A stretch of 63,719 bases of DNA, the filler included, from Candidatus Woesearchaeota archaeon (GTDB lineage: Archaea > Nanobdellota > Nanobdellia > Woesearchaeales > J072), in assembly GCA_003695265.1 (NCBI GenBank). It is 4 parts of 4 records of this genome, joined end to end, with 100 filler letters (N's around TTAATTAATTAA, not from the genome) between each part and the next. Parts side by side here need not be neighbours in the genome. Positions count along the whole stretch, not along the records: positions 27,902 to 47,512 come from RFII01000092.1; 3 more parts are not named here. One strand, written 5' to 3'. Within the stretch, counting starts at the first letter, position 1, and each line of letters opens with the position of its first letter. Made by a program: the position numbers and the translations under genes. Below are positions 1-63,719 of this stretch, piece by piece. The notes beneath the pieces were generated by a model. The model was given only the letters and a program-made list of their open reading frames with translations, had not been told where the DNA came from and made no database searches.

Positions 1-2
1 CT

Positions 3-872
3 CTTATCCCACCGATAAAAGAAACTCTTCAATATTCTGAAAAAAAATATAGGATAACAGTAAGGAAAGCCTGCTTTGCATGTGCAGGCCCATCAGATAG
101 GGATGTTATTAAGCTGACCAATTCGACATGGGAGGTAAACCGGAAAGAGATTCTGCGGAGCACTCCGTTGAGAAAAGTGCTTTTGCTCAATGATTTTGAG
201 GCAGTTGGTTACGGGATAAACACATTAGAAAAAAAAGACCTGCTTGTTGTTAATAAAGGAAAGCCGGCTTTGCGAAGAACAAAAGCAGTTATTGGAGCTG
301 GAACAGGATTAGGAAAAAGCATTCTTGTTTATAATGCAGAGAAGAATTTGCACATTCCAATACCTTGCGAGGGAGGCCACACAACATTTGCTCCAACCAA
401 AAAGGAAGAGCTTGAAATAGCCTTGTTTATCAAGAGAAACAGAAAGAAAAAGCAGGTTGTATATGAGGACTTGGTCTCAGGAAGAGGCATTGAGAACATT
501 TACAAGTACCTGAGCGCAAAAAAGAAATCCAAGCATTCAAAATATATCTTAAGAGCGGATGACAAAGCAGCGTTGATCTCAAAACACCAGTTTAAAGATG
601 CTTTATGCAAAAAAACATTTGCTTTGTTCTCAAGGTTTTACGCTAGGTGCGCAAAAAACTTTGCTCTCGACACTCTTTCCTTGAGTGGCTTGTACATTGC
701 AGGAGGAATAGCAGCCAAGAACAAGCACATATTCAAATCAGAAGAGTTCAAGAGAGAGTTCTTCCTAAATGATGCTTATGAGAATATTTTAAGAAGAATT
801 CCTGTGATTGTGATAAAGAATTATGATGTGAGCCTTTGCGGCGCGTGCTTTGCCGCGATGATCAACGTATAA
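3..872 (+). CDS. glk: Glucokinase, bacterial Glk family (5'-truncated by window edge)
   Basis: Frame is open from position 3 (ACAGP...KLTN..W), upstream of the track ORF at 168. Motifs LLNDF.A..YG, GAGTGLG, EGGH, E..VSGRG, YIAGGIA. Confidence 0.9.
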   Translation, partial: LIPPIKETLQYSEKKYRITVRKACFACAGPSDRDVIKLTNSTWEVNRKEILRSTPLRKVLLLNDFEAVGYGINTLEKKDLLVVNKGKPALRRTKAVIGAGTGLGKSILVYNAEKNLHIPIPCEGGHTTFAPTKKEELEIALFIKRNRKKKQVVYEDLVSGRGIENIYKYLSAKKKSKHSKYILRADDKAALISKHQFKDALCKKTFALFSRFYARCAKNFALDTLSLSGLYIAGGIAAKNKHIFKSEEFKREFFLNDAYENILRRIPVIVIKNYDVSLCGACFAAMINV

Positions 873-1518
873 TCTTTTTGCACATCCTATTAAGAAAACA
901 TTTCCCACAATCAGGCTTTTTTGCGCATAATTTTTTTGCGTGCTCAACGATTAAAGCATGGTACTCGTTAAAGAGCTTGTAATCCGGCTTTAAATTGTTC
1001 ATAAACAGTTTTTGAAGTTCATCATAAGTTTTTTCTTTAAAGCCTATCCTGTTGAACACTCTTTTTGTGTAAGCATCAATCACGAATAATGGTTTTTTGT
1101 ATGCGTAAAGGAGGATTGAGTCAGCTGTTTCAGGACCAACACCCCATATTGAGAGCAGTTCTTCTCTTGTTGGTTCTTTTTTTAATTGCAAGAAAAAAGT
1201 TGTGAATTCCTTAAGCTTGCGCGCTTTTTGGTTGAAATAACCAGAGGGCTTAATTGCTTGCTTTAACTTATTAACCTCAAATGAAGTTATTGATTGAGGA
1301 TTCAACGCGTTCATTCTCCTAAGGTTCTCAAGAGCTTTTTCAACTTGTTTCCATGAAGTGTTTTGCGTTAAAATAGCGCCTACGCAGATTTCAAAGCGTT
1401 GCTCAGCTGTTCTTGGGTAAGAATAATTATTGGGGTTATATTTGCCGTTAATAGGCCACCAGCCCTGAAAACCATAATTTTCCAGAAGCAGATCATAGAT
1501 TAGCCTGATTTTGTTCAT
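862..1518 (-). CDS. Endonuclease III-related HhH-GPD DNA glycosylase with C-terminal [4Fe-4S] motif
   Basis: GAILTQNT.W, HhH LLSIWGVGPETAD, VIDAY, C-terminal C-x6-C-x2-C-x5-C. Confidence 0.88.
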   Translation of the reverse strand: MNKIRLIYDLLLENYGFQGWWPINGKYNPNNYSYPRTAEQRFEICVGAILTQNTSWKQVEKALENLRRMNALNPQSITSFEVNKLKQAIKPSGYFNQKARKLKEFTTFFLQLKKEPTREELLSIWGVGPETADSILLYAYKKPLFVIDAYTKRVFNRIGFKEKTYDELQKLFMNNLKPDYKLFNEYHALIVEHAKKLCAKKPDCGKCFLNRMCKKIIR

Positions 1519-1579
1519 TTTATCTACAATATACAGGGGTTAATATTTATATTTAATTGTTAAAGAGAAAAAGGTTTTA

Positions 1580-2173
1580 TTATGCCTCTCTGTATCCTAG
1601 ATTAGTGTAGATATCGGATATGTTTCTCCTAATCCTTTCTGCGTGCGGCAGATTTCTTGGCTTTTGTGCTTTTGCCTCAAGCCTTTGAATTCCTGCTTCT
1701 ATCAAAGAGCATGTTATGAGCTTATACTTTTCTTCTAAGCTTCTTTCAGAATCTGCGATAGAGCGTATTCTGTCACGAACGCTTGAATCTCTTGCATCAA
1801 CAAAAGCCGACAGCCCCGCAGTAGCGTATGCTAATTCAGACCAGGACAGGTTTTGAATCAGCAAATCAGGCAGTGCCTTAATATAAGCTAATCCATGGTT
1901 AATTGAGCCGAGCCTGCTGAACCATCCAATACGGTTAATCTTTTTTTGCAGGTCATCCTCCTCATAGTAAAGACATGTCTTATAAATATCTGCAATGTGC
2001 TCAGCTAACTTTTCTCTTAAGTGAGCCCTGTCCCTAGTAGAAGTATCACGGCTAGAAAGCTTCATTCGGTACTCATCATTGTAAGGCAGGCTGCCATGGA
2101 ATGATCTGACTAAGCGCGCTGCTTCAGAAACAAGGTAATGATCCCCTTCTAATCTTTTTTCCAAGCTCAACAT
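1580..2173 (-). CDS. Hypothetical protein (orphan)
   Basis: 197-aa ORF filling the intergenic space, with a TATA-like TTTATAAA about 25 nt upstream; no motif recognised. Confidence 0.6.
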   Translation of the reverse strand: MLSLEKRLEGDHYLVSEAARLVRSFHGSLPYNDEYRMKLSSRDTSTRDRAHLREKLAEHIADIYKTCLYYEEDDLQKKINRIGWFSRLGSINHGLAYIKALPDLLIQNLSWSELAYATAGLSAFVDARDSSVRDRIRSIADSERSLEEKYKLITCSLIEAGIQRLEAKAQKPRNLPHAERIRRNISDIYTNLGYREA

Positions 2174-2241
2174 ATTGTTAGATTTTCATTTATTATTTAT
2201 AAATCTTTCGGTTTTTAACCACTATAGAGTAACAAAAGGAA

Positions 2242-2616
2242 TTATTTTACACTAACAGCATCAACGCTGCCGTTCTGCCCTGGTCGAGAAGTAATTCTTG
2301 CTTTTCCCTTATCTGTGTTAATAATAGTACCTTTTGTGAGAATGTTTCGTCTTGTGAAGTGTCGGTTTGCCGGGCTTTCCAATACCGTAAGAATCTTTGC
2401 TTTTTCATGTTTTGTGCCATTAAAGAGATTAACAACTTCTGTGCTTAGGGTAACCCTCTTTGAATGACCGCCTTTAGTCCTAATTGTTTTCCTCTTCAGC
2501 TCGCCAATCTTTGTTAAAGTAGGAATTCTGCCTTTATGGCTAAGCTTCTTGCCCCTAGCGCTTTTTTTCTTGCCGCCAGACGGCTTTGTTTTTCCTCGTG
2601 CGTGTGATACAACCAT
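2242..2616 (-). CDS. rps8e: 30S ribosomal protein S8e
   Basis: K.SGG, R.KGG..K, NRHF.RRNILTKG.II.T..GKARITSRPGQ.G signature. Confidence 0.96.
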   Translation of the reverse strand: MVVSHARGKTKPSGGKKKSARGKKLSHKGRIPTLTKIGELKRKTIRTKGGHSKRVTLSTEVVNLFNGTKHEKAKILTVLESPANRHFTRRNILTKGTIINTDKGKARITSRPGQNGSVDAVSVK

Positions 2617-2705
2617 GATTTGCAGAAATTAAGGGTATTATTTAAATCTTGTGCCTTTTTCGTAAACAAAAAATTTAAATATTAATACTACTAAGAAGTA
2701 ATAAA

Positions 2706-3803
2706 ATGTCACTAGACAGGCTTATTATAAAGGAAATCCCTTACCAAACACATATCTCAAGAGATTGGATTGTAAGAATATTAAGTACTATTCCAGAATT
2801 CAGCGAGAATGATCCTAAAAATCCGGAATGGATTGCAACACCAACAATTCCATTAGATTTAAGATCAAAAGGTTATGGGATTGTTTATGTAAAAGATGAA
2901 TCCAACCCAAGAAGTAACCCCACCAGAACTGCTAAGGACAGACCAGCCCACGAGATTGCTTTGCTTTATAGAAACTTTGCCTTAACTCTTGAAATGTTAA
3001 GAGAATCTGGAAGAGTAAACGGTAACCTTGATAGTATTTTGATACCAACATTCACAGTATTTACTTATGGTAACTGGGGGACTGCATTAGCGAGAAAATT
3101 TGAGAAATGGGGGTTGCCACCTCCTAATTTAGTAATACCAGACACCACACCAGATGCCAGAGTTGAAATCTTAAAAGGAGAGTACGCAAACATATTCATG
3201 GTTAATTCTTCGGAAAGAGAGCTAAGCACAGAAGATATAAAAGGAGCAACTAGTCATCCAGAAAGCGTTGACATAACATCTGTTATGACAATTGAGCCTT
3301 GGTCTATTTTTTATGACTGGCTTTGCCACGAGGTTTTTAACGAGGCTCCTGACATGGTCTTTGTTCCTTACGGCTCAGCAAGACTGTATGAAAACCTTCA
3401 TCATTGGCAATGGAAATCAATAAGAAATCATTTTGACAGAAGGCCTGATCCAAGGCTTCAAGTGCCAATTGAAGTAGTTGCCTCAATGCAAATACTGGGC
3501 GCAACACCATCTGATAAACACAGTTCTGCTGATTATTTGACAGCCCCTTTCAACCCATTTATTATTTTTGACAAAAATGATATTGAAGCTCAAAATACAC
3601 TTTTATCTAGAGGGGCAACATCTGGCATTTATGGTGTAAGAGAAGAACTAATAAGAGAAGCTCCGAAGCTTATAGAGGGAGAAGTCTTCGAAACGTCTCC
3701 AACAGGCTCTGCAGGATTAGCTCTTTACATGCAATTGTGGGATCAAGGCTTAATTCCACCCAATAAAAAAGTGCTTATTGTAAACACAGGACGCGGAATT
3801 TAA
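2706..3803 (+). CDS. PLP-dependent enzyme, fold type II (threonine synthase/dehydratase-like)
   Basis: VKDES...NPT.TAKDR PLP-lysine motif, GNWG.ALA, VFVPYGS, SPTGSAGLA, KVLIVNTG. Confidence 0.7.
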   Translation: MSLDRLIIKEIPYQTHISRDWIVRILSTIPEFSENDPKNPEWIATPTIPLDLRSKGYGIVYVKDESNPRSNPTRTAKDRPAHEIALLYRNFALTLEMLRESGRVNGNLDSILIPTFTVFTYGNWGTALARKFEKWGLPPPNLVIPDTTPDARVEILKGEYANIFMVNSSERELSTEDIKGATSHPESVDITSVMTIEPWSIFYDWLCHEVFNEAPDMVFVPYGSARLYENLHHWQWKSIRNHFDRRPDPRLQVPIEVVASMQILGATPSDKHSSADYLTAPFNPFIIFDKNDIEAQNTLLSRGATSGIYGVREELIREAPKLIEGEVFETSPTGSAGLALYMQLWDQGLIPPNKKVLIVNTGRGI

Positions 3804-3871
3804 CGCAAAATTTATAAAGAATATGATTATTCTCTTCCTAAACAATTTTTTAATTTTTTGCGGGGTAAAAA

Positions 3872-4096
3872 ATGGAAGCTTCAAGACCTTTAGACGCATT
3901 AAACGCTGCAAAGGGAAAGCGCGTTATTGTTGAGTTAAAGAACGGAAACCAGTTGTTGGGCAATCTTAAGGCGTTTGACATACACATAAATGTAGTTCTG
4001 GAAAACGCAGAAGAGAGAAGCAACGGCGAAACAAAGCGAAAATTAGGCGTTGTTTTCATAAGAGGGGACACAATAATAATGATTTCACCAGAGTAA
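3872..4096 (+). CDS. Sm-like (Lsm/SmAP) RNA-binding protein
   Basis: Sm1 motif G.L.AFD.H.N.VL..AEE and Sm2 IRGD; sits upstream of rpl37e as is typical in archaea. Confidence 0.95.
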   Translation: MEASRPLDALNAAKGKRVIVELKNGNQLLGNLKAFDIHINVVLENAEERSNGETKRKLGVVFIRGDTIIMISPE

Positions 4097-4107
4097 AGTG
4101 ATTCGCA

Positions 4108-4272
4108 ATGGCAAAGGGAACACCTTCTATGGGCAAGCACAGCGGCAAAAAAACCCATATTAAATGCAGGCGCTGCGGCAAAGGAACATACCACATGAGA
4201 AAGAAGGTGTGCTCAAGCTGCGGTTACGGAAAAAGCCCAAAGCTAAGATCCTACAGCTGGCAAAAGAAGTGA
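4108..4272 (+). CDS. rpl37e: 50S ribosomal protein L37e (not in ORF track)
   Basis: Manual translation [62 protein letters not shown] zinc finger. Confidence 0.96.
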
Positions 4273-4320
4273 TTTCTTAGAAAGTTTTTTAAAGAAACTC
4301 TTTATTCTAATCCCTACACT

Positions 4321-4560
4321 GCGGGGATGCCGGAGCGGTCAAAGTCTGGGTTCAGCGTTCAGAACGCAGAACCTTGAAACGACCAGACGGGCCGGGCTTA
4401 GGACTCGGTGGCTTAGTGCCTACGGGGGTTCAAACCCAAACTTTTGGGCAAGCCAAAGGTTTGATCAAAATTCCGTCAAGTGAGGCGTTCACAGTTGAAC
4501 GTGAAACCTCACGATCAAAGCTGAGTAACCAGAAGTTTGGTGAAAGTCCTCCTCCCCGCA
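4321..4560 (+). tRNA. tRNA-Leu(TAG) with two non-canonical introns: D-loop ~4343-4386 and T-loop 59/60 4435-4546
   Basis: Spliced product GCGGGGATGCCGGAGCGGTCAA|ACGGGCCGGGCTTAGGACTCGGTGGCTTAGTGCCTACGGGGGTTCAAA|TCCTCCTCCCCGCA folds as a class II tRNA. BHB-type helices GGTC/GACC and TTCA/TGAA carry 3-nt bulges. Confidence 0.9.
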
Positions 4561-4574
4561 TAATTATTTCTAGG

Positions 4575-4655
4575 TTAATTTTGTTGTGCTAAAAATTTGC
4601 TGCCTTAAAAAAATCACAAAATTTCTTAGCCCCGACCACGCAACCCAAATATTAA
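4575..4655. repeat. Dispersed AT-rich palindromic intergenic repeat, copy 1
   Basis: TTAATTTTGTTGTG...AAATTTG...AAAATCACAA..ATTT.TTAG.CCC...CCCAAATA aligns with 12080-12159; internal inverted repeat GCTAAAAATTT/AAATTTCTTAGC. Confidence 0.7.
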
Positions 4656-4699
4656 GGTCTCATTTAGTTGTTTGGGCTTTAGCAAGAAAATCCTGAAAG

Positions 4700-5881
4700 C
4701 TAATTGTGCCTGAGCCTTCTTCTCTGCAAAAACCTTCTTTTTCTTGGGAAATTATGGCCTGAGGTCTTTAATCTTTCAAGGTAAGGCCTTTTCACAGCCT
4801 CAACAGAGAATGAGTACTCGCTCAGAACCCTCCTGAAGTTGTCATGGTCGTGCTCGCAAATAATGTTGATTACCTTTCCCTTTTCGCCAGCCCTTGCTGT
4901 CCTGCCAATCCTATGAACATAGTCTTTTGGGTCTTTTGGGATTTCATAATTGTAGACGTGAGAAACGTTTTCAATGTCTAAACCCCTTGAAGCAACGTCA
5001 GTGCACACTAAAACCCCGACTTTGCCGTCGTTAAACAAGTGCATTGTGTTTGACCTTTTGTTCTGCGAGTAGCCGCCGTGGATTGCAACTGCATTCATCC
5101 TGTTTGCTTTAAGGGTCTTAACAACAAAGTCTGTTGTTTTTCTTGTGTTGCAGAAAACCATTACAAGCCCGGATTTTTCATGTTTCAAAAGATGGGCCAG
5201 CATAGACAACTTCATACTCTTTGGAACATTGTAATAGATCTGTTTAAGCTTATGCGGATCAACCATTCTTCTGGCCTGCACTTTCACAGGATTCCTCATG
5301 TATTTTCCTGCCAAATCCCTTATTCTTGGTGAGAGCGTGGCTGAAAAAAACAAGGTCTGCCTTTTTGCAGGGCATTTCCTTATAATTTTCTCAACATCGT
5401 CAATAAAGCCCATGTCGAGCATGCGGTCCGCCTCATCCAAAACCAGCAGCTTAACCTTGGAAAGATTGATTGTGCTGCGCTCAAGATGATCCAACAGCCT
5501 TCCAGGCGTGCCAACAACAACGTCAGCATATGATAATTCATTGATCTGGGGGTTTATAGAGACACCGCCGTAAATTGCAATAATCCTCAGATGCTTCTGG
5601 CCTGACAGCTCCTTAAGAGAGTTCTTCACCTGCTCTGCAAGCTCTCTTGTCGGCGTCAGTATCAAAGCCTGCAATCCTTTTTTTGGAATGACTTCCTCAA
5701 CAACGCCACAGCCAAAAGCCAATGTTTTTCCTGAGCCAGTAGCTGACTCGCCAATAACATCCTTTCCGCTAATAATGTGCGGTATTGACAGGTGTTGAAT
5801 CTGTGTTGGCTTGCTAAAACCAAGACTCTTAATACTTGAGACTAACTCATTACTTAGATCATATTTCTCAAACAAATTCAT
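4700..5881 (-). CDS. DEAD-box ATP-dependent RNA helicase
   Basis: Q motif, ATGSGKT, PTRELA, TPGR, DEAD, SAT, YVHRIGRTAR. Confidence 0.96.
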   Translation of the reverse strand: MNLFEKYDLSNELVSSIKSLGFSKPTQIQHLSIPHIISGKDVIGESATGSGKTLAFGCGVVEEVIPKKGLQALILTPTRELAEQVKNSLKELSGQKHLRIIAIYGGVSINPQINELSYADVVVGTPGRLLDHLERSTINLSKVKLLVLDEADRMLDMGFIDDVEKIIRKCPAKRQTLFFSATLSPRIRDLAGKYMRNPVKVQARRMVDPHKLKQIYYNVPKSMKLSMLAHLLKHEKSGLVMVFCNTRKTTDFVVKTLKANRMNAVAIHGGYSQNKRSNTMHLFNDGKVGVLVCTDVASRGLDIENVSHVYNYEIPKDPKDYVHRIGRTARAGEKGKVINIICEHDHDNFRRVLSEYSFSVEAVKRPYLERLKTSGHNFPRKRRFLQRRRLRHN

Positions 5882-6032
5882 TTTTCATACCTCTCATATT
5901 CAGCACTTCTCAAGAAAAAGCAAAATGTTCACGTTAATGAGCAAGTGCTCTCTCTTTCATGCTCTTCTACAAAACCACAATTCATGCTTAGCTTATAAAC
6001 TTTTCGGTTTTCAGTTTGTTTTTTATAGTAAA

Positions 6033-6179
6033 TTACTCGTCCCACTGGCCCTTGACCTTATATTTGCTGTTCGTTAGAACTTCTGTGATTGGGTCAGGCT
6101 CATTCTTTCTTCTAAAGAAGAAGTACCTTGTTATCAGATAAAACGCCACAATCCCAATAAAGCCGTATATTTTTTCCAT
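6033..6179 (-). CDS. Small single-pass membrane protein, 48 aa (not in ORF track)
   Basis: Manual translation MEKIYGFIGIVAFYLITRYFFFRRKNEPDPITEVLTNSKYKVKGQWDE: hydrophobic N-terminus followed by RRK; fills the gap after psmA on the same strand. Confidence 0.6.
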   Translation of the reverse strand: MEKIYGFIGIVAFYLITRYFFFRRKNEPDPITEVLTNSKYKVKGQWDE

Positions 6180-6204
6180 GTTATACCACAAGAATATTTA
6201 ATAT

Positions 6205-6870
6205 TTAAAGCTTTTTAAAGGTTCTGTCTTTCAAACTGATTATGAAGCCGTCAATAGAAGAAGGCTTAAACTCATGGATGAGAATTTTCTTTAGGATGTT
6301 AATGCAAAGCGTTTTCGCCTCTTTAAGCGTAATCCCTGACTTGTATTCTTTTCTCAGCTCTTCTTTTATCTCTGCAGCGTGCTCGCCAATAGCACTGGCT
6401 TTGTACTCCAGAAAAGTTCCCATAGGCTCTATAACAAACAAGTGCGGCTTTTCATCAACGCCGGCAACCATTAAATCAACACCAAAAGGCCTAACGCCTT
6501 CAAACTGCGTGTAAGACTGCATTACTGAGCAGATTTTCTTAACAACGCTCTTAACATCTATTTCAGAGTCGTAAGTGACGCGATGCTTTTGGGCAAGCAC
6601 CTGAGCCTCGCTTATTAAGGAAAAACTGTCGCTTATAATGCCTGCAACAGCAACTCCGATGTGGTCATCAACCTGGATTATTTTCTCAGAAAAACCAGCA
6701 AGCTTGTCCTGCTTTTTATTGGCAATGATTATGACGCCGTCATTACACACAATGCCAACAGCGTCTGAACCCATCCCTGCTGCTTTTTTTGCGTATTCAG
6801 CCTGGATTATCCTGCCCTCAGGGCTGAACATTGTTGCTGTCCTATCATACCCCTGGTCTTCCTTTTCCAT
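6205..6870 (-). CDS. psmA: Proteasome alpha subunit
   Basis: YDR.AT.FSPEGR..Q.EYA N-terminal signature; EKI..VDDHIG, RPFGV..MVAG. Confidence 0.92.
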   Translation of the reverse strand: MEKEDQGYDRTATMFSPEGRIIQAEYAKKAAGMGSDAVGIVCNDGVIIIANKKQDKLAGFSEKIIQVDDHIGVAVAGIISDSFSLISEAQVLAQKHRVTYDSEIDVKSVVKKICSVMQSYTQFEGVRPFGVDLMVAGVDEKPHLFVIEPMGTFLEYKASAIGEHAAEIKEELRKEYKSGITLKEAKTLCINILKKILIHEFKPSSIDGFIISLKDRTFKKL

Positions 6871-6942
6871 AAAAGGATAGTATTATACACTCATTTATAA
6901 ACTTTAGCAATGCTTAAATAAGTAAAAGTATTATGCAATGCT

Positions 6943-7995
6943 ATGAAAGAGGCAGTTCTCTATGAGAAAAAAGAGAATAATATGGTGAGGTGTGTTGCGT
7001 GCAAGCATTACTGCACAATACCAAAAAATTCTACAGGAGTATGCGCAATCCGCTACAATAAGGAAGGAAAACTGTACTTATTAACTTATGGAAAGACATG
7101 CGCTGCACACATTGACCCAATAGAAAAGAAGCCACTCTACCATTTCCTGCCGGGAACAGACGTTTTTTCCATAGGCACGTTTGGCTGCAATTTCTCATGC
7201 CAGTTCTGCCAGAACTGGAGCATTTCGCAAACGCCAAAACATGAGAAGCTTAAGAATCCAGAAGACCAGCTAAGAAGGATTACAAGATTAATAGACAACA
7301 ACAGCGATACTGTTCTGCCAGAGTATGCTGTCCAATACTGCAAGAACAATGGTATTCCTTCAATTGCCTACACTTACAATGAGCCGACTGTTTTCGTGGA
7401 ATACGCGCATGACACTGCAGTCATAGCAAAAAAGGAAGGGATAAAAAACGTTTTTGTGTCAAGCGGTTATGAGACAGAAGAAACAATGGAATACATGAAA
7501 GGCCTCATAGACGCTGCTAACATTGACTTAAAATCATTCAGCGATTCCTTCTACAGGAAGCTGTGCAAAACAGAGCTTCAGAAAGTGCTTGACACTATAA
7601 AAAGCATAAAAAAGAGAAATATTTGGATGGAAATAACAACACTGATAATACCTGGAAAAAACGATGGCAAAGAAGAATTAAGACAACTAGCAGAGTTCAT
7701 AGCTTCTGTGGATAAGAATATTCCTTGGCACGTCACTGCTTTTCATCCTGATTACAAGATGTTAAGCAGCCCGAGCACTACTCCAGAAACGCTGAGAAAA
7801 GCGCATGACATTGGGAAAGAAGCAGGATTGTCATATGTTTACACTGGAAACATTCCTGGAATTGAGTATGAGAACACTTTCTGCCCTGAATGCAACGAAG
7901 TCTTGATAAAAAGGTTTGGTATGAGAGTGCAAGAAAACAATATTGTTAATTCTAAATGCCAAAAGTGCGGCGCAAAAATTCACGGGATTTTTTAA
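6943..7995 (+). CDS. amrS: AmmeMemoRadiSam-type radical SAM enzyme (PFL-activating-enzyme-like)
   Basis: N-terminal C..C.H.C, DPIEKKPLYHF, CxxxCxxC (CNFSCQFC), YTYNEP, C-terminal CxxC...CxxC. Confidence 0.9.
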   Translation: MKEAVLYEKKENNMVRCVACKHYCTIPKNSTGVCAIRYNKEGKLYLLTYGKTCAAHIDPIEKKPLYHFLPGTDVFSIGTFGCNFSCQFCQNWSISQTPKHEKLKNPEDQLRRITRLIDNNSDTVLPEYAVQYCKNNGIPSIAYTYNEPTVFVEYAHDTAVIAKKEGIKNVFVSSGYETEETMEYMKGLIDAANIDLKSFSDSFYRKLCKTELQKVLDTIKSIKKRNIWMEITTLIIPGKNDGKEELRQLAEFIASVDKNIPWHVTAFHPDYKMLSSPSTTPETLRKAHDIGKEAGLSYVYTGNIPGIEYENTFCPECNEVLIKRFGMRVQENNIVNSKCQKCGAKIHGIF

Positions 7996-8133
7996 GCAAA
8001 CTCTCAATAAAAATTGTTTAAAAGAGTGTAAGTACGTAAAAAATTTTTTTATTCCACCCAAACTCATCACAATTAAGCTGATTATGCAAAGGATTAATAA
8101 GTTTTTTAAGGAAGCGAATAATATCCTTTTTTT

Positions 8134-8838
8134 ATGGAAACAAAAACAAGGGACGCGTCTGATTTCAACCCATCAATAATTCAGGTGATAAAACACATTT
8201 TTTTTAAGCCGAAATTCTCGCTGAACACAAAAGCAATAAAAGAAATGATATTTGATTATGAATATGCGAATTATAAAATATTAAAACCCCTGCTTTCTGA
8301 CATAAAATTTGATAAAGAAGAAATAACAATGTTTTATCCTGGATGCGGTTTTGATTCTGTCTTCCCATTATTGTACCTTGATATTTTGCTCACAAAAAAG
8401 AACAAGAAAGTTGACTTGATACTTAATGACATAAACATTTCTCATGATTTAATGTGCAAAGCATTCCAAAAAGTAACAGGGCTGAATTACGCAAAGAAGA
8501 TTGGGAAAGCACGCTATTACAAAAAATTCAGGCTGCTTTTCAAAGATAAGGAAATAATGCTGCACACGTTTGAATCCAACGTTTTAGAAGCCCGACCAAA
8601 GATATTAAGCAAAGGAATCGATATTTATTTTGAGAGAGGGTTCAAGATAATAAGAGAATCAAGCGAGAATTTCCTGCCATTTGTCCTGAAGCATGTGAGA
8701 AAAAAAGGTTTGATAATAGTTGACCAAAGAATAGATGATCCCAACTTAATAAAAGAGTTCAGCCTAAAAGAAATAAACAAGAAAATACCAAAGGATTTCG
8801 GCTTTTACAAAGACTTAACAATTTACAGAAAAGAATAG
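8134..8838 (+). CDS. Hypothetical protein, possible SAM-dependent methyltransferase fold
   Basis: FYPGCGFD resembles methyltransferase motif I; the rest is unrecognised. Confidence 0.5.
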   Translation: METKTRDASDFNPSIIQVIKHIFFKPKFSLNTKAIKEMIFDYEYANYKILKPLLSDIKFDKEEITMFYPGCGFDSVFPLLYLDILLTKKNKKVDLILNDINISHDLMCKAFQKVTGLNYAKKIGKARYYKKFRLLFKDKEIMLHTFESNVLEARPKILSKGIDIYFERGFKIIRESSENFLPFVLKHVRKKGLIIVDQRIDDPNLIKEFSLKEINKKIPKDFGFYKDLTIYRKE

Positions 8839-8876
8839 CTTTTGTGAGAGCAAAACTTGTTAGATATTTTATTGTA

Positions 8877-9605
8877 TTAATTAATCCTTAATCTTGAAAG
8901 AACATCTTCAGCGCGCAAAGCATCATTAAGGTTGATAATTGGCTTTTTTATGTGAAGAGAATCATCAAACGCTATTCTCGGGCATGCGGTGCTCACCCAT
9001 ACGTCAATGAAAGGAAAATTGTCAAAAGAACTGTAATTAATGTTGTTGTCCAGGAAATAATAAAAATTTTTATTCGGGTACTTTCTCTTAAGGCTAAGAG
9101 CTGCGCTGTACTGCTGTTGTCCCGGCTTTGTTGTGATTAAGATGCCAACAGTTTCTTTGCTGATGAATTTCATCAACGAAGCCTTGTATTTTCTTAGGAT
9201 TTTCTCAACGTTTCTCCTTGCCAGCACACTACTCTTCTTTGATATTGGATCAAACACAACGACAGGCTTAAAAACGCTTGATTCCTTCTGCTGCAAAACT
9301 AATGCTAAAGGATGAAACATTCCGTCGCCTATGTAAAGAAAAGCGTCAGGCGTTTCTTTCATTTTAAGATTTCCACTAAAACAGTCACACCCAAGAATCT
9401 GATACTTTTCTTTCGTCCTTGCCGGCCTTGAAGAAACAACCTTTATGCCCTGCTTTTCAAGCTGCTCCACAACAAGCTGAATTTTTGATGAGAATTGAAC
9501 AGAAGCGTACAAAGCCACAACCCTGAATTTTTTAAGGAGGTCAAGCGCTTTCCTGCTCAGCCTTATTCTCTTCTTGTACTTAGCATCAATAAGCAATAGC
9601 TTCAT
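8877..9605 (-). CDS. dph2: Diphthamide synthesis Dph2, C-terminal part of a split gene
   Basis: QILGCD, YIGDGMFH, TKPGQ, TACPRI motifs. Probable start is ATG 9605, overlapping the upstream stop (TGATG); track start 9611. Confidence 0.85.
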   Translation of the reverse strand: MKLLLIDAKYKKRIRLSRKALDLLKKFRVVALYASVQFSSKIQLVVEQLEKQGIKVVSSRPARTKEKYQILGCDCFSGNLKMKETPDAFLYIGDGMFHPLALVLQQKESSVFKPVVVFDPISKKSSVLARRNVEKILRKYKASLMKFISKETVGILITTKPGQQQYSAALSLKRKYPNKNFYYFLDNNINYSSFDNFPFIDVWVSTACPRIAFDDSLHIKKPIINLNDALRAEDVLSRLRIN

Positions 9606-9871
9606 CACCACCCAGCCTCCTTAACAAAAGCGTTATGCCCAAATTGTACGACAAGATCGATTTTCAGGCTTTGAAGGCCTAATGGGATGTCGCAAGCCCC
9701 AAAGCAGTCACCCAGCCAGATAAAAGCCTCAGAACTTGTCTTTGATCTTATTGCATCAATTATTTTTTTTGCGTGCGGCTTTAGCCCGTCAGGCAGCTGA
9801 ACCAACACGTTCTTAGCCTTTATTTTATTGATGTGAGCAACGACTTTGCCCAATTCTAAATCATAATCCAT
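9605..9871 (-). CDS. dph2: Diphthamide synthesis Dph2, N-terminal part of a split gene
   Basis: VLVQLPDGLK, CFGACD (first FeS Cys), LVVQFGH. Confidence 0.85.
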   Translation of the reverse strand: MDYDLELGKVVAHINKIKAKNVLVQLPDGLKPHAKKIIDAIRSKTSSEAFIWLGDCFGACDIPLGLQSLKIDLVVQFGHNAFVKEAGW

Positions 9872-9924
9872 GATAAGAGAAGAGAACAGAAGAATTTATA
9901 AATGTTTTTTTATTCTCCAGATAA

Positions 9925-10995
9925 ATGATATCTGTAATAGGTGCCGGGCCGGCGGGCTGCCATTACGCAAGCCTTGCAAAAGATGATGTTACAATATTTG
10001 AAGAGCATGAGAAAGTAGGCTTCCCAGTGCAGTGCACAGGAATACTGACAGGCTCAATTTTCCGCGTGTTAGATGATGTCCCGAAAGATATTATTGTGTC
10101 AAAGATAAAAACGTTCAGGATAATAGCTCCTAACAAAAAACAGATTGATATTGATTTAGACCAGCCTAACCTTGTGGTTGACAGGGGCAAGTTTGACAGG
10201 TTTCTCATGCAGAAAGCAATTGACAACGGAGCAAAGATACTTATGGGTCACCGCTTCTTAGGCTATGAGGAGAAGGGAGGCAAGTTCATTATTAAGACAA
10301 ACAAGGGCCTGTTTAAGAGCGACATGCTTGTCGGCGCAGACGGTCCTAGAAGCGCAGTAGCAAGAGCTGCTGGCATTTATGGAGAAAGAGAGTTCCTGCA
10401 GGGCCTTCAGGCAAGAGTATATTATAAAGGAGAGCCGGGAGTGTCAGAGGTGCGCCTTGGCCTCGGAGAGTTCGCATGGGTTGTTCCGGAAAATGAGAGG
10501 ATAGCCAGAGTCGGGGTAATAGGCAAAAACGTTGGTGCTGATTACAAAAAATTAGTTGGGGATTGCAAAATAATTGAGAACCAGCACGGCATAATCCCAC
10601 TTTACAACCCAAAACAAAAGCTGAGGAAAGGAAACGTTTTCTTAATAGGGGACGCTGCCACCCAAGTAAAAGCAACTACTTACGGAGGGATAATTTATGG
10701 GCTTCTCGCAGGAAAAATGCTGGCAGAGGACCCTGAGAATTACGAAAAAAATTTTAACAAAAAGCTCGGCAAAGACTTGTGGCTCAGCCTCCAAATGAGA
10801 GAAGCGATGAACAACATGAGCGAGAAGGAGTGCGACGAACTCATAGAAGTGTTCAGAAAACATGACAACAGAAAAATTTTGGAGAAATACGACCGTGACT
10901 TTCCAAGCAGGTTCATAGTGCAATTACTCCTAAAGGAAAAGAGCTTGTGGAAGCTCAGCTTCAGCGCTCTTGCAAAGAAGTTCTTCAAGCGATAA
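9925..10995 (+). CDS. Geranylgeranyl reductase family FAD-dependent oxidoreductase
   Basis: VIGAGPAG, QCTG, DRGKFD..L...A...GA, VGADG..S.VA, LIGDAA.QVK..T.GGI. Confidence 0.88.
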   Translation: MISVIGAGPAGCHYASLAKDDVTIFEEHEKVGFPVQCTGILTGSIFRVLDDVPKDIIVSKIKTFRIIAPNKKQIDIDLDQPNLVVDRGKFDRFLMQKAIDNGAKILMGHRFLGYEEKGGKFIIKTNKGLFKSDMLVGADGPRSAVARAAGIYGEREFLQGLQARVYYKGEPGVSEVRLGLGEFAWVVPENERIARVGVIGKNVGADYKKLVGDCKIIENQHGIIPLYNPKQKLRKGNVFLIGDAATQVKATTYGGIIYGLLAGKMLAEDPENYEKNFNKKLGKDLWLSLQMREAMNNMSEKECDELIEVFRKHDNRKILEKYDRDFPSRFIVQLLLKEKSLWKLSFSALAKKFFKR

Positions 10996-11027
10996 TTATT
11001 TAACCTTCAAATATTACTCATTCAGAC

Positions 11028-11564
11028 ATGAGAAAATATTTTTTAACACTGACAGCATTATTATTGGTAATTACGAGCTGCTCCCACAACAATGCAGAAG
11101 TGGATAGCCTTAACAAGGTGAATTATGAAAATAGATTAGTGGTTAGCAGCGCTGCTTTTGAGCATAATGGGCTTATACCAAAAAAATACACGTGCGACGG
11201 AGCAGATGTTAATCCACCGCTAAGCATTGACAACATTCCAAAAGGAGCAAGGAGTCTTGTGCTGATTGTTGATGATCCTGATGCTCCATCCGGAACTTGG
11301 GTGCACTGGGTTGTGTGGAACATACCATTAGGGGACATAAAAGAGAACAGCGTGCCCGGCACTCAAGGTCTCAATGATTTTAAGAAAAAATCCTGGGGAG
11401 GGCCCTGCCCGCCTTCGGGAACGCACCGATACTTCTTCAAAGCGTATGCCTTAGACACAATTCTCAACATAAGTCCTAATTCAAGAAAACATGATGTGGA
11501 AAAAGCCATGCAGGATCACATAATAGCAAGAGGAGAGTTAATCGGCCTTTATAGCAGAACATGA
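11028..11564 (+). CDS. YbhB/YbcL family PEBP protein with lipobox-like signal
   Basis: [29 protein letters not shown]-terminal LLLVITSC. Confidence 0.92.
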
Positions 11565-11568
11565 AAAG

Positions 11569-12078
11569 ATGCAAAGGATAAAAGTTGTGCTTGGGGATAT
11601 TACAAAGCAGAAAGTCGACGCAATCGTGAATGCCGCAAACCAGACTCTTCTAGGAGGAGGAGGGGTTGACGGCGCAATTCACAAAGCAGCAGGCCCTGAG
11701 CTGTTAGAGGAATGCAAAAAAATAGGAGGGTGCAGGACAGGCGAGGCGAAAATAACAAAAGGTTATAAGCTGCCAGCAAAGCACGTGATTCACACTGTCG
11801 GACCTGTGTGGACAAGAGGAGAGAATAATGAAGAAAACCTTCTAGCAAATTGTTACAATAACTCTTTGGAGCTTGCTGCAAAGCACAAAATAAGAAGCAT
11901 TGCATTCCCGTCAATAAGCACAGGCGCTTACAGGTTTCCCGTTGAAAGAGCGGCAAAGATTGCTGTTAAGGAGATAAATAAGTTTCTTGAAGGCAATGAT
12001 TCCATCGAGCTCGTGCTAATTGTTTGCTTTGATGATAAAACATTTAAGGCTTACCAGTCAGCGCTAAAAGAAGGCTAA
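11569..12078 (+). CDS. Macro-domain O-acetyl-ADP-ribose deacetylase (YmdB-like)
   Basis: [40 protein letters not shown]. Confidence 0.95.
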
Positions 12079-12079
12079 C

Positions 12080-12180
12080 TTAATTTTGTTGTGTTGGAAA
12101 TTTGTTTCTTATAAAATCACAAGAATTTTTTAGTCCCATCGCACTTCCCAAATAATTAATGCTTATCACAATTAAGATGA
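12080..12180. repeat. Dispersed AT-rich palindromic intergenic repeat, copy 2
   Basis: Aligns with 4575-4655. Its 3' part ATCACAATTAAGATGA (12165-12180) matches 8066-8081 at 15/16. Confidence 0.7.
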
Positions 12181-12232
12181 CTTAAAGCACAAAAGAACAA
12201 AATTTATAAAGCAGAATAAGTAAGGAATTAGC

Positions 12233-13213
12233 ATGCAGGTTTTTAGGCTGGAAAAAAAGAGGCTCATGCCGTTCCTAAGAAAGGTGATGAGGAGTTATGA
12301 GCTAGTAGCTCCTGTCAAGACAGACCTTGTCAGGTTTGAAAAAATAAAAAACCCAAAGAGTATTTGTTTTGAAAAGCCGTATTTTCCTGTGAAAGGGTTC
12401 TTCTTCAAAAAGCATCAGGTCTTGTTCGAGTTTGACGGAAGCAGAGTAAAGATTCCTGCAAATAATGAGCCTGAAAGGGTTTTCTTCGGCCTGAAAAAAT
12501 GTGATTTGAACGCGATAATAAGGCAGGACAAGGTCTTTTTGGAAGACGCAGAAGACCCTTATTACAAAGCATCAAGAGAGAAAAGCTTTCTATTAGGATT
12601 TCATTGTGATGAGGCCTGCTCAGAATACTGCTTCTGCGGCTCAATGGAGCTAGTAGATTTTTATGATTTAATGTTTTATGATAAGGGAAACCATTTCTTA
12701 GTGGAGGAAGGCTCAGAGAAAGGTCGCTTTCTCATAAGCAAGTTCAAAGAGTTTTTTAAGCCTGTCCCAAGAAAGATAACGCAGGAAGAAAAAGAAATAA
12801 AGGGAACTGACCGCCTCAAAAAAAATAGTATAACACACCTTTATGATCATCCTGGCTGGCAGAAAGACGTTGAGAATTGCTTTTCTTGCGGGGCGTGCAC
12901 TGCCCTTTGTCCGACGTGCTACTGCTTTGAAATTCACGATGAGGTGAAATCATCCTGCTTAAGCAAAGGATGCCGGAAGAGGTGCTGGAGCTCCTGCCAA
13001 TTGCAAAGCTTCACAAGAGTTGCTGGAGACCACGTCTTCAGAGAGAAAAGAGAAGAGCGCTTCAAGCACAGAATATTCCACCAGCTGGGATACTTCAAGG
13101 AAAAATATGGAATGAACCTTTGCGTGGGCTGCGGAAGATGCATTGAGGGCTGCCCAACAAGGATTGATTTTATAAAAACAATCAATGAAATGGAAGATGA
13201 ACAAAGAGAATAA
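12233..13213 (+). CDS. hydB: Group 3b [NiFe]-hydrogenase (sulfhydrogenase) beta subunit, 4Fe-4S
   Basis: CD..AI...D..F, CFCGS, CFSCGACTALCPTCYC, CVGCGRCIEGCP; first gene of the four-subunit cluster. Confidence 0.88.
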   Translation: MQVFRLEKKRLMPFLRKVMRSYELVAPVKTDLVRFEKIKNPKSICFEKPYFPVKGFFFKKHQVLFEFDGSRVKIPANNEPERVFFGLKKCDLNAIIRQDKVFLEDAEDPYYKASREKSFLLGFHCDEACSEYCFCGSMELVDFYDLMFYDKGNHFLVEEGSEKGRFLISKFKEFFKPVPRKITQEEKEIKGTDRLKKNSITHLYDHPGWQKDVENCFSCGACTALCPTCYCFEIHDEVKSSCLSKGCRKRCWSSCQLQSFTRVAGDHVFREKREERFKHRIFHQLGYFKEKYGMNLCVGCGRCIEGCPTRIDFIKTINEMEDEQRE

Positions 13214-14024
13214 TAACCTAACAGAAGAAAACCCTTATGTTCCAAAACCTTACAAAGTAACAGATTTTTACAGAGAAACTTCAGACACTTTCACTATAAC
13301 AATAGATATGAAGGTCAAACATGACCCAGGTCAATTCGTTCAGGTTACTCTGCCAGGCATTGGGGAAGCTCCAGTATCAATATGTTCTGACTCCGACAAG
13401 TACATAAAGCTGAACATAAGGGAAGTCGGCAACGTGACAAGAGCGCTTGCAAAGCTTAAAAAAGGAGACACCCTTCTTATCAGAGGCCCTTACGGCAACG
13501 GCTACCCAATGGAAGTTCTTAAAGGAAACAACCTCCTTATAATTGGGGGAGGCTGTGGGGTCGCGCCTTTAAAAGGGGTGATTGATTACGTGGAGAATCA
13601 CAGAGATGATTACCAGGAGGTGCAACTAGTATTAGGTTACAGGTCTCCTGATGACATAATTTTTAAGAGAGAGCTTGCCGAATGGAAAAACAAGTACAAC
13701 TTGCAGGTTACTGTCGACAAAAACCCGCAAAGCAAGTTCTGCTATGATGCAAAAGTCGGCTTTGTAACAGAATACTTAAAAGAAGCCCACCTAAGCAATG
13801 AAAACAAGGTCGTTTTCATTTGCGGCCCTCCCATAATGATGAAGTTTGTTATTGATATTCTGAAAGAAAAGGGATTCAATGATGACCAAATATTCATAAG
13901 TGCAGAACGCCTGATGTACTGTGGGATAGGCGTTTGTTGCCACTGCATGATTCATGGAAAATTCACGTGCCTTGATGGTCCGGTGTTTAGGTATGATGAG
14001 GTGAAAGACTTTAAAAATGACTAA
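13197..14024 (+). CDS. hydG: Group 3b hydrogenase gamma subunit, FAD/NAD(P)-binding with 2Fe-2S
   Basis: PGQF, GE.P.SI, RGPYGNG, GGGCGVAP, CGPPIMM, ERLMYCGIGVCCHC...C.DGPVF. Track start 13185. Confidence 0.9.
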   Translation: MNKENNNLTEENPYVPKPYKVTDFYRETSDTFTITIDMKVKHDPGQFVQVTLPGIGEAPVSICSDSDKYIKLNIREVGNVTRALAKLKKGDTLLIRGPYGNGYPMEVLKGNNLLIIGGGCGVAPLKGVIDYVENHRDDYQEVQLVLGYRSPDDIIFKRELAEWKNKYNLQVTVDKNPQSKFCYDAKVGFVTEYLKEAHLSNENKVVFICGPPIMMKFVIDILKEKGFNDDQIFISAERLMYCGIGVCCHCMIHGKFTCLDGPVFRYDEVKDFKND

Positions 14025-14808
14025 GCCAAAAGTAGGATTTTTTGGTATAACAGGGTGTGCTGGCTGCCTGCTCTCATTTATATTCAACGAGGACGAAATA
14101 CTTGACATTACGAACCTTGTTAACCTCAAAGCATTCCCTTTTATTAAAGAAGTGAACGCTGATGACAATTTTGACATTGTTTTCTTAGAAGGACTTGTTG
14201 CGAGCAAAGAAGACCTCGAAACACTAAAAAAATTGCGTGGCAACACAAAAATCCTTGTTTCATTAGGGGCTTGCGCCTGCACTGGATGCGTTCCTGCTTA
14301 CAGGCACTTCACATTAAAGGAAAATTATGAGCATTTGTTATATGAGAAAAGAGAAAGAATAAGGGATGTTGAGCCCACGCCAATAGACGCGCACGTAAAG
14401 GTTGATTACTTCATTCCAGGATGTCCACCAAACAAGAAGGAAATACTTTCTTTTATTAAGGATTTATTGCTCGGAAAGAAGCCAAGACAATACACAGACC
14501 CTGTTTGTGTTGAGTGCAGGAGAAACAATAATCTATGCCTGCTTGACATTGGAAAGCCGTGCTTAGGCCCAATAACCTTAGGAGGATGCAATTCTGTATG
14601 CACGAACGGCGGTTTTGAGTGCTGGGGCTGCCGCGGACCAACAAAGGACATGAACTTAGACTTGATGATTAAGGTTTTGAAAGAGAAAGGGTTTGATGAC
14701 AAATTTATAAAGGACAGGATGAGAACATTTGCTGGCCTAAAGCTGCCTGTGCTGGAGCGTGTAATAAATGCCAAAGGAAATAACGCTAAACCACATAACA
14801 AAGATTGA
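14017..14808 (+). CDS. hydD: Group 3b hydrogenase small (delta) subunit
   Basis: GCAGC, GACA..GC, PGCPP, distal CVEC..C..CLGP..GC...C...CWGCRG. Confidence 0.9.
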   Translation: MTKPKVGFFGITGCAGCLLSFIFNEDEILDITNLVNLKAFPFIKEVNADDNFDIVFLEGLVASKEDLETLKKLRGNTKILVSLGACACTGCVPAYRHFTLKENYEHLLYEKRERIRDVEPTPIDAHVKVDYFIPGCPPNKKEILSFIKDLLLGKKPRQYTDPVCVECRRNNNLCLLDIGKPCLGPITLGGCNSVCTNGGFECWGCRGPTKDMNLDLMIKVLKEKGFDDKFIKDRMRTFAGLKLPVLERVINAKGNNAKPHNKD

Positions 14809-16042
14809 GGGGCACGCAAGCCTCACTCTCGGAATAGAAAAAGGCAAAGTGACAAGGTGCGAGCTCGGAGCAGTTGAAGGTTCAAGGTATTTTGAAGGCC
14901 TCGTCCGAGGAAGGCATTACTATGAAGCGCATGAAATGACTTCGAGGATATGCGGGATTTGCAGCACAGCTCACGTAATAGCAGCCATTAATGCTATTGA
15001 AGACGCGCTGAAGTATAAGCCAACAGAGCAGACAAGAAAATTAAGAATTCTTGTGAGCTTAGGTGAGAGGATAAGGAGCCATGCAACCCACCTTTACTTT
15101 TTAGCCCTGCCTGATTATGTTGGTTATGAGTCTGCTTTGGCAATGGCAAAAAAGTACAAGCCGCAATTAAAGAATGCTCTTAGTTTAATGAAAGTTGGGA
15201 ACAAGATAATATCAACCCTGGGATCTAGGGATCTTCATTTTGTCTCTGCAACTGTTGGCGGCTGGCTGAAGCTGCCAAGCCAAGAAAAGATTGACGAGCT
15301 TAGCAAAGAACTCGAATCTGTTAGAGAAGACGCAGTAAAAACATGCGAGCTTTTCTCATCATTGAAGTATCCTGACTTCAAAAGCGAAGGAGAATATTTT
15401 TCATTAGTCAAGAAAAAAGAATACGCTGTTATTGACGGCGACTTTTCTTCTGAAAAGCACAAATTCAAGAAAAAAGATTACAAGAAATTCCTAAGGGAAT
15501 ACCATGAGCCTTACTCAACAGCAAACTTTGTTGTGAAGAATGACCACAGGTACATGGTTGGAACACTGCCAAGAATAAACAACAACCACAAATTGCTCAG
15601 CAAGAATGCGAGAATGCTTTTGAGGCTTTCAAGAATAAAGATTCCATCATTAAACCCCTATCATCACAACATCGCGCAGGCCATCGAATTAGTGCACTGC
15701 ATTGATGAAGCAATAAAAATTTGCAAAAGCCTAAAAATAAGGGACGAGCCAGTTCAGAAGCCGAAAGTCAGGGCAGGAACAGGCATTGGGGTTGTTGAAG
15801 CGCCACGCGGAACACTATGGCATGAGTACACACTAAATGATAAGGGAGTAATAACAAACGCAAACATAATAACGCCAACAGCCCAAAACCTTCTCAACAT
15901 TCAGGAAGACATAAGGAATTTTGTTCCCTCAATAATCAAAAAGAGAAAGAAGGATATCATAATGGATATTGAAAAGCTTATAAGAAGCTATGACCCATGC
16001 TTTTCGTGCTCAGCCCACTTCTTAGAAGTAAAATGGGTTTAA
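14768..16042 (+). CDS. hydA: Group 3b [NiFe]-hydrogenase large (alpha) subunit
   Basis: KIEGH, L1 SRICGICSTAH, EAPRGTL.H, L2 DPCFSCSAH plus a short cleavable tail FLEVKWV. Confidence 0.93.
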   Translation: MPKEITLNHITKIEGHASLTLGIEKGKVTRCELGAVEGSRYFEGLVRGRHYYEAHEMTSRICGICSTAHVIAAINAIEDALKYKPTEQTRKLRILVSLGERIRSHATHLYFLALPDYVGYESALAMAKKYKPQLKNALSLMKVGNKIISTLGSRDLHFVSATVGGWLKLPSQEKIDELSKELESVREDAVKTCELFSSLKYPDFKSEGEYFSLVKKKEYAVIDGDFSSEKHKFKKKDYKKFLREYHEPYSTANFVVKNDHRYMVGTLPRINNNHKLLSKNARMLLRLSRIKIPSLNPYHHNIAQAIELVHCIDEAIKICKSLKIRDEPVQKPKVRAGTGIGVVEAPRGTLWHEYTLNDKGVITNANIITPTAQNLLNIQEDIRNFVPSIIKKRKKDIIMDIEKLIRSYDPCFSCSAHFLEVKWV

Positions 16043-16404
16043 GAAAACTGTACGTTTTCGGCAACGAATTTTTGAAAGATGACAGCTTCGCGCTCAGAGT
16101 AGCGGAAGGCTTAAGCGGCGTTGATGTTGTTCACTGCAGAAGACCTGACGAACTAATGGATGAAGAAGGGGAATTATTAATCCTTGATGTTATAAAAGGA
16201 ACAGACAACATAAGAATTATTAAAGACATTGACGAAATAAAAACAAGGAACCTTGTAAGCATGCATGACTTCGACCTAGGATTCTTTCTGAGCCTTATGA
16301 AAGAATTAGGAAGCCCAAAAAAAATTAAGATAATAGGAATCCCAGAAAAAGGAGAAGAAAAAGAGATTTGCAAGAAAGTAGAGCAAATAATAAATAATAT
16401 TTAG
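16033..16404 (+). CDS. Hydrogenase maturation protease (HycI/HybD-like), short and divergent
   Basis: VFGN..LKDD, LLILD, S.HD motifs; directly after hydA. Track start 15997. Confidence 0.7.
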   Translation: MGLRKLYVFGNEFLKDDSFALRVAEGLSGVDVVHCRRPDELMDEEGELLILDVIKGTDNIRIIKDIDEIKTRNLVSMHDFDLGFFLSLMKELGSPKKIKIIGIPEKGEEKEICKKVEQIINNI

Positions 16405-16419
16405 ATTATTATTCTCATA

Positions 16420-18582
16420 ATGGTTTCGTACAAGTTTTTCATAAGGGGTGTTGTTCAAGGAGTAGGTTTCAGGCCATTTATTTACAACGCATGCAAGAAA
16501 GCAGGCCTAAAAGGGTACGTGCAGAACACTGGCGAAGGAGTCATTGTTGAAGTCGACGACAAGGAAAAACTCATCAGAATCCTAAAAGACGCTCCTAAAT
16601 TAGCGAGGGTTGACTCTTTCAATGTTGAGCTAACAAGCAACACTTACAATGATTTCAGCATAAGGGAAAGCAAAGGAGAAGGGTTTGCTGAGATTCCGCC
16701 AGACCTCTACCTGTGCGAAGACTGTTATGAAGAGCTAAACAATCCAAGCAACAGGCGCTACAAGTATTTCTTTAACACCTGCACTAACTGCGGGCCAAGG
16801 TTTTCAATAACAAGGAAGATTCCTTACGACCGCGAAACAACAACTATGAATGAGTTTAAGATGTGCAGAAAATGCAGGGAAGAATACACAAATCCAGAGA
16901 ACAGGAGGTATCACGCGCAGACCATAGCGTGCTTTGACTGCGGGCCAAGGCTAAGACTCTTTGCTCACGGCAAAGAGGTAAAAAAGAAAGCGGAACTAGA
17001 TTACATAAGGGAAGCTGCTGAGCTTATCAAAAAAGGAGAAATAGTCGCAATAAAAGGCATTGGAGGATTTCATCTTGCGTGCAGAATAAGTGATGATGCT
17101 GTGAGAAACCTCAGAAGCATAAACAGGAGGAAGCACAAGCCATTTGCAGTTATGTGCAGGGACACTGAAATGGCAGAAAGAATAGCTTATGTTTCTGAAG
17201 CTGAAAAGAGAATACTTGAGTCGGTGCAGCGCCCAATACTCATTCTTAAAAAGAAAAAACTATTGCGAGAGGTAAGCGAACTTGACACTGTTGGAATAAT
17301 GCTGCCCTACACAGCACTCCATTACTTATTGTTTGATTTCATAAATGAGCCGATAATAATGACTTCCTCAAACATAAGCGACGAGCCAATAACAAGGAGT
17401 GATGAGGAGCAATTTGTGAAAAATGTTCTCACAAATGACAGGGTTATTGAGAACAGCATAGATGACTCATTGGCAAAAGTCATACAAAACAGGGTTTTTC
17501 TTATAAGGAGGAGCAGGGGCTTTGTCCCAGCATCAATAACAATAAAATTTGGTGAAAAAACACGAAGTAAAAAACAAGTTCTGGCTTTAGGAGCTGAAAT
17601 GAACAGCGCTTTCTGCATTTACAAGAACGGAAGAGCAATCTTATCACAGTACTTAGGAACAACTTCCAACCAAAGCGCGTTTGAGAATTACAAGAGAACA
17701 GTAGAGAAGTTCTTAAGATTTACAAACACAAAGCCAGACCTCCTGATTTGCGATCTTCACCCCACTTACAACACTTCACTTTTTGGAGAATTCCTTTCAG
17801 AAAAGCTTAAAGTGCCTTTGGTGAGAGTGCAGCACCACAAAGCGCACTCTTACTCTGCTGCTGCCGAGCACAACCTAACAGATTTTGTTGGAATAGCTTG
17901 TGACGGCCTTGGTTTTGGAGAGGACAACACAATTTGGGGCGGCGAAATTTTTTATAAGAACAAAAGAATAGGGCACTTAGAACCACAGCTTCAGCTTGGC
18001 GGAGACAGCGCAGCTGTTTACCCTGCAAAAATGCTTTTCTCAATACTCTCAAAATTCTTGACAAAAGAGGAGCGCGACAAGCATATGAAAGGAAAGTTCA
18101 GCGCGAAAGAACTCGAGATAATGCAGAAGCAGTTAGATGAAAAGTTTAACTGCCCCTTAACAACTAGTTGCGGCAGAATCCTTGACGCGGCGTCTTCTCT
18201 TCTTGGGTTCTGCGACAAGAGGACTTATGAGGGAAGGCCTGCAATGATGCTGGAAGCAAATTCAACCAAGCCGTACGATTTAGAACCTGTCATAAAAGGG
18301 AATGTTTTGATGACAACGCCGATTTTCGAGTTCCTGACAAGCAATATTGACAAAGACAAGAAAAGGCTAGCAGCCACTGTTCAGCAATACCTAGCAGAAG
18401 GACTTTATGAGATAGCCTCAAAGAAGGGCAAGCCTATAGTGTTCAGCGGAGGATGCGCTTACAACAGGATAATGAGCTCTTTTATGATAAGAAAAGGAGT
18501 TTACACAAACGAAAAAGTCCCTGCGGGGGACGGCGGAATAAGCTTCGGCCAAGTATCATATTACTTAGCCAACAGTACTTAG
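16420..18582 (+). CDS. hypF: Hydrogenase maturation carbamoyltransferase HypF
   Basis: GVVQGVGFRPF acylphosphatase domain, two CxxC-x18-CxxC zinc fingers, KGIGGFHL, DLHP.Y, QHH.AH, GDGGISFGQ. Confidence 0.96.
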   Translation: MVSYKFFIRGVVQGVGFRPFIYNACKKAGLKGYVQNTGEGVIVEVDDKEKLIRILKDAPKLARVDSFNVELTSNTYNDFSIRESKGEGFAEIPPDLYLCEDCYEELNNPSNRRYKYFFNTCTNCGPRFSITRKIPYDRETTTMNEFKMCRKCREEYTNPENRRYHAQTIACFDCGPRLRLFAHGKEVKKKAELDYIREAAELIKKGEIVAIKGIGGFHLACRISDDAVRNLRSINRRKHKPFAVMCRDTEMAERIAYVSEAEKRILESVQRPILILKKKKLLREVSELDTVGIMLPYTALHYLLFDFINEPIIMTSSNISDEPITRSDEEQFVKNVLTNDRVIENSIDDSLAKVIQNRVFLIRRSRGFVPASITIKFGEKTRSKKQVLALGAEMNSAFCIYKNGRAILSQYLGTTSNQSAFENYKRTVEKFLRFTNTKPDLLICDLHPTYNTSLFGEFLSEKLKVPLVRVQHHKAHSYSAAAEHNLTDFVGIACDGLGFGEDNTIWGGEIFYKNKRIGHLEPQLQLGGDSAAVYPAKMLFSILSKFLTKEERDKHMKGKFSAKELEIMQKQLDEKFNCPLTTSCGRILDAASSLLGFCDKRTYEGRPAMMLEANSTKPYDLEPVIKGNVLMTTPIFEFLTSNIDKDKKRLAATVQQYLAEGLYEIASKKGKPIVFSGGCAYNRIMSSFMIRKGVYTNEKVPAGDGGISFGQVSYYLANST

Positions 18583-19580
18583 CATATTCTTGGGACTATC
18601 TGACCGGAGGGCATGTTAAGGGTTCTTCTTCCGAATAGTGTCTGTAAAACAACACCTGTTCCTGAGTGAACCTCACCAATTATTGAGGCTGCGCTGTTGA
18701 ATTTCTTTAAATTATGGACAACTTTCTCAGCGTTTTTAGCTGCGCAGAAACAAACTAGGCGGCCCTCACACGCCAGCAGCAATGGGTCTATTCCTAGGAT
18801 TTCTGTCAATGCCTTTACTTCTTTCCTTATAGGGATGTCTTCCTCAAAGATGAGCAATTGCTTTTTTTCTTTTTGCGAGACCTCGTTAAGAACAGCTGCC
18901 AAGCCGCCGCGAGTTATGTCTTTAGCCTGCCTTATAAGTGTGGAAACAGAGCTCACTTCATTAAACAAGGGCTTGCTGTCAGACGTGATTTCTGATTCTA
19001 AATCAAAGCGCTGCGCTAAAAGCGCTGCTCCGTGCTCGCCTATGCTTCCAGAAACAATTATTTTGTCGCCCTCTCTTATAGGCCTATTCAAAACGAACTC
19101 GGCAAGGCCAACGCCGCTGGTGTTTATTATTATTTTATCAACAGAACCTTTCTCCATTACTTTTGTGTCTCCAGTAACTACAGGTATTCCTGTCTTTTCT
19201 GATAATTCACCTATGGAACTTATTATTTTGAGCAAGTACCTTTTTGGAAAGCCTTCCTCTATGATAAGGCTTAATGAAAGGCCGAGAGGCTTAGCTCCCA
19301 TTACAGAAAGATCGTTGACTGTGCCGCAAAAAGCTATTTTGCCTATGTCTCCTCCGGGAAAGAATATTGGCGTGACAACATATGAGTCAGAAGTGAACAC
19401 CAAGTTATTCTGCTTTTTATTCTTTAGAGGAAGAAAGGATGAGTCATCATTAGTGCACATCCATGATCCTTGGTTTAGGTAAGTCTTAATCATTGATATT
19501 AGCTCATTCATCTCTTTGCCGCCTGAGCCTTCGCTAAGCTTAACAACATCATCTTTGCCAAGTGACGTATTGCTCTTCAT
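18579..19580 (-). CDS. hypE: Hydrogenase maturation protein HypE
   Basis: GSGG, DSYVV.PIFFPGGDIG, GDTKV, D.TRGG, C-terminal PRIC. Confidence 0.96.
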   Translation of the reverse strand: MKSNTSLGKDDVVKLSEGSGGKEMNELISMIKTYLNQGSWMCTNDDSSFLPLKNKKQNNLVFTSDSYVVTPIFFPGGDIGKIAFCGTVNDLSVMGAKPLGLSLSLIIEEGFPKRYLLKIISSIGELSEKTGIPVVTGDTKVMEKGSVDKIIINTSGVGLAEFVLNRPIREGDKIIVSGSIGEHGAALLAQRFDLESEITSDSKPLFNEVSSVSTLIRQAKDITRGGLAAVLNEVSQKEKKQLLIFEEDIPIRKEVKALTEILGIDPLLLACEGRLVCFCAAKNAEKVVHNLKKFNSAASIIGEVHSGTGVVLQTLFGRRTLNMPSGQIVPRIC

Positions 19581-19592
19581 TTTCAAGTTTTC

Positions 19593-20606
19593 TTATTCAG
19601 AAAGGCTTTTCCCGTACTTGTAGGCGATTGCGCATGCTCCCTCGTACTCGCTTACCATGCACGCCCCTTTCGGACTGGAAGGGGTGCAGACTTTCCTGAA
19701 TAATTTGCACTCGTTCGGTTCAATTAATCCTTTTATGACTTCTCCGCACCTGCACCCAGGATTCTCTCGTGTTTTTACTTTTTTAAACACGTCTTTGTAA
19801 ATTATTCTTGCGTCTAGCTTTTCATCTTTAGGAACAAGCCCTGATTTTGGTATTAGGCCAAGACCCCTCCACTCAGAATCACAAGCCTTCATTGTTCTTC
19901 TTATTAATTTTTTAGCAATAGGATTTCCTTCGGGAAAAACAACTTCTGGATAATCATTAATGACTCTTACCTCATTGTTTTTTATCATTCTCAAAAGCAG
20001 GTAAATAGCCCTTATCAAGGCGTCTGGCTTGAAACCTGAAATAACTTGAGGAACATTGAGGTTAAGGTTGCTCCACGCGTCTGAGCCTATTATTGTTGAG
20101 ACGTGGCCTGGGTCAATAAACCCATCTATTCTCATGTTGTCAGCTATTAAGCGCATAGCAGGAGGCATTACCTTGTGGGCTGAGAAAACAGTGATGTTGT
20201 TTTGCAAGAGCCTTGCCGTCATCGGCGTTGTTGTTTCAAAGCCAACCGCGAAGAAAACCCTTTCCTTATCATTGATCACTTGGTCGGCTGAGTAAACTGT
20301 CTTGATGTCTGCTCCTCGCGCCTGAGCGTCCTTAAGGCTCATTTTTGTTCCCGGAACGTTTATCATGTCGCCGTAAGTTGATATTTTCACTCCTTCCAAT
20401 GCGAGCTCGACAACGCAGTCAATGTCATGCTGAGATGTAACGCAGACAGGGCAGCCAGGCCCAGAAACAAGCTTTATGTTAGGAGGTAATAACTCTCTTA
20501 AGCCGTATTTCATTATCGTATGGGTGTGGCCTCCGCAAACCTCCATTATTTTAATTTCTCCAAGGCTTTTTGCCAGCTCCTTAATTTTTTGGATGTAATT
20601 CAACAT
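19593..20606 (-). CDS. hypD: Hydrogenase maturation protein HypD
   Basis: MEVCGGHT, GPGCPVC, GFETT, PGHVS, G.CMVS.EGAC. Confidence 0.96.
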   Translation of the reverse strand: MLNYIQKIKELAKSLGEIKIMEVCGGHTHTIMKYGLRELLPPNIKLVSGPGCPVCVTSQHDIDCVVELALEGVKISTYGDMINVPGTKMSLKDAQARGADIKTVYSADQVINDKERVFFAVGFETTTPMTARLLQNNITVFSAHKVMPPAMRLIADNMRIDGFIDPGHVSTIIGSDAWSNLNLNVPQVISGFKPDALIRAIYLLLRMIKNNEVRVINDYPEVVFPEGNPIAKKLIRRTMKACDSEWRGLGLIPKSGLVPKDEKLDARIIYKDVFKKVKTRENPGCRCGEVIKGLIEPNECKLFRKVCTPSSPKGACMVSEYEGACAIAYKYGKSLSE

Positions 20607-20614
20607 GAGACGCC

Positions 20615-20827
20615 TCAAATATCAGCTCCGAAGAGAAGCCTGTTCGATTCTCTCGCAATTTTTTCGTCAACCTTTTGAATTGCAAAGCCGACATGAACAA
20701 GAACGTAGTCGCCTATTTTCACGTTTTCAAGAAGAGACAAGTCTGCTTTCCTCCTTAAGCCGCCGAAATCAACAACTCCTTTGCTGCCGTTCTTTCTTAT
20801 TAGTTTGCCGGGAACTGCCAGGCACAT
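20615..20827 (-). CDS. hypC: Hydrogenase maturation chaperone HypC
   Basis: MCLAVPG N-terminus; GDYVLVHVGFA. Confidence 0.96.
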   Translation of the reverse strand: MCLAVPGKLIRKNGSKGVVDFGGLRRKADLSLLENVKIGDYVLVHVGFAIQKVDEKIARESNRLLFGADI

Positions 20828-21147
20828 TATTTGACCACCACGCTAACAATCTTAACATCAGTGCCTTCAATTAAAGAAGGGACTTCTTTGCATTTTGGGC
20901 ATTCAATCATGAAATGGTCGTGGCCCCGCTCAAGAATGTTTGGGCGGCCTTTAAAGCCGCAAGCGCATTTTGCCTTTGCATGTATTTCCTTCCAGCTTAT
21001 TTTCCAATCAACAAGGCGCTCAAGGCACTCAACCAATTCAGAGGGAGGAACATGTGCTAATTCGCCGATTTCCAATTTTATTTCCTGAACATCACCCTGC
21101 TTCTCAGCCTGCGCAATTATATTCTTGGCAATTGCAGTTTCGTGCAT
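20827..21147 (-). CDS. hypA: Nickel metallochaperone HypA
   Basis: MHE N-terminus, IGEL, CxC and CPxC zinc ligands. Confidence 0.92.
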   Translation of the reverse strand: MHETAIAKNIIAQAEKQGDVQEIKLEIGELAHVPPSELVECLERLVDWKISWKEIHAKAKCACGFKGRPNILERGHDHFMIECPKCKEVPSLIEGTDVKIVSVVVK

Positions 21148-21222
21148 GCCTTTTCAAAAGAACAGATCATATAAAAAACTTTTCCATGGGATTAAAATAG
21201 GTCCCACTACTTTGTAAGAAGA

Positions 21223-22413
21223 TTAAAATTTCAGAATTTTGTTTAATTCATCAATAAAAGCCTGCGCTTCCTCTTCTGTGTTGTAAAGGTACATTGAGGC
21301 TCTTACGCTTCCTTTTAGGCCGCGCTTGTTAAACCAGCTGTGAACGCAGTGCGCGCCGCTCCTAAGCATTATATTTCTGGAAGCACTCAACATGCCAGAA
21401 ACATCATGAATGTCCATTCCAGAAACAATGAATGAGAATATGCCGGCGCGCTGCTCAGGATCCTTAGGCCCTAATATGCTTATCTTCTCATTATCAGCAA
21501 AAGCCTCACTCAGCATTTTGTTAAGCTTAAACTCATGCCTTGAAATGTTCTTCAGCCCAACTTTCTTAAGGTACTTGCAGGCTTCTCCCAAGCCGATTAT
21601 TCCTGCATAGTTTTGCAGGCCAGCCTCGAACCTGGCTGGCAGTTCCTCTGGCTCGTAACCAGTATAAGTGGAGTCAACAACTGTTTCGCCCCCCATTAGA
21701 AACTGGTCCAGTTTTTCAAGCATTTCTTTCTTGCCGTAAAGAACGCCTGTTCCTGTAGGTCCTAGTGCCTTGTGTCCTGAAAAGGCAAGGAAATCAACAC
21801 CCAAGCTTTGAACATCAACTTCCTTGCTTGGCACGCTTTGAGCTGCGTCAACAAGAACAGCCGCGTTATTGTTATGTGCTATCTTCACAATTTCTTTAAC
21901 AGGGTTTGTGACGCCGTCCATGTTTGAGGTGTGCACCACAGAGACAAGCTTTGTGTTCTCAGTAAACGCCTTTTCAAAATTATTAATATTGAACGTGTTG
22001 TCTTCATTGCTTTCAACAGGAACGACCTTTATACCTTTCTTAGCCAGTTTGAGCCATGGCAGCAGGTTAGAATTGTGCTCCTTGTCACTTATTATGACCT
22101 CATCGCCTGGTTTTAATCCGAACGAATTTGCAATTAGGTTTATTGATTCAGTGGTGTTCTTTGAGAATATTATTTCTGAATCGCGCTTCGCATTAATAAG
22201 GCATTTAACCTCTTTTCTCGTGCCTGCTACTTGGATCTCAACCTCATGCGCGAACTTATGGGAGCTTCTTCCGGCGCAGGCAGTATAGTCTGTGTAATAC
22301 TTACTCACTTTTTCTATCACTTGCCTTGGCTTAAGCGACATGCAGGCACTGTCAAAGTAGATTATCGGCTTTTTCAGAATGGGAAAGTCCTCTCTTAATT
22401 TTTCAACATTCAT
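21223..22413 (-). CDS. sufS: Cysteine desulfurase, SufS/CsdA group
   Basis: EHNSN, DAAQS, FSGHK.LGPTG.G, RSGAHC, RAS.YLYN. Confidence 0.88.
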   Translation of the reverse strand: MNVEKLREDFPILKKPIIYFDSACMSLKPRQVIEKVSKYYTDYTACAGRSSHKFAHEVEIQVAGTRKEVKCLINAKRDSEIIFSKNTTESINLIANSFGLKPGDEVIISDKEHNSNLLPWLKLAKKGIKVVPVESNEDNTFNINNFEKAFTENTKLVSVVHTSNMDGVTNPVKEIVKIAHNNNAAVLVDAAQSVPSKEVDVQSLGVDFLAFSGHKALGPTGTGVLYGKKEMLEKLDQFLMGGETVVDSTYTGYEPEELPARFEAGLQNYAGIIGLGEACKYLKKVGLKNISRHEFKLNKMLSEAFADNEKISILGPKDPEQRAGIFSFIVSGMDIHDVSGMLSASRNIMLRSGAHCVHSWFNKRGLKGSVRASMYLYNTEEEAQAFIDELNKILKF

Positions 22414-23327
22414 TTTTTCAATTCTTCATCAATTATGTTTTTGAATGTCTTGAAAGGCTTTGGGCCGACAACCTTACTTTTTCCAATAAAGAATGTTGGC
22501 GTGCCGGGAACCCCTGCTTCGAGGCCCATGAAAGTGTCGTCCTGCACTTCAAACTTATATTTCTCATCTTCCAAACAATTGGTGAATTGTGTCATGTTCA
22601 TGCCAAGAGAACCTGCCAGGCTTATCAACATATCATAATTCATCTTCTCCTGGTTATCAAACAAGAGCTTATGGTAATCATAGTATTTGCCCTGCTCAAG
22701 AGCGCAGTCAGCAGCCAAGGCGCTCTCAGTGCTGAAAGGGTGGTTTGGTATGACAAAAGTCTTGAACTGGACATTGACGCGGCCATTGTAATAATCAATT
22801 ATTTTCTGAACTGTTGATTCAGCATTCTTTGTGTAGGGGCATGTGTAGCAGCCGAACTCGATTATGGTAAGCTCGGCCTTTGGGTCACCTATTATTGGGT
22901 CATCATCCTCAAGAACAGGGTAAGTTATGTTTGCTGGAATAACATAATCAATCTCTGAAATCCTGCTATTCGAGCCGGTAGGGTCAAAAATGCAGAATCC
23001 GCTTGACTCAGGACCGTTGCAGTTGCCGTAGAGTATGTAATTGTGGATGCCTATAAAGCTCACGTAAAAGCTCCACACAAGCAGTATAAACAAAACCCAT
23101 GAGAATATTTTATAATTTTTATAGAAGATTTTTGCAATACCAGGGCTGAGCCTTATTATCCTTCCTGTAAGAACAGCCCTTATACGGTTATCCAGGCCGC
23201 TTCTGCATTTCCTAAATGTTACTGTCTTGAAAAGGCAGTCAAACGCCTCTTTTGTCAGCTTTCTGTATTTAACGCTGAAAATGCTTAAAACCGCAAAAAC
23301 AGGCAGTGCCACTAGACATAATACCAT
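22410..23327 (-). CDS. Membrane-anchored DsbA/thioredoxin-fold protein
   Basis: Two hydrophobic segments, then IIEFGCYTCPY, AA.CA..QGKY..Y...LF, GTPTFF. Confidence 0.85.
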   Translation of the reverse strand: MVLCLVALPVFAVLSIFSVKYRKLTKEAFDCLFKTVTFRKCRSGLDNRIRAVLTGRIIRLSPGIAKIFYKNYKIFSWVLFILLVWSFYVSFIGIHNYILYGNCNGPESSGFCIFDPTGSNSRISEIDYVIPANITYPVLEDDDPIIGDPKAELTIIEFGCYTCPYTKNAESTVQKIIDYYNGRVNVQFKTFVIPNHPFSTESALAADCALEQGKYYDYHKLLFDNQEKMNYDMLISLAGSLGMNMTQFTNCLEDEKYKFEVQDDTFMGLEAGVPGTPTFFIGKSKVVGPKPFKTFKNIIDEELKK

Positions 23328-23439
23328 TTTTAAGAAGGGATAATTGTTGTTCTTTTTAAATGTTACAGATTATTTTAGGATTATTCAAAGGCAATTTTGA
23401 AAATGTTTAAATAAGGGTTGTTTTTCCAATCTTAAAACA

Positions 23440-24366
23440 ATGGCTGAAATCTATGATGTTATAATAATCGGCGGAGGAGCTGCTGGGCTCACGGCAGCTA
23501 TTTACGCCTCAAGGGCAAACCTTAAAACACTAGTCGTTGAGGGAGAGCAGCCGGGAGGGCAGTTAGTGCTAACATCAGTCGTTGAGAACTTTCCTGGCTT
23601 TCCAGAAGGAATACAGGGAGCTGAATTAATGCAGAGAATAAGGAAGCAGGCAGAAAGGTTCGGGCCAGAGTTCATCAAGAAGAATGTTACAAGTGTTGAT
23701 TTCTCAAAAAAACCTTTTGTGGTTAGCCTTGGCGATCAAAATTTAGAAGCAAAGAGTGTGATAATAGCAACAGGATCAAAGCCAAGGCGATTAGGGTTAG
23801 ACTCTGAGAAAAGGCTTATTGGAAGGGGTGTTACTTACTGTGCCACTTGCGACGGCTATTTTTTTAAAGACAAAGAGGTAATAGTTGTTGGCGGCGGAGA
23901 CGCAGCAATGGAAGAGGCGCTCTTCCTGGCAAAGCTAGTAAGAAAGGTGAGCGTTGTTCACAGAAGAGATAAGTTAAGGGCTTCTAAGATAATGCAGGAA
24001 AGAGCTTTCAAGAATGAGAAAATAGTTTTTATTTGGGACAGCGTTGTTGAGGAAATTTTAGGCGAAAACATGGTTGAGGGCGTAAAGCTGAGAAATGTCA
24101 AGACTAACAAAGTCAGTGAGCACAAGACTGATGGTGTTTTTGTTGCTATTGGCCATATCCCAAACACTGAGTTCTTAAAAGGCCAGCTCGAGATAGACCA
24201 AAAAGGGTATATTGTTGTAAGGAATCATGTCTTCACAAGCAAGAAAGGCGTTTTTTCTGCTGGAGATGTTAATGACTTTAATTACATGCAGGCGATAACA
24301 GCATCCGCGATGGGATGCATGGCTGCAATCCAAGCAGAAAGGTACCTCGAACAAGACAAAAAATAA
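23440..24366 (+). CDS. trxB: Thioredoxin-disulfide reductase
   Basis: GGGAAGLTAA, CATCDG, VGGGD.A.EEA, HRRD, AGDV. Confidence 0.97.
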   Translation: MAEIYDVIIIGGGAAGLTAAIYASRANLKTLVVEGEQPGGQLVLTSVVENFPGFPEGIQGAELMQRIRKQAERFGPEFIKKNVTSVDFSKKPFVVSLGDQNLEAKSVIIATGSKPRRLGLDSEKRLIGRGVTYCATCDGYFFKDKEVIVVGGGDAAMEEALFLAKLVRKVSVVHRRDKLRASKIMQERAFKNEKIVFIWDSVVEEILGENMVEGVKLRNVKTNKVSEHKTDGVFVAIGHIPNTEFLKGQLEIDQKGYIVVRNHVFTSKKGVFSAGDVNDFNYMQAITASAMGCMAAIQAERYLEQDKK

Positions 24367-24460
24367 CCACAACCATTTTTTTATAATTACTAATAAGTAG
24401 TGAAAAATAGAAAGATTTAAAAAGGGCAAGGCTATTTTCTAAGCAATTAGGGGGATTGCG

Positions 24461-27280
24461 ATGAAAAATCTTGATGAAAGAGTGGCAAAGCTATGGAAAA
24501 AGGCTGTTAAGCCTGCTTTGCATACAGCATGGAATATTAGCCGCAAAGTACATGACGCCCTTAATTATATCTCTGAAAGACCAGCAAGGAACGTTGTTCT
24601 GCCCTTGGCAGCTGGTGCCAGCGTCTTGGCAGCAGCACAAGGCCTGGAAAGTTATCATGACAGCAATACAAACCCACTTCTCGACGCAATTTTCCTGACG
24701 CCTGCAATTTATGCTTTGGGAATTAATGCTGCTGTTCAAACTGCTTCTGCTGTTAGAAGGGGCTTGACAGGTTTAAAGCAAAAACCATTACGTTTTGGAA
24801 GAAGCAAAATAAGAAATGCATGGAATTTTATGAGGGCTCTTCAGCAATACTCACCAGCAGGAACTATTATTACAGCAGCTGCAACAACTTACGCCTCATT
24901 ACAATCTCCTGAATGGCTAAATGTCTCAAACGAGGCTCTTAGGTGGGCGGCAAGTGGTGCGTTAGAAGCGGCAGTCGCAATTCCCAGCACTGCTGCCACC
25001 TACCTTCACTTAAAAGGCAAGAGAAAAAAATTCTCATTAAGAAGCAATATTGCTGTTATAGCTGCAACAGGGCTTATGCTTTACGCTCTTGGAACAAGCA
25101 CAACAGGCTTTTTCAAAGAAAAGCTCAGCGACGCGTCTGCCAGAATACACAACAGGATTTACATAGGAGAAGAGAAAGAAGAGATACCATTAGAAGACTC
25201 ACTTTTTCACATTACAGGAGATCCGAAAGGAAAAGAAGAATATTTAGAAAGAGTAAGCATGGACAACATGATAAGATTAATGGCATCAGCGGGTGTTGAC
25301 ACTACAAATATTTCAAAGGTTGAAAGGCAGCTTGGTGATTACCATAAAAACTTTGACAGGATTTTTGAAGAGACATTTAAAGATTGGAGCTTGCCTGAAA
25401 GCATCAGAAAAGATTTTGCAAACTACATTAAGGCTCAGCTAATGACAGAGTCTGAATGGCATCAGAGAACAGAGTCAGGCGGCTTCCTTGTAAGCCGTGA
25501 CGAAGCTTATGGTATAGGGCAAATAACTGAGGATTGGGTTTCCCAGCTTAACCAAGACCTCGCAAAAGAGAACCCTGAATTGAGAGAAAGCTTAATAGAA
25601 AGAGTTGGCAGAGACAGGAGAGGAAGGCCGATAATAAGGGGCAGGACAGAGACAAATGGTGTCGGGTTTGATTTTAATGATGTTATAAAAGAGCCTCTTG
25701 TGAATCTAGAAAGCCTCGTGGTGGGCACAAAGTTCAATGTTTACAGGTTTTTTGAGCTTATGGTCAGGGATAAGAAATTATTAACGTATAAAAGAGGAAG
25801 CCCAGAATACATGCAAAGAATATCGCAGCTAATGAGTGACCCAGAAATGTTCGACCAGCTTAAAAAATCCTTGGCTGCCTTTGCCAATGGCGGCTGGCCG
25901 TCAATGGTGCGCTATTCTAACAGGGCAAAAAGCTTTAGATGGGAAGATTACAGCAAGATGTTTGCCTGGAACAGCAGGCACAGGTTAGAAACAATCCCTT
26001 ACGTTGAGTCAACAATGAACCAGATGTTTCTGTTTGATTTTGGTTATCCAACAGAATCAAGGAACATGATCCACCTTTTTGGCAACTCAGTAAATCCAAA
26101 GACAGGAAAGCGCACTTACAGATGCGTTGTTGATATTGCGCCAAGAGTGGTGGATGTTCCGGGAGATGAGGTTGTGTCAGTGTATGATGGTATTGTTAGA
26201 AGAGTTGACAAAAACAGGAATAACGGCTTGTTTGTTGTTGTAGAATACAAAGACCCAAAAAACCCTGAGAACTTTGTGGAAGGGTGGTACCTGCATTTGC
26301 AGGAAGTCAATGTTAAGGAGGGCGACAGAGTAAGAAAAGGTCAGAAAATCGGCGAGATGGGCATGTCAGGCGATATTGATGGAGTGATGCTTGGCTTCGG
26401 CTTAAAGATGAATGGAAAATATTACGTTGATCCAATGATGGTGTTTGGAGAGCTCGGCCGAGACCAAATAATTAGCACTTTCATAACGAGGTCTGGCAGC
26501 AAGTTCAGCTTAGAGCAAAGCAGCAATGACTACAGGAGAAGGGTTGGTTTTGGAGAAGCAATGCAGTCTTACATGAAAAGAGCTGAAAACAGATTATACG
26601 AAAGTGCCCAGAGGATTATCTGGAAAAGAAGCATTGACTCAAGAATTCAAACGATGAGCATGTACACTCAGTCTTTGCTTAAAGAAGCACAAAGGCTGAT
26701 GCGGGAAAACCCTGCAGAAGCAATTCCTTTGTTGGAAGAATTCACAGCCTTGCAGGGAGGAAGCAGGCTTGATGACGGCTTCTTAATGCTGGCAAGGGCT
26801 TACCTTTCAAAAGGAGAATTAGAAAAAGCTATTAAAGCTGTTAGAAATGGAATGAATGTTTGCGAACATTATAAAGAAAGGGGCCTTAGCCAATTGTTTT
26901 ATGATAATTTATCAGAATTAAGAGAAATTGAGTCGCATGAGGAAGTTATGATGTTCAGTGCTTTGAGGTCTCTCCAGAGAAGAGCCAAAACAGAAACCCA
27001 AGGATCAGTTCTGGGAATAGCAGAGGAAGCAGAAAGGGTTGCTGAGCGTTTTTTCAGGTTATTCCCTGCTTCAACGATGAGCGATGATGCTTACCTAATA
27101 ATAGGAGACTTGGAAGAAGCAGCAGGAAAGACGTCTGAAGCTGTTGAGTTATGGCAGCGAGGAATAAAGAAAGGAGAAAAGCTTTATGAAATGTGGCCTG
27201 ACTCAACCAAAGATAGGGGGTTATACATTGATATGAGGGAAAACTTAATGCAGAGGATTAATAGGCATTCAGCAAGATAA
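24461..27280 (+). CDS. Membrane-anchored multidomain protein: lytic transglycosylase-like + degenerate M23 peptidase + TPR-like repeats
   Basis: N-terminal hydrophobic helices; IKAQLMTES / AYGIGQI / AAFANGG / ETIPYV (SLT motifs); V.S..DG.V, G.FVVVEY, YLHL, V.EGDRV.KGQ.IG.MG.SG, VDP (M23 fold); C-terminal DDAYL.IG TPR-like helices. Confidence 0.72.
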   Translation: MKNLDERVAKLWKKAVKPALHTAWNISRKVHDALNYISERPARNVVLPLAAGASVLAAAQGLESYHDSNTNPLLDAIFLTPAIYALGINAAVQTASAVRRGLTGLKQKPLRFGRSKIRNAWNFMRALQQYSPAGTIITAAATTYASLQSPEWLNVSNEALRWAASGALEAAVAIPSTAATYLHLKGKRKKFSLRSNIAVIAATGLMLYALGTSTTGFFKEKLSDASARIHNRIYIGEEKEEIPLEDSLFHITGDPKGKEEYLERVSMDNMIRLMASAGVDTTNISKVERQLGDYHKNFDRIFEETFKDWSLPESIRKDFANYIKAQLMTESEWHQRTESGGFLVSRDEAYGIGQITEDWVSQLNQDLAKENPELRESLIERVGRDRRGRPIIRGRTETNGVGFDFNDVIKEPLVNLESLVVGTKFNVYRFFELMVRDKKLLTYKRGSPEYMQRISQLMSDPEMFDQLKKSLAAFANGGWPSMVRYSNRAKSFRWEDYSKMFAWNSRHRLETIPYVESTMNQMFLFDFGYPTESRNMIHLFGNSVNPKTGKRTYRCVVDIAPRVVDVPGDEVVSVYDGIVRRVDKNRNNGLFVVVEYKDPKNPENFVEGWYLHLQEVNVKEGDRVRKGQKIGEMGMSGDIDGVMLGFGLKMNGKYYVDPMMVFGELGRDQIISTFITRSGSKFSLEQSSNDYRRRVGFGEAMQSYMKRAENRLYESAQRIIWKRSIDSRIQTMSMYTQSLLKEAQRLMRENPAEAIPLLEEFTALQGGSRLDDGFLMLARAYLSKGELEKAIKAVRNGMNVCEHYKERGLSQLFYDNLSELREIESHEEVMMFSALRSLQRRAKTETQGSVLGIAEEAERVAERFFRLFPASTMSDDAYLIIGDLEEAAGKTSEAVELWQRGIKKGEKLYEMWPDSTKDRGLYIDMRENLMQRINRHSAR

Positions 27281-27325
27281 AACTAAGTATAATAAGAATA
27301 GGATAAAAAGTCGCTAAAAAAAATC

Positions 27326-27724
27326 TTATGTAATAATGCACTTGCAAGGCTCCAAGCCTTTTCTCAAACCCTGAGTTCTTGAGCTAAAAAAAAGCTTTTT
27401 GTCTTCTTTTATATTCTTAGCGAAAACGCAGTCAGCCCTGTGAAGCTTTTTTGAGTTTACAGAGGAAACATATTTTTTTTCGCGTGCAGCAAGTCCATTA
27501 ATGGTTGACCTTTGCTGAGCCTTAAGTTTGGATATCTGCCTTTTTAGCTCGTCAATCTCATCAATGAATTCTTTTTGTTGCTCAAGAACAGAGTTTATTG
27601 TGTCAGACCAAGATGATAAAGTACTGGATAATGAGGATATTTCCGCCTGTAATTTCGCAATGTCTGACTTCACCATCTGAAACGATTTTATAATATTGTA
27701 CTCTAAAACTTTTATTGGTTTCAT
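27326..27724 (-). CDS. Coiled-coil protein with C-terminal Ada-like metal-binding domain
   Basis: Heptad-rich N-terminal half; YVSS..SKKLHRADC..AKNI...G..PC.C. Confidence 0.6.
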   Translation of the reverse strand: MKPIKVLEYNIIKSFQMVKSDIAKLQAEISSLSSTLSSWSDTINSVLEQQKEFIDEIDELKRQISKLKAQQRSTINGLAAREKKYVSSVNSKKLHRADCVFAKNIKEDKKLFFSSRTQGLRKGLEPCKCIIT

Positions 27725-27801
27725 ATAACCACCTAAAAGGTAAAGAATTAAATATTATTTATAAATCTTTCTAAAATTAATTACTATACAGTGATTAATA
27801 A

Positions 27802-27901
27802 NNNNNNNNNNNNNNNNNNNNNNNNNNNNNNNNNNNNNNNNNNNNTTAATTAATTAANNNNNNNNNNNNNNNNNNNNNNNNNNNNNNNNNNNNNNNNNNN
27901 N
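27802..27901. other. Assembly gap / artificial contig linker
   Basis: 44 N + TTAATTAATTAA + 44 N, identical in all three gaps. Confidence 0.97.
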
Positions 27902-27944
27902 ATCATAAGAATAAGAAAAAATCTATTTTTCTTATGCATTTTAT

Positions 27945-30900
27945 TCATTCTGGCATCTCATATATTTTGAATAATTTTATTTTTTTCCATACCCTTTTAC
28001 AGTTCTCATCTACGACCCCATTGCAATTGTCGTCAATTTTATTATAACAAACTTCCTCAGCACTAGGATTAATTCTGCTTTTTGAGTCATCACAATCTTC
28101 CCAAATGTAAAATCCATCATTATCCCCATCCCATAATGGCCTATAATCAGCTCTTCCATACTGCGCTGAAACCGTGTAATTACTAGGGTAGCCAACATTT
28201 GAGGAAAAATCATCCCAGTAGTTGCCAATGCTTGTGTTCCAGTGATTTGTTAATGCGCTTGAGTCATAAGCGTTAATGCTATTACTATCAAACGTATTGT
28301 TTGAAACAACAAATGAGGTGTTGTCCCACAATGCTATCCCATAACCATTGGAAGAAAACAGATTGGAAGAAACAACACCATCAGAATCATAGGCGGAAAA
28401 TCCTGAATAATCATTATGACTGAACGTATTTGATAAAACGCTTACTTCTGAAGATCTGTAAACTTCAAGACCTTTTCCCTGATTTGTTGAAGACGTGTTT
28501 GAAAAGTTATTACTTAAAACATTGACTTTGGAAGAGTTTTGGATAAGAATTCCAGTCCTTACAGTTCCATCGTAAAACCTGTTACTTTCCAGGTTAATGT
28601 TTCTAATGAGACTAGTAAAAACCCCATATTGCCATGAACTGAATGTTATGTTCTTAAGGGTTATGTTTGATAACTCTTTAGTGCTGGTTGGATAATCTCC
28701 CACAAAAATAGCTTTTGATAGCATGAAGTTGTGCCCTCTTATTAATTTCCCTTTTCCATCAACAGTCACATTGCTTGAATTGATTATTATACAATAAATG
28801 TTATTGTAAGGCCCTGCATTGATGTCACTTCCAAAGAAGTAGGTTCCAGGATGGTTGATAATTTTACAGCTTCTTAACTCATATGGTTTTAGCGTTGTAA
28901 GTGGTAAGTAATCAAATTGATAACCATTAATGCTGTAAGGCTCATCGCAAAACCCATTATTATTAGTGTTTAAGCACGTTTCGCTGAATCCTGTCCCATC
29001 AGGCTTAGCCCAGTAATTACCACCTAAATATTGTCCTCCCACAATGTTTGGTCCTGGGCTAACAGACGTGTTGTAATTATTACTTGTTGCAATTGACACA
29101 TTGGCGTTCTGTATATTCATAAAATAATTGTCATAAATATTATTATAGGAATTTGAAACAACAATTCCTCTATTGTTGTACGCTACATTATTTCTTGTTA
29201 TAGTATTGTTCTGCCCTCCAAGGACTATACCATCACCACTGTCAGTAAACTCATTTCCGCTTATGTTATTGTTGTATGATGCAGCATCAATGCTGAGCGC
29301 TCTGAAAGAAACTAAGCTCGCAATAGACTTTTCTATGCTGTTATTGCTTGACTCAATTAAGTCAATGCCAAAAATGCTCGAGGTTAAGCTGACAGACCTA
29401 AAAATATTATTGTTTGACCTCTCAACTCTTATACCTCTCCACGAATTACTCATTGAAACATCTGCAAAAAGCGTGTTGTCAGTGAAAAACATTATAATCG
29501 CTGTGTTGTTGAAAGGGGATGTAAGTGTTGTTGTTTTTACAGTGCTGTTGTCAGCATTGCAGAGTATTATTTCAATAGGGTTTGTGTTTGTGATTGTTGT
29601 GTGTTGCGTGTTGACAAAAAGGATTGGTTTTTCCCAGGATCCATAAACATTGCTTAGTGTGTTGTTGCATTCTTCAAGGTCATTTATGCCGAGAGTAGGC
29701 ATAAAGTCAAAATCAATTAAGGAATTTCTGTAAATGTTGCTGTTTGTAATATTGTTGAATTTTGAAGCTGAAAGAACGAATCCTTTGGAGTTATAAGAAG
29801 AGCGAACCAGCCTGTATTCTCCATAATCAGACTTGTAAGATTCAATTCCTATATAATTTGAGAAAGCATTAACATTTTCAACGCTGACATTCTTAGAACT
29901 GTCAACTTTTATCCCTGAATACCAGTCGCTTACACTCACATTTTTTATCTCAACATTATGCACTGATGAAGAAATTCCACCGACATGTATGCCGACAGAA
30001 AGCTCTGCATCGCTTCCATCAAACAAGAAGTTGTTTCCCAACAATCGCACGTGATTGGCAAGTACATTAAGGCAGCTGCTTTGCCCTGGATTAAGGTTTA
30101 ATAAATCTTCAGGAATAAAATATACTCCACTCTTTGTAATGTTTGCGCATCCTTTTATTGGATTCATGTTAATCGGCTTTATTAAAGGATAATGATCAGT
30201 TGCAACTACTACTTTGTACTCATTGTCACAAATTAGATTGTTATCAGCATCGTCAAAGCACACTTCACTGAATCCTTCTCCATTAGGCTCTGCCCAGTAA
30301 TTCCCACCTAAGAAAGGTCCTCCAATAATGTTTGTGCCTGGTGTTAGAGGCATGTTCAAGTTTGCGGTTGTGTTCGTCAGTTTGATATTTATGGTATTGT
30401 TGAAAAAGTTGTTAAATACGCTTAAATTGCTTACAGACCATGCTTCAATACCTGTAAAAGAAAGTGTTAAAGAATTATTCTTTCCAGTGAGGTGGCTGTC
30501 CTTAATTGTCACATTTGAAGCATAGACAATGTTTGCTGCAACGTCATTTACGTATGAGGTTGTATAAGTGTCAATGTTTAAGTTGTTCATATTCACGTTA
30601 TTAGCGTGTGTTATATAAACACCATTTGCAGTGCCATTAATTGTAAGATCTCTTATTGTTATGTTTGTAAGCTCACTTGACTGGCTTCCGGAAACTACAA
30701 CTCCCTTTATAGGCATGCCATTGCCATTTATAGAATGCCCGTTCCCATTTAGTATTACATAACTCTGGGTGATTATAAGGCAGTCACTGTTGGCGTTGAT
30801 ATCAGAAACGAGATTGTAAACACCTTGCGAATTTATTACGGTACAATTTGAAATGTTTTTTGGCTCGTTAGGTAATGTGAGCGGGTAATAATCTATATTG

Positions 30901-31823
30901 TTCTGCATTTGCCCAGACCCCACATAATAAACTGAATCGCAAATGCCGTTACTGTCAATATCAAGGCATGTTTCGCTGAATCCTGTCCCATCAGGCTTAG
31001 CCCAATAATTTCCGCCAAGAAGCTGTCCTCCTATTATATTCTGTCCTGAAATAAGTGGAAAATTCCACGTGTGGTTTTCTGAAGTTATGTACTCGTTCTG
31101 CGTGTTGTTGAAGTAATTATTGGCAAATAAACCTCCTGGAACGCTGGATAGGAAATAAAGCCCTGCAAAATTATTCGCTGTGACAATGTTACCTGTCATT
31201 GTAGGGTTTGAAGTTGCATCAAACCTCACACCACCTCCGTTATTCATTGAAATAGTATTATTTAATATACTGTTATTGGCTCCTCCGTTGAAGCTGATTC
31301 CCCAATCAGAATTACTTGTTATAGTGTTGTTTTCTATTATTGTTGAGACAGGAAAATTGCCTGTGGAAATCCCAATCGTGTTGCCTGTGATAAGATTGTT
31401 TCTTGCAGCGTAATTTTTGGTATTCTCTAAACTTATTGCGATAGTGGTTGAGTCAACTTCATTATCATGAATCCCTAATGTACTGTTCTCAATCCAATCA
31501 ACATAAATCCCATTATACCAGTTGCTGATTCTAAAATTTTTTATTTCAACATTTTGAAGTGCATTATAATAAGGGAATGAGGAAGCTCTGATTGCCGTTC
31601 CAAAGCCTGATCCTTGAACAAGATGGTTCTTCCCATCAATTATTACATTGCCAGAAGTTATCCACAAGCACAGGTTTGTTGAACCAATAATATCAGATTC
31701 TATGGTGTAATTGCCTGGTTGAGTTATATTCTGGCAGGAGTAAATTGGTGTTGCAAAAGCGTTTCCAGAGTTTATTAACAAAAGCAACGGTAATATTATA
31801 ATCATTGTTAACTTTCCTTTCAT
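27945..31823 (-). CDS. Large secreted parallel beta-helix (NosD/CASH-type) surface protein with C-terminal Cys/Asp-rich MopE-like motif
   Basis: Signal peptide; repeated modules (C..I...G.Y....D, Asn-rich beta-helix, GGNYW.KP.G.GFSE.C...CD...DY.PL); terminal DGDNDGF...DCDD...INP.AEEVC...DDNCNG.VDE. Confidence 0.85.
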   Translation of the reverse strand: MKGKLTMIIILPLLLLINSGNAFATPIYSCQNITQPGNYTIESDIIGSTNLCLWITSGNVIIDGKNHLVQGSGFGTAIRASSFPYYNALQNVEIKNFRISNWYNGIYVDWIENSTLGIHDNEVDSTTIAISLENTKNYAARNNLITGNTIGISTGNFPVSTIIENNTITSNSDWGISFNGGANNSILNNTISMNNGGGVRFDATSNPTMTGNIVTANNFAGLYFLSSVPGGLFANNYFNNTQNEYITSENHTWNFPLISGQNIIGGQLLGGNYWAKPDGTGFSETCLDIDSNGICDSVYYVGSGQMQNNIDYYPLTLPNEPKNISNCTVINSQGVYNLVSDINANSDCLIITQSYVILNGNGHSINGNGMPIKGVVVSGSQSSELTNITIRDLTINGTANGVYITHANNVNMNNLNIDTYTTSYVNDVAANIVYASNVTIKDSHLTGKNNSLTLSFTGIEAWSVSNLSVFNNFFNNTINIKLTNTTANLNMPLTPGTNIIGGPFLGGNYWAEPNGEGFSEVCFDDADNNLICDNEYKVVVATDHYPLIKPINMNPIKGCANITKSGVYFIPEDLLNLNPGQSSCLNVLANHVRLLGNNFLFDGSDAELSVGIHVGGISSSVHNVEIKNVSVSDWYSGIKVDSSKNVSVENVNAFSNYIGIESYKSDYGEYRLVRSSYNSKGFVLSASKFNNITNSNIYRNSLIDFDFMPTLGINDLEECNNTLSNVYGSWEKPILFVNTQHTTITNTNPIEIILCNADNSTVKTTTLTSPFNNTAIIMFFTDNTLFADVSMSNSWRGIRVERSNNNIFRSVSLTSSIFGIDLIESSNNSIEKSIASLVSFRALSIDAASYNNNISGNEFTDSGDGIVLGGQNNTITRNNVAYNNRGIVVSNSYNNIYDNYFMNIQNANVSIATSNNYNTSVSPGPNIVGGQYLGGNYWAKPDGTGFSETCLNTNNNGFCDEPYSINGYQFDYLPLTTLKPYELRSCKIINHPGTYFFGSDINAGPYNNIYCIIINSSNVTVDGKGKLIRGHNFMLSKAIFVGDYPTSTKELSNITLKNITFSSWQYGVFTSLIRNINLESNRFYDGTVRTGILIQNSSKVNVLSNNFSNTSSTNQGKGLEVYRSSEVSVLSNTFSHNDYSGFSAYDSDGVVSSNLFSSNGYGIALWDNTSFVVSNNTFDSNSINAYDSSALTNHWNTSIGNYWDDFSSNVGYPSNYTVSAQYGRADYRPLWDGDNDGFYIWEDCDDSKSRINPSAEEVCYNKIDDNCNGVVDENCKRVWKKIKLFKIYEMPE

Positions 31824-32000
31824 TTAATGCACCTCTTAATTTAATAAGGAATTAAAACTAATATTTAACCTCTGTTTTGCAAGAATAAACTTTTATTTAT
31901 AAACTATTTGTTTGTAATTACAACTTTTTTGTTTTTTTCTTCATATTTTAATATAATATTACTTATCCTAATGCTTTTGTACAGAATTTTCTTTTTTTTA

Positions 32001-34208
32001 TTAGTTTTCGTATTCTGAATCCAAGACCTTCCTTATTTCCTTTGCTTTCTTTTCGCCAATCAAGTCTATTTTTTTCAGCTGCTCCTCCTTCGCGTTCATT
32101 ATCTTCTTAACGGTCTTGAACTTTTTCAGCAGAGGCTTTGCCAGGCTTAAGCCTATTCCCGGCAGCGCGCTCACAATGTATTCCTGCTGCTCTTTCAGCG
32201 TCAAAGGCTTTTTTGAGCCGTGAGGATTAAATATTTTGGGCTTTTCTTCCTGCTCGCGCTTAGCCATTATCATCAGCAGAGCAGCAGTGTCCTTATTGTT
32301 TTTTGTGAATATCATAGGTATTCCGTAACTAATTGCTATTGTTGCTAAGAGGCCGCGAATAGCATTTGGATGGACTTTCCTGACAGCATAAATGTCCTGG
32401 GTTCCTGATATTATTATAACCGGCCGCCTGTAACTATTCTTCAGAACTTTCACCTGCTCTAAGAGTCTGCCATCAACCAATGAATTAACAAAGTCCTCAA
32501 CTGTTTTCAGCTCGACAGCAACGTCCTCTGACAAAACGTAATCAGCGCACTTCAGACTTTCCAGTTTCACGCTTGCGCCGAGCTCAACCAACTCTTTCAC
32601 TATTCCGCCGCCTTTTTCGCGGTAGTCAGCGAACACCTTGACTTTTTCTTCTTCAGGAATGTACTTCTCGAGGCTTGGCTGGGATTTATGAAACGTTTCC
32701 TGAAGCTTCGACTTCAATGAGTCAATTGTCCTGAACATCCTCTTTTCTTTATGATGAGCCACCCACCTATACCCAACATCCCTAGTGTCTTTTGCTATTA
32801 GTACAATAATCTTTCCCTTGCCATGCCTGCCGGTCCTGCCGCGCCTCTGAATATGCCTTATGGCGCTAGGGATAGGCTCATAAAAAACCACTGTGTCAAC
32901 TTTAGGAATATCTAGGCCTTCCTCTCCTATTGAGGTGCTGACTAAGCAATTAAAAATTCCTTCCCTGAACTCGTCAAGAACCTCTTTCTGCTTTTTTTGT
33001 GTTAGGCCAGTTTCTCCTTTTTTCAATTGCCCAACAAAGAGTTTTGCCTTAACATTAGTAACCTTATTCAAAGTATTCACAATAACTTTTCCCGAGTCTC
33101 TGAACTGCGTGAAAACAATAACCTTTTTTTCTTTCGAGGACCCTATCTCTTTTTCCATTATTTCTTCAAGTTTTTTGAGCTTTGGGTGCTCAACACCTTC
33201 CTCAAACAAATTGTCAGTAAGTATTAAGGCAGACCTGAAATTAAGGTCTTTGACCAAGTTCTGAACAGCTTTGACTTTCGTCTTTGTTGCTTCCTGCTTT
33301 AAGCGGTGCATGTAAGAGTGAAGCGCAGTAATTCCCTGGGTTTCTAGCAATTCAATCGCATGGTTTACCTTGGTTGCTTCCGCAATCAATGAAATAGACC
33401 TTAAAATTCCAAAGTCTTTGTTTCCCTGACTTATCTCAGCATGCAGTTCTGCCTGCGCCTGAAGCAGAGATGTCTTTTTAGAAATCTTTGCTGTGTTGAC
33501 ATAACCATATTTTTTTATTTCCTCTAACTTGCTCTTGTAGCATTGCTCAAGGTACTTTTTTATCTTCTTGAAGCTCTCCGGAAGCTCGACTTCCACCCAA
33601 TCTATTTTTGTTTCCTGAACGTACGGCTTTACGTCAGGGTCTTCAGGAGTCCTTATCTCAATATCCTCTATGTAAGCGTTCCTGCAAATTTCCTGAATCT
33701 TTTCTAAGTCAGAGCCGGGTGAGGCTGTCAAGCCAAGAATTCTTGGATACTTTGACTTTTTGTGGTACTGCTTTGCCAGGAAAACGTAATCATAGTCACC
33801 TACGCAGTGTTGTATCTCATCTAACACCAGTAGGGAAACTTCAGACAGATCTGCCATTCCATTAATAACATCATTACTTATCGTCTGCGGCGTTGCAACA
33901 ATAACACTCGACTGTTTCCAGAGCTTTTCCCTTTCATCTGGCTTGACCATTCCTGTGAACAAAACAATTTTCTCAGGGTTAATGTCAAGATGTTTTTTAA
34001 AAGTTTCAACATGCTGGTCGCACAGAGGCTTTGTAGGGCTTGAAATAAGAATCTTTGATTTTGGATACAGCTTCAGCCTGTGAGCAGCTAAAAGCATGGC
34101 TATGGCTGTTTTTCCCATTCCTGTAGGAAGAATTACCATAGTGTTCTTACTGACACAGGTTGAAAGAATTGTTTCCTGATATAATCTAGGCTGAAAATCT
34201 TTTATCAC
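32001..34208 (-). CDS. hef: Hef helicase/ERCC4 nuclease (FANCM-like)
   Basis: PRLYQ, LPTGMGKT, LGLTASPG, EEGLDIP, QRRGRTGR, ERCC4 domain (ADYRE, DYV, VELKT..DF) and HhH end. Confidence 0.93.
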   Translation of the reverse strand: MIKDFQPRLYQETILSTCVSKNTMVILPTGMGKTAIAMLLAAHRLKLYPKSKILISSPTKPLCDQHVETFKKHLDINPEKIVLFTGMVKPDEREKLWKQSSVIVATPQTISNDVINGMADLSEVSLLVLDEIQHCVGDYDYVFLAKQYHKKSKYPRILGLTASPGSDLEKIQEICRNAYIEDIEIRTPEDPDVKPYVQETKIDWVEVELPESFKKIKKYLEQCYKSKLEEIKKYGYVNTAKISKKTSLLQAQAELHAEISQGNKDFGILRSISLIAEATKVNHAIELLETQGITALHSYMHRLKQEATKTKVKAVQNLVKDLNFRSALILTDNLFEEGVEHPKLKKLEEIMEKEIGSSKEKKVIVFTQFRDSGKVIVNTLNKVTNVKAKLFVGQLKKGETGLTQKKQKEVLDEFREGIFNCLVSTSIGEEGLDIPKVDTVVFYEPIPSAIRHIQRRGRTGRHGKGKIIVLIAKDTRDVGYRWVAHHKEKRMFRTIDSLKSKLQETFHKSQPSLEKYIPEEEKVKVFADYREKGGGIVKELVELGASVKLESLKCADYVLSEDVAVELKTVEDFVNSLVDGRLLEQVKVLKNSYRRPVIIISGTQDIYAVRKVHPNAIRGLLATIAISYGIPMIFTKNNKDTAALLMIMAKREQEEKPKIFNPHGSKKPLTLKEQQEYIVSALPGIGLSLAKPLLKKFKTVKKIMNAKEEQLKKIDLIGEKKAKEIRKVLDSEYEN

Positions 34209-34282
34209 AGCAATTACCCCTTTGCAAATGAAATACTACTGCATTTAAATAGGTTTTGAATTAATCTTCAAAGAATTTTGGC

Positions 34283-34624
34283 TTACGGCGTGAATCCTAT
34301 AAACCTTTTTATGTACCCTTTTACATAAAGGTAATGGCTCAATGCCCAGCCAAGCGCAAACACTATAATCAGGGCTTTCTTGCTCGTGTAAAAGTTTCCA
34401 AGTATGTAACCTAACAAAAACCCAATTATTATTATTACTACAGGAACGTTGAGCTTTCCTTTTCTCTGCACCATTATGAAGCCGACCATCATTCCACAGA
34501 TAAAAATTACCAAATAGCTGAAAAAAACGTTTTGTATTGCCAATGACAAGAAAAACCCTATGATTAATAGCACCCAGAAAAACAGTTCAGGCCAGCTTTC
34601 GTAAAGCATAAATCCCTTTTTCAT
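34283..34624 (-). CDS. Small multi-pass membrane protein
   Basis: About four hydrophobic helices; ATGA overlap with the upstream gene. Confidence 0.7.
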   Translation of the reverse strand: MKKGFMLYESWPELFFWVLLIIGFFLSLAIQNVFFSYLVIFICGMMVGFIMVQRKGKLNVPVVIIIIGFLLGYILGNFYTSKKALIIVFALGWALSHYLYVKGYIKRFIGFTP

Positions 34625-35349
34625 GCGCTTTCCACCTTAAGATAATAAACAAGCCACATTAAACCACCAAGTAATAATCCACCTACAATAGCTAATAAAA
34701 CATTTGCAAAGTATACTAATATTCCCGTCCCAATTATTGAGGCGTAGCTGAAAACATATATAAGCCTTGACTGGAAGAACACGTTTGCCCCATTTAGAGG
34801 TGGTATTGGAAGCAGGGCAAAAACAGCTATTAAAATATTGATTGTTATTGCCTTTTCAATCAATGCTGTGTTTGGCAAAAACATGAACATCTTGAAAACC
34901 ATTGCAAGAATAATGTTCGCTACCGGTCCTGCAAGAGACACCTGTAATATATTCATGTAACTAAGGCCATGCCTGAATTTTCCGATTCTAGCTCTTGTAA
35001 TCTGGTGCAGGACAAGCCCTCCCGGAGCTATGAATGTGAGCCAGCCGTAAGAAGCAAAAACCAGAACGAGACCTATTATTAAACCGTACATCCACATCCT
35101 GTACTCATAACGATAGCCGTGTCGCAGCGCAAAAATTCTCTGCGCAAATTCTCTAACTATTATTGCAATTGTTACTATAACAATCGTGTTAAAAAGGTTT
35201 GTTAGGCCTGTGCCCACGTCGAACTTGTCAGTACCCCATTCCCTGAAGCTCATAATAAAAGAAAGGACTAGAATCGTTATTGTCAGGCCTTTTATCTCTT
35301 CATTTTCAAACCTGAAGTACTCTGAAACCATATGGCTTAGTTCGCCCAT
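34621..35349 (-). CDS. Site-2 protease (M50)-like membrane protein, probably catalytically degenerate
   Basis: FIAPG, SLAGP.AN, LLPIPPLNG; the HExxH position reads REFAQ. Track start 35421. Confidence 0.7.
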   Translation of the reverse strand: MGELSHMVSEYFRFENEEIKGLTITILVLSFIMSFREWGTDKFDVGTGLTNLFNTIVIVTIAIIVREFAQRIFALRHGYRYEYRMWMYGLIIGLVLVFASYGWLTFIAPGGLVLHQITRARIGKFRHGLSYMNILQVSLAGPVANIILAMVFKMFMFLPNTALIEKAITINILIAVFALLPIPPLNGANVFFQSRLIYVFSYASIIGTGILVYFANVLLAIVGGLLLGGLMWLVYYLKVESA

Positions 35350-35383
35350 AACAATTAATGACGTGGTCTTTATTATATATATT

Positions 35384-36091
35384 TTACGTGTTTGAGTCCT
35401 GTTTGTAAGCCTTTCTAACAAGCATCAGTAATTCTTCTGCGTGGCCTGCTCCGACAACAGCAATTATTCTTTCATAAGGGTGATTAACCATTAAATTATG
35501 TAATCTGTGCGCCATTATATTGTTGCGTTCCTCAATTAGAACCTTGTAAATGTTCGGGTACCTTCTTTTTACTTTTTTAATAAGCGTCTTCACAACCTTT
35601 TCTTCAGGCACTTTTCTCAGGTCAACACTTATTTTTTCTCCCCCGCCAAAAAAAGCTTTTATAATATCAACCAGCAAGTTCCATTTTTCTTTCCATGACA
35701 GGCTTTCTGAGAACCTTTTTAGTGTGACTCTTATGTTCTGGTCTATCAAAGCAACTTTTATGTTGTGTTTCCTGGCAATCTTAACAGCTTCTTTCATTTC
35801 AGCTCCTGGCACAACCCCCACGCTCCGGCCCAGCTTTTTCTGGATCCACGCGCCTAAAACAGCAAACACAAAGCCTTTAACCCCAACTTTTTTTATGTCT
35901 GCCAGCCTTAATCTTGTGCCTTTGTCAGAAACCAAAGCTGATAAGCGCTCCCTGTCAAGCTCTAAAGCAATTATGTCAGGGCTTTCATTCTTAATAAATT
36001 CCCTTACTTCTCTTACGCTCTGCCTTGCTATGTGCGAAGTTCCAATTATTATCAGGTTGCGAAACGAGTTTTTTCTATTGCAAGCAGCCAT
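35384..36091 (-). CDS. TraB-domain (TraB/PrgY/GumN) protein
   Basis: IIGTSH, ALELD..R, PGAEM, LID..I..TL.R, LIEERN..M, AVVGAGH. Confidence 0.9.
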   Translation of the reverse strand: MAACNRKNSFRNLIIIGTSHIARQSVREVREFIKNESPDIIALELDRERLSALVSDKGTRLRLADIKKVGVKGFVFAVLGAWIQKKLGRSVGVVPGAEMKEAVKIARKHNIKVALIDQNIRVTLKRFSESLSWKEKWNLLVDIIKAFFGGGEKISVDLRKVPEEKVVKTLIKKVKRRYPNIYKVLIEERNNIMAHRLHNLMVNHPYERIIAVVGAGHAEELLMLVRKAYKQDSNT

Positions 36092-36213
36092 TTTTTTATT
36101 GTTTTATTTAAATCATTAAATATCTTGCGCAATAGAAAAGTATTTAAACACAGCCAATCTTAATAAACTTGTCATAATTTTTACTTAGAAAAACATAGTA
36201 TGGAGGGATTATT

Positions 36214-36492
36214 ATGCTAAAAATGAAGAAAATCTCTGAGACTTATGACATGAAAGTCTTTACTGATACTGGAGAATACTTCGGAGATGTTGAAGAATCA
36301 ATACTAACAAATAACAAGGTTTTCGGGTGGAGAGTACGCTCAACAAAGAATTCTTTCCTAAACAAAGTTTTGGGATCGGCAAAAGGTGTTATTGTTCCGC
36401 ACCAGCTTGTCAAATCAATCGGCGACATAATGATTATAAGCAAGGCAGCCGTGCCAAGCTACAATCCAGAGGAAGAATCAGAATCAGCCTGA
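36214..36492 (+). CDS. PRC-barrel domain protein (archaeal CdpB-like)
   Basis: VFTDTGEYFGDVEE and IVPHQLVKSIGDIMII, typical of archaeal PRC barrels. Confidence 0.85.
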   Translation: MLKMKKISETYDMKVFTDTGEYFGDVEESILTNNKVFGWRVRSTKNSFLNKVLGSAKGVIVPHQLVKSIGDIMIISKAAVPSYNPEEESESA

Positions 36493-36514
36493 TTACTTTG
36501 TTTTTCTTACTCTC

Positions 36515-37486
36515 TTATTTTATTTCCCAAGGATCCCAAACCACAAAATCCTGGTAAGGAGCTGGCGCTTTTAATTCCCAAATCCTTCTCTGAACGCTCC
36601 TCAAAGAAACGTACAATGTTGGCTGCCCCCAAGCCTCCCTCTCAATCAGCTCGTAATAAGGAAACATTTCCCTTTTTTCATCAATAGTAACATTAGGATC
36701 AGCCAAAACCTCAAACTCGCCAATTCTTGCGCGCTTGATAGGCACTGTGATTAGCGTTTTCACAACATTGGCGTAATCAGGCTTCATTCTTCTTATTTGA
36801 AGAGCTTTGTAAGCTTTTTCGCCAACCTGCACTACGTCTTCTTTCTTTTCCGGCGTTTTTCTTTTAGCCAAGCCAGCCTCGTAATCAGCAATGAATGCCA
36901 AGTCATTCTCAAGAATCCTGCTTAGCCTGACAAACCTCACAAAGTTTGCTTCATCAAATGCTGTTGGGTCTCTGCCTGCGGGAAGAACCAATCTCTCTAA
37001 AACACCTTCTGTTGCAAGGCTTCCTTCAACCACATAATCAATCACAAACCTGGGCTCTTCTAAAAAGTACGGCGCAACAATTGCGTCAAAGCTGTCTTTC
37101 AGGAATTGGACAGGTGCATAAAATTCTCCGTTTTCCTTTCTTATTTGAGTTATCGTCCTTCCCTGGCTTAGAAGGGTTAGTATTCCCTCAAGGTATCTTT
37201 CAATTGCTTCACAAGGCCATTTGTAAGAAGGCTTTTTCTTTCTCCTCTCAACCTTTATGTTGAAAGTAACAGGCCCTCTCTTAATAGGCTCAACAACAAT
37301 TCCTTCTTCAGGAGGAAGATTCAATTTCGTGAAGCCAGTGGAAGCCTTCAATGCACCTTTTAAAAGCCCTATCTCTGTTTCGATGTCTGGAACATTATGG
37401 GTTGCCCTGACATAAGCTTCCCTTTGCGCTTCTAAATCACCTTCAAACTTTCCGGCGCTTTCAATAACTTTCTCAACAAGACTCAT
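36515..37486 (-). CDS. Hypothetical protein (orphan)
   Basis: 323-aa ORF; no recognised motif. Confidence 0.65.
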   Translation of the reverse strand: MSLVEKVIESAGKFEGDLEAQREAYVRATHNVPDIETEIGLLKGALKASTGFTKLNLPPEEGIVVEPIKRGPVTFNIKVERRKKKPSYKWPCEAIERYLEGILTLLSQGRTITQIRKENGEFYAPVQFLKDSFDAIVAPYFLEEPRFVIDYVVEGSLATEGVLERLVLPAGRDPTAFDEANFVRFVRLSRILENDLAFIADYEAGLAKRKTPEKKEDVVQVGEKAYKALQIRRMKPDYANVVKTLITVPIKRARIGEFEVLADPNVTIDEKREMFPYYELIEREAWGQPTLYVSLRSVQRRIWELKAPAPYQDFVVWDPWEIK

Positions 37487-37529
37487 AATCCTCTAAGAAT
37501 TTTTTGTTATTATTAAAATTAATGCTTAA

Positions 37530-38648
37530 TCACAAGAAAAGATACATTAGTGAGCCAGCCATCGCCATAAAAAACCCGAGAATAATATTTTCAGTCAATG
37601 CTAATATTATAAATAAGGTTATTCTCCCTAAATGAATGCTTACCTCTCTGAAAACTATTGTTAAGACAATCCCTTCGCTGTTTGCCTTGTCATAAGAAAT
37701 CATTTCAAAAGGTATGCTCTGCGATGGCTTTACCAAGCCATAAACAGCATTAGTCCCAATAACTCCTGTAGTTGTTTTAATAAAAGAACGGGCAATCCAA
37801 ATTGCAAAAAGAAAAACACTCCCTGCCCTAAGCAAAAATTTTTGGTGCTTGTCTGATATCTTACTCACAAGAAAAACAACGAGCATTGTTGCAAAAAGTG
37901 TTATTGACTTGAAAACCCCTAATGAAACGTAATTTTTTGTTATGAGCAAAAAAATAATGACGGGCCATATTATGGCCTCAACCCCAAATTCGAAGCCCCA
38001 TGCGCTGAAACCAAGAAAATCTTTTATTCTATGGCTTTTGAACAACTTCTTAAATGAAACTGTAAGAGGCTCATGAATGTCTCTTGAGAAAAAAAGCGGC
38101 GCTGTCGAAGCTAGCAACAAGAAAGACACTATAACAAATAACGACTTGAAGCCAATTAAGCTGAGTATTAACCCCCCAATTATGGGTCCTGCAGAGCTGA
38201 AAACAGAGCTCAGTATTTTTGACGCACCAACCTCTTTTCCTCTTTTTCCTTTTTTGCTGAACTTTGCGAAATCAACATGGTACCCAATCCAAAACATCGC
38301 GAAGTTAATCCCTAAAAGCGCAGGTATAATAAAAAAGGATTTAGGAAAAGCCTTTAATGAAAAAAGAAGAACATAACCCACTATTAACAATGGAACACTG
38401 AACAGTATAGAATGCTTAAACCCGAACCTTGAAGCGAGTTTAGCAGCAGGGAAGACTGAAATTATCCAAAACACTTCCATTACTATATAAAAATAAAAAA
38501 CCTTGTTCAACCCGTAATCCAAGCTCAACAAGTAAAGAGGGATAAAAACAGAAATCATTGACAAGGCAAACGACCTTATCGCAATGCTCAAATATAATTC
38601 GTCAAGCTCTCTGTTTTTTAAAAAACTGAAAAAATGGTGGTTGTGCAT
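37530..38648 (-). CDS. MFS-type transporter
   Basis: About 12 hydrophobic segments; A.KL.SRFG.K loop motif, GPIIGG, SKISDK. Confidence 0.8.
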   Translation of the reverse strand: MHNHHFFSFLKNRELDELYLSIAIRSFALSMISVFIPLYLLSLDYGLNKVFYFYIVMEVFWIISVFPAAKLASRFGFKHSILFSVPLLIVGYVLLFSLKAFPKSFFIIPALLGINFAMFWIGYHVDFAKFSKKGKRGKEVGASKILSSVFSSAGPIIGGLILSLIGFKSLFVIVSFLLLASTAPLFFSRDIHEPLTVSFKKLFKSHRIKDFLGFSAWGFEFGVEAIIWPVIIFLLITKNYVSLGVFKSITLFATMLVVFLVSKISDKHQKFLLRAGSVFLFAIWIARSFIKTTTGVIGTNAVYGLVKPSQSIPFEMISYDKANSEGIVLTIVFREVSIHLGRITLFIILALTENIILGFFMAMAGSLMYLFL

Positions 38649-38691
38649 AGCAAAACCTATTTATATATCATCTTATTAAAGTTTTTGATAT

Positions 38692-38884
38692 ACGGCTGTG
38701 GTCCAGTGGTAAGATGCGACCCTCCCAACCTTTTTCCGGAATAAAAAGAATGGAGAGAGGTCGTGACCCGGGTTCAAAACAGATTTTTGCCAAAATCTGG
38801 TAAAAAGCGTTTAAGTGAGACCTTCACTGCGTGAAGTCTCACGAACCTCAACGGTAAAATCTGGTGAAAGTCCCGGCAGCCGTA
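38692..38884 (+). tRNA. tRNA-Gly(CCC) with canonical 37/38 intron (38728-38757) and T-loop 59/60 intron (38779-38870)
   Basis: Spliced ACGGCTGTGGTCCAGTGGTAAGATGCGACCCTCCCA|AGGTCGTGACCCGGGTTCAAA|TCCCGGCAGCCGTA folds as a cloverleaf. BHB helices CTCC/GGAG and TTCA/TGAA carry 3-nt bulges; TTTATATA promoter upstream. Confidence 0.9.
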
Positions 38885-39721
38885 TCAAACCAAAGTTATC
38901 TCCTCTGAATTCAAAAGAACCCTATCATCATTAACTTTTACAACTAATCTTCCATCATCCAAAATGTCAACAGCTCTTGCCGCTTGCGGTTCTCCTTCTG
39001 CTGCTGGTGGCTTGTACCTTACTTCTCTGCCTATAATGTCTGTTAATTCTTTGAACCTTGCAACAATCGGGTTTTCTGCCTCTTTTCCATAATCCCACAA
39101 TTCCAACCTTCTAACAGCATACCTTTCTGCCAGCCAAAAATATTTTTTCATCCTCGCAACAACATTTGCGAACAAGTAATCAAGGTCAGCTTCTCTTCCT
39201 GTTTCTTGAACAATGCTTGTAGCAGTATCAAGGATTCCTTCCATATTATTATTAACGTTTATTCCAACACCGACAAGGCTTGCGCCTAATAATTCGCTTT
39301 CCAAAACCTCTTCCACAAGAATTCCAGCAATTTTTTTCTCATTAACATAAACATCATTAGGCCACCTTGCTTTTGCCGGAACATACTTTTGCAGTGCTTC
39401 GCAAACAGAAACGCAAGCGGCCATTCCATAAAATTCGTTTAAGTCATGCCTTATTAGCGTGAACCATAAGCCGCCTTTCGGAGCATGCCATTCTCTTCCA
39501 AACCTGCCGTGCGCGTCTTTAACTTCATCTGCTAGCACAATCATGCCGTCTGATCTTTTTGAGCCAATGAGTCCTCTTGCGAATTCCTGCGTGCTTTTCA
39601 TGCTGTCATAATTGTAAATTGTACAGCCTAAAATTCTCGAGCCGTCTACTGTTCCTAAATCCTTGTACGCATCATCAATCATTCTGGCGAGCCTTTGTTC
39701 TCTTTCTATGTTCTCTTCCAT
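38885..39721 (-). CDS. birA: Biotin-protein ligase (no obvious N-terminal HTH)
   Basis: ST, GRFGREW.AP.GGLW, RWPNDV...KKIAGIL.E, VGVGINV. Track start 39778. Confidence 0.92.
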   Translation of the reverse strand: MEENIEREQRLARMIDDAYKDLGTVDGSRILGCTIYNYDSMKSTQEFARGLIGSKRSDGMIVLADEVKDAHGRFGREWHAPKGGLWFTLIRHDLNEFYGMAACVSVCEALQKYVPAKARWPNDVYVNEKKIAGILVEEVLESELLGASLVGVGINVNNNMEGILDTATSIVQETGREADLDYLFANVVARMKKYFWLAERYAVRRLELWDYGKEAENPIVARFKELTDIIGREVRYKPPAAEGEPQAARAVDILDDGRLVVKVNDDRVLLNSEEITLV

Positions 39722-40365
39722 TTTTGCCTTACAATCTCCTCCATTCTTTTCACTTCTTCCAGTTGCTCTTCTGGGCATATTCCTAGCAGAGGGCTTCCCT
39801 TTGCAACGCGCTGGCCGTTCGCAAAATAAACAGCATACAATATCCCATCCTTCCCGTTGTACCTTACAGGAACATCTCTTTTCATATAAGCCATGATGAC
39901 AGGCTTTATGCCAGGTCGAATAAGACTTCCTTGCTTTGCATTAAGAATATAAGTTGCGTCTTCAGGCGCTTCTAAAACTACAAGGACTTTCCTCAGTATC
40001 TCCTCTATTACTTCGTCGCTTGTCAAAGGATGCTGAATTGTCATCACATGAGTGAAAGCCTCTGCGTGTTTTCCTTCAAGAGCAGACTCTAAGTTACTCA
40101 CAGTACCATTTGTCGGAGAATAAATAATCTCTTTCGAGCCCTGCCTTTCAATCTCAAACAACGGCGTTCCAGGAATCTCTTTCCAATTTCCTCTCGGCCC
40201 AACAACAGAGTCACCTTCTTTCACAGTAGTTGCTCTTTCTTTTAATCTCTTGTTTGAGTAGGAAAACCTGACAATCCCACTATAAGGAGTTACAATTTCA
40301 ACATTCCTGTTAGGGTCAGATAAAATCCTTTCAAGCTCAGCATTTACGTCTACCATTTTAAGCAC
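39706..40365 (-). CDS. accB: Atypical biotin carboxyl carrier protein (two lipoyl/biotinyl-like halves)
   Basis: AYMKRDVPV resembles the EAMKM biotinyl-lysine motif; G..V.KG.PL; located between the carboxyltransferase gene and birA. Confidence 0.65.
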   Translation of the reverse strand: MLKMVDVNAELERILSDPNRNVEIVTPYSGIVRFSYSNKRLKERATTVKEGDSVVGPRGNWKEIPGTPLFEIERQGSKEIIYSPTNGTVSNLESALEGKHAEAFTHVMTIQHPLTSDEVIEEILRKVLVVLEAPEDATYILNAKQGSLIRPGIKPVIMAYMKRDVPVRYNGKDGILYAVYFANGQRVAKGSPLLGICPEEQLEEVKRMEEIVRQKWKRT

Positions 40366-40371
40366 ATAAAA

Positions 40372-42621
40372 TCACATGTAATAAAGGTTTTTTCCCTCTC
40401 CAAAAACCAAAATCCTATAAAGGTTCGGCCTTACCATGTCGCGCCGCCACAAACCTGTTATATGACCCCTCTGTTTTGCCTCTTCAACGTCATGATAATT
40501 CGGGCTGACTCTTATTCTTGTAGTGCGGTAAATAACGTCAGGCCCTGCAAAGCCGACTTTTATTGATGGCAGTGCGTAAATATTGTTTGGCATTGAGAGG
40601 AAGCTCGCGTAAGGCCCAGCGTAAGTCGTGCCTGCAAAAATGGATACTGGTAGGCCTCCTTTTTCCATGTACTCCTCTAAAACAGAGCTTACCTGCTCCA
40701 TTGCCTGCAAACCAACAGCTGATTCCTGCGTTCTTATGCCAACTGTTTTATGGCTGATGAAAAGGAAAGGCATTTTGTTTTTCATAGCTCTTTCAATTGC
40801 CAAGCATATTTTTTCGCTTCCTCCGATGCCCACAGAGCCTCCCCAAAAGTCTCCAATAAGCATTGCTCCAATAAGTTTAATTCCGTACAGCTTTGCTTCA
40901 AAAGTCAGCACAGAGCTGTTCTTTCCGCTCTTCCTTCTTGCTCTTTCAAGCCTTTCATTAACTCCTGGAAAACCAACAACGTTTGTTTCAATTATCCCAT
41001 CATTGAACTCATGGACAGAGCCTTTGTTAAACCATTTTGCAAGAAGATACTGCCATTCCATCTCGAAATGATAACCACAGTTAGGGCATATTCCAGCAAA
41101 TTCATTATAAAGGTCAGGAGCCCATACGTCCAAGCAGCCTTTTTCCTCTCTTTTTGGGCACTTCACTGACTTGTCAATTTTTGCTAATGGGCTAACATAA
41201 CTCTCATCAACAGGATACTTCTCCTCAAGCTTTTGAATCGAGCTTCTTATGTCCTCGCGCATCCCAAACCTTCTCGGAACACTAATTATTGTGCTACTTA
41301 AGTAAGGGTCGCCTGCTCTTGCGCTAATCGCGTCACCTATATCCCCTGCAGCTATAATAATCCTTCTTGTCGGCTTGAACACGCCCTTCCTCACAGCGTT
41401 TTTCAGCCTCATAATCCTATCTGTTCTTCTCTGCCTTGTCAAATCCGATTCTGAGCGTCTGTCTAAGTAAAATCCCTTGCTTAGCCTTCTTTCTTTATCC
41501 CTCCTGTCCCTAACAACCTTTTCTAACTCCTTTCTTGAAAGCTCCCAAGGCACGTAAACATAAAATTTTCCGTCTGTCTCTTCAAATGATCCTTGCTTTC
41601 TTAAATAATTGCGCAGTTTTCTTTCTGATCTTGCTCGCAAGACTATTTCATCAGTTGCTTTTATCACGTCGTACCTTGCTCTCCTGAAAAATTCTATATC
41701 ACCAGACCTTGCTCCTAAAGGAGGTTCCTCAATTATACCATCAATAATACCAAATCTCAAGCAGTCTCTTGCTGTTATCCTTAAATTCGCGGCGCATTGC
41801 TCGATAAGCTCTTTTATTTTGTCATCAGTCCTCTCTTCAGGAGGAAGCTGGAGGGCTTCTATGGCAGCAGCCCCTTCAGGCGAAATAGCGCTGTACCACG
41901 CGTGGGAAGTCATGAGGCGAATATTTCCAACGCCAGCTGCCTCGAAGCCGCCTGAGCCGCCCTGGCCGTAATTAACAACAACAATAGGAATTCTTGCTGA
42001 GGTTGCTACGCGTATGGCTCTGCTGATTGACTGGGCTGCTCCTGGATACTCTTCTAAAGCTTTTGTTCCCGGCGTGGAAGCCCATAAATGAACTGGTGTT
42101 TGCTCCCTTTCAGCCCTGCGTATAAAGTGAGCTATTTTCTGGTTTCCGAATTGGTTTGCAGCGCCTCCACTCCTCTCATCCTGGCCGTGGCCTGACTCGT
42201 GGCCTATGACCATAACCCTATCACCCAATAGGCTTCTTCCTTTTCTTCTCTGAATTATTGCCCTGGCAACAACGACTGCTGGGTCAGGGTCTTTTAAGTC
42301 TTCTCCGCTTATCACTTCGAAACTATCATAACAAAAAGTTAAAATGTCATGTAAACTTATTCTGTCAGGATGCCTGCTTATTCTAACAATTTCCATTGGT
42401 GTTCTCGGCTCTTCACTCATAATCTTTTCTGCTTCTGACACTTTGCTTTCAAGGTTGCCAAGCTGCGAATCAAGGTCAGCGCCTCTGAGGCTTTCCCATC
42501 CTGACTCTAACGAGAAAAAAGCGCCTTTTAAGTTTTCAAGATAAGCCGGCAGGTCATCTCCTTTGATGTCACACAAGTAATTAAACCTTCTGCGCAGCTC
42601 ATCAAATTTTTCTGCTCTCAT
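40372..42621 (-). CDS. accA: Acetyl-CoA carboxylase carboxyltransferase, fused alpha (AccA) + beta (AccD)
   Basis: N-half V...RHP.R, TPG, GGSGG, YSAISPEG.A.I (AccA). C-half zinc ribbon CP..C..CPNC, GGSVG, GIRTQE, GFAGP.VI (AccD). Track start 42666. Confidence 0.88.
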   Translation of the reverse strand: MRAEKFDELRRRFNYLCDIKGDDLPAYLENLKGAFFSLESGWESLRGADLDSQLGNLESKVSEAEKIMSEEPRTPMEIVRISRHPDRISLHDILTFCYDSFEVISGEDLKDPDPAVVVARAIIQRRKGRSLLGDRVMVIGHESGHGQDERSGGAANQFGNQKIAHFIRRAEREQTPVHLWASTPGTKALEEYPGAAQSISRAIRVATSARIPIVVVNYGQGGSGGFEAAGVGNIRLMTSHAWYSAISPEGAAAIEALQLPPEERTDDKIKELIEQCAANLRITARDCLRFGIIDGIIEEPPLGARSGDIEFFRRARYDVIKATDEIVLRARSERKLRNYLRKQGSFEETDGKFYVYVPWELSRKELEKVVRDRRDKERRLSKGFYLDRRSESDLTRQRRTDRIMRLKNAVRKGVFKPTRRIIIAAGDIGDAISARAGDPYLSSTIISVPRRFGMREDIRSSIQKLEEKYPVDESYVSPLAKIDKSVKCPKREEKGCLDVWAPDLYNEFAGICPNCGYHFEMEWQYLLAKWFNKGSVHEFNDGIIETNVVGFPGVNERLERARRKSGKNSSVLTFEAKLYGIKLIGAMLIGDFWGGSVGIGGSEKICLAIERAMKNKMPFLFISHKTVGIRTQESAVGLQAMEQVSSVLEEYMEKGGLPVSIFAGTTYAGPYASFLSMPNNIYALPSIKVGFAGPDVIYRTTRIRVSPNYHDVEEAKQRGHITGLWRRDMVRPNLYRILVFGEGKNLYYM

Positions 42622-42622
42622 T

Positions 42623-44026
42623 TTAAAATTCCCATAAATTAGGAATGCGGCTTTTAAGGTAATCAAGGTTTGTGACTAAAGGCTTTGAGCCTTCACCTTC
42701 AATTACCACTTCATCTAAAAAGCGCTTGCCACGCTCCTTCGCCTGGTCTATTGAATCGCCCCAAATAACCACTAATGCTAAGGTAGGATCATAATCTGTT
42801 ATTATTTTGTACGGCCTGTCATTTGGAACGTGAGTGTAAACAGCAGCCCACTCATGCTTCGGAAAATCAAACCTTGTTATGGTTCCTGCCCATTGCTCAA
42901 AATCTTTGTCAACATCTTCTGCAAGTATCCTAAATTCAATGCTGGCCCTTCCTCCAGTACTGACATGTTTTTGCTTATATCCCAATTCTTCTCCAAGCGC
43001 TGTCCGAATCATCTCAACGATAAGGTTAGTGCCAATCCTTCCTTTCACTGATGAAATCCTGCCCGAAACGTCATTCTCAACCTGAATCCTAGTGTTTACT
43101 TCCAGCAAATATAATTCTCCTTTCTTAGTTACTAACCATTCCCAAGTGCCTGCACTGTTATATCCTAATTTGTAAGCCATTTTCATAGAATGCCTTATTG
43201 CTTCCTTCATCACTTTTTTAGGGTCAAAACCATAATCTATTCTGGTATCAAAAGCAGGGGCCAGCTCAATTCTTTTCTGCCTTTGAGGGCTTTGAATAGT
43301 GCAGTTCCTTGTCCCAAAATTAACAATGCGTCCTTTCCTATCACCTATGATTTGAACTTCAATATGATTAAAATCGCTGAACAGGTGCTCTATGAGAAGG
43401 GTGTCATCATGAAAATGATTTCTGGCATAAGACCTCGCCTCATTAAACCTTAAAGCCAGCTCATCAAGAGATCTTTCATCCACGTTCCTGAGTTCATACA
43501 ATCCGCGGCCGCCTCCTCCTGCAGACGCCTTTATTAGAATGTCTGGCCCGTGCTTTCTAACAAGCCTTTTCACTATTTCCTCTGCCTCTATTATGTCCCT
43601 GACAGGACTAGTTGATCCTGGTATTGTTGGGATTCCTAATCTCCTAGCAACTTTTTTCGTGTTTACCTTGCTTCCCAAATCCCTCACATACTCCCATGTT
43701 GGTGCTATTGGAATTATAGGTCTGCTTCTCTTCTGAAGCCTTCTTATAACTCTCCAGTTTTCAGACAGCATTCCATAACCAAAAAAAATTGCATTACACC
43801 CAGTCGCATCAGCTGCTTCTAAAATTTCGTTAGGATCATCATATTTTGAGACTCTCCAAGCCCTTTTCCTGCCAGGCATGTCTTCTTCCAATGCTGTTCT
43901 CGCGTGCAGCGACTCAGAATCCTGCTGCGTGTAAATAGCAACGTAATCTAAGCCAAGCTCTTTGCAAGCGTTTATTCCCCTGAGAGCTATTTCACCCCTA
44001 TTAGCAATAAGAACCTTGTTTTTCAT
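42623..44026 (-). CDS. accC: Biotin carboxylase
   Basis: KVLIANRGEIA, GYG.LSEN, IKASAGGGGRG, HIEVQI, RNC.IQ..RQK.IE, LEVNTRIQVE. Confidence 0.95.
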   Translation of the reverse strand: MKNKVLIANRGEIALRGINACKELGLDYVAIYTQQDSESLHARTALEEDMPGRKRAWRVSKYDDPNEILEAADATGCNAIFFGYGMLSENWRVIRRLQKRSRPIIPIAPTWEYVRDLGSKVNTKKVARRLGIPTIPGSTSPVRDIIEAEEIVKRLVRKHGPDILIKASAGGGGRGLYELRNVDERSLDELALRFNEARSYARNHFHDDTLLIEHLFSDFNHIEVQIIGDRKGRIVNFGTRNCTIQSPQRQKRIELAPAFDTRIDYGFDPKKVMKEAIRHSMKMAYKLGYNSAGTWEWLVTKKGELYLLEVNTRIQVENDVSGRISSVKGRIGTNLIVEMIRTALGEELGYKQKHVSTGGRASIEFRILAEDVDKDFEQWAGTITRFDFPKHEWAAVYTHVPNDRPYKIITDYDPTLALVVIWGDSIDQAKERGKRFLDEVVIEGEGSKPLVTNLDYLKSRIPNLWEF

Positions 44027-44034
44027 ATTACTTC

Positions 44035-44058
44035 TAAATCACTAATCTTAGTGATTTA
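44035..44058. promoter_or_regulatory. Perfect inverted repeat (candidate operator) in the acc operon promoter
   Basis: TAAATCACTAA-TC-TTAGTGATTTA lies between the minus-strand TATA-like TTTAAA and the accC start codon. Confidence 0.55.
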
Positions 44059-44112
44059 AATAATTTTTGGAGAGACACCATTCTGAAGTGAGAAAAACAA
44101 AAATCATCTGGA

Positions 44113-44604
44113 TTAAGCCGCTGCTCTTCTAATTGAATGTGGAAGAATAATGGCTATTGCATAAATTATTCCTACCATTATAGGGTTATGCATTGGAACG
44201 TTAAGCTCTAGAATAAGACCCAAATAATTTGTTATTATAGTAATAAGAACAAATATCACAGCAGCAATCACAGGTAGCATAATCATATTTAGTATGTAAT
44301 GGTGGTTTGTTAATGAGGCATCTGACAACAAACTGTCAAAAAGCACGCCAAAAACAAGCCCGGCAACAATTATTGTTATGTATAAGTTAAAATCGTCAAA
44401 AACAAGTATTAGAGGAACTAAGCTTAGTGATATTATCCCATTGCCAATGAGTATTATTGCAAGAACAAGCCAATATGCGAAGTGCTCAAAAACCCTTATT
44501 CCTTTCGATTTATTTATTTGGGCGCGTTTTAAAATAACACACACTTTCTCAATCTCCTCTCTTATCCACCCTTTTTTTTCTAGCCTTCTTACCAATTCCT
44601 TCAT
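44113..44604 (-). CDS. Hypothetical membrane protein
   Basis: Charged N-terminus (L..KGW..EEI) then four hydrophobic helices; ATGA-coupled to minD. Confidence 0.7.
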   Translation of the reverse strand: MKELVRRLEKKGWIREEIEKVCVILKRAQINKSKGIRVFEHFAYWLVLAIILIGNGIISLSLVPLILVFDDFNLYITIIVAGLVFGVLFDSLLSDASLTNHHYILNMIMLPVIAAVIFVLITIITNYLGLILELNVPMHNPIMVGIIYAIAIILPHSIRRAAA

Positions 44605-45374
44605 TTTCTTAGTTTTTCAAGAAAAACATCCAACTTTGTCTTGTTTTCAGGAAGAGGAGCCTCATATTTTTGTCCCAGGATTCTTGCTGCAAGCCTTTTT
44701 ATTGCGAGCGACGCTTTTGAGTGCGGATAAACATAAACAAAAGGCTGCTTCTGCCTGTAAGCTTTTCTGACAACATTGTCATGAGGTATTGATTCTATTA
44801 CCGGAACTTCCAGGATAGACTCAATATTTTCTTTTGACATATCATACTCATCTCCTGAAATGTTGTTAAGGACAGCGCCTGAAACTTTTATTCCTAACTC
44901 ATCAGCCAGCTGAACTGTCCTGTAAGTGCCTGTGACCGCAAGAAGCTCAGGCGTTGTTATTGCAATAACCTCGTCACTTGCTTTTATCACATTTCTCACA
45001 TCATTACCCAATCCGGATCCGCTGTCTAAAATCACGAACTCAGCAGATCCAACCAAATCGAGAACAACGTCATGTATTTTTTCAGGATTAATCCTTTTTG
45101 AATGCTCATAGGAAAGGCTTAACGGAACAATTCTGAGCTTTGAAGGATGCAAATACATTGCATCACTAATATGCTTTTTGCCCTCCATAACATCATTTAA
45201 TGTGATTGGAGGATTATGATAACCTATCAGGATTGCGACGTTCGGCACAGAGAAATTCGCATCAATGTATACTACGTCATGCTTGAACTGGCTCAGCGCT
45301 ATCGCAACATTGAATGAGACAACTGTTTTTCCAACACCTCCTTTTGCGCTAGCAAAAGTTATGAACTTTGTCAT
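44601..45374 (-). CDS. minD: MinD/ParA-family ATPase
   Basis: Deviant Walker A SAKGGVGKT, IDAN, ILDS..G, ITTPE, IPHD..V. Confidence 0.88.
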   Translation of the reverse strand: MTKFITFASAKGGVGKTVVSFNVAIALSQFKHDVVYIDANFSVPNVAILIGYHNPPITLNDVMEGKKHISDAMYLHPSKLRIVPLSLSYEHSKRINPEKIHDVVLDLVGSAEFVILDSGSGLGNDVRNVIKASDEVIAITTPELLAVTGTYRTVQLADELGIKVSGAVLNNISGDEYDMSKENIESILEVPVIESIPHDNVVRKAYRQKQPFVYVYPHSKASLAIKRLAARILGQKYEAPLPENKTKLDVFLEKLRK

Positions 45375-45859
45375 TCTTCTTCTTTCCTCACAATCATTCT
45401 TATTTCATGAAAAAATTGCTTTATCTGCTTGTAAAGATCAGTCACAGTGTCAATATTAATCTCAACTTTTTCACCTTCAACATCCAAAATCATTGCTACA
45501 TGGCGCCTGTACTCATTCACACTTTCATACTCTAACTTGTCCATTTTCCTAAACTTTAGGTAAGTGTCAATGTTCTTCTGAAGATCTGGGATTTCAGGGT
45601 AAACTTCTTTCAAAGCGTCGCACATCTTCACAGGATTGTCCGGAATTTCACTTATTTTCTTCTCTTCTTTTGCAAATTCTAGCAATGCCTTTATTGCAAG
45701 CTCGTAAAAACTGATCATCCTTTTCATCACCTGCTTGAGCATGTCAGCAGTTCTCGTGTATTTTAAGCTGACAAAAATCAGGTGATCAAGCCTTTTCAGC
45801 TCGTCATACGCCAAATCTATGGTTTCCTTAAATTCCTCGTCGTCCAAATAACTCATCAT
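45371..45859 (-). CDS. Conserved hypothetical helical protein
   Basis: A.DELKR.DH.I.VSLKYTRT.D; apparently paralogous to the upstream gene. Confidence 0.7.
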   Translation of the reverse strand: MMSYLDDEEFKETIDLAYDELKRLDHLIFVSLKYTRTADMLKQVMKRMISFYELAIKALLEFAKEEKKISEIPDNPVKMCDALKEVYPEIPDLQKNIDTYLKFRKMDKLEYESVNEYRRHVAMILDVEGEKVEINIDTVTDLYKQIKQFFHEIRMIVRKEEE

Positions 45860-46325
45860 TTTCCTCAACCAATATGTTTATTTGATGTACAAACATCTTT
45901 GCCTTTGCTACGTAACTTTTCATCTTCTCCACACTTATAGCTTTTATGCTATAATTATCAGAGCAAATCACAAACTTGTCCTTTCTTGAAAACTCCACGG
46001 GGCTTTTCTTGTGCTCAAGCACCAAGTTCTTCACTTCAAGTATAAAATCAAGGTACTCTTTCTGAATGTTGTACCTTCTCGCGCATTTGTCCCTGAAAAC
46101 CATAAATTTAGACTCAAAAGTGTCTTGGAAAGGCGGAACGCGTTTGTACATGCGATCAAGGTAAAGCAACGAAGCCATAGCGTTGGTCAAACTTAAGAAA
46201 AGGTTTTCCATCACAGAAGCTAATAATTTAGGATCCTTCACCATAGGATATGTCACTGTTAGCATATGGTCCGCGACTTGTAAATTTTTTTTGGCCTTTT
46301 GCTGCGCCAGCTGAAACTTTTCCAT
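45828..46325 (-). CDS. Conserved hypothetical helical protein
   Basis: A.K.LQ.ADHML.VTYP..KD.KLL; same architecture as the downstream gene. Confidence 0.7.
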   Translation of the reverse strand: MEKFQLAQQKAKKNLQVADHMLTVTYPMVKDPKLLASVMENLFLSLTNAMASLLYLDRMYKRVPPFQDTFESKFMVFRDKCARRYNIQKEYLDFILEVKNLVLEHKKSPVEFSRKDKFVICSDNYSIKAISVEKMKSYVAKAKMFVHQINILVEENDELFGRRGI

Positions 46326-46383
46326 AGGTAATAATAAAGGTAATCGACTATTATATATTAATGTTGTGTTCTGCCAAGCGAAT

Positions 46384-46722
46384 TTATTCCTTTAACTTCA
46401 ATATCGCTTCTGCAATGTCCCCTTTTGTCTCTTCCAAAGCTTTTCTTGCCTCTTCTTCAGAGCAGTTTACCTGCTCCATCACAGTATTAATATCATCTTC
46501 ACTTATCTCAGGCTGTGTAGAAAGTGGTTGTTCAACCGGTTCACCTATGATCTGATAAGTGCTTTGCCCCATCATGTTGACTTTCGCGACCTGTGGGTTT
46601 TTGAAAACTAGTTGATAATCATTTGTCTTTATCACAACCTCAACTGCGTCTATGTCCTGCTGCTGTATTCCCATGCGCTTCATAGCCTGCCTCATTTGCC
46701 GAGGATTCATTCCTGGTATCAT
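46384..46722 (-). CDS. nac: Nascent polypeptide-associated complex protein
   Basis: MNPRQM..AMKRMGI, NAC domain, UBA domain EDDI..VMEQ...A..ALEE..GDIAEAI. Track start 46788. Confidence 0.95.
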   Translation of the reverse strand: MIPGMNPRQMRQAMKRMGIQQQDIDAVEVVIKTNDYQLVFKNPQVAKVNMMGQSTYQIIGEPVEQPLSTQPEISEDDINTVMEQVNCSEEEARKALEETKGDIAEAILKLKE

Positions 46723-46724
46723 TT

Positions 46725-46898
46725 TCACAAACCCAACCAACCATTGCCAAAAGTGTAAAGAATGATCAAAATCAACATCACTAAACATATTAAAACAATG
46801 ATATGGCCTGGCTGAAACTCTATCTTACTCTTGTAATCATCAAAATACCTTACAAGCCCTCCTATACCAGAGGGCATAGTAACCCTGTCTCTTGCCAT
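46725..46898 (-). CDS. secG: Preprotein translocase subunit Sec61beta/SecG
   Basis: MP.G.GGLVRYFDD..SKI...P followed by one TM helix. Confidence 0.92.
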   Translation of the reverse strand: MARDRVTMPSGIGGLVRYFDDYKSKIEFQPGHIIVLICLVMLILIILYTFGNGWLGL

Positions 46899-46975
46899 AA
46901 AAGAAGAGAATAAATAAATATTTAAAAAGATTTCGGGATTCAGCGTTCTCAATAATTAGAAACCATTAAAAAACT

Positions 46976-47362
46976 TGTAGGGAAGCTGTAAGCCGCCTTC
47001 TGTCAACCTTCCCTTCAAAGGAACAGGTTGCCTTAACATTTAACTAAGCGTCTTAATGACTTGCACTGGCCAGGGCTCGCCGTTTCACCCATTCCACAAA
47101 GAGCGTCCGCGGGTTATCTCGGTTTTGTCGCCAAAACCTTCTCCAGCATCACCCTCCAATGTGGCGGTCTCGTTTCTGAGCGGTTGCCATCCCTTTCGAG
47201 ATCTCCGAAGAGTGGCCTGTTTTTAGTGGGCGGACTTTCCTCACAAACTTTTGCCAAAGTTTGATCAAATGCAGTTAAGTGGGATGTTCTCGTTGCGCTC
47301 GAAATCCCACGAAAATTATTTAATCCTTGGCAAAGTCTGCGAAAGTTAAGCGCTTCCCTACA
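46976..47362 (-). ncRNA. rnpB: RNase P RNA, with an ~100-nt insertion in the P3 region
   Basis: Minus strand has GAGGAAAGTCCGCC (CR-I), GAAAC and GTGAAACGG motifs, ACAGAAGGCGGCTTA (CR-V, pairs as P4), and termini GTAGGGAAGC/GCTTCCCTAC forming P1. Confidence 0.92.
47243..47345 (+). repeat. Copy of the tRNA T-loop intron element inside rnpB (antisense to the RNA)
   Basis: CAAACTTTTG-CCAAAG-TTTGATCAAA...AAGTGGGA...TCCCACGA...AAAGTCTGCGAAAG matches the tRNA-Leu intron 4435-4546 and the tRNA-Gly intron 38779-38870. Confidence 0.8.
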
Positions 47363-47512
47363 TTAATGATGAGATTCATTTTTCTTTTTTAAATCTTTCT
47401 GTAAACAACAAGGTATTCGTAGCATATTATAGGGAACCTTTCTCCTATCTTATCTAAAAACTTTTTAAGGAACAAAAAATATTTTATTAATCTATAATAA
47501 AATCTAAATGGG

Positions 47513-47612
47513 NNNNNNNNNNNNNNNNNNNNNNNNNNNNNNNNNNNNNNNNNNNNTTAATTAATTAANNNNNNNNNNNNNNNNNNNNNNNNNNNNNNNN
47601 NNNNNNNNNNNN
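47513..47612. other. Assembly gap / artificial contig linker
   Basis: N run with central TTAATTAATTAA. Confidence 0.97.
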
Positions 47613-47650
47613 CCGAAACATTTATAAATATCTTGTTTTTTTACCTGAGT

Positions 47651-48910
47651 ATGAGAGGTTTAGAGACTGTAGAAGAATTTCATGCTATTTTTGAGAAGTA
47701 TGAAGGGAGCTTAACCCATATTGTCCCAGTACATGCTGGATTGACAAGACACCATTTAAGTTACGGCTTAGACCCTAATCCTGCGCACAGGTTTCCTGAA
47801 GAATTAAGGGAAGCAGGCTATGATCCGCTGCATGTGAAAAGAATTCTTCTGGCAATTTACCTTAATAATACATCTTTGGGTGAAAATCCTTTAGGAGAAG
47901 AAGGCTCTGATCAAGCAGCACGGGATTCGGCATTGGGAAAAAGAATAATTGAGGAGCTTCCGGACAAAATTTTGATTAATCCGGGAATCCACACAGCTGC
48001 TCTGGCGGAGTTTCCTGACACTTTCATACCGTTTGCTTATGATATAAGATTCAAGAGCCCTTTAATCCTTGAAGAGGGAAAAACAACTGGTGTGGAGAGA
48101 ATAATCAGAGAGGTTTTATACAGAGACAATGTTGTTCAGTACCAGGTTGATTTCAGAGCAGAAGACCCAGTCCTTGGTGAGAAAGTAACATTATTAACAT
48201 TGCTGGCTGAGGGCTCAATGGGATTAAGTTTCTCTGATGACCTTAAAATATCTGAGAACTCACCATTAGCGAGAAAGATAAGAGAGAAAGCAGTAAAACC
48301 GGAAGAAGGGAAAAGTTTTCGCAGAAGCGAAATTGTAGGACATAAAAGATTGGGCTTGTTTTACAGGAGTGTTGATGAGTATGAACCTTTAAGATCTGAT
48401 GAGGGTGTTTCATTTTACCCAATAGAATTATTAAACCTGCTTCCAAGAAATCTTATTGAGATGAAAGAAGAGATTTCTGATCATAACCTAAGTTTAGATG
48501 AAATGGCTGGAAGTGCTAGAAGGAGAGAGGAAATAAGAAGAGAATTAATAGACGCGTACGTGGAAATGGAATGCCTACAAGGAGTTCTAGAGCAGGACAA
48601 AGCTAGAGAGAGAACTTCAGAGCTTGAGAGAGCTTCGTTCATGATTTACAGGGGGCAAACAGCTCTTGTCTGCGGGTGGCCGATTGAGATTCCAGCTAAT
48701 GGAGAAGCAATAATTGATATTGATGCAAGCATGGTAAGAATAAACCCTGTTCTTGGGACTTCAAGCTGGACTCAAAGTTTCTCAAGCAGAGGTGAGAAAC
48801 CACACTTAATCGGAAGGAGTGAGGTTGGAGAAGTAAGGCTTTACACAATCCCTGTTTTGAGGTATGCGTTAAACAACAAAATTAATCTGAGGACGTTAAA
48901 GCCTTTTTGA
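47651..48910 (+). CDS. Hypothetical protein (orphan)
   Basis: About 419-aa ORF; TTTATAAA about 30 nt upstream of ATG 47651 (track start 47633); no motif recognised. Confidence 0.65.
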   Translation: MRGLETVEEFHAIFEKYEGSLTHIVPVHAGLTRHHLSYGLDPNPAHRFPEELREAGYDPLHVKRILLAIYLNNTSLGENPLGEEGSDQAARDSALGKRIIEELPDKILINPGIHTAALAEFPDTFIPFAYDIRFKSPLILEEGKTTGVERIIREVLYRDNVVQYQVDFRAEDPVLGEKVTLLTLLAEGSMGLSFSDDLKISENSPLARKIREKAVKPEEGKSFRRSEIVGHKRLGLFYRSVDEYEPLRSDEGVSFYPIELLNLLPRNLIEMKEEISDHNLSLDEMAGSARRREEIRRELIDAYVEMECLQGVLEQDKARERTSELERASFMIYRGQTALVCGWPIEIPANGEAIIDIDASMVRINPVLGTSSWTQSFSSRGEKPHLIGRSEVGEVRLYTIPVLRYALNNKINLRTLKPF

Positions 48911-48954
48911 TAAGAAGGGTTAATTATTTATATTGATTCTGATAACATTTTTTT

Positions 48955-49518
48955 ATGATAATAACTATTGCAGGAAGGCTGGGCTCTGGAAAGAGCACTC
49001 TTGCGAAGATTGTGGCAAAAAAACTCGGTTTGAAGCATTATTCCACAGGAGACTTTTACAGGGAAATAGCAAGGAAAAGAGGGGTCACTCCATTGGAGTT
49101 AGCTGAGATTGCAAAGCACGACAAGAGTGTTGATAAAATGTTGGACGAGCGACAGGTAAAACTGGGAAAAGAGGAGGATGACTTTGTTATTGATGCTAGG
49201 CTGGGATGGTTCTTTATTCCAAACTCAATAAAAATTTTTTTAGATGTTAGCCAAGAGGAGGGCGCAAGGAGAATTTTCTCACAGAAAAGAAAGGATGAGA
49301 AAGAGAACACAAGCCTTGAGAAGACAATGGAAAACATCAGAAAGCGCGAGGAAAGCGAACACCAAAGATATGAAGAGCTTTACAAAGCAGATTACCTTGA
49401 CCTGTCAAATTATGATTTAGTTGTTGACACCACTAATATTCCAATTGATGGTGTCGCAAAAAAAGTAGTGGAATTCATCAAAAGAAAAACTAAGAGAAAA
49501 CCAAAGCTTTATAAATAA
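48955..49518 (+). CDS. cmk: Cytidylate kinase, archaeal type
   Basis: IITIAGRLGSGKST, STGD..RE.A, D.RLG, RY..LY..D..D.S.YDLV.DT. Confidence 0.92.
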   Translation: MIITIAGRLGSGKSTLAKIVAKKLGLKHYSTGDFYREIARKRGVTPLELAEIAKHDKSVDKMLDERQVKLGKEEDDFVIDARLGWFFIPNSIKIFLDVSQEEGARRIFSQKRKDEKENTSLEKTMENIRKREESEHQRYEELYKADYLDLSNYDLVVDTTNIPIDGVAKKVVEFIKRKTKRKPKLYK

Positions 49519-49566
49519 GGCTTATTCTCTCCTCTTAAAACACTTTCTGAGGGGAAATTGAGAAAA

Positions 49567-50241
49567 ATGGCAAAGCTCAAGAAAGGAGATTTTGTGGAAA
49601 TAGAATACACAGGATGGGACAAGGATAGTGGAGAGGCTTTTGACACAACAGACAAGGAATTTGCAAAAAAAGAGAACCTGTATAATGAAAACATGAAGTA
49701 TGGCCCAGTAATTGTTTGCGTTGGCGAGAGCCATGTCATCAAGGGGCTTGACAAGCATCTTGAAGGCAAGGAAACAGGATCAAAGTTTGAAGTAGTATTA
49801 AAGCCAGAAGAAGCTTTTGGCAAGAAGGATCCAAAACTGCTCAGGCTGGTGCCGAGGTCAGCATTTGCAAAGGAGAATATTAATCCAGTGCCTGGCTTGC
49901 AGGTAAATGTTGATGGAATGATGGGAATGGTAAGAACTGTTAGCGGAGGCCGCATCTTAATTGATTTTAACCACCCATTAGCAAGCAGGGAAATAAAATA
50001 TGAGGTAAAAGTAAACAAGATTGTTGACAACGTTGCTGAGAAGATAAAAGGACTTATTGATGTAAAGCTTAATGCAAAAGCAGACGTGAAAGAAGCAAAC
50101 GGCAATGCCACGATAAGTTTAGAGAGCGAATTGCCAGAGGTAATCCAGAAAAAGATTGAGGAAGACATCAAAAAATTAATACCTGAAGTTAAGAGCGTCA
50201 AATTTAGAAAGAAAGAAACAAAGGAGCAACAGAAAGTTTAA
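49567..50241 (+). CDS. FKBP-type peptidyl-prolyl cis-trans isomerase (long archaeal SlyD-like)
   Basis: GDFV.IEYTG, FDTT, VIKGLD, PEEAFG, DFNHPLA. Confidence 0.93.
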   Translation: MAKLKKGDFVEIEYTGWDKDSGEAFDTTDKEFAKKENLYNENMKYGPVIVCVGESHVIKGLDKHLEGKETGSKFEVVLKPEEAFGKKDPKLLRLVPRSAFAKENINPVPGLQVNVDGMMGMVRTVSGGRILIDFNHPLASREIKYEVKVNKIVDNVAEKIKGLIDVKLNAKADVKEANGNATISLESELPEVIQKKIEEDIKKLIPEVKSVKFRKKETKEQQKV

Positions 50242-50290
50242 ATAGGAGTGTTGTCATAAATATTGTATTACACTCAAGGGTGGTACCAAA

Positions 50291-51355
50291 GTGGAAGAGC
50301 AAGAACAAAAGGGAGTTGATGCTGAATTACAAAATATTTTAACACGCCAAAAAGCAACTATAAAAGTTGTGGGAACCGGTGGCGCAGGCAACAATGCTAT
50401 AAACAGGATTATGGAAGTTGGTATCGTGGGAGCAGAGTCTATAGCAATAAACACAGACGCGCAAGACTTGTTGTACACGACAGCAGACAAGAAGATTTTG
50501 ATAGGAAAAGAACTGACTGGCGGCTTAGGCGCAGGCTCAGTGCCAAAAGTCGGTGAGGATGCTGCTCGCGAGTCAGAGCATGAGATAAAGTCTCACCTTC
50601 AAGGTGCTGACATGGTTTTCATAACATGTGGTCTTGGAGGAGGAACAGGTACAGGAAGCGCCCCTGTAATTGCTGAGGTTGCAAAAAAAGTAGGCGCCTT
50701 GTCAGTCGGCGTTGTGACAATGCCTTTCAGCATGGAGGGAAATAGGCGCTACGAAAACGCTGTTCTTGGTCTTGAAAGAATGGAGCAAGTTGTTGACACA
50801 TTGATAGTTATTCCGAATGACAAATTATTAGAGCTGGCGCCTGACTTGCCGTTGGTGACTGCTTTCAAGGTGGCTGATGAAATATTAACTAACGCAGTTA
50901 AAGGCATAGCAGAGCTTGTCACAAAAGCAGGCCTCGTAAACTTAGACTTTGCTGACATCAGGGCTGTCATGGGCAACGGAGGAGTGGCTTTGATAGGTGT
51001 TGGCGAATCAGACACAGAGAACAGGGCAGTGGAGGCTGTTGAGAAAGCTCTCACAAACCCATTGTTAGACGCTGATATTACAGGAGCAAACGGCGCACTC
51101 ATAAATGTTATGGGAGGTCCTGACATGACGCTTGATGAGGCAAGGCAGGTTGTGGAGCATGTGTCTTCAAGAATGAATGAGGACGCAAGGATTATTTGGG
51201 GAGCGCAGATCTCAGATGATTTGGAGAAGACAATAAGGGCAATGCTCATTGTCACAGGTGTCAAGTCATCTCAGATTCTTGGACCTGGCAGCGAGGTTTC
51301 AGCAAGAAAGAAAGAGGAGATAGAAACAGAGTTGGGCATTGAGTTCGTGGAGTGA
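50291..51355 (+). CDS. ftsZ: Cell division protein FtsZ
   Basis: [22 protein letters not shown] tubulin signature, NLDFAD. Confidence 0.97.
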
Positions 51356-51360
51356 TGTAA

Positions 51361-51537
51361 ATGGTTGTTTCCAGGCTAAAAAATTTTCTGAGGGAATGCA
51401 GGCGCGTTCTGCGCGCAACAAAAAAACCAGACCGAATGGAATTCACAACCATTGTGAAAGTTTCTGGGCTTGGAATGATAATAATTGGCCTTATAGGCTT
51501 TGTTATAATAATGCTAAAACAATTAATATTCAGGTAA
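51361..51537 (+). CDS. secE: Protein translocase subunit SecE/Sec61gamma (not in ORF track)
   Basis: Manual translation MVVSRLKNFLRECRRVLRATKKPDRMEFTTIVKVSGLGMIIIGLIGFVIIMLKQLIFR; conserved ftsZ-secE-spt5 order. Confidence 0.94.
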   Translation: MVVSRLKNFLRECRRVLRATKKPDRMEFTTIVKVSGLGMIIIGLIGFVIIMLKQLIFR

Positions 51538-51541
51538 GAAA

Positions 51542-51732
51542 ATGGCAGAAAAAGAAGAAGAAATGCACATTTTTGCTTTGAGAACGACTGCAAACAGGGA
51601 AGACCAGGTTATGGACTTTGTTTCAAGCAACGCGGCAAAGAAGAAACTGGAGGTTTATACTATCATAAGGCCTCATGGCATGAGAAGTTATGTTTTCTTA
51701 GAGGCAGCAACAAGGAGTGATGCTGAGCAAGC
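51542..51732 (+). CDS. spt5: Transcription elongation factor Spt5/NusG (3'-truncated by gap)
   Basis: IFALRTTANRE..V, YVFLEA NGN-domain motif; synteny after secE. Confidence 0.9.
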
Positions 51733-51832
51733 NNNNNNNNNNNNNNNNNNNNNNNNNNNNNNNNNNNNNNNNNNNNTTAATTAATTAANNNNNNNNNNNN
51801 NNNNNNNNNNNNNNNNNNNNNNNNNNNNNNNN
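51733..51832. other. Assembly gap / artificial contig linker
   Basis: N run with central TTAATTAATTAA. Confidence 0.97.
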
Positions 51833-51834
51833 TA

Positions 51835-53367
51835 CCAAAAGAAAAAATAGTAAAAACTTATCCTAATCTCAAACATTTCTTTAAAAACACACACGTTCTT
51901 AACATGTTTGTTGAGAATATGTATGATTATTGGCGTAGCTTTGAACGGTTCTTTATATGCTATTCAAACAATGGAAAGAACACTTCTTTTCACAAAAAAC
52001 CAGACAGGACGTTTAACAAAACAGTAGAACATATCAACTATCTTGTTCGTAAACTGTACAGGGACATTTGTGAGAACATAACAAACGAGCGTTGTAGGGT
52101 ATACCGTCAGATACCAGCCGGCTGTCAGATTGGCCTTATAGTTGCCGAAGAGAGTTGGCCTTCTAAACCATTCCCTTATAATAAGCTTAAAAAAATTCCT
52201 TTTATAAGGCAAGTCCTCATTGAACCTCCATTAATAATAGACCCTCCTATAAATAGAAGGACTGGCCAATTCAAGAGAATAAACACAAACCCTCTTTCAG
52301 GATTAAACATTAACTATGAGGATTGGTTGTGTTATCCTGCAAAAGTCGGAAGCCTAATCATCCACTTATTCTTCCACAACAAATTTATTGGGTTGGGAAC
52401 ATCACTTGCAAATCTTTTCGAATTAGCTGATAGTGTTGAGCTTAAAAGAAAACCTGATGCAATCTGCGTTTTTGGAATTCCAGAGCAAAAACTAAGAAAA
52501 TTAGGGAATGATCCGATGTTTTTTGATGATGAAAAAAACAAAATGCTGATAGGTGTGTTTTCTAATTCTGACAAATTTGGTTACTTCGGTTATATAAAAA
52601 AAATGATGCTTACTCTGCACAACATTATAATGATGAAAAGAGGCAGATTACCTGTTCATGGAGCTATGGTAAAAATAAGCTTAAAGAACAGTAAATCATC
52701 TAATATTTTAATTTGGGGTGACAGTGGAACAGGGAAATCAGAGTCATTAGAAGCATTTCGCGTTCTAAGTAAAAAATATCTCCGCGACATGACAATAATC
52801 TTCGATGATATGGGTTCTTTGGAGCTTTCGAAAAACGGAAAAGTAAAAGCTTACGGAACTGAGATAGGGGCATTCATAAGGTTAGATGACCTTAAGCCAG
52901 GGTTTGCTTTTGGAAATATTGACAGGTCTATAATAATGAGCCCGCAAAAAACTAATGCTAGAGCTGTCCTGCCAGTCACAACTATTAAAGAAGTTCTCAA
53001 AGGATATCCAATAAATATTTTATTGTACGCAAACAATTACGAAGAAGTAAATGACGAACACCCTATTTTTGATGAATTTAACTCTGTAAGGTCTGCTATT
53101 GAAGTGTTTCGCAAAGGGGCAAGAATGGCTAAAGGAACAACTACTGAAAAAGGGATAGTTTACTCTTACTTCTCAAACATATTTGGGCCTGTTCAATACA
53201 AAGAACTTTACGAAAAATTAGCAAAAAAATATTTTAGAGCACTATTCAAATCAGGAGTTAAAATTGCTCAGCTTAGGACTAGGTTGGGGATTCCTGGTTT
53301 TGAAACAAAAGGTCCTGAAAGCGCAGCAAAAGCGCTTTTTGAGATTGTATCCAAATCAAAATCTTAA
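51835..53367 (+). CDS. PEP carboxykinase-like P-loop protein (5'-truncated by gap)
   Basis: Frame is open back to the gap. YFGY.KK..LTLHN, PVHGAM, GDSGTGKSE, IFDDM, TEIGAF.R..DL, NAR resemble PEPCK kinase-1/2 motifs. Confidence 0.72.
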   Translation, partial: PKEKIVKTYPNLKHFFKNTHVLNMFVENMYDYWRSFERFFICYSNNGKNTSFHKKPDRTFNKTVEHINYLVRKLYRDICENITNERCRVYRQIPAGCQIGLIVAEESWPSKPFPYNKLKKIPFIRQVLIEPPLIIDPPINRRTGQFKRINTNPLSGLNINYEDWLCYPAKVGSLIIHLFFHNKFIGLGTSLANLFELADSVELKRKPDAICVFGIPEQKLRKLGNDPMFFDDEKNKMLIGVFSNSDKFGYFGYIKKMMLTLHNIIMMKRGRLPVHGAMVKISLKNSKSSNILIWGDSGTGKSESLEAFRVLSKKYLRDMTIIFDDMGSLELSKNGKVKAYGTEIGAFIRLDDLKPGFAFGNIDRSIIMSPQKTNARAVLPVTTIKEVLKGYPINILLYANNYEEVNDEHPIFDEFNSVRSAIEVFRKGARMAKGTTTEKGIVYSYFSNIFGPVQYKELYEKLAKKYFRALFKSGVKIAQLRTRLGIPGFETKGPESAAKALFEIVSKSKS

Positions 53368-54926
53368 CTCTTTTTTCGTATGATCATTTCTGCATGCCTT
53401 ATTATCATGTCAAAGTCTTTCTTATTGGCTTGGTATTTTGCGAATTCTACTAGTGAGCAGAGGTCAAAGCATTCTTTCACGTCTTTGTAGCTCTTATTGT
53501 GTTTTTTCAAATAACTTATCATATCATCGTTTGTAAGCTCTTTTTTCAGGCCGTTCTCATAGCTCAGGTAGAGCCTTAGCGCCTGAGCTGCTCTGCCGTA
53601 AGCGTCCTTGTACTGCTTCTTCTCAAACAGTTTCTTGGCTTCTTCAAGCATCTTCAAGGATTCTGCTGTGTGATCAAACTCTTTTTCCTGCTCTTTTTCT
53701 ACAGTATCATCTTCTTCTGGCTTCGGCTTTTTTGCCAGTTTTTTGTATAAGAAGTAGCCGAGCAGTGCAACCATTATTATAATTATTAAAAGCCGCCAAT
53801 AATTTTTTCCTTTTTTCTCGTTCTCATTGACCAGCTCAACTTTTTCAACAGTATTATTGCCAATCTCTGCCTTTATGAAAGCAGTTTCATTGTTCTTGTT
53901 CACATAATTCATTTTCACAGTTGTTGTGTTGCTTCCATACTCGAATTCAGCGTTCTTTTGGCTGAAGCCCTGCTGCTCCAACTGCTTCTGGTACTGCTGG
54001 AACTGCTTGTTTTTTTGCAATTGCTCAAGCATCTGACTTCTTGCTTCGGGAGTGTCTTTCTGAAAGCTTTTCATCACGCCATTCTGCATTTCACCTTTGA
54101 GTGAAGCTGTTTCCCCCTTTTGGTTTTTGTAATTCATCTCAAAGCTTCCTGAATTGTTTGAGCTTGGGTTTATGCTTGCGCCTGTCAAATTATATCCTTT
54201 GTCCAGTAATTCCTGGTGCTGCTTCTGGAACTCTTCATTTTTTGCAATCTCTTTTTGGAACTGTTCTTTCATGCGCTGCTGCTCTTCCAATTGCTGCTGC
54301 ATCTGCTGCTTTAATGCAGAGCTGTCCTGCGAAAGCTGGTTGTTCTGCAGCCTTTGCTCTGCTGGTTGCTGCTGTTTGGGCTGCTGGCTTCCAAAAACCT
54401 GGTTCATCATTTGCTGCATTCTCTGCTCTTGCTGCGCAAAAGGATTGCTTTGCGGCGTTTGGCTCGCTTTTTGCGAAGAGCTCGACACCTTGTTCTGTTC
54501 GTTCTTCTTCTGCGACTCGTCGCTCACAAAATGTATTTTTATGCCGTCAAGGTTTACTTCCCTTGCCTCATCTTTCGTGTAAGAGAACGTCAGGCTGACA
54601 TCAAGCGTTAAGGGAGTGTCTGACGTTCCAAAACTGAGTGGTATTTCAGTCTCACCTTTTTCTATTGAAAGTGTTGTTGATTTCGTGCTTGAACTCGAGT
54701 ATTGGAAATTGCCTTGGTTGATTGACTGTGTTATCGTGTAGCTTAGCATTCCATTTATTGTTTCCTTATAAGTGTTGTCAGCATTCAGCTTTATTATGGC
54801 ATTTTCTCCTGTCAGAAAGTAATATTCCTTCTGGTCTAAGGAAAGTGTTATGTCTTTTGCCAGCACAGAGGGAAATACTAAAAATATTATTACAGATAAT
54901 ATTATCAAATTCTTAACAACCTTCAT
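53364..54926 (-). CDS. Secreted/membrane-anchored Gln-rich protein (Bat-operon accessory)
   Basis: Signal peptide, Ig-like N-terminal region, Q-rich coiled coil, TM helix, cytoplasmic A..LR.YL...LT..D...VEFAKY domain. Confidence 0.7.
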   Translation of the reverse strand: MKVVKNLIILSVIIFLVFPSVLAKDITLSLDQKEYYFLTGENAIIKLNADNTYKETINGMLSYTITQSINQGNFQYSSSSTKSTTLSIEKGETEIPLSFGTSDTPLTLDVSLTFSYTKDEAREVNLDGIKIHFVSDESQKKNEQNKVSSSSQKASQTPQSNPFAQQEQRMQQMMNQVFGSQQPKQQQPAEQRLQNNQLSQDSSALKQQMQQQLEEQQRMKEQFQKEIAKNEEFQKQHQELLDKGYNLTGASINPSSNNSGSFEMNYKNQKGETASLKGEMQNGVMKSFQKDTPEARSQMLEQLQKNKQFQQYQKQLEQQGFSQKNAEFEYGSNTTTVKMNYVNKNNETAFIKAEIGNNTVEKVELVNENEKKGKNYWRLLIIIIMVALLGYFLYKKLAKKPKPEEDDTVEKEQEKEFDHTAESLKMLEEAKKLFEKKQYKDAYGRAAQALRLYLSYENGLKKELTNDDMISYLKKHNKSYKDVKECFDLCSLVEFAKYQANKKDFDMIIRHAEMIIRKKS

Positions 54927-55801
54927 CTGCCATCACCATTAAACGGGTTGTTAATCCTTATTCTTCCGCAGCAAAAGTCTGACAGGCCAGCATACAAAAA
55001 AGGCCTCTCACCTCTTACATCATCTATTCCTGCTGGGAACACAATATCATCCAGAATTGGTTTGCTTTTCGAAGGTGCTTTGGGGAAATCCTCTCTTCTT
55101 GCCAAAACCTTAAAGTCAGACAACCTTCTTGTTTGTCTGTTGAATATGAAACTCATTGCAACGTAATGCTTTCTGTTGTGCTTGTCAAACCATGCTAAAT
55201 GCCCTATTACTCCTATTCTGCCATTCCCTAAGTTCATAGCTTGGTTTGCTCCGCCCCATTGGTTATCATCGAAAATTCCATTTATCAAATACGCTTTAAC
55301 ATAATCAGCTTCGCCTATTCTTTGAATATCATCAAGGCTTTCCACTTCAAAATATCCTATTCTTCTTTCTTTAAGCTCTTTTCCCCTTGGCCTTGTGAAT
55401 ATGCCTATTGCGCCGTTCAAATCAACAAGCGTTATGTCTTTCATGCCAATAGGTCCTGATGATAAGTACTCAAGCCTTGACAAAGAATCACCAGCATAAA
55501 AGTCAGTCTGCCAGTTTAATTTGCTTCCCTCATTGAAAACATGAACACCTCTCAAAACATATAACCCCTCAATAATAAACACTGCAGGGTCTTGCATTTT
55601 GAAAGAAGGAACATTTCTCATTAATGTATAATAACCGTTTTTTCTTTCAAAAAACATAACTCTTGAATCCGTTTCGCTGTCATAAGGCTCAACTCTTGCA
55701 GCGATTACTTCTCTTCCTTGATACTCAAACGGCACGCTTGGGTTATAAACTGTTTTATTTCCTTGGCCTTCAAACCTCAGCAATTCTGAACTTTCTTTCA
55801 T
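54923..55801 (-). CDS. DUF1861 / MTP-like five-bladed beta-propeller glycoside phosphorylase or mannosyltransferase
   Basis: VYNPS.PF, RVE, QDP, GP.GMKDI.LV, IFTRP, WGGAN, GVIGH, D.VFP.G, LYAGLSD. Confidence 0.75.
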   Translation of the reverse strand: MKESSELLRFEGQGNKTVYNPSVPFEYQGREVIAARVEPYDSETDSRVMFFERKNGYYTLMRNVPSFKMQDPAVFIIEGLYVLRGVHVFNEGSKLNWQTDFYAGDSLSRLEYLSSGPIGMKDITLVDLNGAIGIFTRPRGKELKERRIGYFEVESLDDIQRIGEADYVKAYLINGIFDDNQWGGANQAMNLGNGRIGVIGHLAWFDKHNRKHYVAMSFIFNRQTRRLSDFKVLARREDFPKAPSKSKPILDDIVFPAGIDDVRGERPFLYAGLSDFCCGRIRINNPFNGDGR

Positions 55802-56748
55802 TGTATTATCCTCTTCCAGCCATACCTTAAGTACAAGTATATCATGAATGTTATCATGGCAGCAGCGAAGAACCAGTCCTTGATGCTTGTCTCCTCTTTC
55901 TCTCTCTTAATTTCTTTGCTTATGCTCTTGTAAATCTCGTCCAGTGTTTTGTCATTCACGGACTTGAAGTACTTGCCACCTGTCTGCTCAGCTATTGCTT
56001 TGAGGGTTTCCTCGTCAAGCTCAGCGTACTGCGGCCTGCCGAACCAGTCATAGCCAAGAACAACTTTTTCTTCAGAGCCCATTCCAATTGTGTAAACCTG
56101 AATTTTGTTTGATTTCGCGAACTCGACAGCCTCCGCAGGCGAAATTACTCCAGCATTGTTAACACCGTCAGAGAGAAGAATAACTACTTTTTTCTTGTTC
56201 GGTATTGAGGTTGCCATGTCTATCCCTAATGAAAGCCCGTCTCCAATGGCTGTTTTTCCCTCTTTTGGCGCTATGCTCCTGAGCTTTTTGATAACGTTCT
56301 CCTTATAAGGGCTTAGGTAAGCTGCTGTTGTTGCGCCGGACTCAAAAACGACTATTCCCGCATGGTCTTTCTCCTTTAATGATTTCAGCAGTATCTCAGC
56401 AGACTTTTTTGCAGCCTCAAGCCTTGTTGGCTTGTAGTCAGTTGCCTGCATGCTTCCTGAAACGTCCATGACAAGCACGACATTAACGCCTTCTTTAGTT
56501 TGCTTTAGTGGTATGTGCGGGTTTGCAAAGCCGATAATCATGAAAACAAGCACGAGCAGTGACAAGTAGAACAGCATGTCGTTCCGCCTGGATTTTTTTT
56601 TGTCGCCAAGAGCAGATTTTATGAAGCTTAAGCTGCTGAACTTCATTGCGTCCTGCTTCTTTTTTGCGAGGACTCGCCTGTAAATAAAATACATTATTGG
56701 GATTAGCAAAAGAAATGTCAAAACCCACGCGTCGCTGAACCCTGGCAT
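55798..56748 (-). CDS. von Willebrand factor A domain protein (BatA-like)
   Basis: N-terminal BatA TM region; MIDAS DVSGSM, TAIGDG, LLSDG; C-terminal TM. Confidence 0.92.
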   Translation of the reverse strand: MPGFSDAWVLTFLLLIPIMYFIYRRVLAKKKQDAMKFSSLSFIKSALGDKKKSRRNDMLFYLSLLVLVFMIIGFANPHIPLKQTKEGVNVVLVMDVSGSMQATDYKPTRLEAAKKSAEILLKSLKEKDHAGIVVFESGATTAAYLSPYKENVIKKLRSIAPKEGKTAIGDGLSLGIDMATSIPNKKKVVILLSDGVNNAGVISPAEAVEFAKSNKIQVYTIGMGSEEKVVLGYDWFGRPQYAELDEETLKAIAEQTGGKYFKSVNDKTLDEIYKSISKEIKREKEETSIKDWFFAAAMITFMIYLYLRYGWKRIIQ

Positions 56749-57629
56749 TAGCGAACCACCCTTTTTTTTCTTTCTCTGAAGAATTTTCTTAAAGGTAGCT
56801 CGTAAGGCTCGTCTGTGCTTATGCTTATAGCATCAATCTTGTGTTTTTTAAAGTTAGAGTAAAGCTTTTTCTCTTCTTCTCTCATTATCTTCTCATAATT
56901 CCTTCTGAACTCTTCATCAGAGGTGTCTACTAGCAATTGCTCGCCTGTCTCCTCATCCTCCAGCTGGATTAAGCCGATGTCTGGAATGCTGCTTTCTCTG
57001 TCATCCCTCACTTTGATTGCAATAACATCATGCCTTCTCCTAAGCAGGTTTAACTGCTTTAAAAATCCGGCATCGTAAAAATCAGATATTATGAATACTA
57101 TGCTTCTTTTTTTCAAAACGTTTAGGATGTAATTAAGCGAATCCTTCAGGTTTGTTTTTCTTGATTCAGGCTTGTAAGAAACCAAGGTGCTGAGTATTTT
57201 CAAAACATGCCTTCTTCCTTTCCTTGCCGGGACATACTTTTCAATTTTGTCTGTGAAAATAAACAGCCCGACATTGTCATTGTTTCTCATTGCAGAGAAC
57301 ATCAGGGTTGCTGTAAGCTCAACTGCTTTTCTCCTCTTTTCAATAATGTTTCCGAAGCTTCCGGAAGCAGAGTAGTCAAACGCGAAGTAAACCCTTAAGT
57401 CGCGCTCCTCAATGAACTCCTTTATAAAGGGACGGTTAAACCTGGCAGTGACTTTCCAGTCTATTGCGCGAATATCGTCTCCTGGCCTGTAATCCCTTAT
57501 TTCAGAGAACTCAATCCCCTGTCCTTTGAATATTGAATGGTAGTTTCCAGCAATTATTCCGTCCACTAAGTGTTTTGTCGCAATCTCGATTTTTTTTACT
57601 TGTTTGATAATCTCTTTTGTCTCTTGCAT
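56748..57629 (-). CDS. DUF58 family protein
   Basis: G.GIEFSEIRDY.PGDDIR.IDW.VTAR, EERD, D.SAS, ISDF. Confidence 0.93.
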   Translation of the reverse strand: MQETKEIIKQVKKIEIATKHLVDGIIAGNYHSIFKGQGIEFSEIRDYRPGDDIRAIDWKVTARFNRPFIKEFIEERDLRVYFAFDYSASGSFGNIIEKRRKAVELTATLMFSAMRNNDNVGLFIFTDKIEKYVPARKGRRHVLKILSTLVSYKPESRKTNLKDSLNYILNVLKKRSIVFIISDFYDAGFLKQLNLLRRRHDVIAIKVRDDRESSIPDIGLIQLEDEETGEQLLVDTSDEEFRRNYEKIMREEEKKLYSNFKKHKIDAISISTDEPYELPLRKFFRERKKRVVR

Positions 57630-57633
57630 TTTC

Positions 57634-58446
57634 TTATTCAAGCATATAATCAGCTGCCTCTTCTATTGTTGAGACTTCCTTAACCTCAATCCCCCATTCT
57701 TTTTTTGCTTCCTCGCTTATGTCAATAACTCTTGGCACGTAGCGCGTATTAAACAACGAAAAGCCAAAGCCGAAAGGCTCTTCCTCAACAACCCTTTCAT
57801 AATACCTCACTTTTGTCTGCCCTTCTGGAACAAGAAATGTTTTGTAGCCGGCGTCAGCTGCTGCTTTTACCTTTTCAAGAATCCCGCCGACTCTGCCTAT
57901 GCTTCCGTCATGGTTTATTGTGCCTGTAATTGCTATGCCTTTTTTTATGTCTTTGTTTTCTAAAGCAGCTATTGTTGCTATGGCAGTTGCTGCTCCGGCA
58001 GATTCGCCTCCAATAACTGAGCCGTTTATGTCGTATGTGAGTATGAAATCCTTGTTTCCTGCGTAGTTGTTGCTCCTGAGCTTTGCAACAGTGACTGCTA
58101 TGTTTGCTGAATACTGCAGGTCGGTTTCCAGGAACGGGTTTGTGTCTATAAGCACGTTCGCGTTTCCAGGGATGAGCTTTACTGTAAGCCTTCCAACAGT
58201 TCCTTCCCCGCTTAAGCTGCTGACAGCAACTATTGGTACTGTTTTTGAAATAATATCATTCTTTTCAAAACCCATTTGAGTTGCTTGCAACTCGTTGTTT
58301 TGGCTGTCTTTTTCCTGTATTGCTTCACATTTCAGATTCAGGCCATTGCCAAACAGCATAATGTTGGCATAGAATGCACTGGCAAAAACCAATCCTGCTA
58401 CAAAGCAAATCATTCCTATAAAAACGTTTTTTTTACCCATCTTCAT
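57634..58446 (-). CDS. Membrane-anchored Lon-like (S16) serine protease domain protein
   Basis: N-terminal TM; GESAG catalytic Ser, ITGTI..DG.IG.VGG..EK..AA Lys dyad; no ATPase domain. Confidence 0.88.
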   Translation of the reverse strand: MKMGKKNVFIGMICFVAGLVFASAFYANIMLFGNGLNLKCEAIQEKDSQNNELQATQMGFEKNDIISKTVPIVAVSSLSGEGTVGRLTVKLIPGNANVLIDTNPFLETDLQYSANIAVTVAKLRSNNYAGNKDFILTYDINGSVIGGESAGAATAIATIAALENKDIKKGIAITGTINHDGSIGRVGGILEKVKAAADAGYKTFLVPEGQTKVRYYERVVEEEPFGFGFSLFNTRYVPRVIDISEEAKKEWGIEVKEVSTIEEAADYMLE

Positions 58447-59429
58447 GGAACTTTAATCTTTTCAAGAATTTTTGCGATGATCTCATCGCTTGTCTTCTGC
58501 TCAGCTTCAGCCTCGTAAGTGAGGATTATTCTGTGCCTCAGAACATCATAAGCTATTGCTTTCACGTCTTCTGGCTTTACATAGCCTCTGCCGTTCATCA
58601 TTGCATGAGCCTTAGCTGCCAAAACAAGCCACAAGGAGGCTCTTGGGGAAGCGCCGTACTCTATGTGACCATTAATGTCAAGCCCGTATTTTTCCGGATG
58701 CCTAGTAGCATCAACTATCTCTGCTACGTACTCCTTTATTTTTTGGTCGGCGTAAATCTTCTGGTTGAATTCCTGCATCTCAACTATTTTAGAAGTGTTA
58801 ATCATCTTAGATGCCTTCACGCTTGCTCCTTCTGTAAACCTGTTCATTATTTCGATTTCCTCATCTTTTTCAGGGTATCCTATGAGCAGCTTGAACATGA
58901 ACCTGTCAACCTGCGCTTCTGGTAGCTTGTAAGTTCCTTCAGATTCTATTGGGTTCTGCGTTGCAAGCACAAAGAACGGCTTGGCAAGCTCGTGGGTGTC
59001 GCCTTGGATGCTGACCTGCTTTTCCTGCATTGCCTCTAACAGCGCTGACTGCACTTTTGGCGGGGCCCTGTTAATCTCGTCTGCTAGGACAAAATTTGTG
59101 AATATCGGCCCTTTCAAAGTCTTGAATGATGTTGTTTTGTGGTCATAAATTTTTGTTCCTGTAATGTCTGCGGGAAGAAGGTCTGGCGTGAACTGTATTC
59201 TCACAAAGCCTGCGCTGATGCTGTCAGCTAAAGTCTTTATCATAAGTGTCTTGGCAAGGCCGGGCACGCCTTCCAGCAGGATGTGGCCGTTCGAAATAAG
59301 CGCTATTAAAAGCTTTTTTATTGAGTCTTCCTGGCCTACTATGACTTTGCTTACTTCTGCCTGCAGCTTGTCAAGCTCTTTCGCGTATTTCTCAGCTTTT
59401 GAATTAAGCCTTTTTATCTCCTCATTCAT
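58443..59429 (-). CDS. moxR: MoxR AAA+ ATPase
   Basis: LEGVPGLAKT, RIQFTPDLLPAD, DEINRAPPKVQSALLEAMQE, ATQNPIE.EGTY.LPEAQ.DRF. Track start 59453. Confidence 0.96.
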   Translation of the reverse strand: MNEEIKRLNSKAEKYAKELDKLQAEVSKVIVGQEDSIKKLLIALISNGHILLEGVPGLAKTLMIKTLADSISAGFVRIQFTPDLLPADITGTKIYDHKTTSFKTLKGPIFTNFVLADEINRAPPKVQSALLEAMQEKQVSIQGDTHELAKPFFVLATQNPIESEGTYKLPEAQVDRFMFKLLIGYPEKDEEIEIMNRFTEGASVKASKMINTSKIVEMQEFNQKIYADQKIKEYVAEIVDATRHPEKYGLDINGHIEYGASPRASLWLVLAAKAHAMMNGRGYVKPEDVKAIAYDVLRHRIILTYEAEAEQKTSDEIIAKILEKIKVP

Positions 59430-59442
59430 TACCATCACCTTT

Positions 59443-59715
59443 TCACAAGCCAAACGTTTTCTCGAACTCTTTCATCTGCCTTATGGTTTTAACAAACTTC
59501 ATTCCTGTTTCAGTGATTGTGATATACTCATAATTGTTATCTTTTATTTTTTTAACAAAATTTTTTTCAACCAATTCCTCAAGGTATGTCTTCATCTGCT
59601 TATGCGCGAGATTTGCCTTGTACATTAAGTGGGTTGGTTTTATTCTTCCGCCCTTCTCTTGGATTGAAAGAAGCATGTCAAGGACGATATCACTTCTTTC
59701 CCTTTTTCTTGCCAT
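59443..59715 (-). CDS. Winged-helix transcriptional regulator (archaeal HTH_45-like)
   Basis: R.R.DI..D.L, KPTHLMYKANL, YL.EL, ITETG. Confidence 0.88.
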   Translation of the reverse strand: MARKRERSDIVLDMLLSIQEKGGRIKPTHLMYKANLAHKQMKTYLEELVEKNFVKKIKDNNYEYITITETGMKFVKTIRQMKEFEKTFGL

Positions 59716-60391
59716 CTTTGAGTACCTTTGTGAATGTTATGAGCAATCCTACATATCCTATGAGCTGTACAATCTCAGCAATTACGTAAAGCACAGCACT
59801 AATTTTTACGAAGATGAAGATGATGTTGCTCGCGGTTATTGTTGCAAAACTGTAGAAAAGCCACTTGTTCGTGCTGTGCTTTGTCTTCTTATAATTCTCC
59901 AGATATTTTGAGGTTATTATAACAAGCAATATCAAGGCTGTCAGGTGAAAAATGTAATAAGCTGACCTGCTGAAGTATGACAACGCTAAAATGAGGTATG
60001 CTGTTAGAATAATGTTTGCCTTGCTCTGCTTAATATATATTGAGCAAAGCATGTAAAGGCCGAGCAGCATGAGAATCCTGTAGCCTAGGAAGCCTGCAAA
60101 AAACAGGATGTTTGATGGTTGCGTTGAAAAATATGTTAATCTTACAAATCCAATCTGTTTTGTTTCAAGAACATGGTAATATATTGTGAAGTTTGTTATT
60201 ATCTTGAACATGAATGACAAAGCCATCATTATAAAAGATGAGGCTAGAAAAATGTATTTCTTGTTCTTCCTGTTGAGCCTGTAATACTTTATGCTGAAGA
60301 ATGCTATCAAGGACAGTACGAAAATGCTGATCAGGTCTATGGCTATGTCTTTTCCGTAAAACCATCTAGGACTGTAAACTAGTTCTATCAT
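59690..60391 (-). CDS. Multi-pass membrane protein (possible sensor)
   Basis: About seven hydrophobic helices; overlaps the wHTH gene. Track start 60442. Confidence 0.7.
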   Translation of the reverse strand: MIELVYSPRWFYGKDIAIDLISIFVLSLIAFFSIKYYRLNRKNKKYIFLASSFIMMALSFMFKIITNFTIYYHVLETKQIGFVRLTYFSTQPSNILFFAGFLGYRILMLLGLYMLCSIYIKQSKANIILTAYLILALSYFSRSAYYIFHLTALILLVIITSKYLENYKKTKHSTNKWLFYSFATITASNIIFIFVKISAVLYVIAEIVQLIGYVGLLITFTKVLKDGKKKGKK

Positions 60392-60666
60392 GTGTTGAGA
60401 GATAAAAAATTTATTTAAAAAACTTATGAAAGATTCCCTCATAAGTTTCTTCTATAATTTGCTTTCACATCTTATTAATAATATACTTCCTTTCTGGCTT
60501 TGTATGACTTGCAACTGGAGGTGATATTATGGAATCACAACATATTTTTTTTGTCTCTTGGCTCTCTCTTCTTCAGGACAAAAGAAAAAAAGCTCAACAC
60601 TGGATAAACCAATCCAAGGGTTGTAATTCTGCCTGATTCTTAATCTTTCATGTTTTTTTCAAAACA

Positions 60667-60691
60667 TTTATATATTAGTAATGATTTACTA
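60667..60691 (+). promoter_or_regulatory. TATA box plus inverted repeat TAGTAA-N4-TTACTA (candidate Fur/PerR operator)
   Basis: TTTATATA at 60667 immediately followed by a palindrome at 60676-60691, upstream of the fur/perR gene. Confidence 0.5.
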
Positions 60692-60720
60692 TTAAGAATA
60701 ATTATCAATAAGGTGTTTTT

Positions 60721-61113
60721 ATGCTTGGGACAAGAACAACCTGCCAGAGAATAAAAATCCTTGATTATTTAAAAAGCGTTAAAACGCACCCAACAGCTGA
60801 AGAAATTTACAAAGCAGTGAGAAAAGATCTGCCTGCAATAAGCCTCGCAACAGTTTACAGAAACCTAAACCTTCTGGTAGACCAAGGCATTATCTTCAAG
60901 CTAATGGTAAAAAACGAAGCTCATTTTGATGCTGGAAAATGCAGCCACCAGCACTTCATATGCAGGAACTGCGGAGAAATAATTGACATACATAACAAAA
61001 AAATAACTAATTACGCATTAAAAAAAGTTGCTTCTCCAGAACTGAAGCCGGACTGCGTGAAAATTATTTATGAAGGGCTGTGCAAACACTGCGAGAGAGG
61101 TGATAAAAAATGA
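60721..61113 (+). CDS. Fur/PerR family transcriptional repressor
   Basis: T.QR..IL, HPTAEEIY, ISLATVYRNL, H.HFIC..CG, C..C. Confidence 0.93.
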   Translation: MLGTRTTCQRIKILDYLKSVKTHPTAEEIYKAVRKDLPAISLATVYRNLNLLVDQGIIFKLMVKNEAHFDAGKCSHQHFICRNCGEIIDIHNKKITNYALKKVASPELKPDCVKIIYEGLCKHCERGDKK

Positions 61114-61241
61114 CCAAGCCAGTGGTTTGCCACAAAGGCAAATGCGAGTATGAAGACAAAGAATTCATTGATGATTGCTATAACTGCAATGACGTTCAAG
61201 AAGTCGAAAATGTGATTAGAAAAAACAATTTAAAAAAATAA
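61110..61241 (+). CDS. Small Cys-rich protein, 43 aa (not in ORF track)
   Basis: MTKPVVCHKGKCEYEDKEFIDDCYNCNDVQEVENVIRKNNLKK; GAGGTGA SD upstream; ATGA overlap with the fur stop. Confidence 0.6.
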   Translation: MTKPVVCHKGKCEYEDKEFIDDCYNCNDVQEVENVIRKNNLKK

Positions 61242-61254
61242 GGAGGTGCTTAAA

Positions 61255-61317
61255 ATGGGTTGTGGTTGCGGATCAATGTCCACTAAGAAAAAAACAACTA
61301 AGAAAAAGAAAAAATAA
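61255..61317 (+). CDS. Micro-ORF, 20 aa, MGCGC + poly-Lys (not in ORF track)
   Basis: MGCGCGSMSTKKKTTKKKKK preceded by a strong AGGAGGTG SD at normal spacing. Confidence 0.5.
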   Translation: MGCGCGSMSTKKKTTKKKKK

Positions 61318-61395
61318 TTTTTTTACTTTTTTTACTTTTTATTCACATTTTTCAAGCTTAACGTTCAATAAATAAAATCGTTGGAGGTTTAAAAA

Positions 61396-61959
61396 ATGGT
61401 AAACATAAATGAGAAAGCGCCTGAATTCACTGAAGACGCATTTGTTGATGGAGAAATCAAAAAAATAAGTCTTTCCGACTACAAGGGGAAATGGGTCGTG
61501 CTTTTCTTCTACCCTGCAGACTTCACTTTTGTGTGCCCAACTGAGTTAGGAGAATTGGCTGATCATTACGAGGAGTTCAAAAAGCTCGGCGCAGAAATTA
61601 TTAGTGTTAGCACAGACACAGCCTTTGTTCATAAGGCATGGCATGACAACTCTGAAACAATAAAAAAGATAAAGTTTCCAATGCTTGCGGATCCTGCGAG
61701 AAGGGTTTGCAGGGCTTACTGGACTTTGATTGAAGATGAAGGAGTTTCTTTAAGGGCGACGTACCTAATAGACCCTGAAGGAATTATAAAGGCCTTTGAG
61801 TTTCACAACAACGATATTGGAAGAAGCGTTAATGAACTGCTAAGAAAGCTTGAAGCAGCAATTTATGTTAGCAAGCACAAGGGAGAAGTTTGCCCAATGG
61901 ACTGGAAGCCTGGCGAAAAAACATTAAAGCCGGGCCTTGATTTAGTTGGAAAAATATGA
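61396..61959 (+). CDS. ahpC: 2-Cys peroxiredoxin AhpC
   Basis: FYPADFTFVCPTE, GEVCP..W.PG. Confidence 0.96.
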   Translation: MVNINEKAPEFTEDAFVDGEIKKISLSDYKGKWVVLFFYPADFTFVCPTELGELADHYEEFKKLGAEIISVSTDTAFVHKAWHDNSETIKKIKFPMLADPARRVCRAYWTLIEDEGVSLRATYLIDPEGIIKAFEFHNNDIGRSVNELLRKLEAAIYVSKHKGEVCPMDWKPGEKTLKPGLDLVGKI

Positions 61960-61977
61960 ACAAAGAGGTGGTTTTCA

Positions 61978-62496
61978 ATGAGCTTAACAAAAACAATGGA
62001 AGCAGCGCTGAACAAACAAGTAAATGCTGAGCTCTACTCAGCTTACCTTTACTTGTCAATGTCAGCTGACTTTGAGGCTAAAAACCTTAAAGGCTTTGCC
62101 AACTGGATGTTCGTGCAGGCCCAAGAGGAAATGACTCATGTCATGAAAATATACAGGCACATTCTTGATCGCGGCGGAAAAGTCGTTCTTGACAAAGTTG
62201 CAAAACCAAAGACAACGTGGAAAACTCCTTTAGATGCTTTTCAAGACGCGTACAAGCATGAGAAAGAAATAACTGCAATGATAAACAACCTTGTCAGGCT
62301 TGCAAAAAAGCAGAACGACCACGCAACAGAAAGCATGCTCCAATGGTTCGTTGACGAGCAGGTCGAGGAAGAGGCGAACACTGATGAGATAGTGCAAAAG
62401 CTTAAAATGGTGAAAAATTCAGGAGAAGGCATTCTAATTATAGACAAAGAGCTCTCCCAAAGGGTTTTTGTCGACAATACAAAGGCAGCGCAATGA
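61978..62496 (+). CDS. ftnA: Ferritin
   Basis: LN.Q.N.E.YS...Y, QAQEE..H, HE..IT, WFV.EQ.EEE. Confidence 0.94.
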   Translation: MSLTKTMEAALNKQVNAELYSAYLYLSMSADFEAKNLKGFANWMFVQAQEEMTHVMKIYRHILDRGGKVVLDKVAKPKTTWKTPLDAFQDAYKHEKEITAMINNLVRLAKKQNDHATESMLQWFVDEQVEEEANTDEIVQKLKMVKNSGEGILIIDKELSQRVFVDNTKAAQ

Positions 62497-63083
62497 TAAT
62501 TAACAATAGAAAGCCGGAATTTGAATGCAACGAGATTTTCCTTAAAAGGTGGTCTCCAAGGGCGATGAGCGGTGAGGAAATAAGCGATGAGGAGCTTATG
62601 ATCCTCTTTGAAGCTGCAAAGTGGGCCCCCTCCACATACAACGCTCAGCCCTGGAGATTCCTTTACGCCAAAAGAGGCTCTGAAGACTGGGAAAAATTCC
62701 TTGATTTGCTCGTCGAGCCGAATAGGGTGTGGTGCAAGAATGCAGCAGCCCTTGTTGTCATGATTTCAAAGAAGACTTTTGAGCACAACGGAAAGCCGGA
62801 CAGCACTAGCTCTCTCTGCTCCGGTTCTGCATGGCAGAATCTCGCTCTGCAGGCAACGATGAACGGTCTTGTTACGCACGGAATGGCCGGCTTCGATTAT
62901 GAGAGAGCAAGGAAAGCTCTGAAAATTCCTGAGGACTACAAGGTCGAGATGATGATCGCAATAGGCAGGCCTGGAAAGAAAGAAGACCTGCCTGAAAATT
63001 TGCAAGAAAAAGAGATTCCTTCAGGTCGCAAGAAACTGAAAGAAATCGTGATGAAAGGAGAATTCAAGGAATTGGAGGTGTGA
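62493..63083 (+). CDS. Nitroreductase family protein
   Basis: RWSPRA, EAA.WAPS..N.QPWRF, HGMAGFD. Confidence 0.93.
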
Positions 63084-63085
63084 AA

Positions 63086-63691
63086 ATGGCTGAACTGCCA
63101 AAATTAGGATATGAGTATGATGCTTTAGAGCCGTACATAGACGCAAGGACTATGGAAATACACCATTCGAAGCATCACAAAGCCTATGTTGACAAGTACA
63201 ACGCAGCAATAAAAGGACACTCTGACTTAGAGGAAAAAGACGCAGAAGAGGTTATAGCTAACTTGAATGATGTTCCCGAGGAAATCAGAACAGCAGTCCG
63301 GAACAACGGCGGTGGAGTTGTTAACCACAGCTTTTTCTGGAAGATACTGAAAAAAGATGTCGAGCCGAAAGGGGAAATCATTGAAGCAATAAAAGAAGAA
63401 TTTGGAAGCTTTGAGAAATTCAAGGATGAGTTCTCAAATGCTGCTGCAACGCTTTTCGGAAGCGGATGGGCATGGCTAGTTCTTGACAACGGAAAATTAA
63501 AAGTGATTACAACAAAAAACCAGGACAGTCCCTTGACTATTGGCAAAATCCCTTTGATAGCCCTTGACGTTTGGGAGCACGCCTATTACCTAAAGTACCA
63601 GAACAGGCGACCCGAGTACATCGAGGCTTTTTTCAGCGTCATAAACTGGGACGTTGTCAATGATTTTTTCTTGAAAGCAAAGGAGGCGTGA
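63086..63691 (+). CDS. sod: Fe/Mn superoxide dismutase
   Basis: [38 protein letters not shown]. Confidence 0.96.
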
Positions 63692-63694
63692 GAA

Positions 63695-63719
63695 ATGGCT
63701 GAGCAAGGAGGAATATACA
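63695..63719 (+). CDS. Start of next gene (truncated by window edge), possibly desulfoferrodoxin/rubredoxin-like
   Basis: GGAGG SD then MAEQGGIY...; too short to assign, the product is a guess from operon context. Confidence 0.3.

Follow-up and report, generated by a model that had tools for sequence, protein, structure and literature searches.

What is the structured sequence that occupies two different tRNA genes and the RNase P RNA gene of a Candidatus Woesearchaeota archaeon, how did it reach these genes, and what does it have to do with the birth of archaeal introns? The stretch of DNA analyzed here (the window; 63,719 nucleotides) consists of four contigs with N's between them. An initial annotation, made from this sequence, had placed one structured element family at three unlinked loci; all three copies are present where it located them, but they lie on only two contigs, C43 and C44, which are N-joined in the window. 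The copies share a common architecture, being alignable with a mean column identity of 74%, and their pairwise local alignment scores of 51, 61, and 58 were attained in 0 of 1000 dinucleotide shuffles (means ∼18, maxima 31–34). With the rnpB copy read on the rnpB sense strand, its similarity to the other two is at chance level (139 and 177 of 1000 shuffles).

The element is a protein-less piece of DNA of ∼70 bases. In its conserved unit (∼56–75 nt), hairpin 1 is followed by a spacer that is rich in A and ends with TYAA, then by the bulged hairpin 2 and GAA; hairpin 2, directly after TYAA, is imperfect and has a conserved foot motif. Whole copies measure 56 to 148 bp, the right end being ragged. 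The second 3′ arm that had been described as part of the shared architecture is present in intron-type copies and in the rnpB copy but is otherwise absent from the conserved unit. Compensatory changes in the central stem are borne out by strong covariation, with double changes at 19 of 20 pairs in 48 copies as against 0 of 500 shuffles, although this alignment was fitted to the structure and hence leans towards it, and the copies are not statistically independent; among 16 copies from the home genome, double changes occur at 9 of 20 pairs. A scan at Rfam gathering thresholds matched rnpB only, and no Rfam family corresponds to the two-hairpin element.

In both tRNA hosts, as had been proposed, the element coincides exactly with the intron at position 59/60 in the T-loop. 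The tRNA-Leu(UAG) gene (4321–4560, plus strand) was missed by ARAGORN, which detected zero tRNA genes in the window, and was read from the sequence, its T-arm and acceptor stem being able to pair; ARAGORN output for the genome with relaxed intron settings was mostly noise and was set aside. Of its two introns, the one in the T-loop (4435–4546, plus) is in its entirety copy 1 of the element, in sense orientation, with hairpin 1 at 4437 to 4463 (its loop containing a small extra stem), hairpin 2 at 4480 to 4512 (a bulged stem preceded by YAA and followed by GA), and a closing arm at 4529 to 4546 which locally repeats the 3′ arm of hairpin 1 and adds TGAAAG. The latter completes a strict predicted bulge-helix-bulge (BHB) motif, a TTCA/TGAA helix with two 3-nt bulges. 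This intron is 96% identical to that of a tRNA-Ser gene on C91. The D-loop intron (4343–4386, plus; read from the sequence) belongs to a separate hairpin family; a near-identical intron is found in a tRNA-Leu gene on C92 and its core is inverted on C61. Members of that family fill D-loop or T-loop introns in both orientations (C92, C61, C85, C86, C89, and C22).

The tRNA-Gly(CCC) gene (38692–38884, plus; assigned on the basis of its anticodon-loop BHB) likewise has two introns, a canonical 37/38 intron (38728–38757, plus; read from the sequence) that bears no relation to the element, and a T-loop intron (38779–38870, plus) that is in its entirety copy 2, again sense, with hairpin 1 at 38780 to 38799, hairpin 2 at 38815 to 38842, and the closing arm at 38853 to 38863. 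Here the predicted BHB is relaxed by a single extra unpaired G. The intron is 97% identical to that of tRNA-Gly(UCC) on C26 and 89% identical to that of tRNA-Glu on C85. Excision in silico of either the Leu or the Gly T-loop intron restores a 7-nt T-loop. Around the Gly and rnpB loci, the window is covered by Logan contigs from one DNA run, which may stem from the source sample. A candidate Gly intron form with hairpin 1 only was rejected, as it rested on a Logan contig joint that omits 67 bases (22 letters on the short side) and the assembly contains no such form. The window tRNA-Gly(CCC) has A1:U72 in place of G1:C72, and the end of C79 carries what may be a second CCC-like tRNA-Gly 3′ half, lacking a T-loop intron, so that the window gene may be redundant. 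Among the genes listed, there is no intron-free second gene for Leu(UAG), Gly(GCC), Gly(UCC), or Thr(UGU).

The third host, rnpB, lies on the minus strand (46977–47361 as read from the P1 ends and the fold; Rfam RF00373 match at 46980–47291, 101.6 bits), and the element copy in its P3 loop (47244–47339, plus) is therefore antisense to it. Hairpin 1 (47244–47263), hairpin 2 (47279–47310), and the closing arm (47325–47339), all on the plus strand, are recognizable, and P3 is lengthened by the copy. No BHB motif is present on the rnpB transcript strand, and P3 is predicted to fold as a single continuous stem. A gene for Rpp29 was also found in the genome. In relatives P3 is mostly short, in some with the same base sequence, and the element model had no match at 30 rnpB loci; among 29 further rnpB loci, one (G061) has an element copy abutting the rnpB 3′ end, and an unpublished genome, G120, has another P3 insertion at this position. 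Two relatives (L049 and L050) carry other hairpin extensions in P3 that are unrelated to the element. RPE and STRR insertions occur in bacterial rnpB.

Iterated nhmmer searches of the home genome gave 22 matches, from which one weak coding match (C97, E 0.27) and two contig-overlap duplicates (C65=C84 and C75:1-37=C26) were removed, leaving 19 distinct copies, of which one is the rnpB copy and the other 18 are within or adjacent to tRNA genes. Among the sense copies, 11 occupy T-loop introns, of which two are nested and located at contig starts, and one occupies a D-loop intron; another two form a tandem pair ahead of tRNA-Thr, with a duplicate of the tRNA 5′ end after each. Besides the rnpB copy, the five antisense copies include three located upstream of the 5′ ends of tRNAs and one in a T-loop intron. 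The latter, on C76, might have arisen by a simple inversion between the arms of an intron, which could not account for antisense copies that lie elsewhere than in introns. When only 101 copies from relatives were used to build a profile, it recovered 18 home-genome matches at E < 2e-6, including all three window copies, and the element model is thus not circular. The two other repeat families of this genome (58 and 24 copies) are mostly intergenic as listed, and the preference for stable-RNA genes thus appears specific to the two-hairpin element.

Relatives also carry the element. Models were positive in at least 24 of 151 order-level genomes, at least 25 of 151 in a phylum draw, and at least 3 of 151 in a class draw, the best 33 candidates having been scored in each genome without a match, some of which may be positive; all element-positive genomes fall in one order. 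Exact pattern matches in named records comprised three Woesearchaeota, one unassigned archaeon, and two contigs labeled Methanosarcinales, with a further 23 metagenome stretches containing the element, while two patterns had 0 matches in viral contigs. The flanks of the two Methanosarcinales-labeled contigs (L054 and L056) match metagenome contigs ∼70% identical to this genome, and these contigs are possibly mislabeled or misbinned. Head-to-tail arrays and BIME-like mosaics occur in G223 (L110, L129, L133, and L140) and in metagenomes (L213–L231), and arrays or mosaics of the element with a hairpin-1 variant lie beside tRNA genes and within T-loop introns. In three genomes (L108, L121, and L122) the element sits at the 3′ end of what we presume, from the C-terminal peptide, to be the SRP54 gene, a protein gene thus hit repeatedly.

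The copies in relatives record how insertion alters its target. Direct repeats of at least 12 bp (12–58 bp) flank 42 of 109 copies (118 were tabulated, nine with short flanks being left out), with controls at 0.25% (397 swapped flanks) and 0.3% (323 random sites). Local alignment, which left out 3 of the 118, placed 47 of 115 copies between repeats of 14 to 72 bp versus 20 of 1499 controls, and seven of the 47 were then set aside as element–element or weak. As judged by eye, the 40 duplications involve a tRNA 5′ end (14), a protein start (5), a tRNA 3′ end (13, element antisense), or a protein end (7, antisense), with one outside a gene; an intact gene lies on the hairpin-2 side in 39 of 40, the other being the one outside a gene. 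A duplicated gene end, protein genes included, is the commonest outcome in relatives and was missed by the initial annotation, whose view that the element inserts in stable-RNA genes holds for tRNA, rnpB, and 16S but does not cover the protein gene ends that are also hit.

Empty orthologous sites, which the same annotation had proposed as a check, hold one copy of the repeat and so confirm insertion. The start of the RLI gene is present once in G148 and twice, flanking the element, in the congeneric G023; across seven sites in genus g81, four are empty, two are filled with a duplication, and one has the element slightly outside. The G205 comparison for locus L087 had matched a non-orthologous tRNA and was discarded. 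The 5′ junction is sharp, with the left repeat ending at hairpin 1 and the preceding base being that of the target in 40 of 40, and the 3′ junction is ragged (−6 to +72). Mismatches are concentrated at −3 to −6 relative to hairpin 1 (42 of 240 positions, as compared to 20 of 425), a profile which neither uniform drift nor random tails reproduces. Both orientations, target duplications, and empty orthologous sites bear out a non-autonomous element that is, with high confidence, mobile at the DNA level; the family is real, recently active, and apparently unpublished.

Intron-type copies show how this insertion relates to splicing signals. At each of five sites (tRNA 59/60, 53/54, D-loop, and 37/38, plus 16S), the start of hairpin 1 is 0 to 2 nt away from the predicted 5′ splice site, and the stem is closed by a locally repeated 3′ arm of hairpin 1, which follows each copy's own hairpin-1 variant. 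The 16S introns headed by the element share one site, after GGATTAGAT, in three genomes (L053, L080, and L119). We take this site to correspond to approximately E. coli 793, presumably inside the segment to which widely used V4 primers anneal; if so, amplicon surveys could miss lineages with this intron. When BHB motifs were scanned for automatically, 20 of 75 non-duplicated copies were flagged, ∼16 of which appear true by eye; the corresponding figures were 2 of 40 for duplicated copies and 37 of 750 for shuffled flanks, and several introns read by eye were overlooked. The genome encodes RtcB and EndA (190 aa, on C17, L001:456-1028; best PDB match 3IEY_A), with one EndA gene detected in a genome full of non-canonical introns; relaxed BHB motifs need broad-specificity (αβ)2 or ε2 EndA enzymes, according to the available part of one report (PMC5829648). 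The proposal that the insert is made harmless by splicing or by folding out agrees with these models, in which it would form either a predicted BHB intron (tRNA and 16S) or a helix extension (rnpB P3). The occurrence of element-headed predicted introns at five sites strongly suggests, at the level of sequence, that insertion is linked to archaeal intron birth, and the element probably seeds such introns.

A co-occurring HUH or transposase gene, which the initial annotation had suggested looking for, did not emerge. The home genome (94.6% complete) has no match to Y1_Tnp, TnpB, RVT_1, Cas1, or GIY-YIG, and in relatives element-positive and element-negative genomes showed no clear difference for Y1 (16/41 versus 8/32), RT (10/41 versus 8/32), or GIY-YIG (9/42 versus 11/32). 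No transposase was found among 99 ORFs neighboring element copies, and no element was found beside 30 Y1 loci; nor did these ORFs, or the surroundings of 60 Y1, RT, and other loci, reveal an autonomous IS with element ends. Twenty-two GIY-YIG loci gave 0 element model matches, no copies lie near the one tyrosine recombinase in the genome, and flank-to-element guide pairing or covariation did not exceed noise. Readings as a C/D-box guide, attC site, or retron were rejected, as both orientations occur and the motifs are absent.

Our preferred reading, to which we assign a probability of roughly 0.68, is that a protein-less two-hairpin DNA element is copied to new sites in trans and survives there as a predicted intron or helix. 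A strand that had entered a gene by ∼15 to 70 nt would break or stall, and its 3′ end would be extended with the element, exactly from hairpin 1, by a template switch onto a single-stranded donor, an enzyme acting in trans presumably carrying out the copying. Synthesis would then rejoin the target upstream, leaving the variable stretch duplicated as observed. Where the repeat covers a gene end, an intact gene would result beyond hairpin 2; where it is the hairpin-1 3′ arm, a closed stem would result which, with four complementary bases, makes a BHB that EndA and RtcB may process; and in rnpB the same closed stem would only lengthen P3. Established T-loop introns would then likely spread among tRNA genes by conversion, as some T-loop copies probably have. 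We regard the template-switch chemistry as having even odds. The broader designation of an archaeal “introner” of a new mechanistic class, which copies by template switching without a known-family transposase, builds a BHB by duplication of its own arm, gives birth to tRNA and 16S introns, and lives unspliced in rnpB, is tentative and somewhat doubtful.

The main rival is SINE-like retroposition, in which element RNA, possibly the excised intron, would be reverse-transcribed at a nick by an RT acting in trans (DGR, retron, or viral). Duplications of variable length, a sharp junction opposite a ragged one, errors close to the junction, and the head-to-tail arrays of G223 are as expected of such a process, and the junctions coincide with RNA ends, the sharp end being the predicted 5′ end of the excised intron. 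Mismatches in hairpin 2 (14 A-C versus 4 G-T) are compatible with an antisense RNA, but hairpin 1 has the opposite bias (6 versus 3), and wobble mismatches give no consistent RNA strand. Because RT presence is not associated with the element, the home genome has no RT match, the element lacks a poly(A) tail or CCA, and one site type shows both orientations, we consider retroposition unlikely.

A second possibility is that the element only nests in older BHB introns and tolerant helices, the introns themselves spreading by conversion as in Thermoproteales. At least 23 tRNA genes of this genome have 59/60 T-loop introns, many of them with two or three introns in all. Of 23 intact T-loop introns, 9 contain the element and 14 do not, with intron ends common to both, so that some copies may have entered existing introns; moreover, introns of different tRNAs are up to 96 to 97% identical, and nested and mosaic inserts are common. 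Nonetheless, at five unrelated sites the intron opens with hairpin 1 as its own arm, making random nesting unlikely, the same hairpin 1 heads intron-less copies between duplications, and the closing arm tracks the hairpin-1 variant of each copy. We hold nesting alone to be quite improbable.

The initial annotation had labeled the element MITE- or REP-like, and its mobilization as a MITE of an IS1634/IS1549-like DDE transposase or as a REP/IS200-type HUH substrate was also weighed. The bulged hairpin is reminiscent of HUH substrates. Variable repeats of 8 to 514 bp made by IS1549 and IS1634 are described in the available text of one report (PMC2266710). However, terminal inverted repeats scored ≥8 in 0 of 40 duplication-bounded copies (mean 3.4 versus 3.5 in controls), the right end is not fixed, the duplications of 14 to 72 bp are neither short nor of fixed length as in MITEs, and no Y1/RAYT gene is linked, the 30 Y1 loci having no adjoining element; this label did not hold, and such mobilization is very unlikely. 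Least credible of all is conservation of the sequence at these genes as a regulatory signal or functional RNA of the host, for despite strong covariation and a preference for highly expressed genes, the element occurs in either orientation, its sites vary within a genus, the duplicated gene ends are dead, it has no Rfam match, and 127 of 151 order-level genomes show no match among the best 33 candidates of each.

The element resembles a non-autonomous mobile repeat and an Introner and fails the tested traits of MITE, REP/IS200, casposon, and Ssn. To our knowledge, IS200/IS605 elements make no target duplication; the long duplications of the two-hairpin element set it apart from them and from REP/BIME. 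Casposons are defined by a Cas1-solo casposase and terminal inverted repeats, neither of which was found, in the home genome and on the element, respectively. Eukaryotic Introner elements, mostly TIR transposons, create a spliceable intron upon insertion, but these introns are spliceosomal, whereas the predicted signal here is a structural BHB. In Ssn/NTS, so far as the accessible text describes them (PMC11893778), hairpin repeats flank a small GIY-YIG gene, a link the two-hairpin element lacks. Like prokaryotic MITEs, REP/BIME, and Rickettsia palindromic elements in the excerpts available (PMC10969869 and PMC3733652), it is short, non-coding, hairpin-forming, multicopy, mosaic, and tolerated in genes; unlike them, it has no terminal inverted repeats, GTAG/CGTC tag, or linked transposase, has long variable duplications, and generates a predicted splice motif. 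IS1549 and IS1634 share its long variable-length direct repeats but, in the sections available (PMC2266710), are 1.5- to 2-kb DDE elements with defined ends, as compared to 56 to 148 bp and a ragged right end here. Integration at archaeal tRNA genes, exemplified by Caldiarchaeum tRNA-Thr, also leaves a partial tRNA duplicate flanking the insert, and the part of that report available to us (PMC3293823) proposes a mobile element as an intron source; in contrast to that type, the two-hairpin element has no fixed attP or internal integrase and duplicates any target, protein genes too.

Closely similar BHB introns across tRNA isotypes and positions are known in Thermoproteales (Fujishima et al. 2010, via PMC4090602; bioRxiv 10.64898/2026.10.13.758758), and the available portions of these sources propose spread at the DNA level by a mechanism they describe as unknown. 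What sets the two-hairpin element apart from the introns they cover is that it is also found away from introns, in antisense orientation, in the rnpB and 16S genes, and flanked by target duplications for which empty orthologous sites exist. Short hairpin BHB introns in archaeal 16S genes (PMC4496867) are, like those here, ORF-less and at conserved sites, but the site after GGATTAGAT is not among the loci in the accessible part of that report, and its intron is headed by the element that also occurs in tRNA introns. In the openly accessible literature, to which the search was confined, no description of the two-hairpin element was found.

The arrival route of archaeal tRNA introns is an open question, and in Asgard archaea no general route was found, according to the text available (bioRxiv 10.64898/2026.10.13.758758). 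Since a single sequence is seen in all states (flanked by duplications with empty sites, forming predicted introns in 16S and at four positions of tRNAs, and forming a helix in rnpB), this route becomes testable. The sharp hairpin-1 end, the errors at −3 to −6, and the intact gene on the hairpin-2 side constrain the mobilizing enzyme. Practical effects include tRNA calls missed by ARAGORN in the window and assemblies broken by element copies.

The larger of the other two repeat families resembles a genuine MITE. It is a ∼110-bp intergenic repeat (window 4566–4687 and 12071–12191; 58 copies genome-wide) whose ends are inverted and whose C-rich core is conserved, and it has the TTAAGTGAG motif in common with the hairpin-2 foot of the element. 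The other is an intergenic hairpin with a GC-rich stem (C30:238-316 and 23 other loci); four tRNA genes have a related hairpin upstream of them, which in two cases is joined to the element. Upstream of tRNA-His, C27:2974-3117 contains a degenerate tRNA-Gly-like 5′ fragment between two antisense copies, a possible transduction from an earlier site.

Follow-up and report, generated by a model that had tools for sequence, protein, structure and literature searches.

A hairpin repeat of archaeal tRNA introns lies reversed in the P3 helix of RNase P RNA and recurs there in relatives

The rnpB locus and its extended P3 helix

The window analysed here comprises 63,719 nucleotides of a Candidatus Woesearchaeota genome (GCA_003695265.1; G000 in the following, with C-numbers for its contigs, other G-numbers for genomes of relatives, and L-numbers for individual loci compared). 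G000 (1.06 Mb, 94.6% complete) is the only member of its family, in an order with more than 130 families. Because N-gap linkers at 27802-27901, 47513-47612, and 51733-51832 join separate contigs, gene order across these three gaps carries no meaning. The archaeal RNase P RNA gene rnpB, located on C44, occupies positions 46976..47362 (387 nt), its ends being set by an 11-bp P1 helix in which 47362-47352 pairs with 46986-46976. Its assignment to the minus strand in the initial annotation was borne out by an Rfam scan, in which RF00373 matched 46980-47291 with 101.6 bits against a gathering cut-off of 84. The model begins within an insert and misses the true 5' end of rnpB; such inserts cut the Rfam RNase P match short. 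On the same strand, we located the 5' strand of P2 (47345..47350; 6 bp, partner within 47027-47040, a position common to relatives), CR-I (47232..47242, GAGGAAAGTCC), and, read from the sequence, a TATA-like box at 47386..47393, 24-31 nt upstream of the rnpB 5' end, which may represent a promoter element of the gene. P1, P2, and CR-I are all intact, and CR-I resembles the 3' end of a T-loop intron plus exon (TGAAAGTCC). Directly 3' of rnpB lies a small membrane-protein ORF (46725-46898, minus strand), which we take to be Sec61beta/SecG-like; the same order was seen in L094, L097, and L102. As this is the sole rnpB match in G000, which encodes Rpp29 and Pop5 and showed no match to HARP-type PIN_5 (protein-only RNase P), the RNase P RNA is probably needed.

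P3 extends over 102 nt (47241..47342, minus strand) between P2 and CR-I. Its outer 5 bp (47342-47338 with 47245-47241; TCGCA/TGTGA) are native and also occur in the short-P3 relatives L023, L027, and L045, which places the insert in the P3 loop. The 3' strand of P3 is made by the conserved end of a repeat, a palindromic hairpin plus ATCAAA, at 47244..47269 (pattern match G000:C44:19343-19368; profile E 7.4e-16); this end reads on the plus strand and is hence reversed in the RNA. Alignment of 20 genome matches and folds identified the inner hairpin of the repeat (47279..47310, plus strand) as the tip of P3. The helix is closed by a 5' arm (47318..47339, minus strand), which folding and global alignment to an intron on C76 identified as a shortened inverted copy of the conserved end; 8 nt of this arm are missing from the C76 intron. 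On the transcribed strand, 47240-47345 folds as a single long hairpin (-36.8 kcal/mol, z -5.2), compared with -25.1 kcal/mol (z -2.2) on the opposite strand. The earlier proposal that the arms of the element pair into an extended P3 agrees with the fold, except that the outer 5 bp of these arms are native P3. Of the sequencing runs listed for 38500-47510, none was an RNA run, and the best DNA match was a hot-spring metagenome that may be the source. Assembled contigs of three DNA runs were compared at rnpB, a comparison that shows presence only: in run X1, possibly the source run, a single contig of 8668 bases covers the insert, and none of the listed joints bypasses it. The P3 insert is a real feature and no misassembly.

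A repeat family associated with tRNA genes

In the repeat unit, a palindromic hairpin is followed by a short A-rich linker (ATCAAA or a variant of it), then by a second hairpin, and finally by a tail that varies; the unit is non-coding and about 70-100 nt long. A profile search of G000 returned 20 matches at E<=1e-7 (19 distinct loci, one of them matched twice), the best E in three shuffled genomes being 0.014. With contexts read by eye, 18 of the 19 copies lie in or against tRNA genes and the remaining copy lies in rnpB. Taking forward to mean that the hairpin end comes first in the RNA, the tRNA-internal copies are 11 forward T-loop introns, one reversed T-loop intron (C76), and one forward D-loop insert. 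These 13 intron copies occupy different tRNA genes, and some are 96-98% identical. Six of the 19 copies are not tRNA introns: besides the rnpB copy, three reversed ones lie flush with tRNA 5' ends (C75, and twice on C27), with the same reading as in rnpB, and two forward ones belong to a tandem array on C32 with duplicated tRNA 5' ends. In this array (G000:C32:3340-3600), the 5' end of tRNA-Ser (~19 bases) plus repeat occurs twice ahead of the intact tRNA, forming a duplication series.

In the window, tRNA-Gly(CCC) (38692..38884, plus strand) has an anticodon-loop intron and a 92-nt 59/60 intron (38779-38870) that is a forward repeat copy; tRNA-Leu(TAG) (4321..4560, plus strand) has a D-loop insert and a 112-nt 59/60 intron (4435-4546), likewise a forward copy. 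The tRNA genes of G000 were located with a T-arm script, which yields an incomplete catalogue; a 59/60 intron is present in most genes found in this way, and several of these introns belong to other repeat families. ARAGORN detected 0 tRNAs in the window, relaxed settings giving spurious ones only, and 11 genes, some spurious, in the whole of G000, as inserts hide most tRNA genes. No Rfam family was found for the repeat in gathering scans (window, 14 + 20 loci) or in an E-value scan of 6 loci.

P3 inserts and repeat copies in relatives

Among 156 rnpB loci of the order, P3 was measurable in 126. The median excludes the misparsed L200 and L222, 14 rows lacking a length, and 14 missed loci; in none of these did the profile or reading by eye reveal an element end (L225 was unreadable). 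Median P3 length over the 126 loci was 18 nt, with a range of 9-70 nt where the repeat is missing; P3 exceeds 90 nt in 4/126 loci, all with the repeat. We distinguished 11 P3 inserts (G000, G093, G316, G390, G407, L094, L095, L100, L101, L102, and L103), one of which rests on L094 from the unpublished genome G402. Not counted were L098 (bacterial rnpB, hairpin only), L099 (not rnpB), L104 (hairpin only, no orientation), and L096, L097, and L105, which repeat G093, G316, and L103. The G000 insert matches nine of the ten others better in the same orientation (z 4.4-11). The G390 insert was missed by the profile built from G000 and is linked to the family via L103 (z 9.0). Genus-mates of G093, G316, and G390 (G245, G020, and G169, respectively) have a short P3, indicating that these three insertions are separate, recent events. 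With P3 mostly short among relatives and a significant alignment to tRNA introns, the finding of an intron-like element in P3, made in the initial annotation, survives. On sequence comparison, reversed insertion into P3 has recurred in related archaea.

The repeat was detected by BLAST in 31/401 genomes of the order, and the exact pattern of its 26-nt end in 64/401 genomes of the phylum, as against 1 for a reversed-pattern control; both tallies include G000 and, among relatives, a few unpublished genomes. Copy number is high in G056, G307, G386, and G061, which have kin with no copies. Copies were also seen in rRNA spacers and directly 3' of rnpB (L230, L235; G061:C2:62675-62701). In G403, three near-identical structured elements of ~300 bases (L121, L124, L127) contain the same hairpin end, L121 and L127 having no Rfam match at E<=1. 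In L107 and L108, contigs of bacterial type from a viral collection, the same end comes after a GC-rich hairpin, so the motif may not be restricted to archaea. In the rnpB of L222 (G368:C74:9320-9860), P1 and P2 are separated by a long hairpin insert that opens with a palindrome resembling the repeat end, forward; it was rejected as a family member because its best z of 4.2 equals the shuffle maximum and is not significant.

Orientation of P3 and tRNA copies

Against the window introns at 38779-38870 and 4435-4546, the rnpB insert reached antisense local scores of 61 (z 9.8) and 66 (z 12.0) versus sense scores of 25 and 31, with shuffle maxima of 33-41. It is reversed against 12 of the 13 intron copies in G000 and 8/9 full introns tested. 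Within G000, however, the T-loop intron on C76 matches it best, and does so in the same sense (score 99, z 19.6), with 42/44 identical positions over the 3' arm and an extension into GAAAGTCC, common to intron end and CR-I. The original description of the element as antisense to the tRNA introns therefore applies to the two introns of the window, but not to C76 or the three tRNA-leader copies. As C76 is a same-sense donor, the orientation of the rnpB copy alone does not exclude an RNA route.

In relatives, 21/21 tRNA-internal copies are forward (batches of 10, 7, and 4, by eye; unpublished L115 excluded), making 33/34 with G000; tRNA copies seen in G316, G401, and G403, genomes partly catalogued, are forward as well. 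The reversed end lies beside CR-I in all 11 P3 inserts, compared with 1/34 reversed among tRNA-internal copies, and this orientation contrast between P3 and tRNA copies is systematic. Six of the 11 inserts were retrieved with a CR-I-anchored pattern, whose anchoring favours the reversed end and biases these six; unanchored searches gave G093, G316, G390, and G407. A forward end is also present on the 5' side in 4/11 inserts. Two reasons for the reversal may be considered: the template strand of native P3 may offer a short match to the first bases of the element, or the reversed end may be retained because it makes a clean 3' strand or a BHB half-site.

The likeness to C76 also suggests another origin, rather unlikely in our judgement, in which a C76-like tRNA intron was the template for the P3 insert, whether by gene conversion or via an RNA/cDNA intermediate, with use of the likeness of TGAAAGTCC to CR-I, the bulge being lost afterwards. 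C76 has the same orientation and gives the best score, and the match continues into GAAAGTCCG (54 columns, 90.7%, one 3-nt gap). Yet copies are reversed in every P3 insert and only once in tRNAs, so flow could have been opposite; moreover, the inner hairpins differ and no reverse transcriptase match was found in G000. This reading concerns origin only and is compatible with retention of the insert.

Flank duplications and spread of the repeat

A direct repeat at the conserved end, defined by a score of at least 12, an end no more than 12 bases from the hairpin end, and reappearance after the tail, was found at 15/42 copies versus 3/299 random positions; in one of the 15, the element itself is in tandem. 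Duplications are 12-52 bases long, those of 38 and 39 bases, found at non-tRNA sites, being perfect, and none was found in 27/42 copies. Relative to tRNA transcription, copies occur on both strands, and four non-RNA sites (L241, L245, L248, L254) show them between duplicated flanks. Spread of the family at the DNA level appears well supported by these comparisons. The initial annotation had favoured DNA-level insertion over reverse splicing because of the reversed orientation; for the family this preference stands, on both orientations, copies outside introns, and duplicated flanks, but not on the orientation argument alone. The four rnpB copies in the duplication test have no flanking direct repeat (scores 4-6), so DNA-level entry into P3 is carried over from the family.

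Two inverted ends are present in G093, G316, L100, and L102, a shortened second one in G000, and just a single end in leader copies. The combination of inverted second ends with direct duplications of varying length is suggestive of a polymerase template switch for which the hairpin acts as priming site; between this and an enzyme acting in trans we see perhaps even odds. Searches of G000 for Y1 transposase (PF01797), TnpB, reverse transcriptase, and Cas1 gave no match in the 94.6% complete genome, and one tyrosine recombinase is present. A viral scan, in which flanks only were read, returned five stretches, none adjoining an identified transposase. A target motif of the IS91 or IS605 type was considered and dropped, as the bases beside the conserved end vary.

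Retention of the insert versus splicing

All nine tRNA T-loop introns tested form a BHB at a cost of 0-4.7 kcal/mol. At the ends of the rnpB insert none was found, and any BHB would cost at least 15.4 kcal/mol. The initial statement that the transcribed strand has no clear BHB is correct for these ends but overlooks a weak BHB-like register within P3, the only one in G000 in a relaxed scan (helix 47325-47322 with 47266-47263, 3-nt bulge 47262-47260), whose 3' half is the reversed element end. If used, this site would release a hypothetical stretch of 59 nt (47261..47319, minus strand). The share predicted for it, 5e-5 at 37 C and 1e-3 at 70 C, lies ~20-fold under the weakest tRNA control (control ranges 0.001-0.52 and 0.019-0.30, respectively). 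The register recurs in 4/11 P3 inserts, namely G000, L094 (4.5e-6), L103 (0.0034), and G390 (0.23), and may reflect selection for splicing in these four. Five of the 11 lack any register within 9 kcal/mol and two have unrelated weak ones only; setting aside the weak ones of G000 and L094, 7/11 have no BHB register above 2e-4. The G390 insert (L178, G390:C1:561520-562060), whose predicted share is like that of true tRNA introns, is the best candidate intron in RNase P RNA. EndA and RtcB are encoded in G000, the single EndA match (L091, G000:C17) spanning 190 aa from its ATG.

For 10/11 P3 inserts, the transcribed strand gives the better fold, which would follow from selection on the RNA helix, with G/U content partly responsible. 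Given no terminal BHB, intact P1, P2, and CR-I, a sole rnpB, and recurrence in relatives, the best reading is that the insert is retained, and folding predictions make it quite likely that it forms an extended P3 in the RNase P RNA. P3 lies near the protein-binding face of the RNase P catalytic domain in the accessible part of one account (PMC4919922), so a 100-nt extension is not trivially neutral; the recurrence of P3 inserts argues for tolerance. Partial splicing through the internal half-site is, on the modelled shares, unlikely.

We also doubt that the inner 59 nt constitute a BHB/BHL-type intron, in which EndA would cut two 3-nt bulges, RtcB would join the ends, and P3 would shrink to ~17 bp and a 7-nt loop. 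The shared register, with G390 and L103 inside the tRNA control range, is consistent with such an intron, as is the presence of both enzymes in an organism that must already splice 59/60 introns. In G000, however, the 4-bp helix is lengthened to 8 bp, which masks the 5' bulge, in keeping with its low predicted share, and 5/11 inserts lack any register within 9 kcal/mol. We consider it improbable that stable RNAs have recruited the hairpin end as a functional RNA or protein-binding module rather than carrying it as a selfish insert: its high conservation and excess over the control pattern across the phylum, and its strong tie to tRNA, rRNA spacers, and rnpB, would fit, but it is patchy, missing from genus-mates, present in transcripts in both orientations, and also found at the non-RNA sites between duplicated flanks. 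Although repeat copies break the G000 assembly elsewhere (C26/C75, C84/C65), an insert that inactivated rnpB or an assembly chimera with a tRNA intron is very improbable, given the single spanning contig, the intact P1, P2, and CR-I, and the same arrangement in 10 other organisms.

Discussion

Homology, the copy census, orientations, presence and absence among genus-mates, flank duplications, and folding underlie a reading that we hold to be reasonably likely: the repeat spreads as DNA and entered P3 reversed, and the resulting RNA is most likely unspliced and working, its retention, its activity, and the copying mechanism being what we infer. A small non-coding DNA repeat would spread at the level of DNA, frequently with duplication of 12-50 bases of its entry site, and would survive only where harmless. 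Within tRNAs, its ends would fold into a BHB and EndA and RtcB would remove it; beside tRNAs, the duplication would restore the gene; in the P3 loop of RNase P RNA, it would be retained as a long hairpin directed away from the catalytic core. In G000, the repeat would have entered P3 with its conserved end reversed and adjoining CR-I, and a second, shortened inverted end would have closed the helix. Copying would proceed by polymerase template switch or by an enzyme not found in G000, and C76, the lone reversed tRNA intron, may have exchanged its 3' part with rnpB through the shared GAAAGTCC.

A bolder extension, which we regard as tentative and rather doubtful, is that new archaeal introns are actively supplied by a single hairpin repeat, with RNase P RNA showing every stage, including EndA-spliced introns. 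Stages would range from hairpin only (L104) through retained expansion (G093, G316, L100) and half-formed splice site (G000) to full BHB (G390, L103). The reversed end would supply a ready-made 3' half-site (GATC-AAA), which would explain the always-reversed P3 copies. If true, EndA-spliced RNase P RNA would mean that one tRNA-processing enzyme matures the other.

Since one family occurs as intron, leader, trailer, between duplicated flanks, and in a ribozyme helix, with genus-level presence and absence, the route by which introns arrive becomes testable, and its recurrent reversed insertion in related archaea offers a handle on the origin of archaeal tRNA introns. P3 acts as a natural control, a landing site needing no BHB, and also supplies, in G390, a candidate intron in RNase P RNA. 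In its accessible part, a 2026 Asgard preprint found no general route of archaeal tRNA intron arrival (10.64898/2026.10.13.758758); on repeats in RNase P helices, the accessible part of PMC7191817 mentions length variation only. Our literature search, which most subscription papers lay beyond, found no description of the repeat family or of such RNase P RNA inserts. Added here are the measured orientation contrast, the genus-level presence and absence at P3, and a graded BHB series with G390.

Several known systems share features with the repeat. The rnpB copy differs from archaeal BHB introns removed by EndA and RtcB, which the tested tRNA copies resemble, in having no BHB at its ends and only a weak inner register. 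Compared with RAYT-linked REP/REPIN sequences, the Y1-type RAYT transposase (PF01797) is missing from the matches in G000. In bacteria, Rickettsia palindromic elements occur in tmRNA and RNase P RNA genes and STRR repeats in cyanobacterial P12, similarly tolerated in an outer RNase P RNA helix; however, they are bacterial and not tied to tRNA introns, and we know of no orientation contrast between host RNAs described for them. The integrating element of Caldiarchaeum, as far as the accessible part of its description goes, disrupted tRNAs, with tRNA fragments duplicated and introns gained (Sugahara et al. 2012, PMC3293823); the likeness lies in both outcomes through DNA-level integration, but that element is 1.8 kb long with a recombinase, whereas the repeat here codes for nothing. 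Bacterial MITEs and small repeats are described, in the part of the review available, as short, non-coding, stem-loop forming, dispersed, and flanked by direct repeats (Delihas 2011, PMC3184786), all of which applies to the G000 repeat. Its duplications vary in length, in contrast to those of a MITE; a single conserved end appears to stand in place of two fixed terminal inverted repeats, and no partner transposase was found among the families searched. In Thermoproteales, near-identical introns occur in different tRNA genes at non-canonical positions such as 59/60 (Fujishima et al. 2010 per PMC4090602), and the accessible part of the latter source supposes tRNA intron gain at the DNA level by a transposition mechanism that it calls unknown. 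The likeness to those transposed introns, within what this source covers, is that several tRNA genes within a genome have similar introns; the difference is that the repeat described here also occupies leaders, trailers, duplicated flanks, and P3, in both orientations and in many families. In its behaviour the repeat resembles both a MITE-type repeat tolerated in an outer helix and the Thermoproteales introns, yet it departs from each on a defining point.
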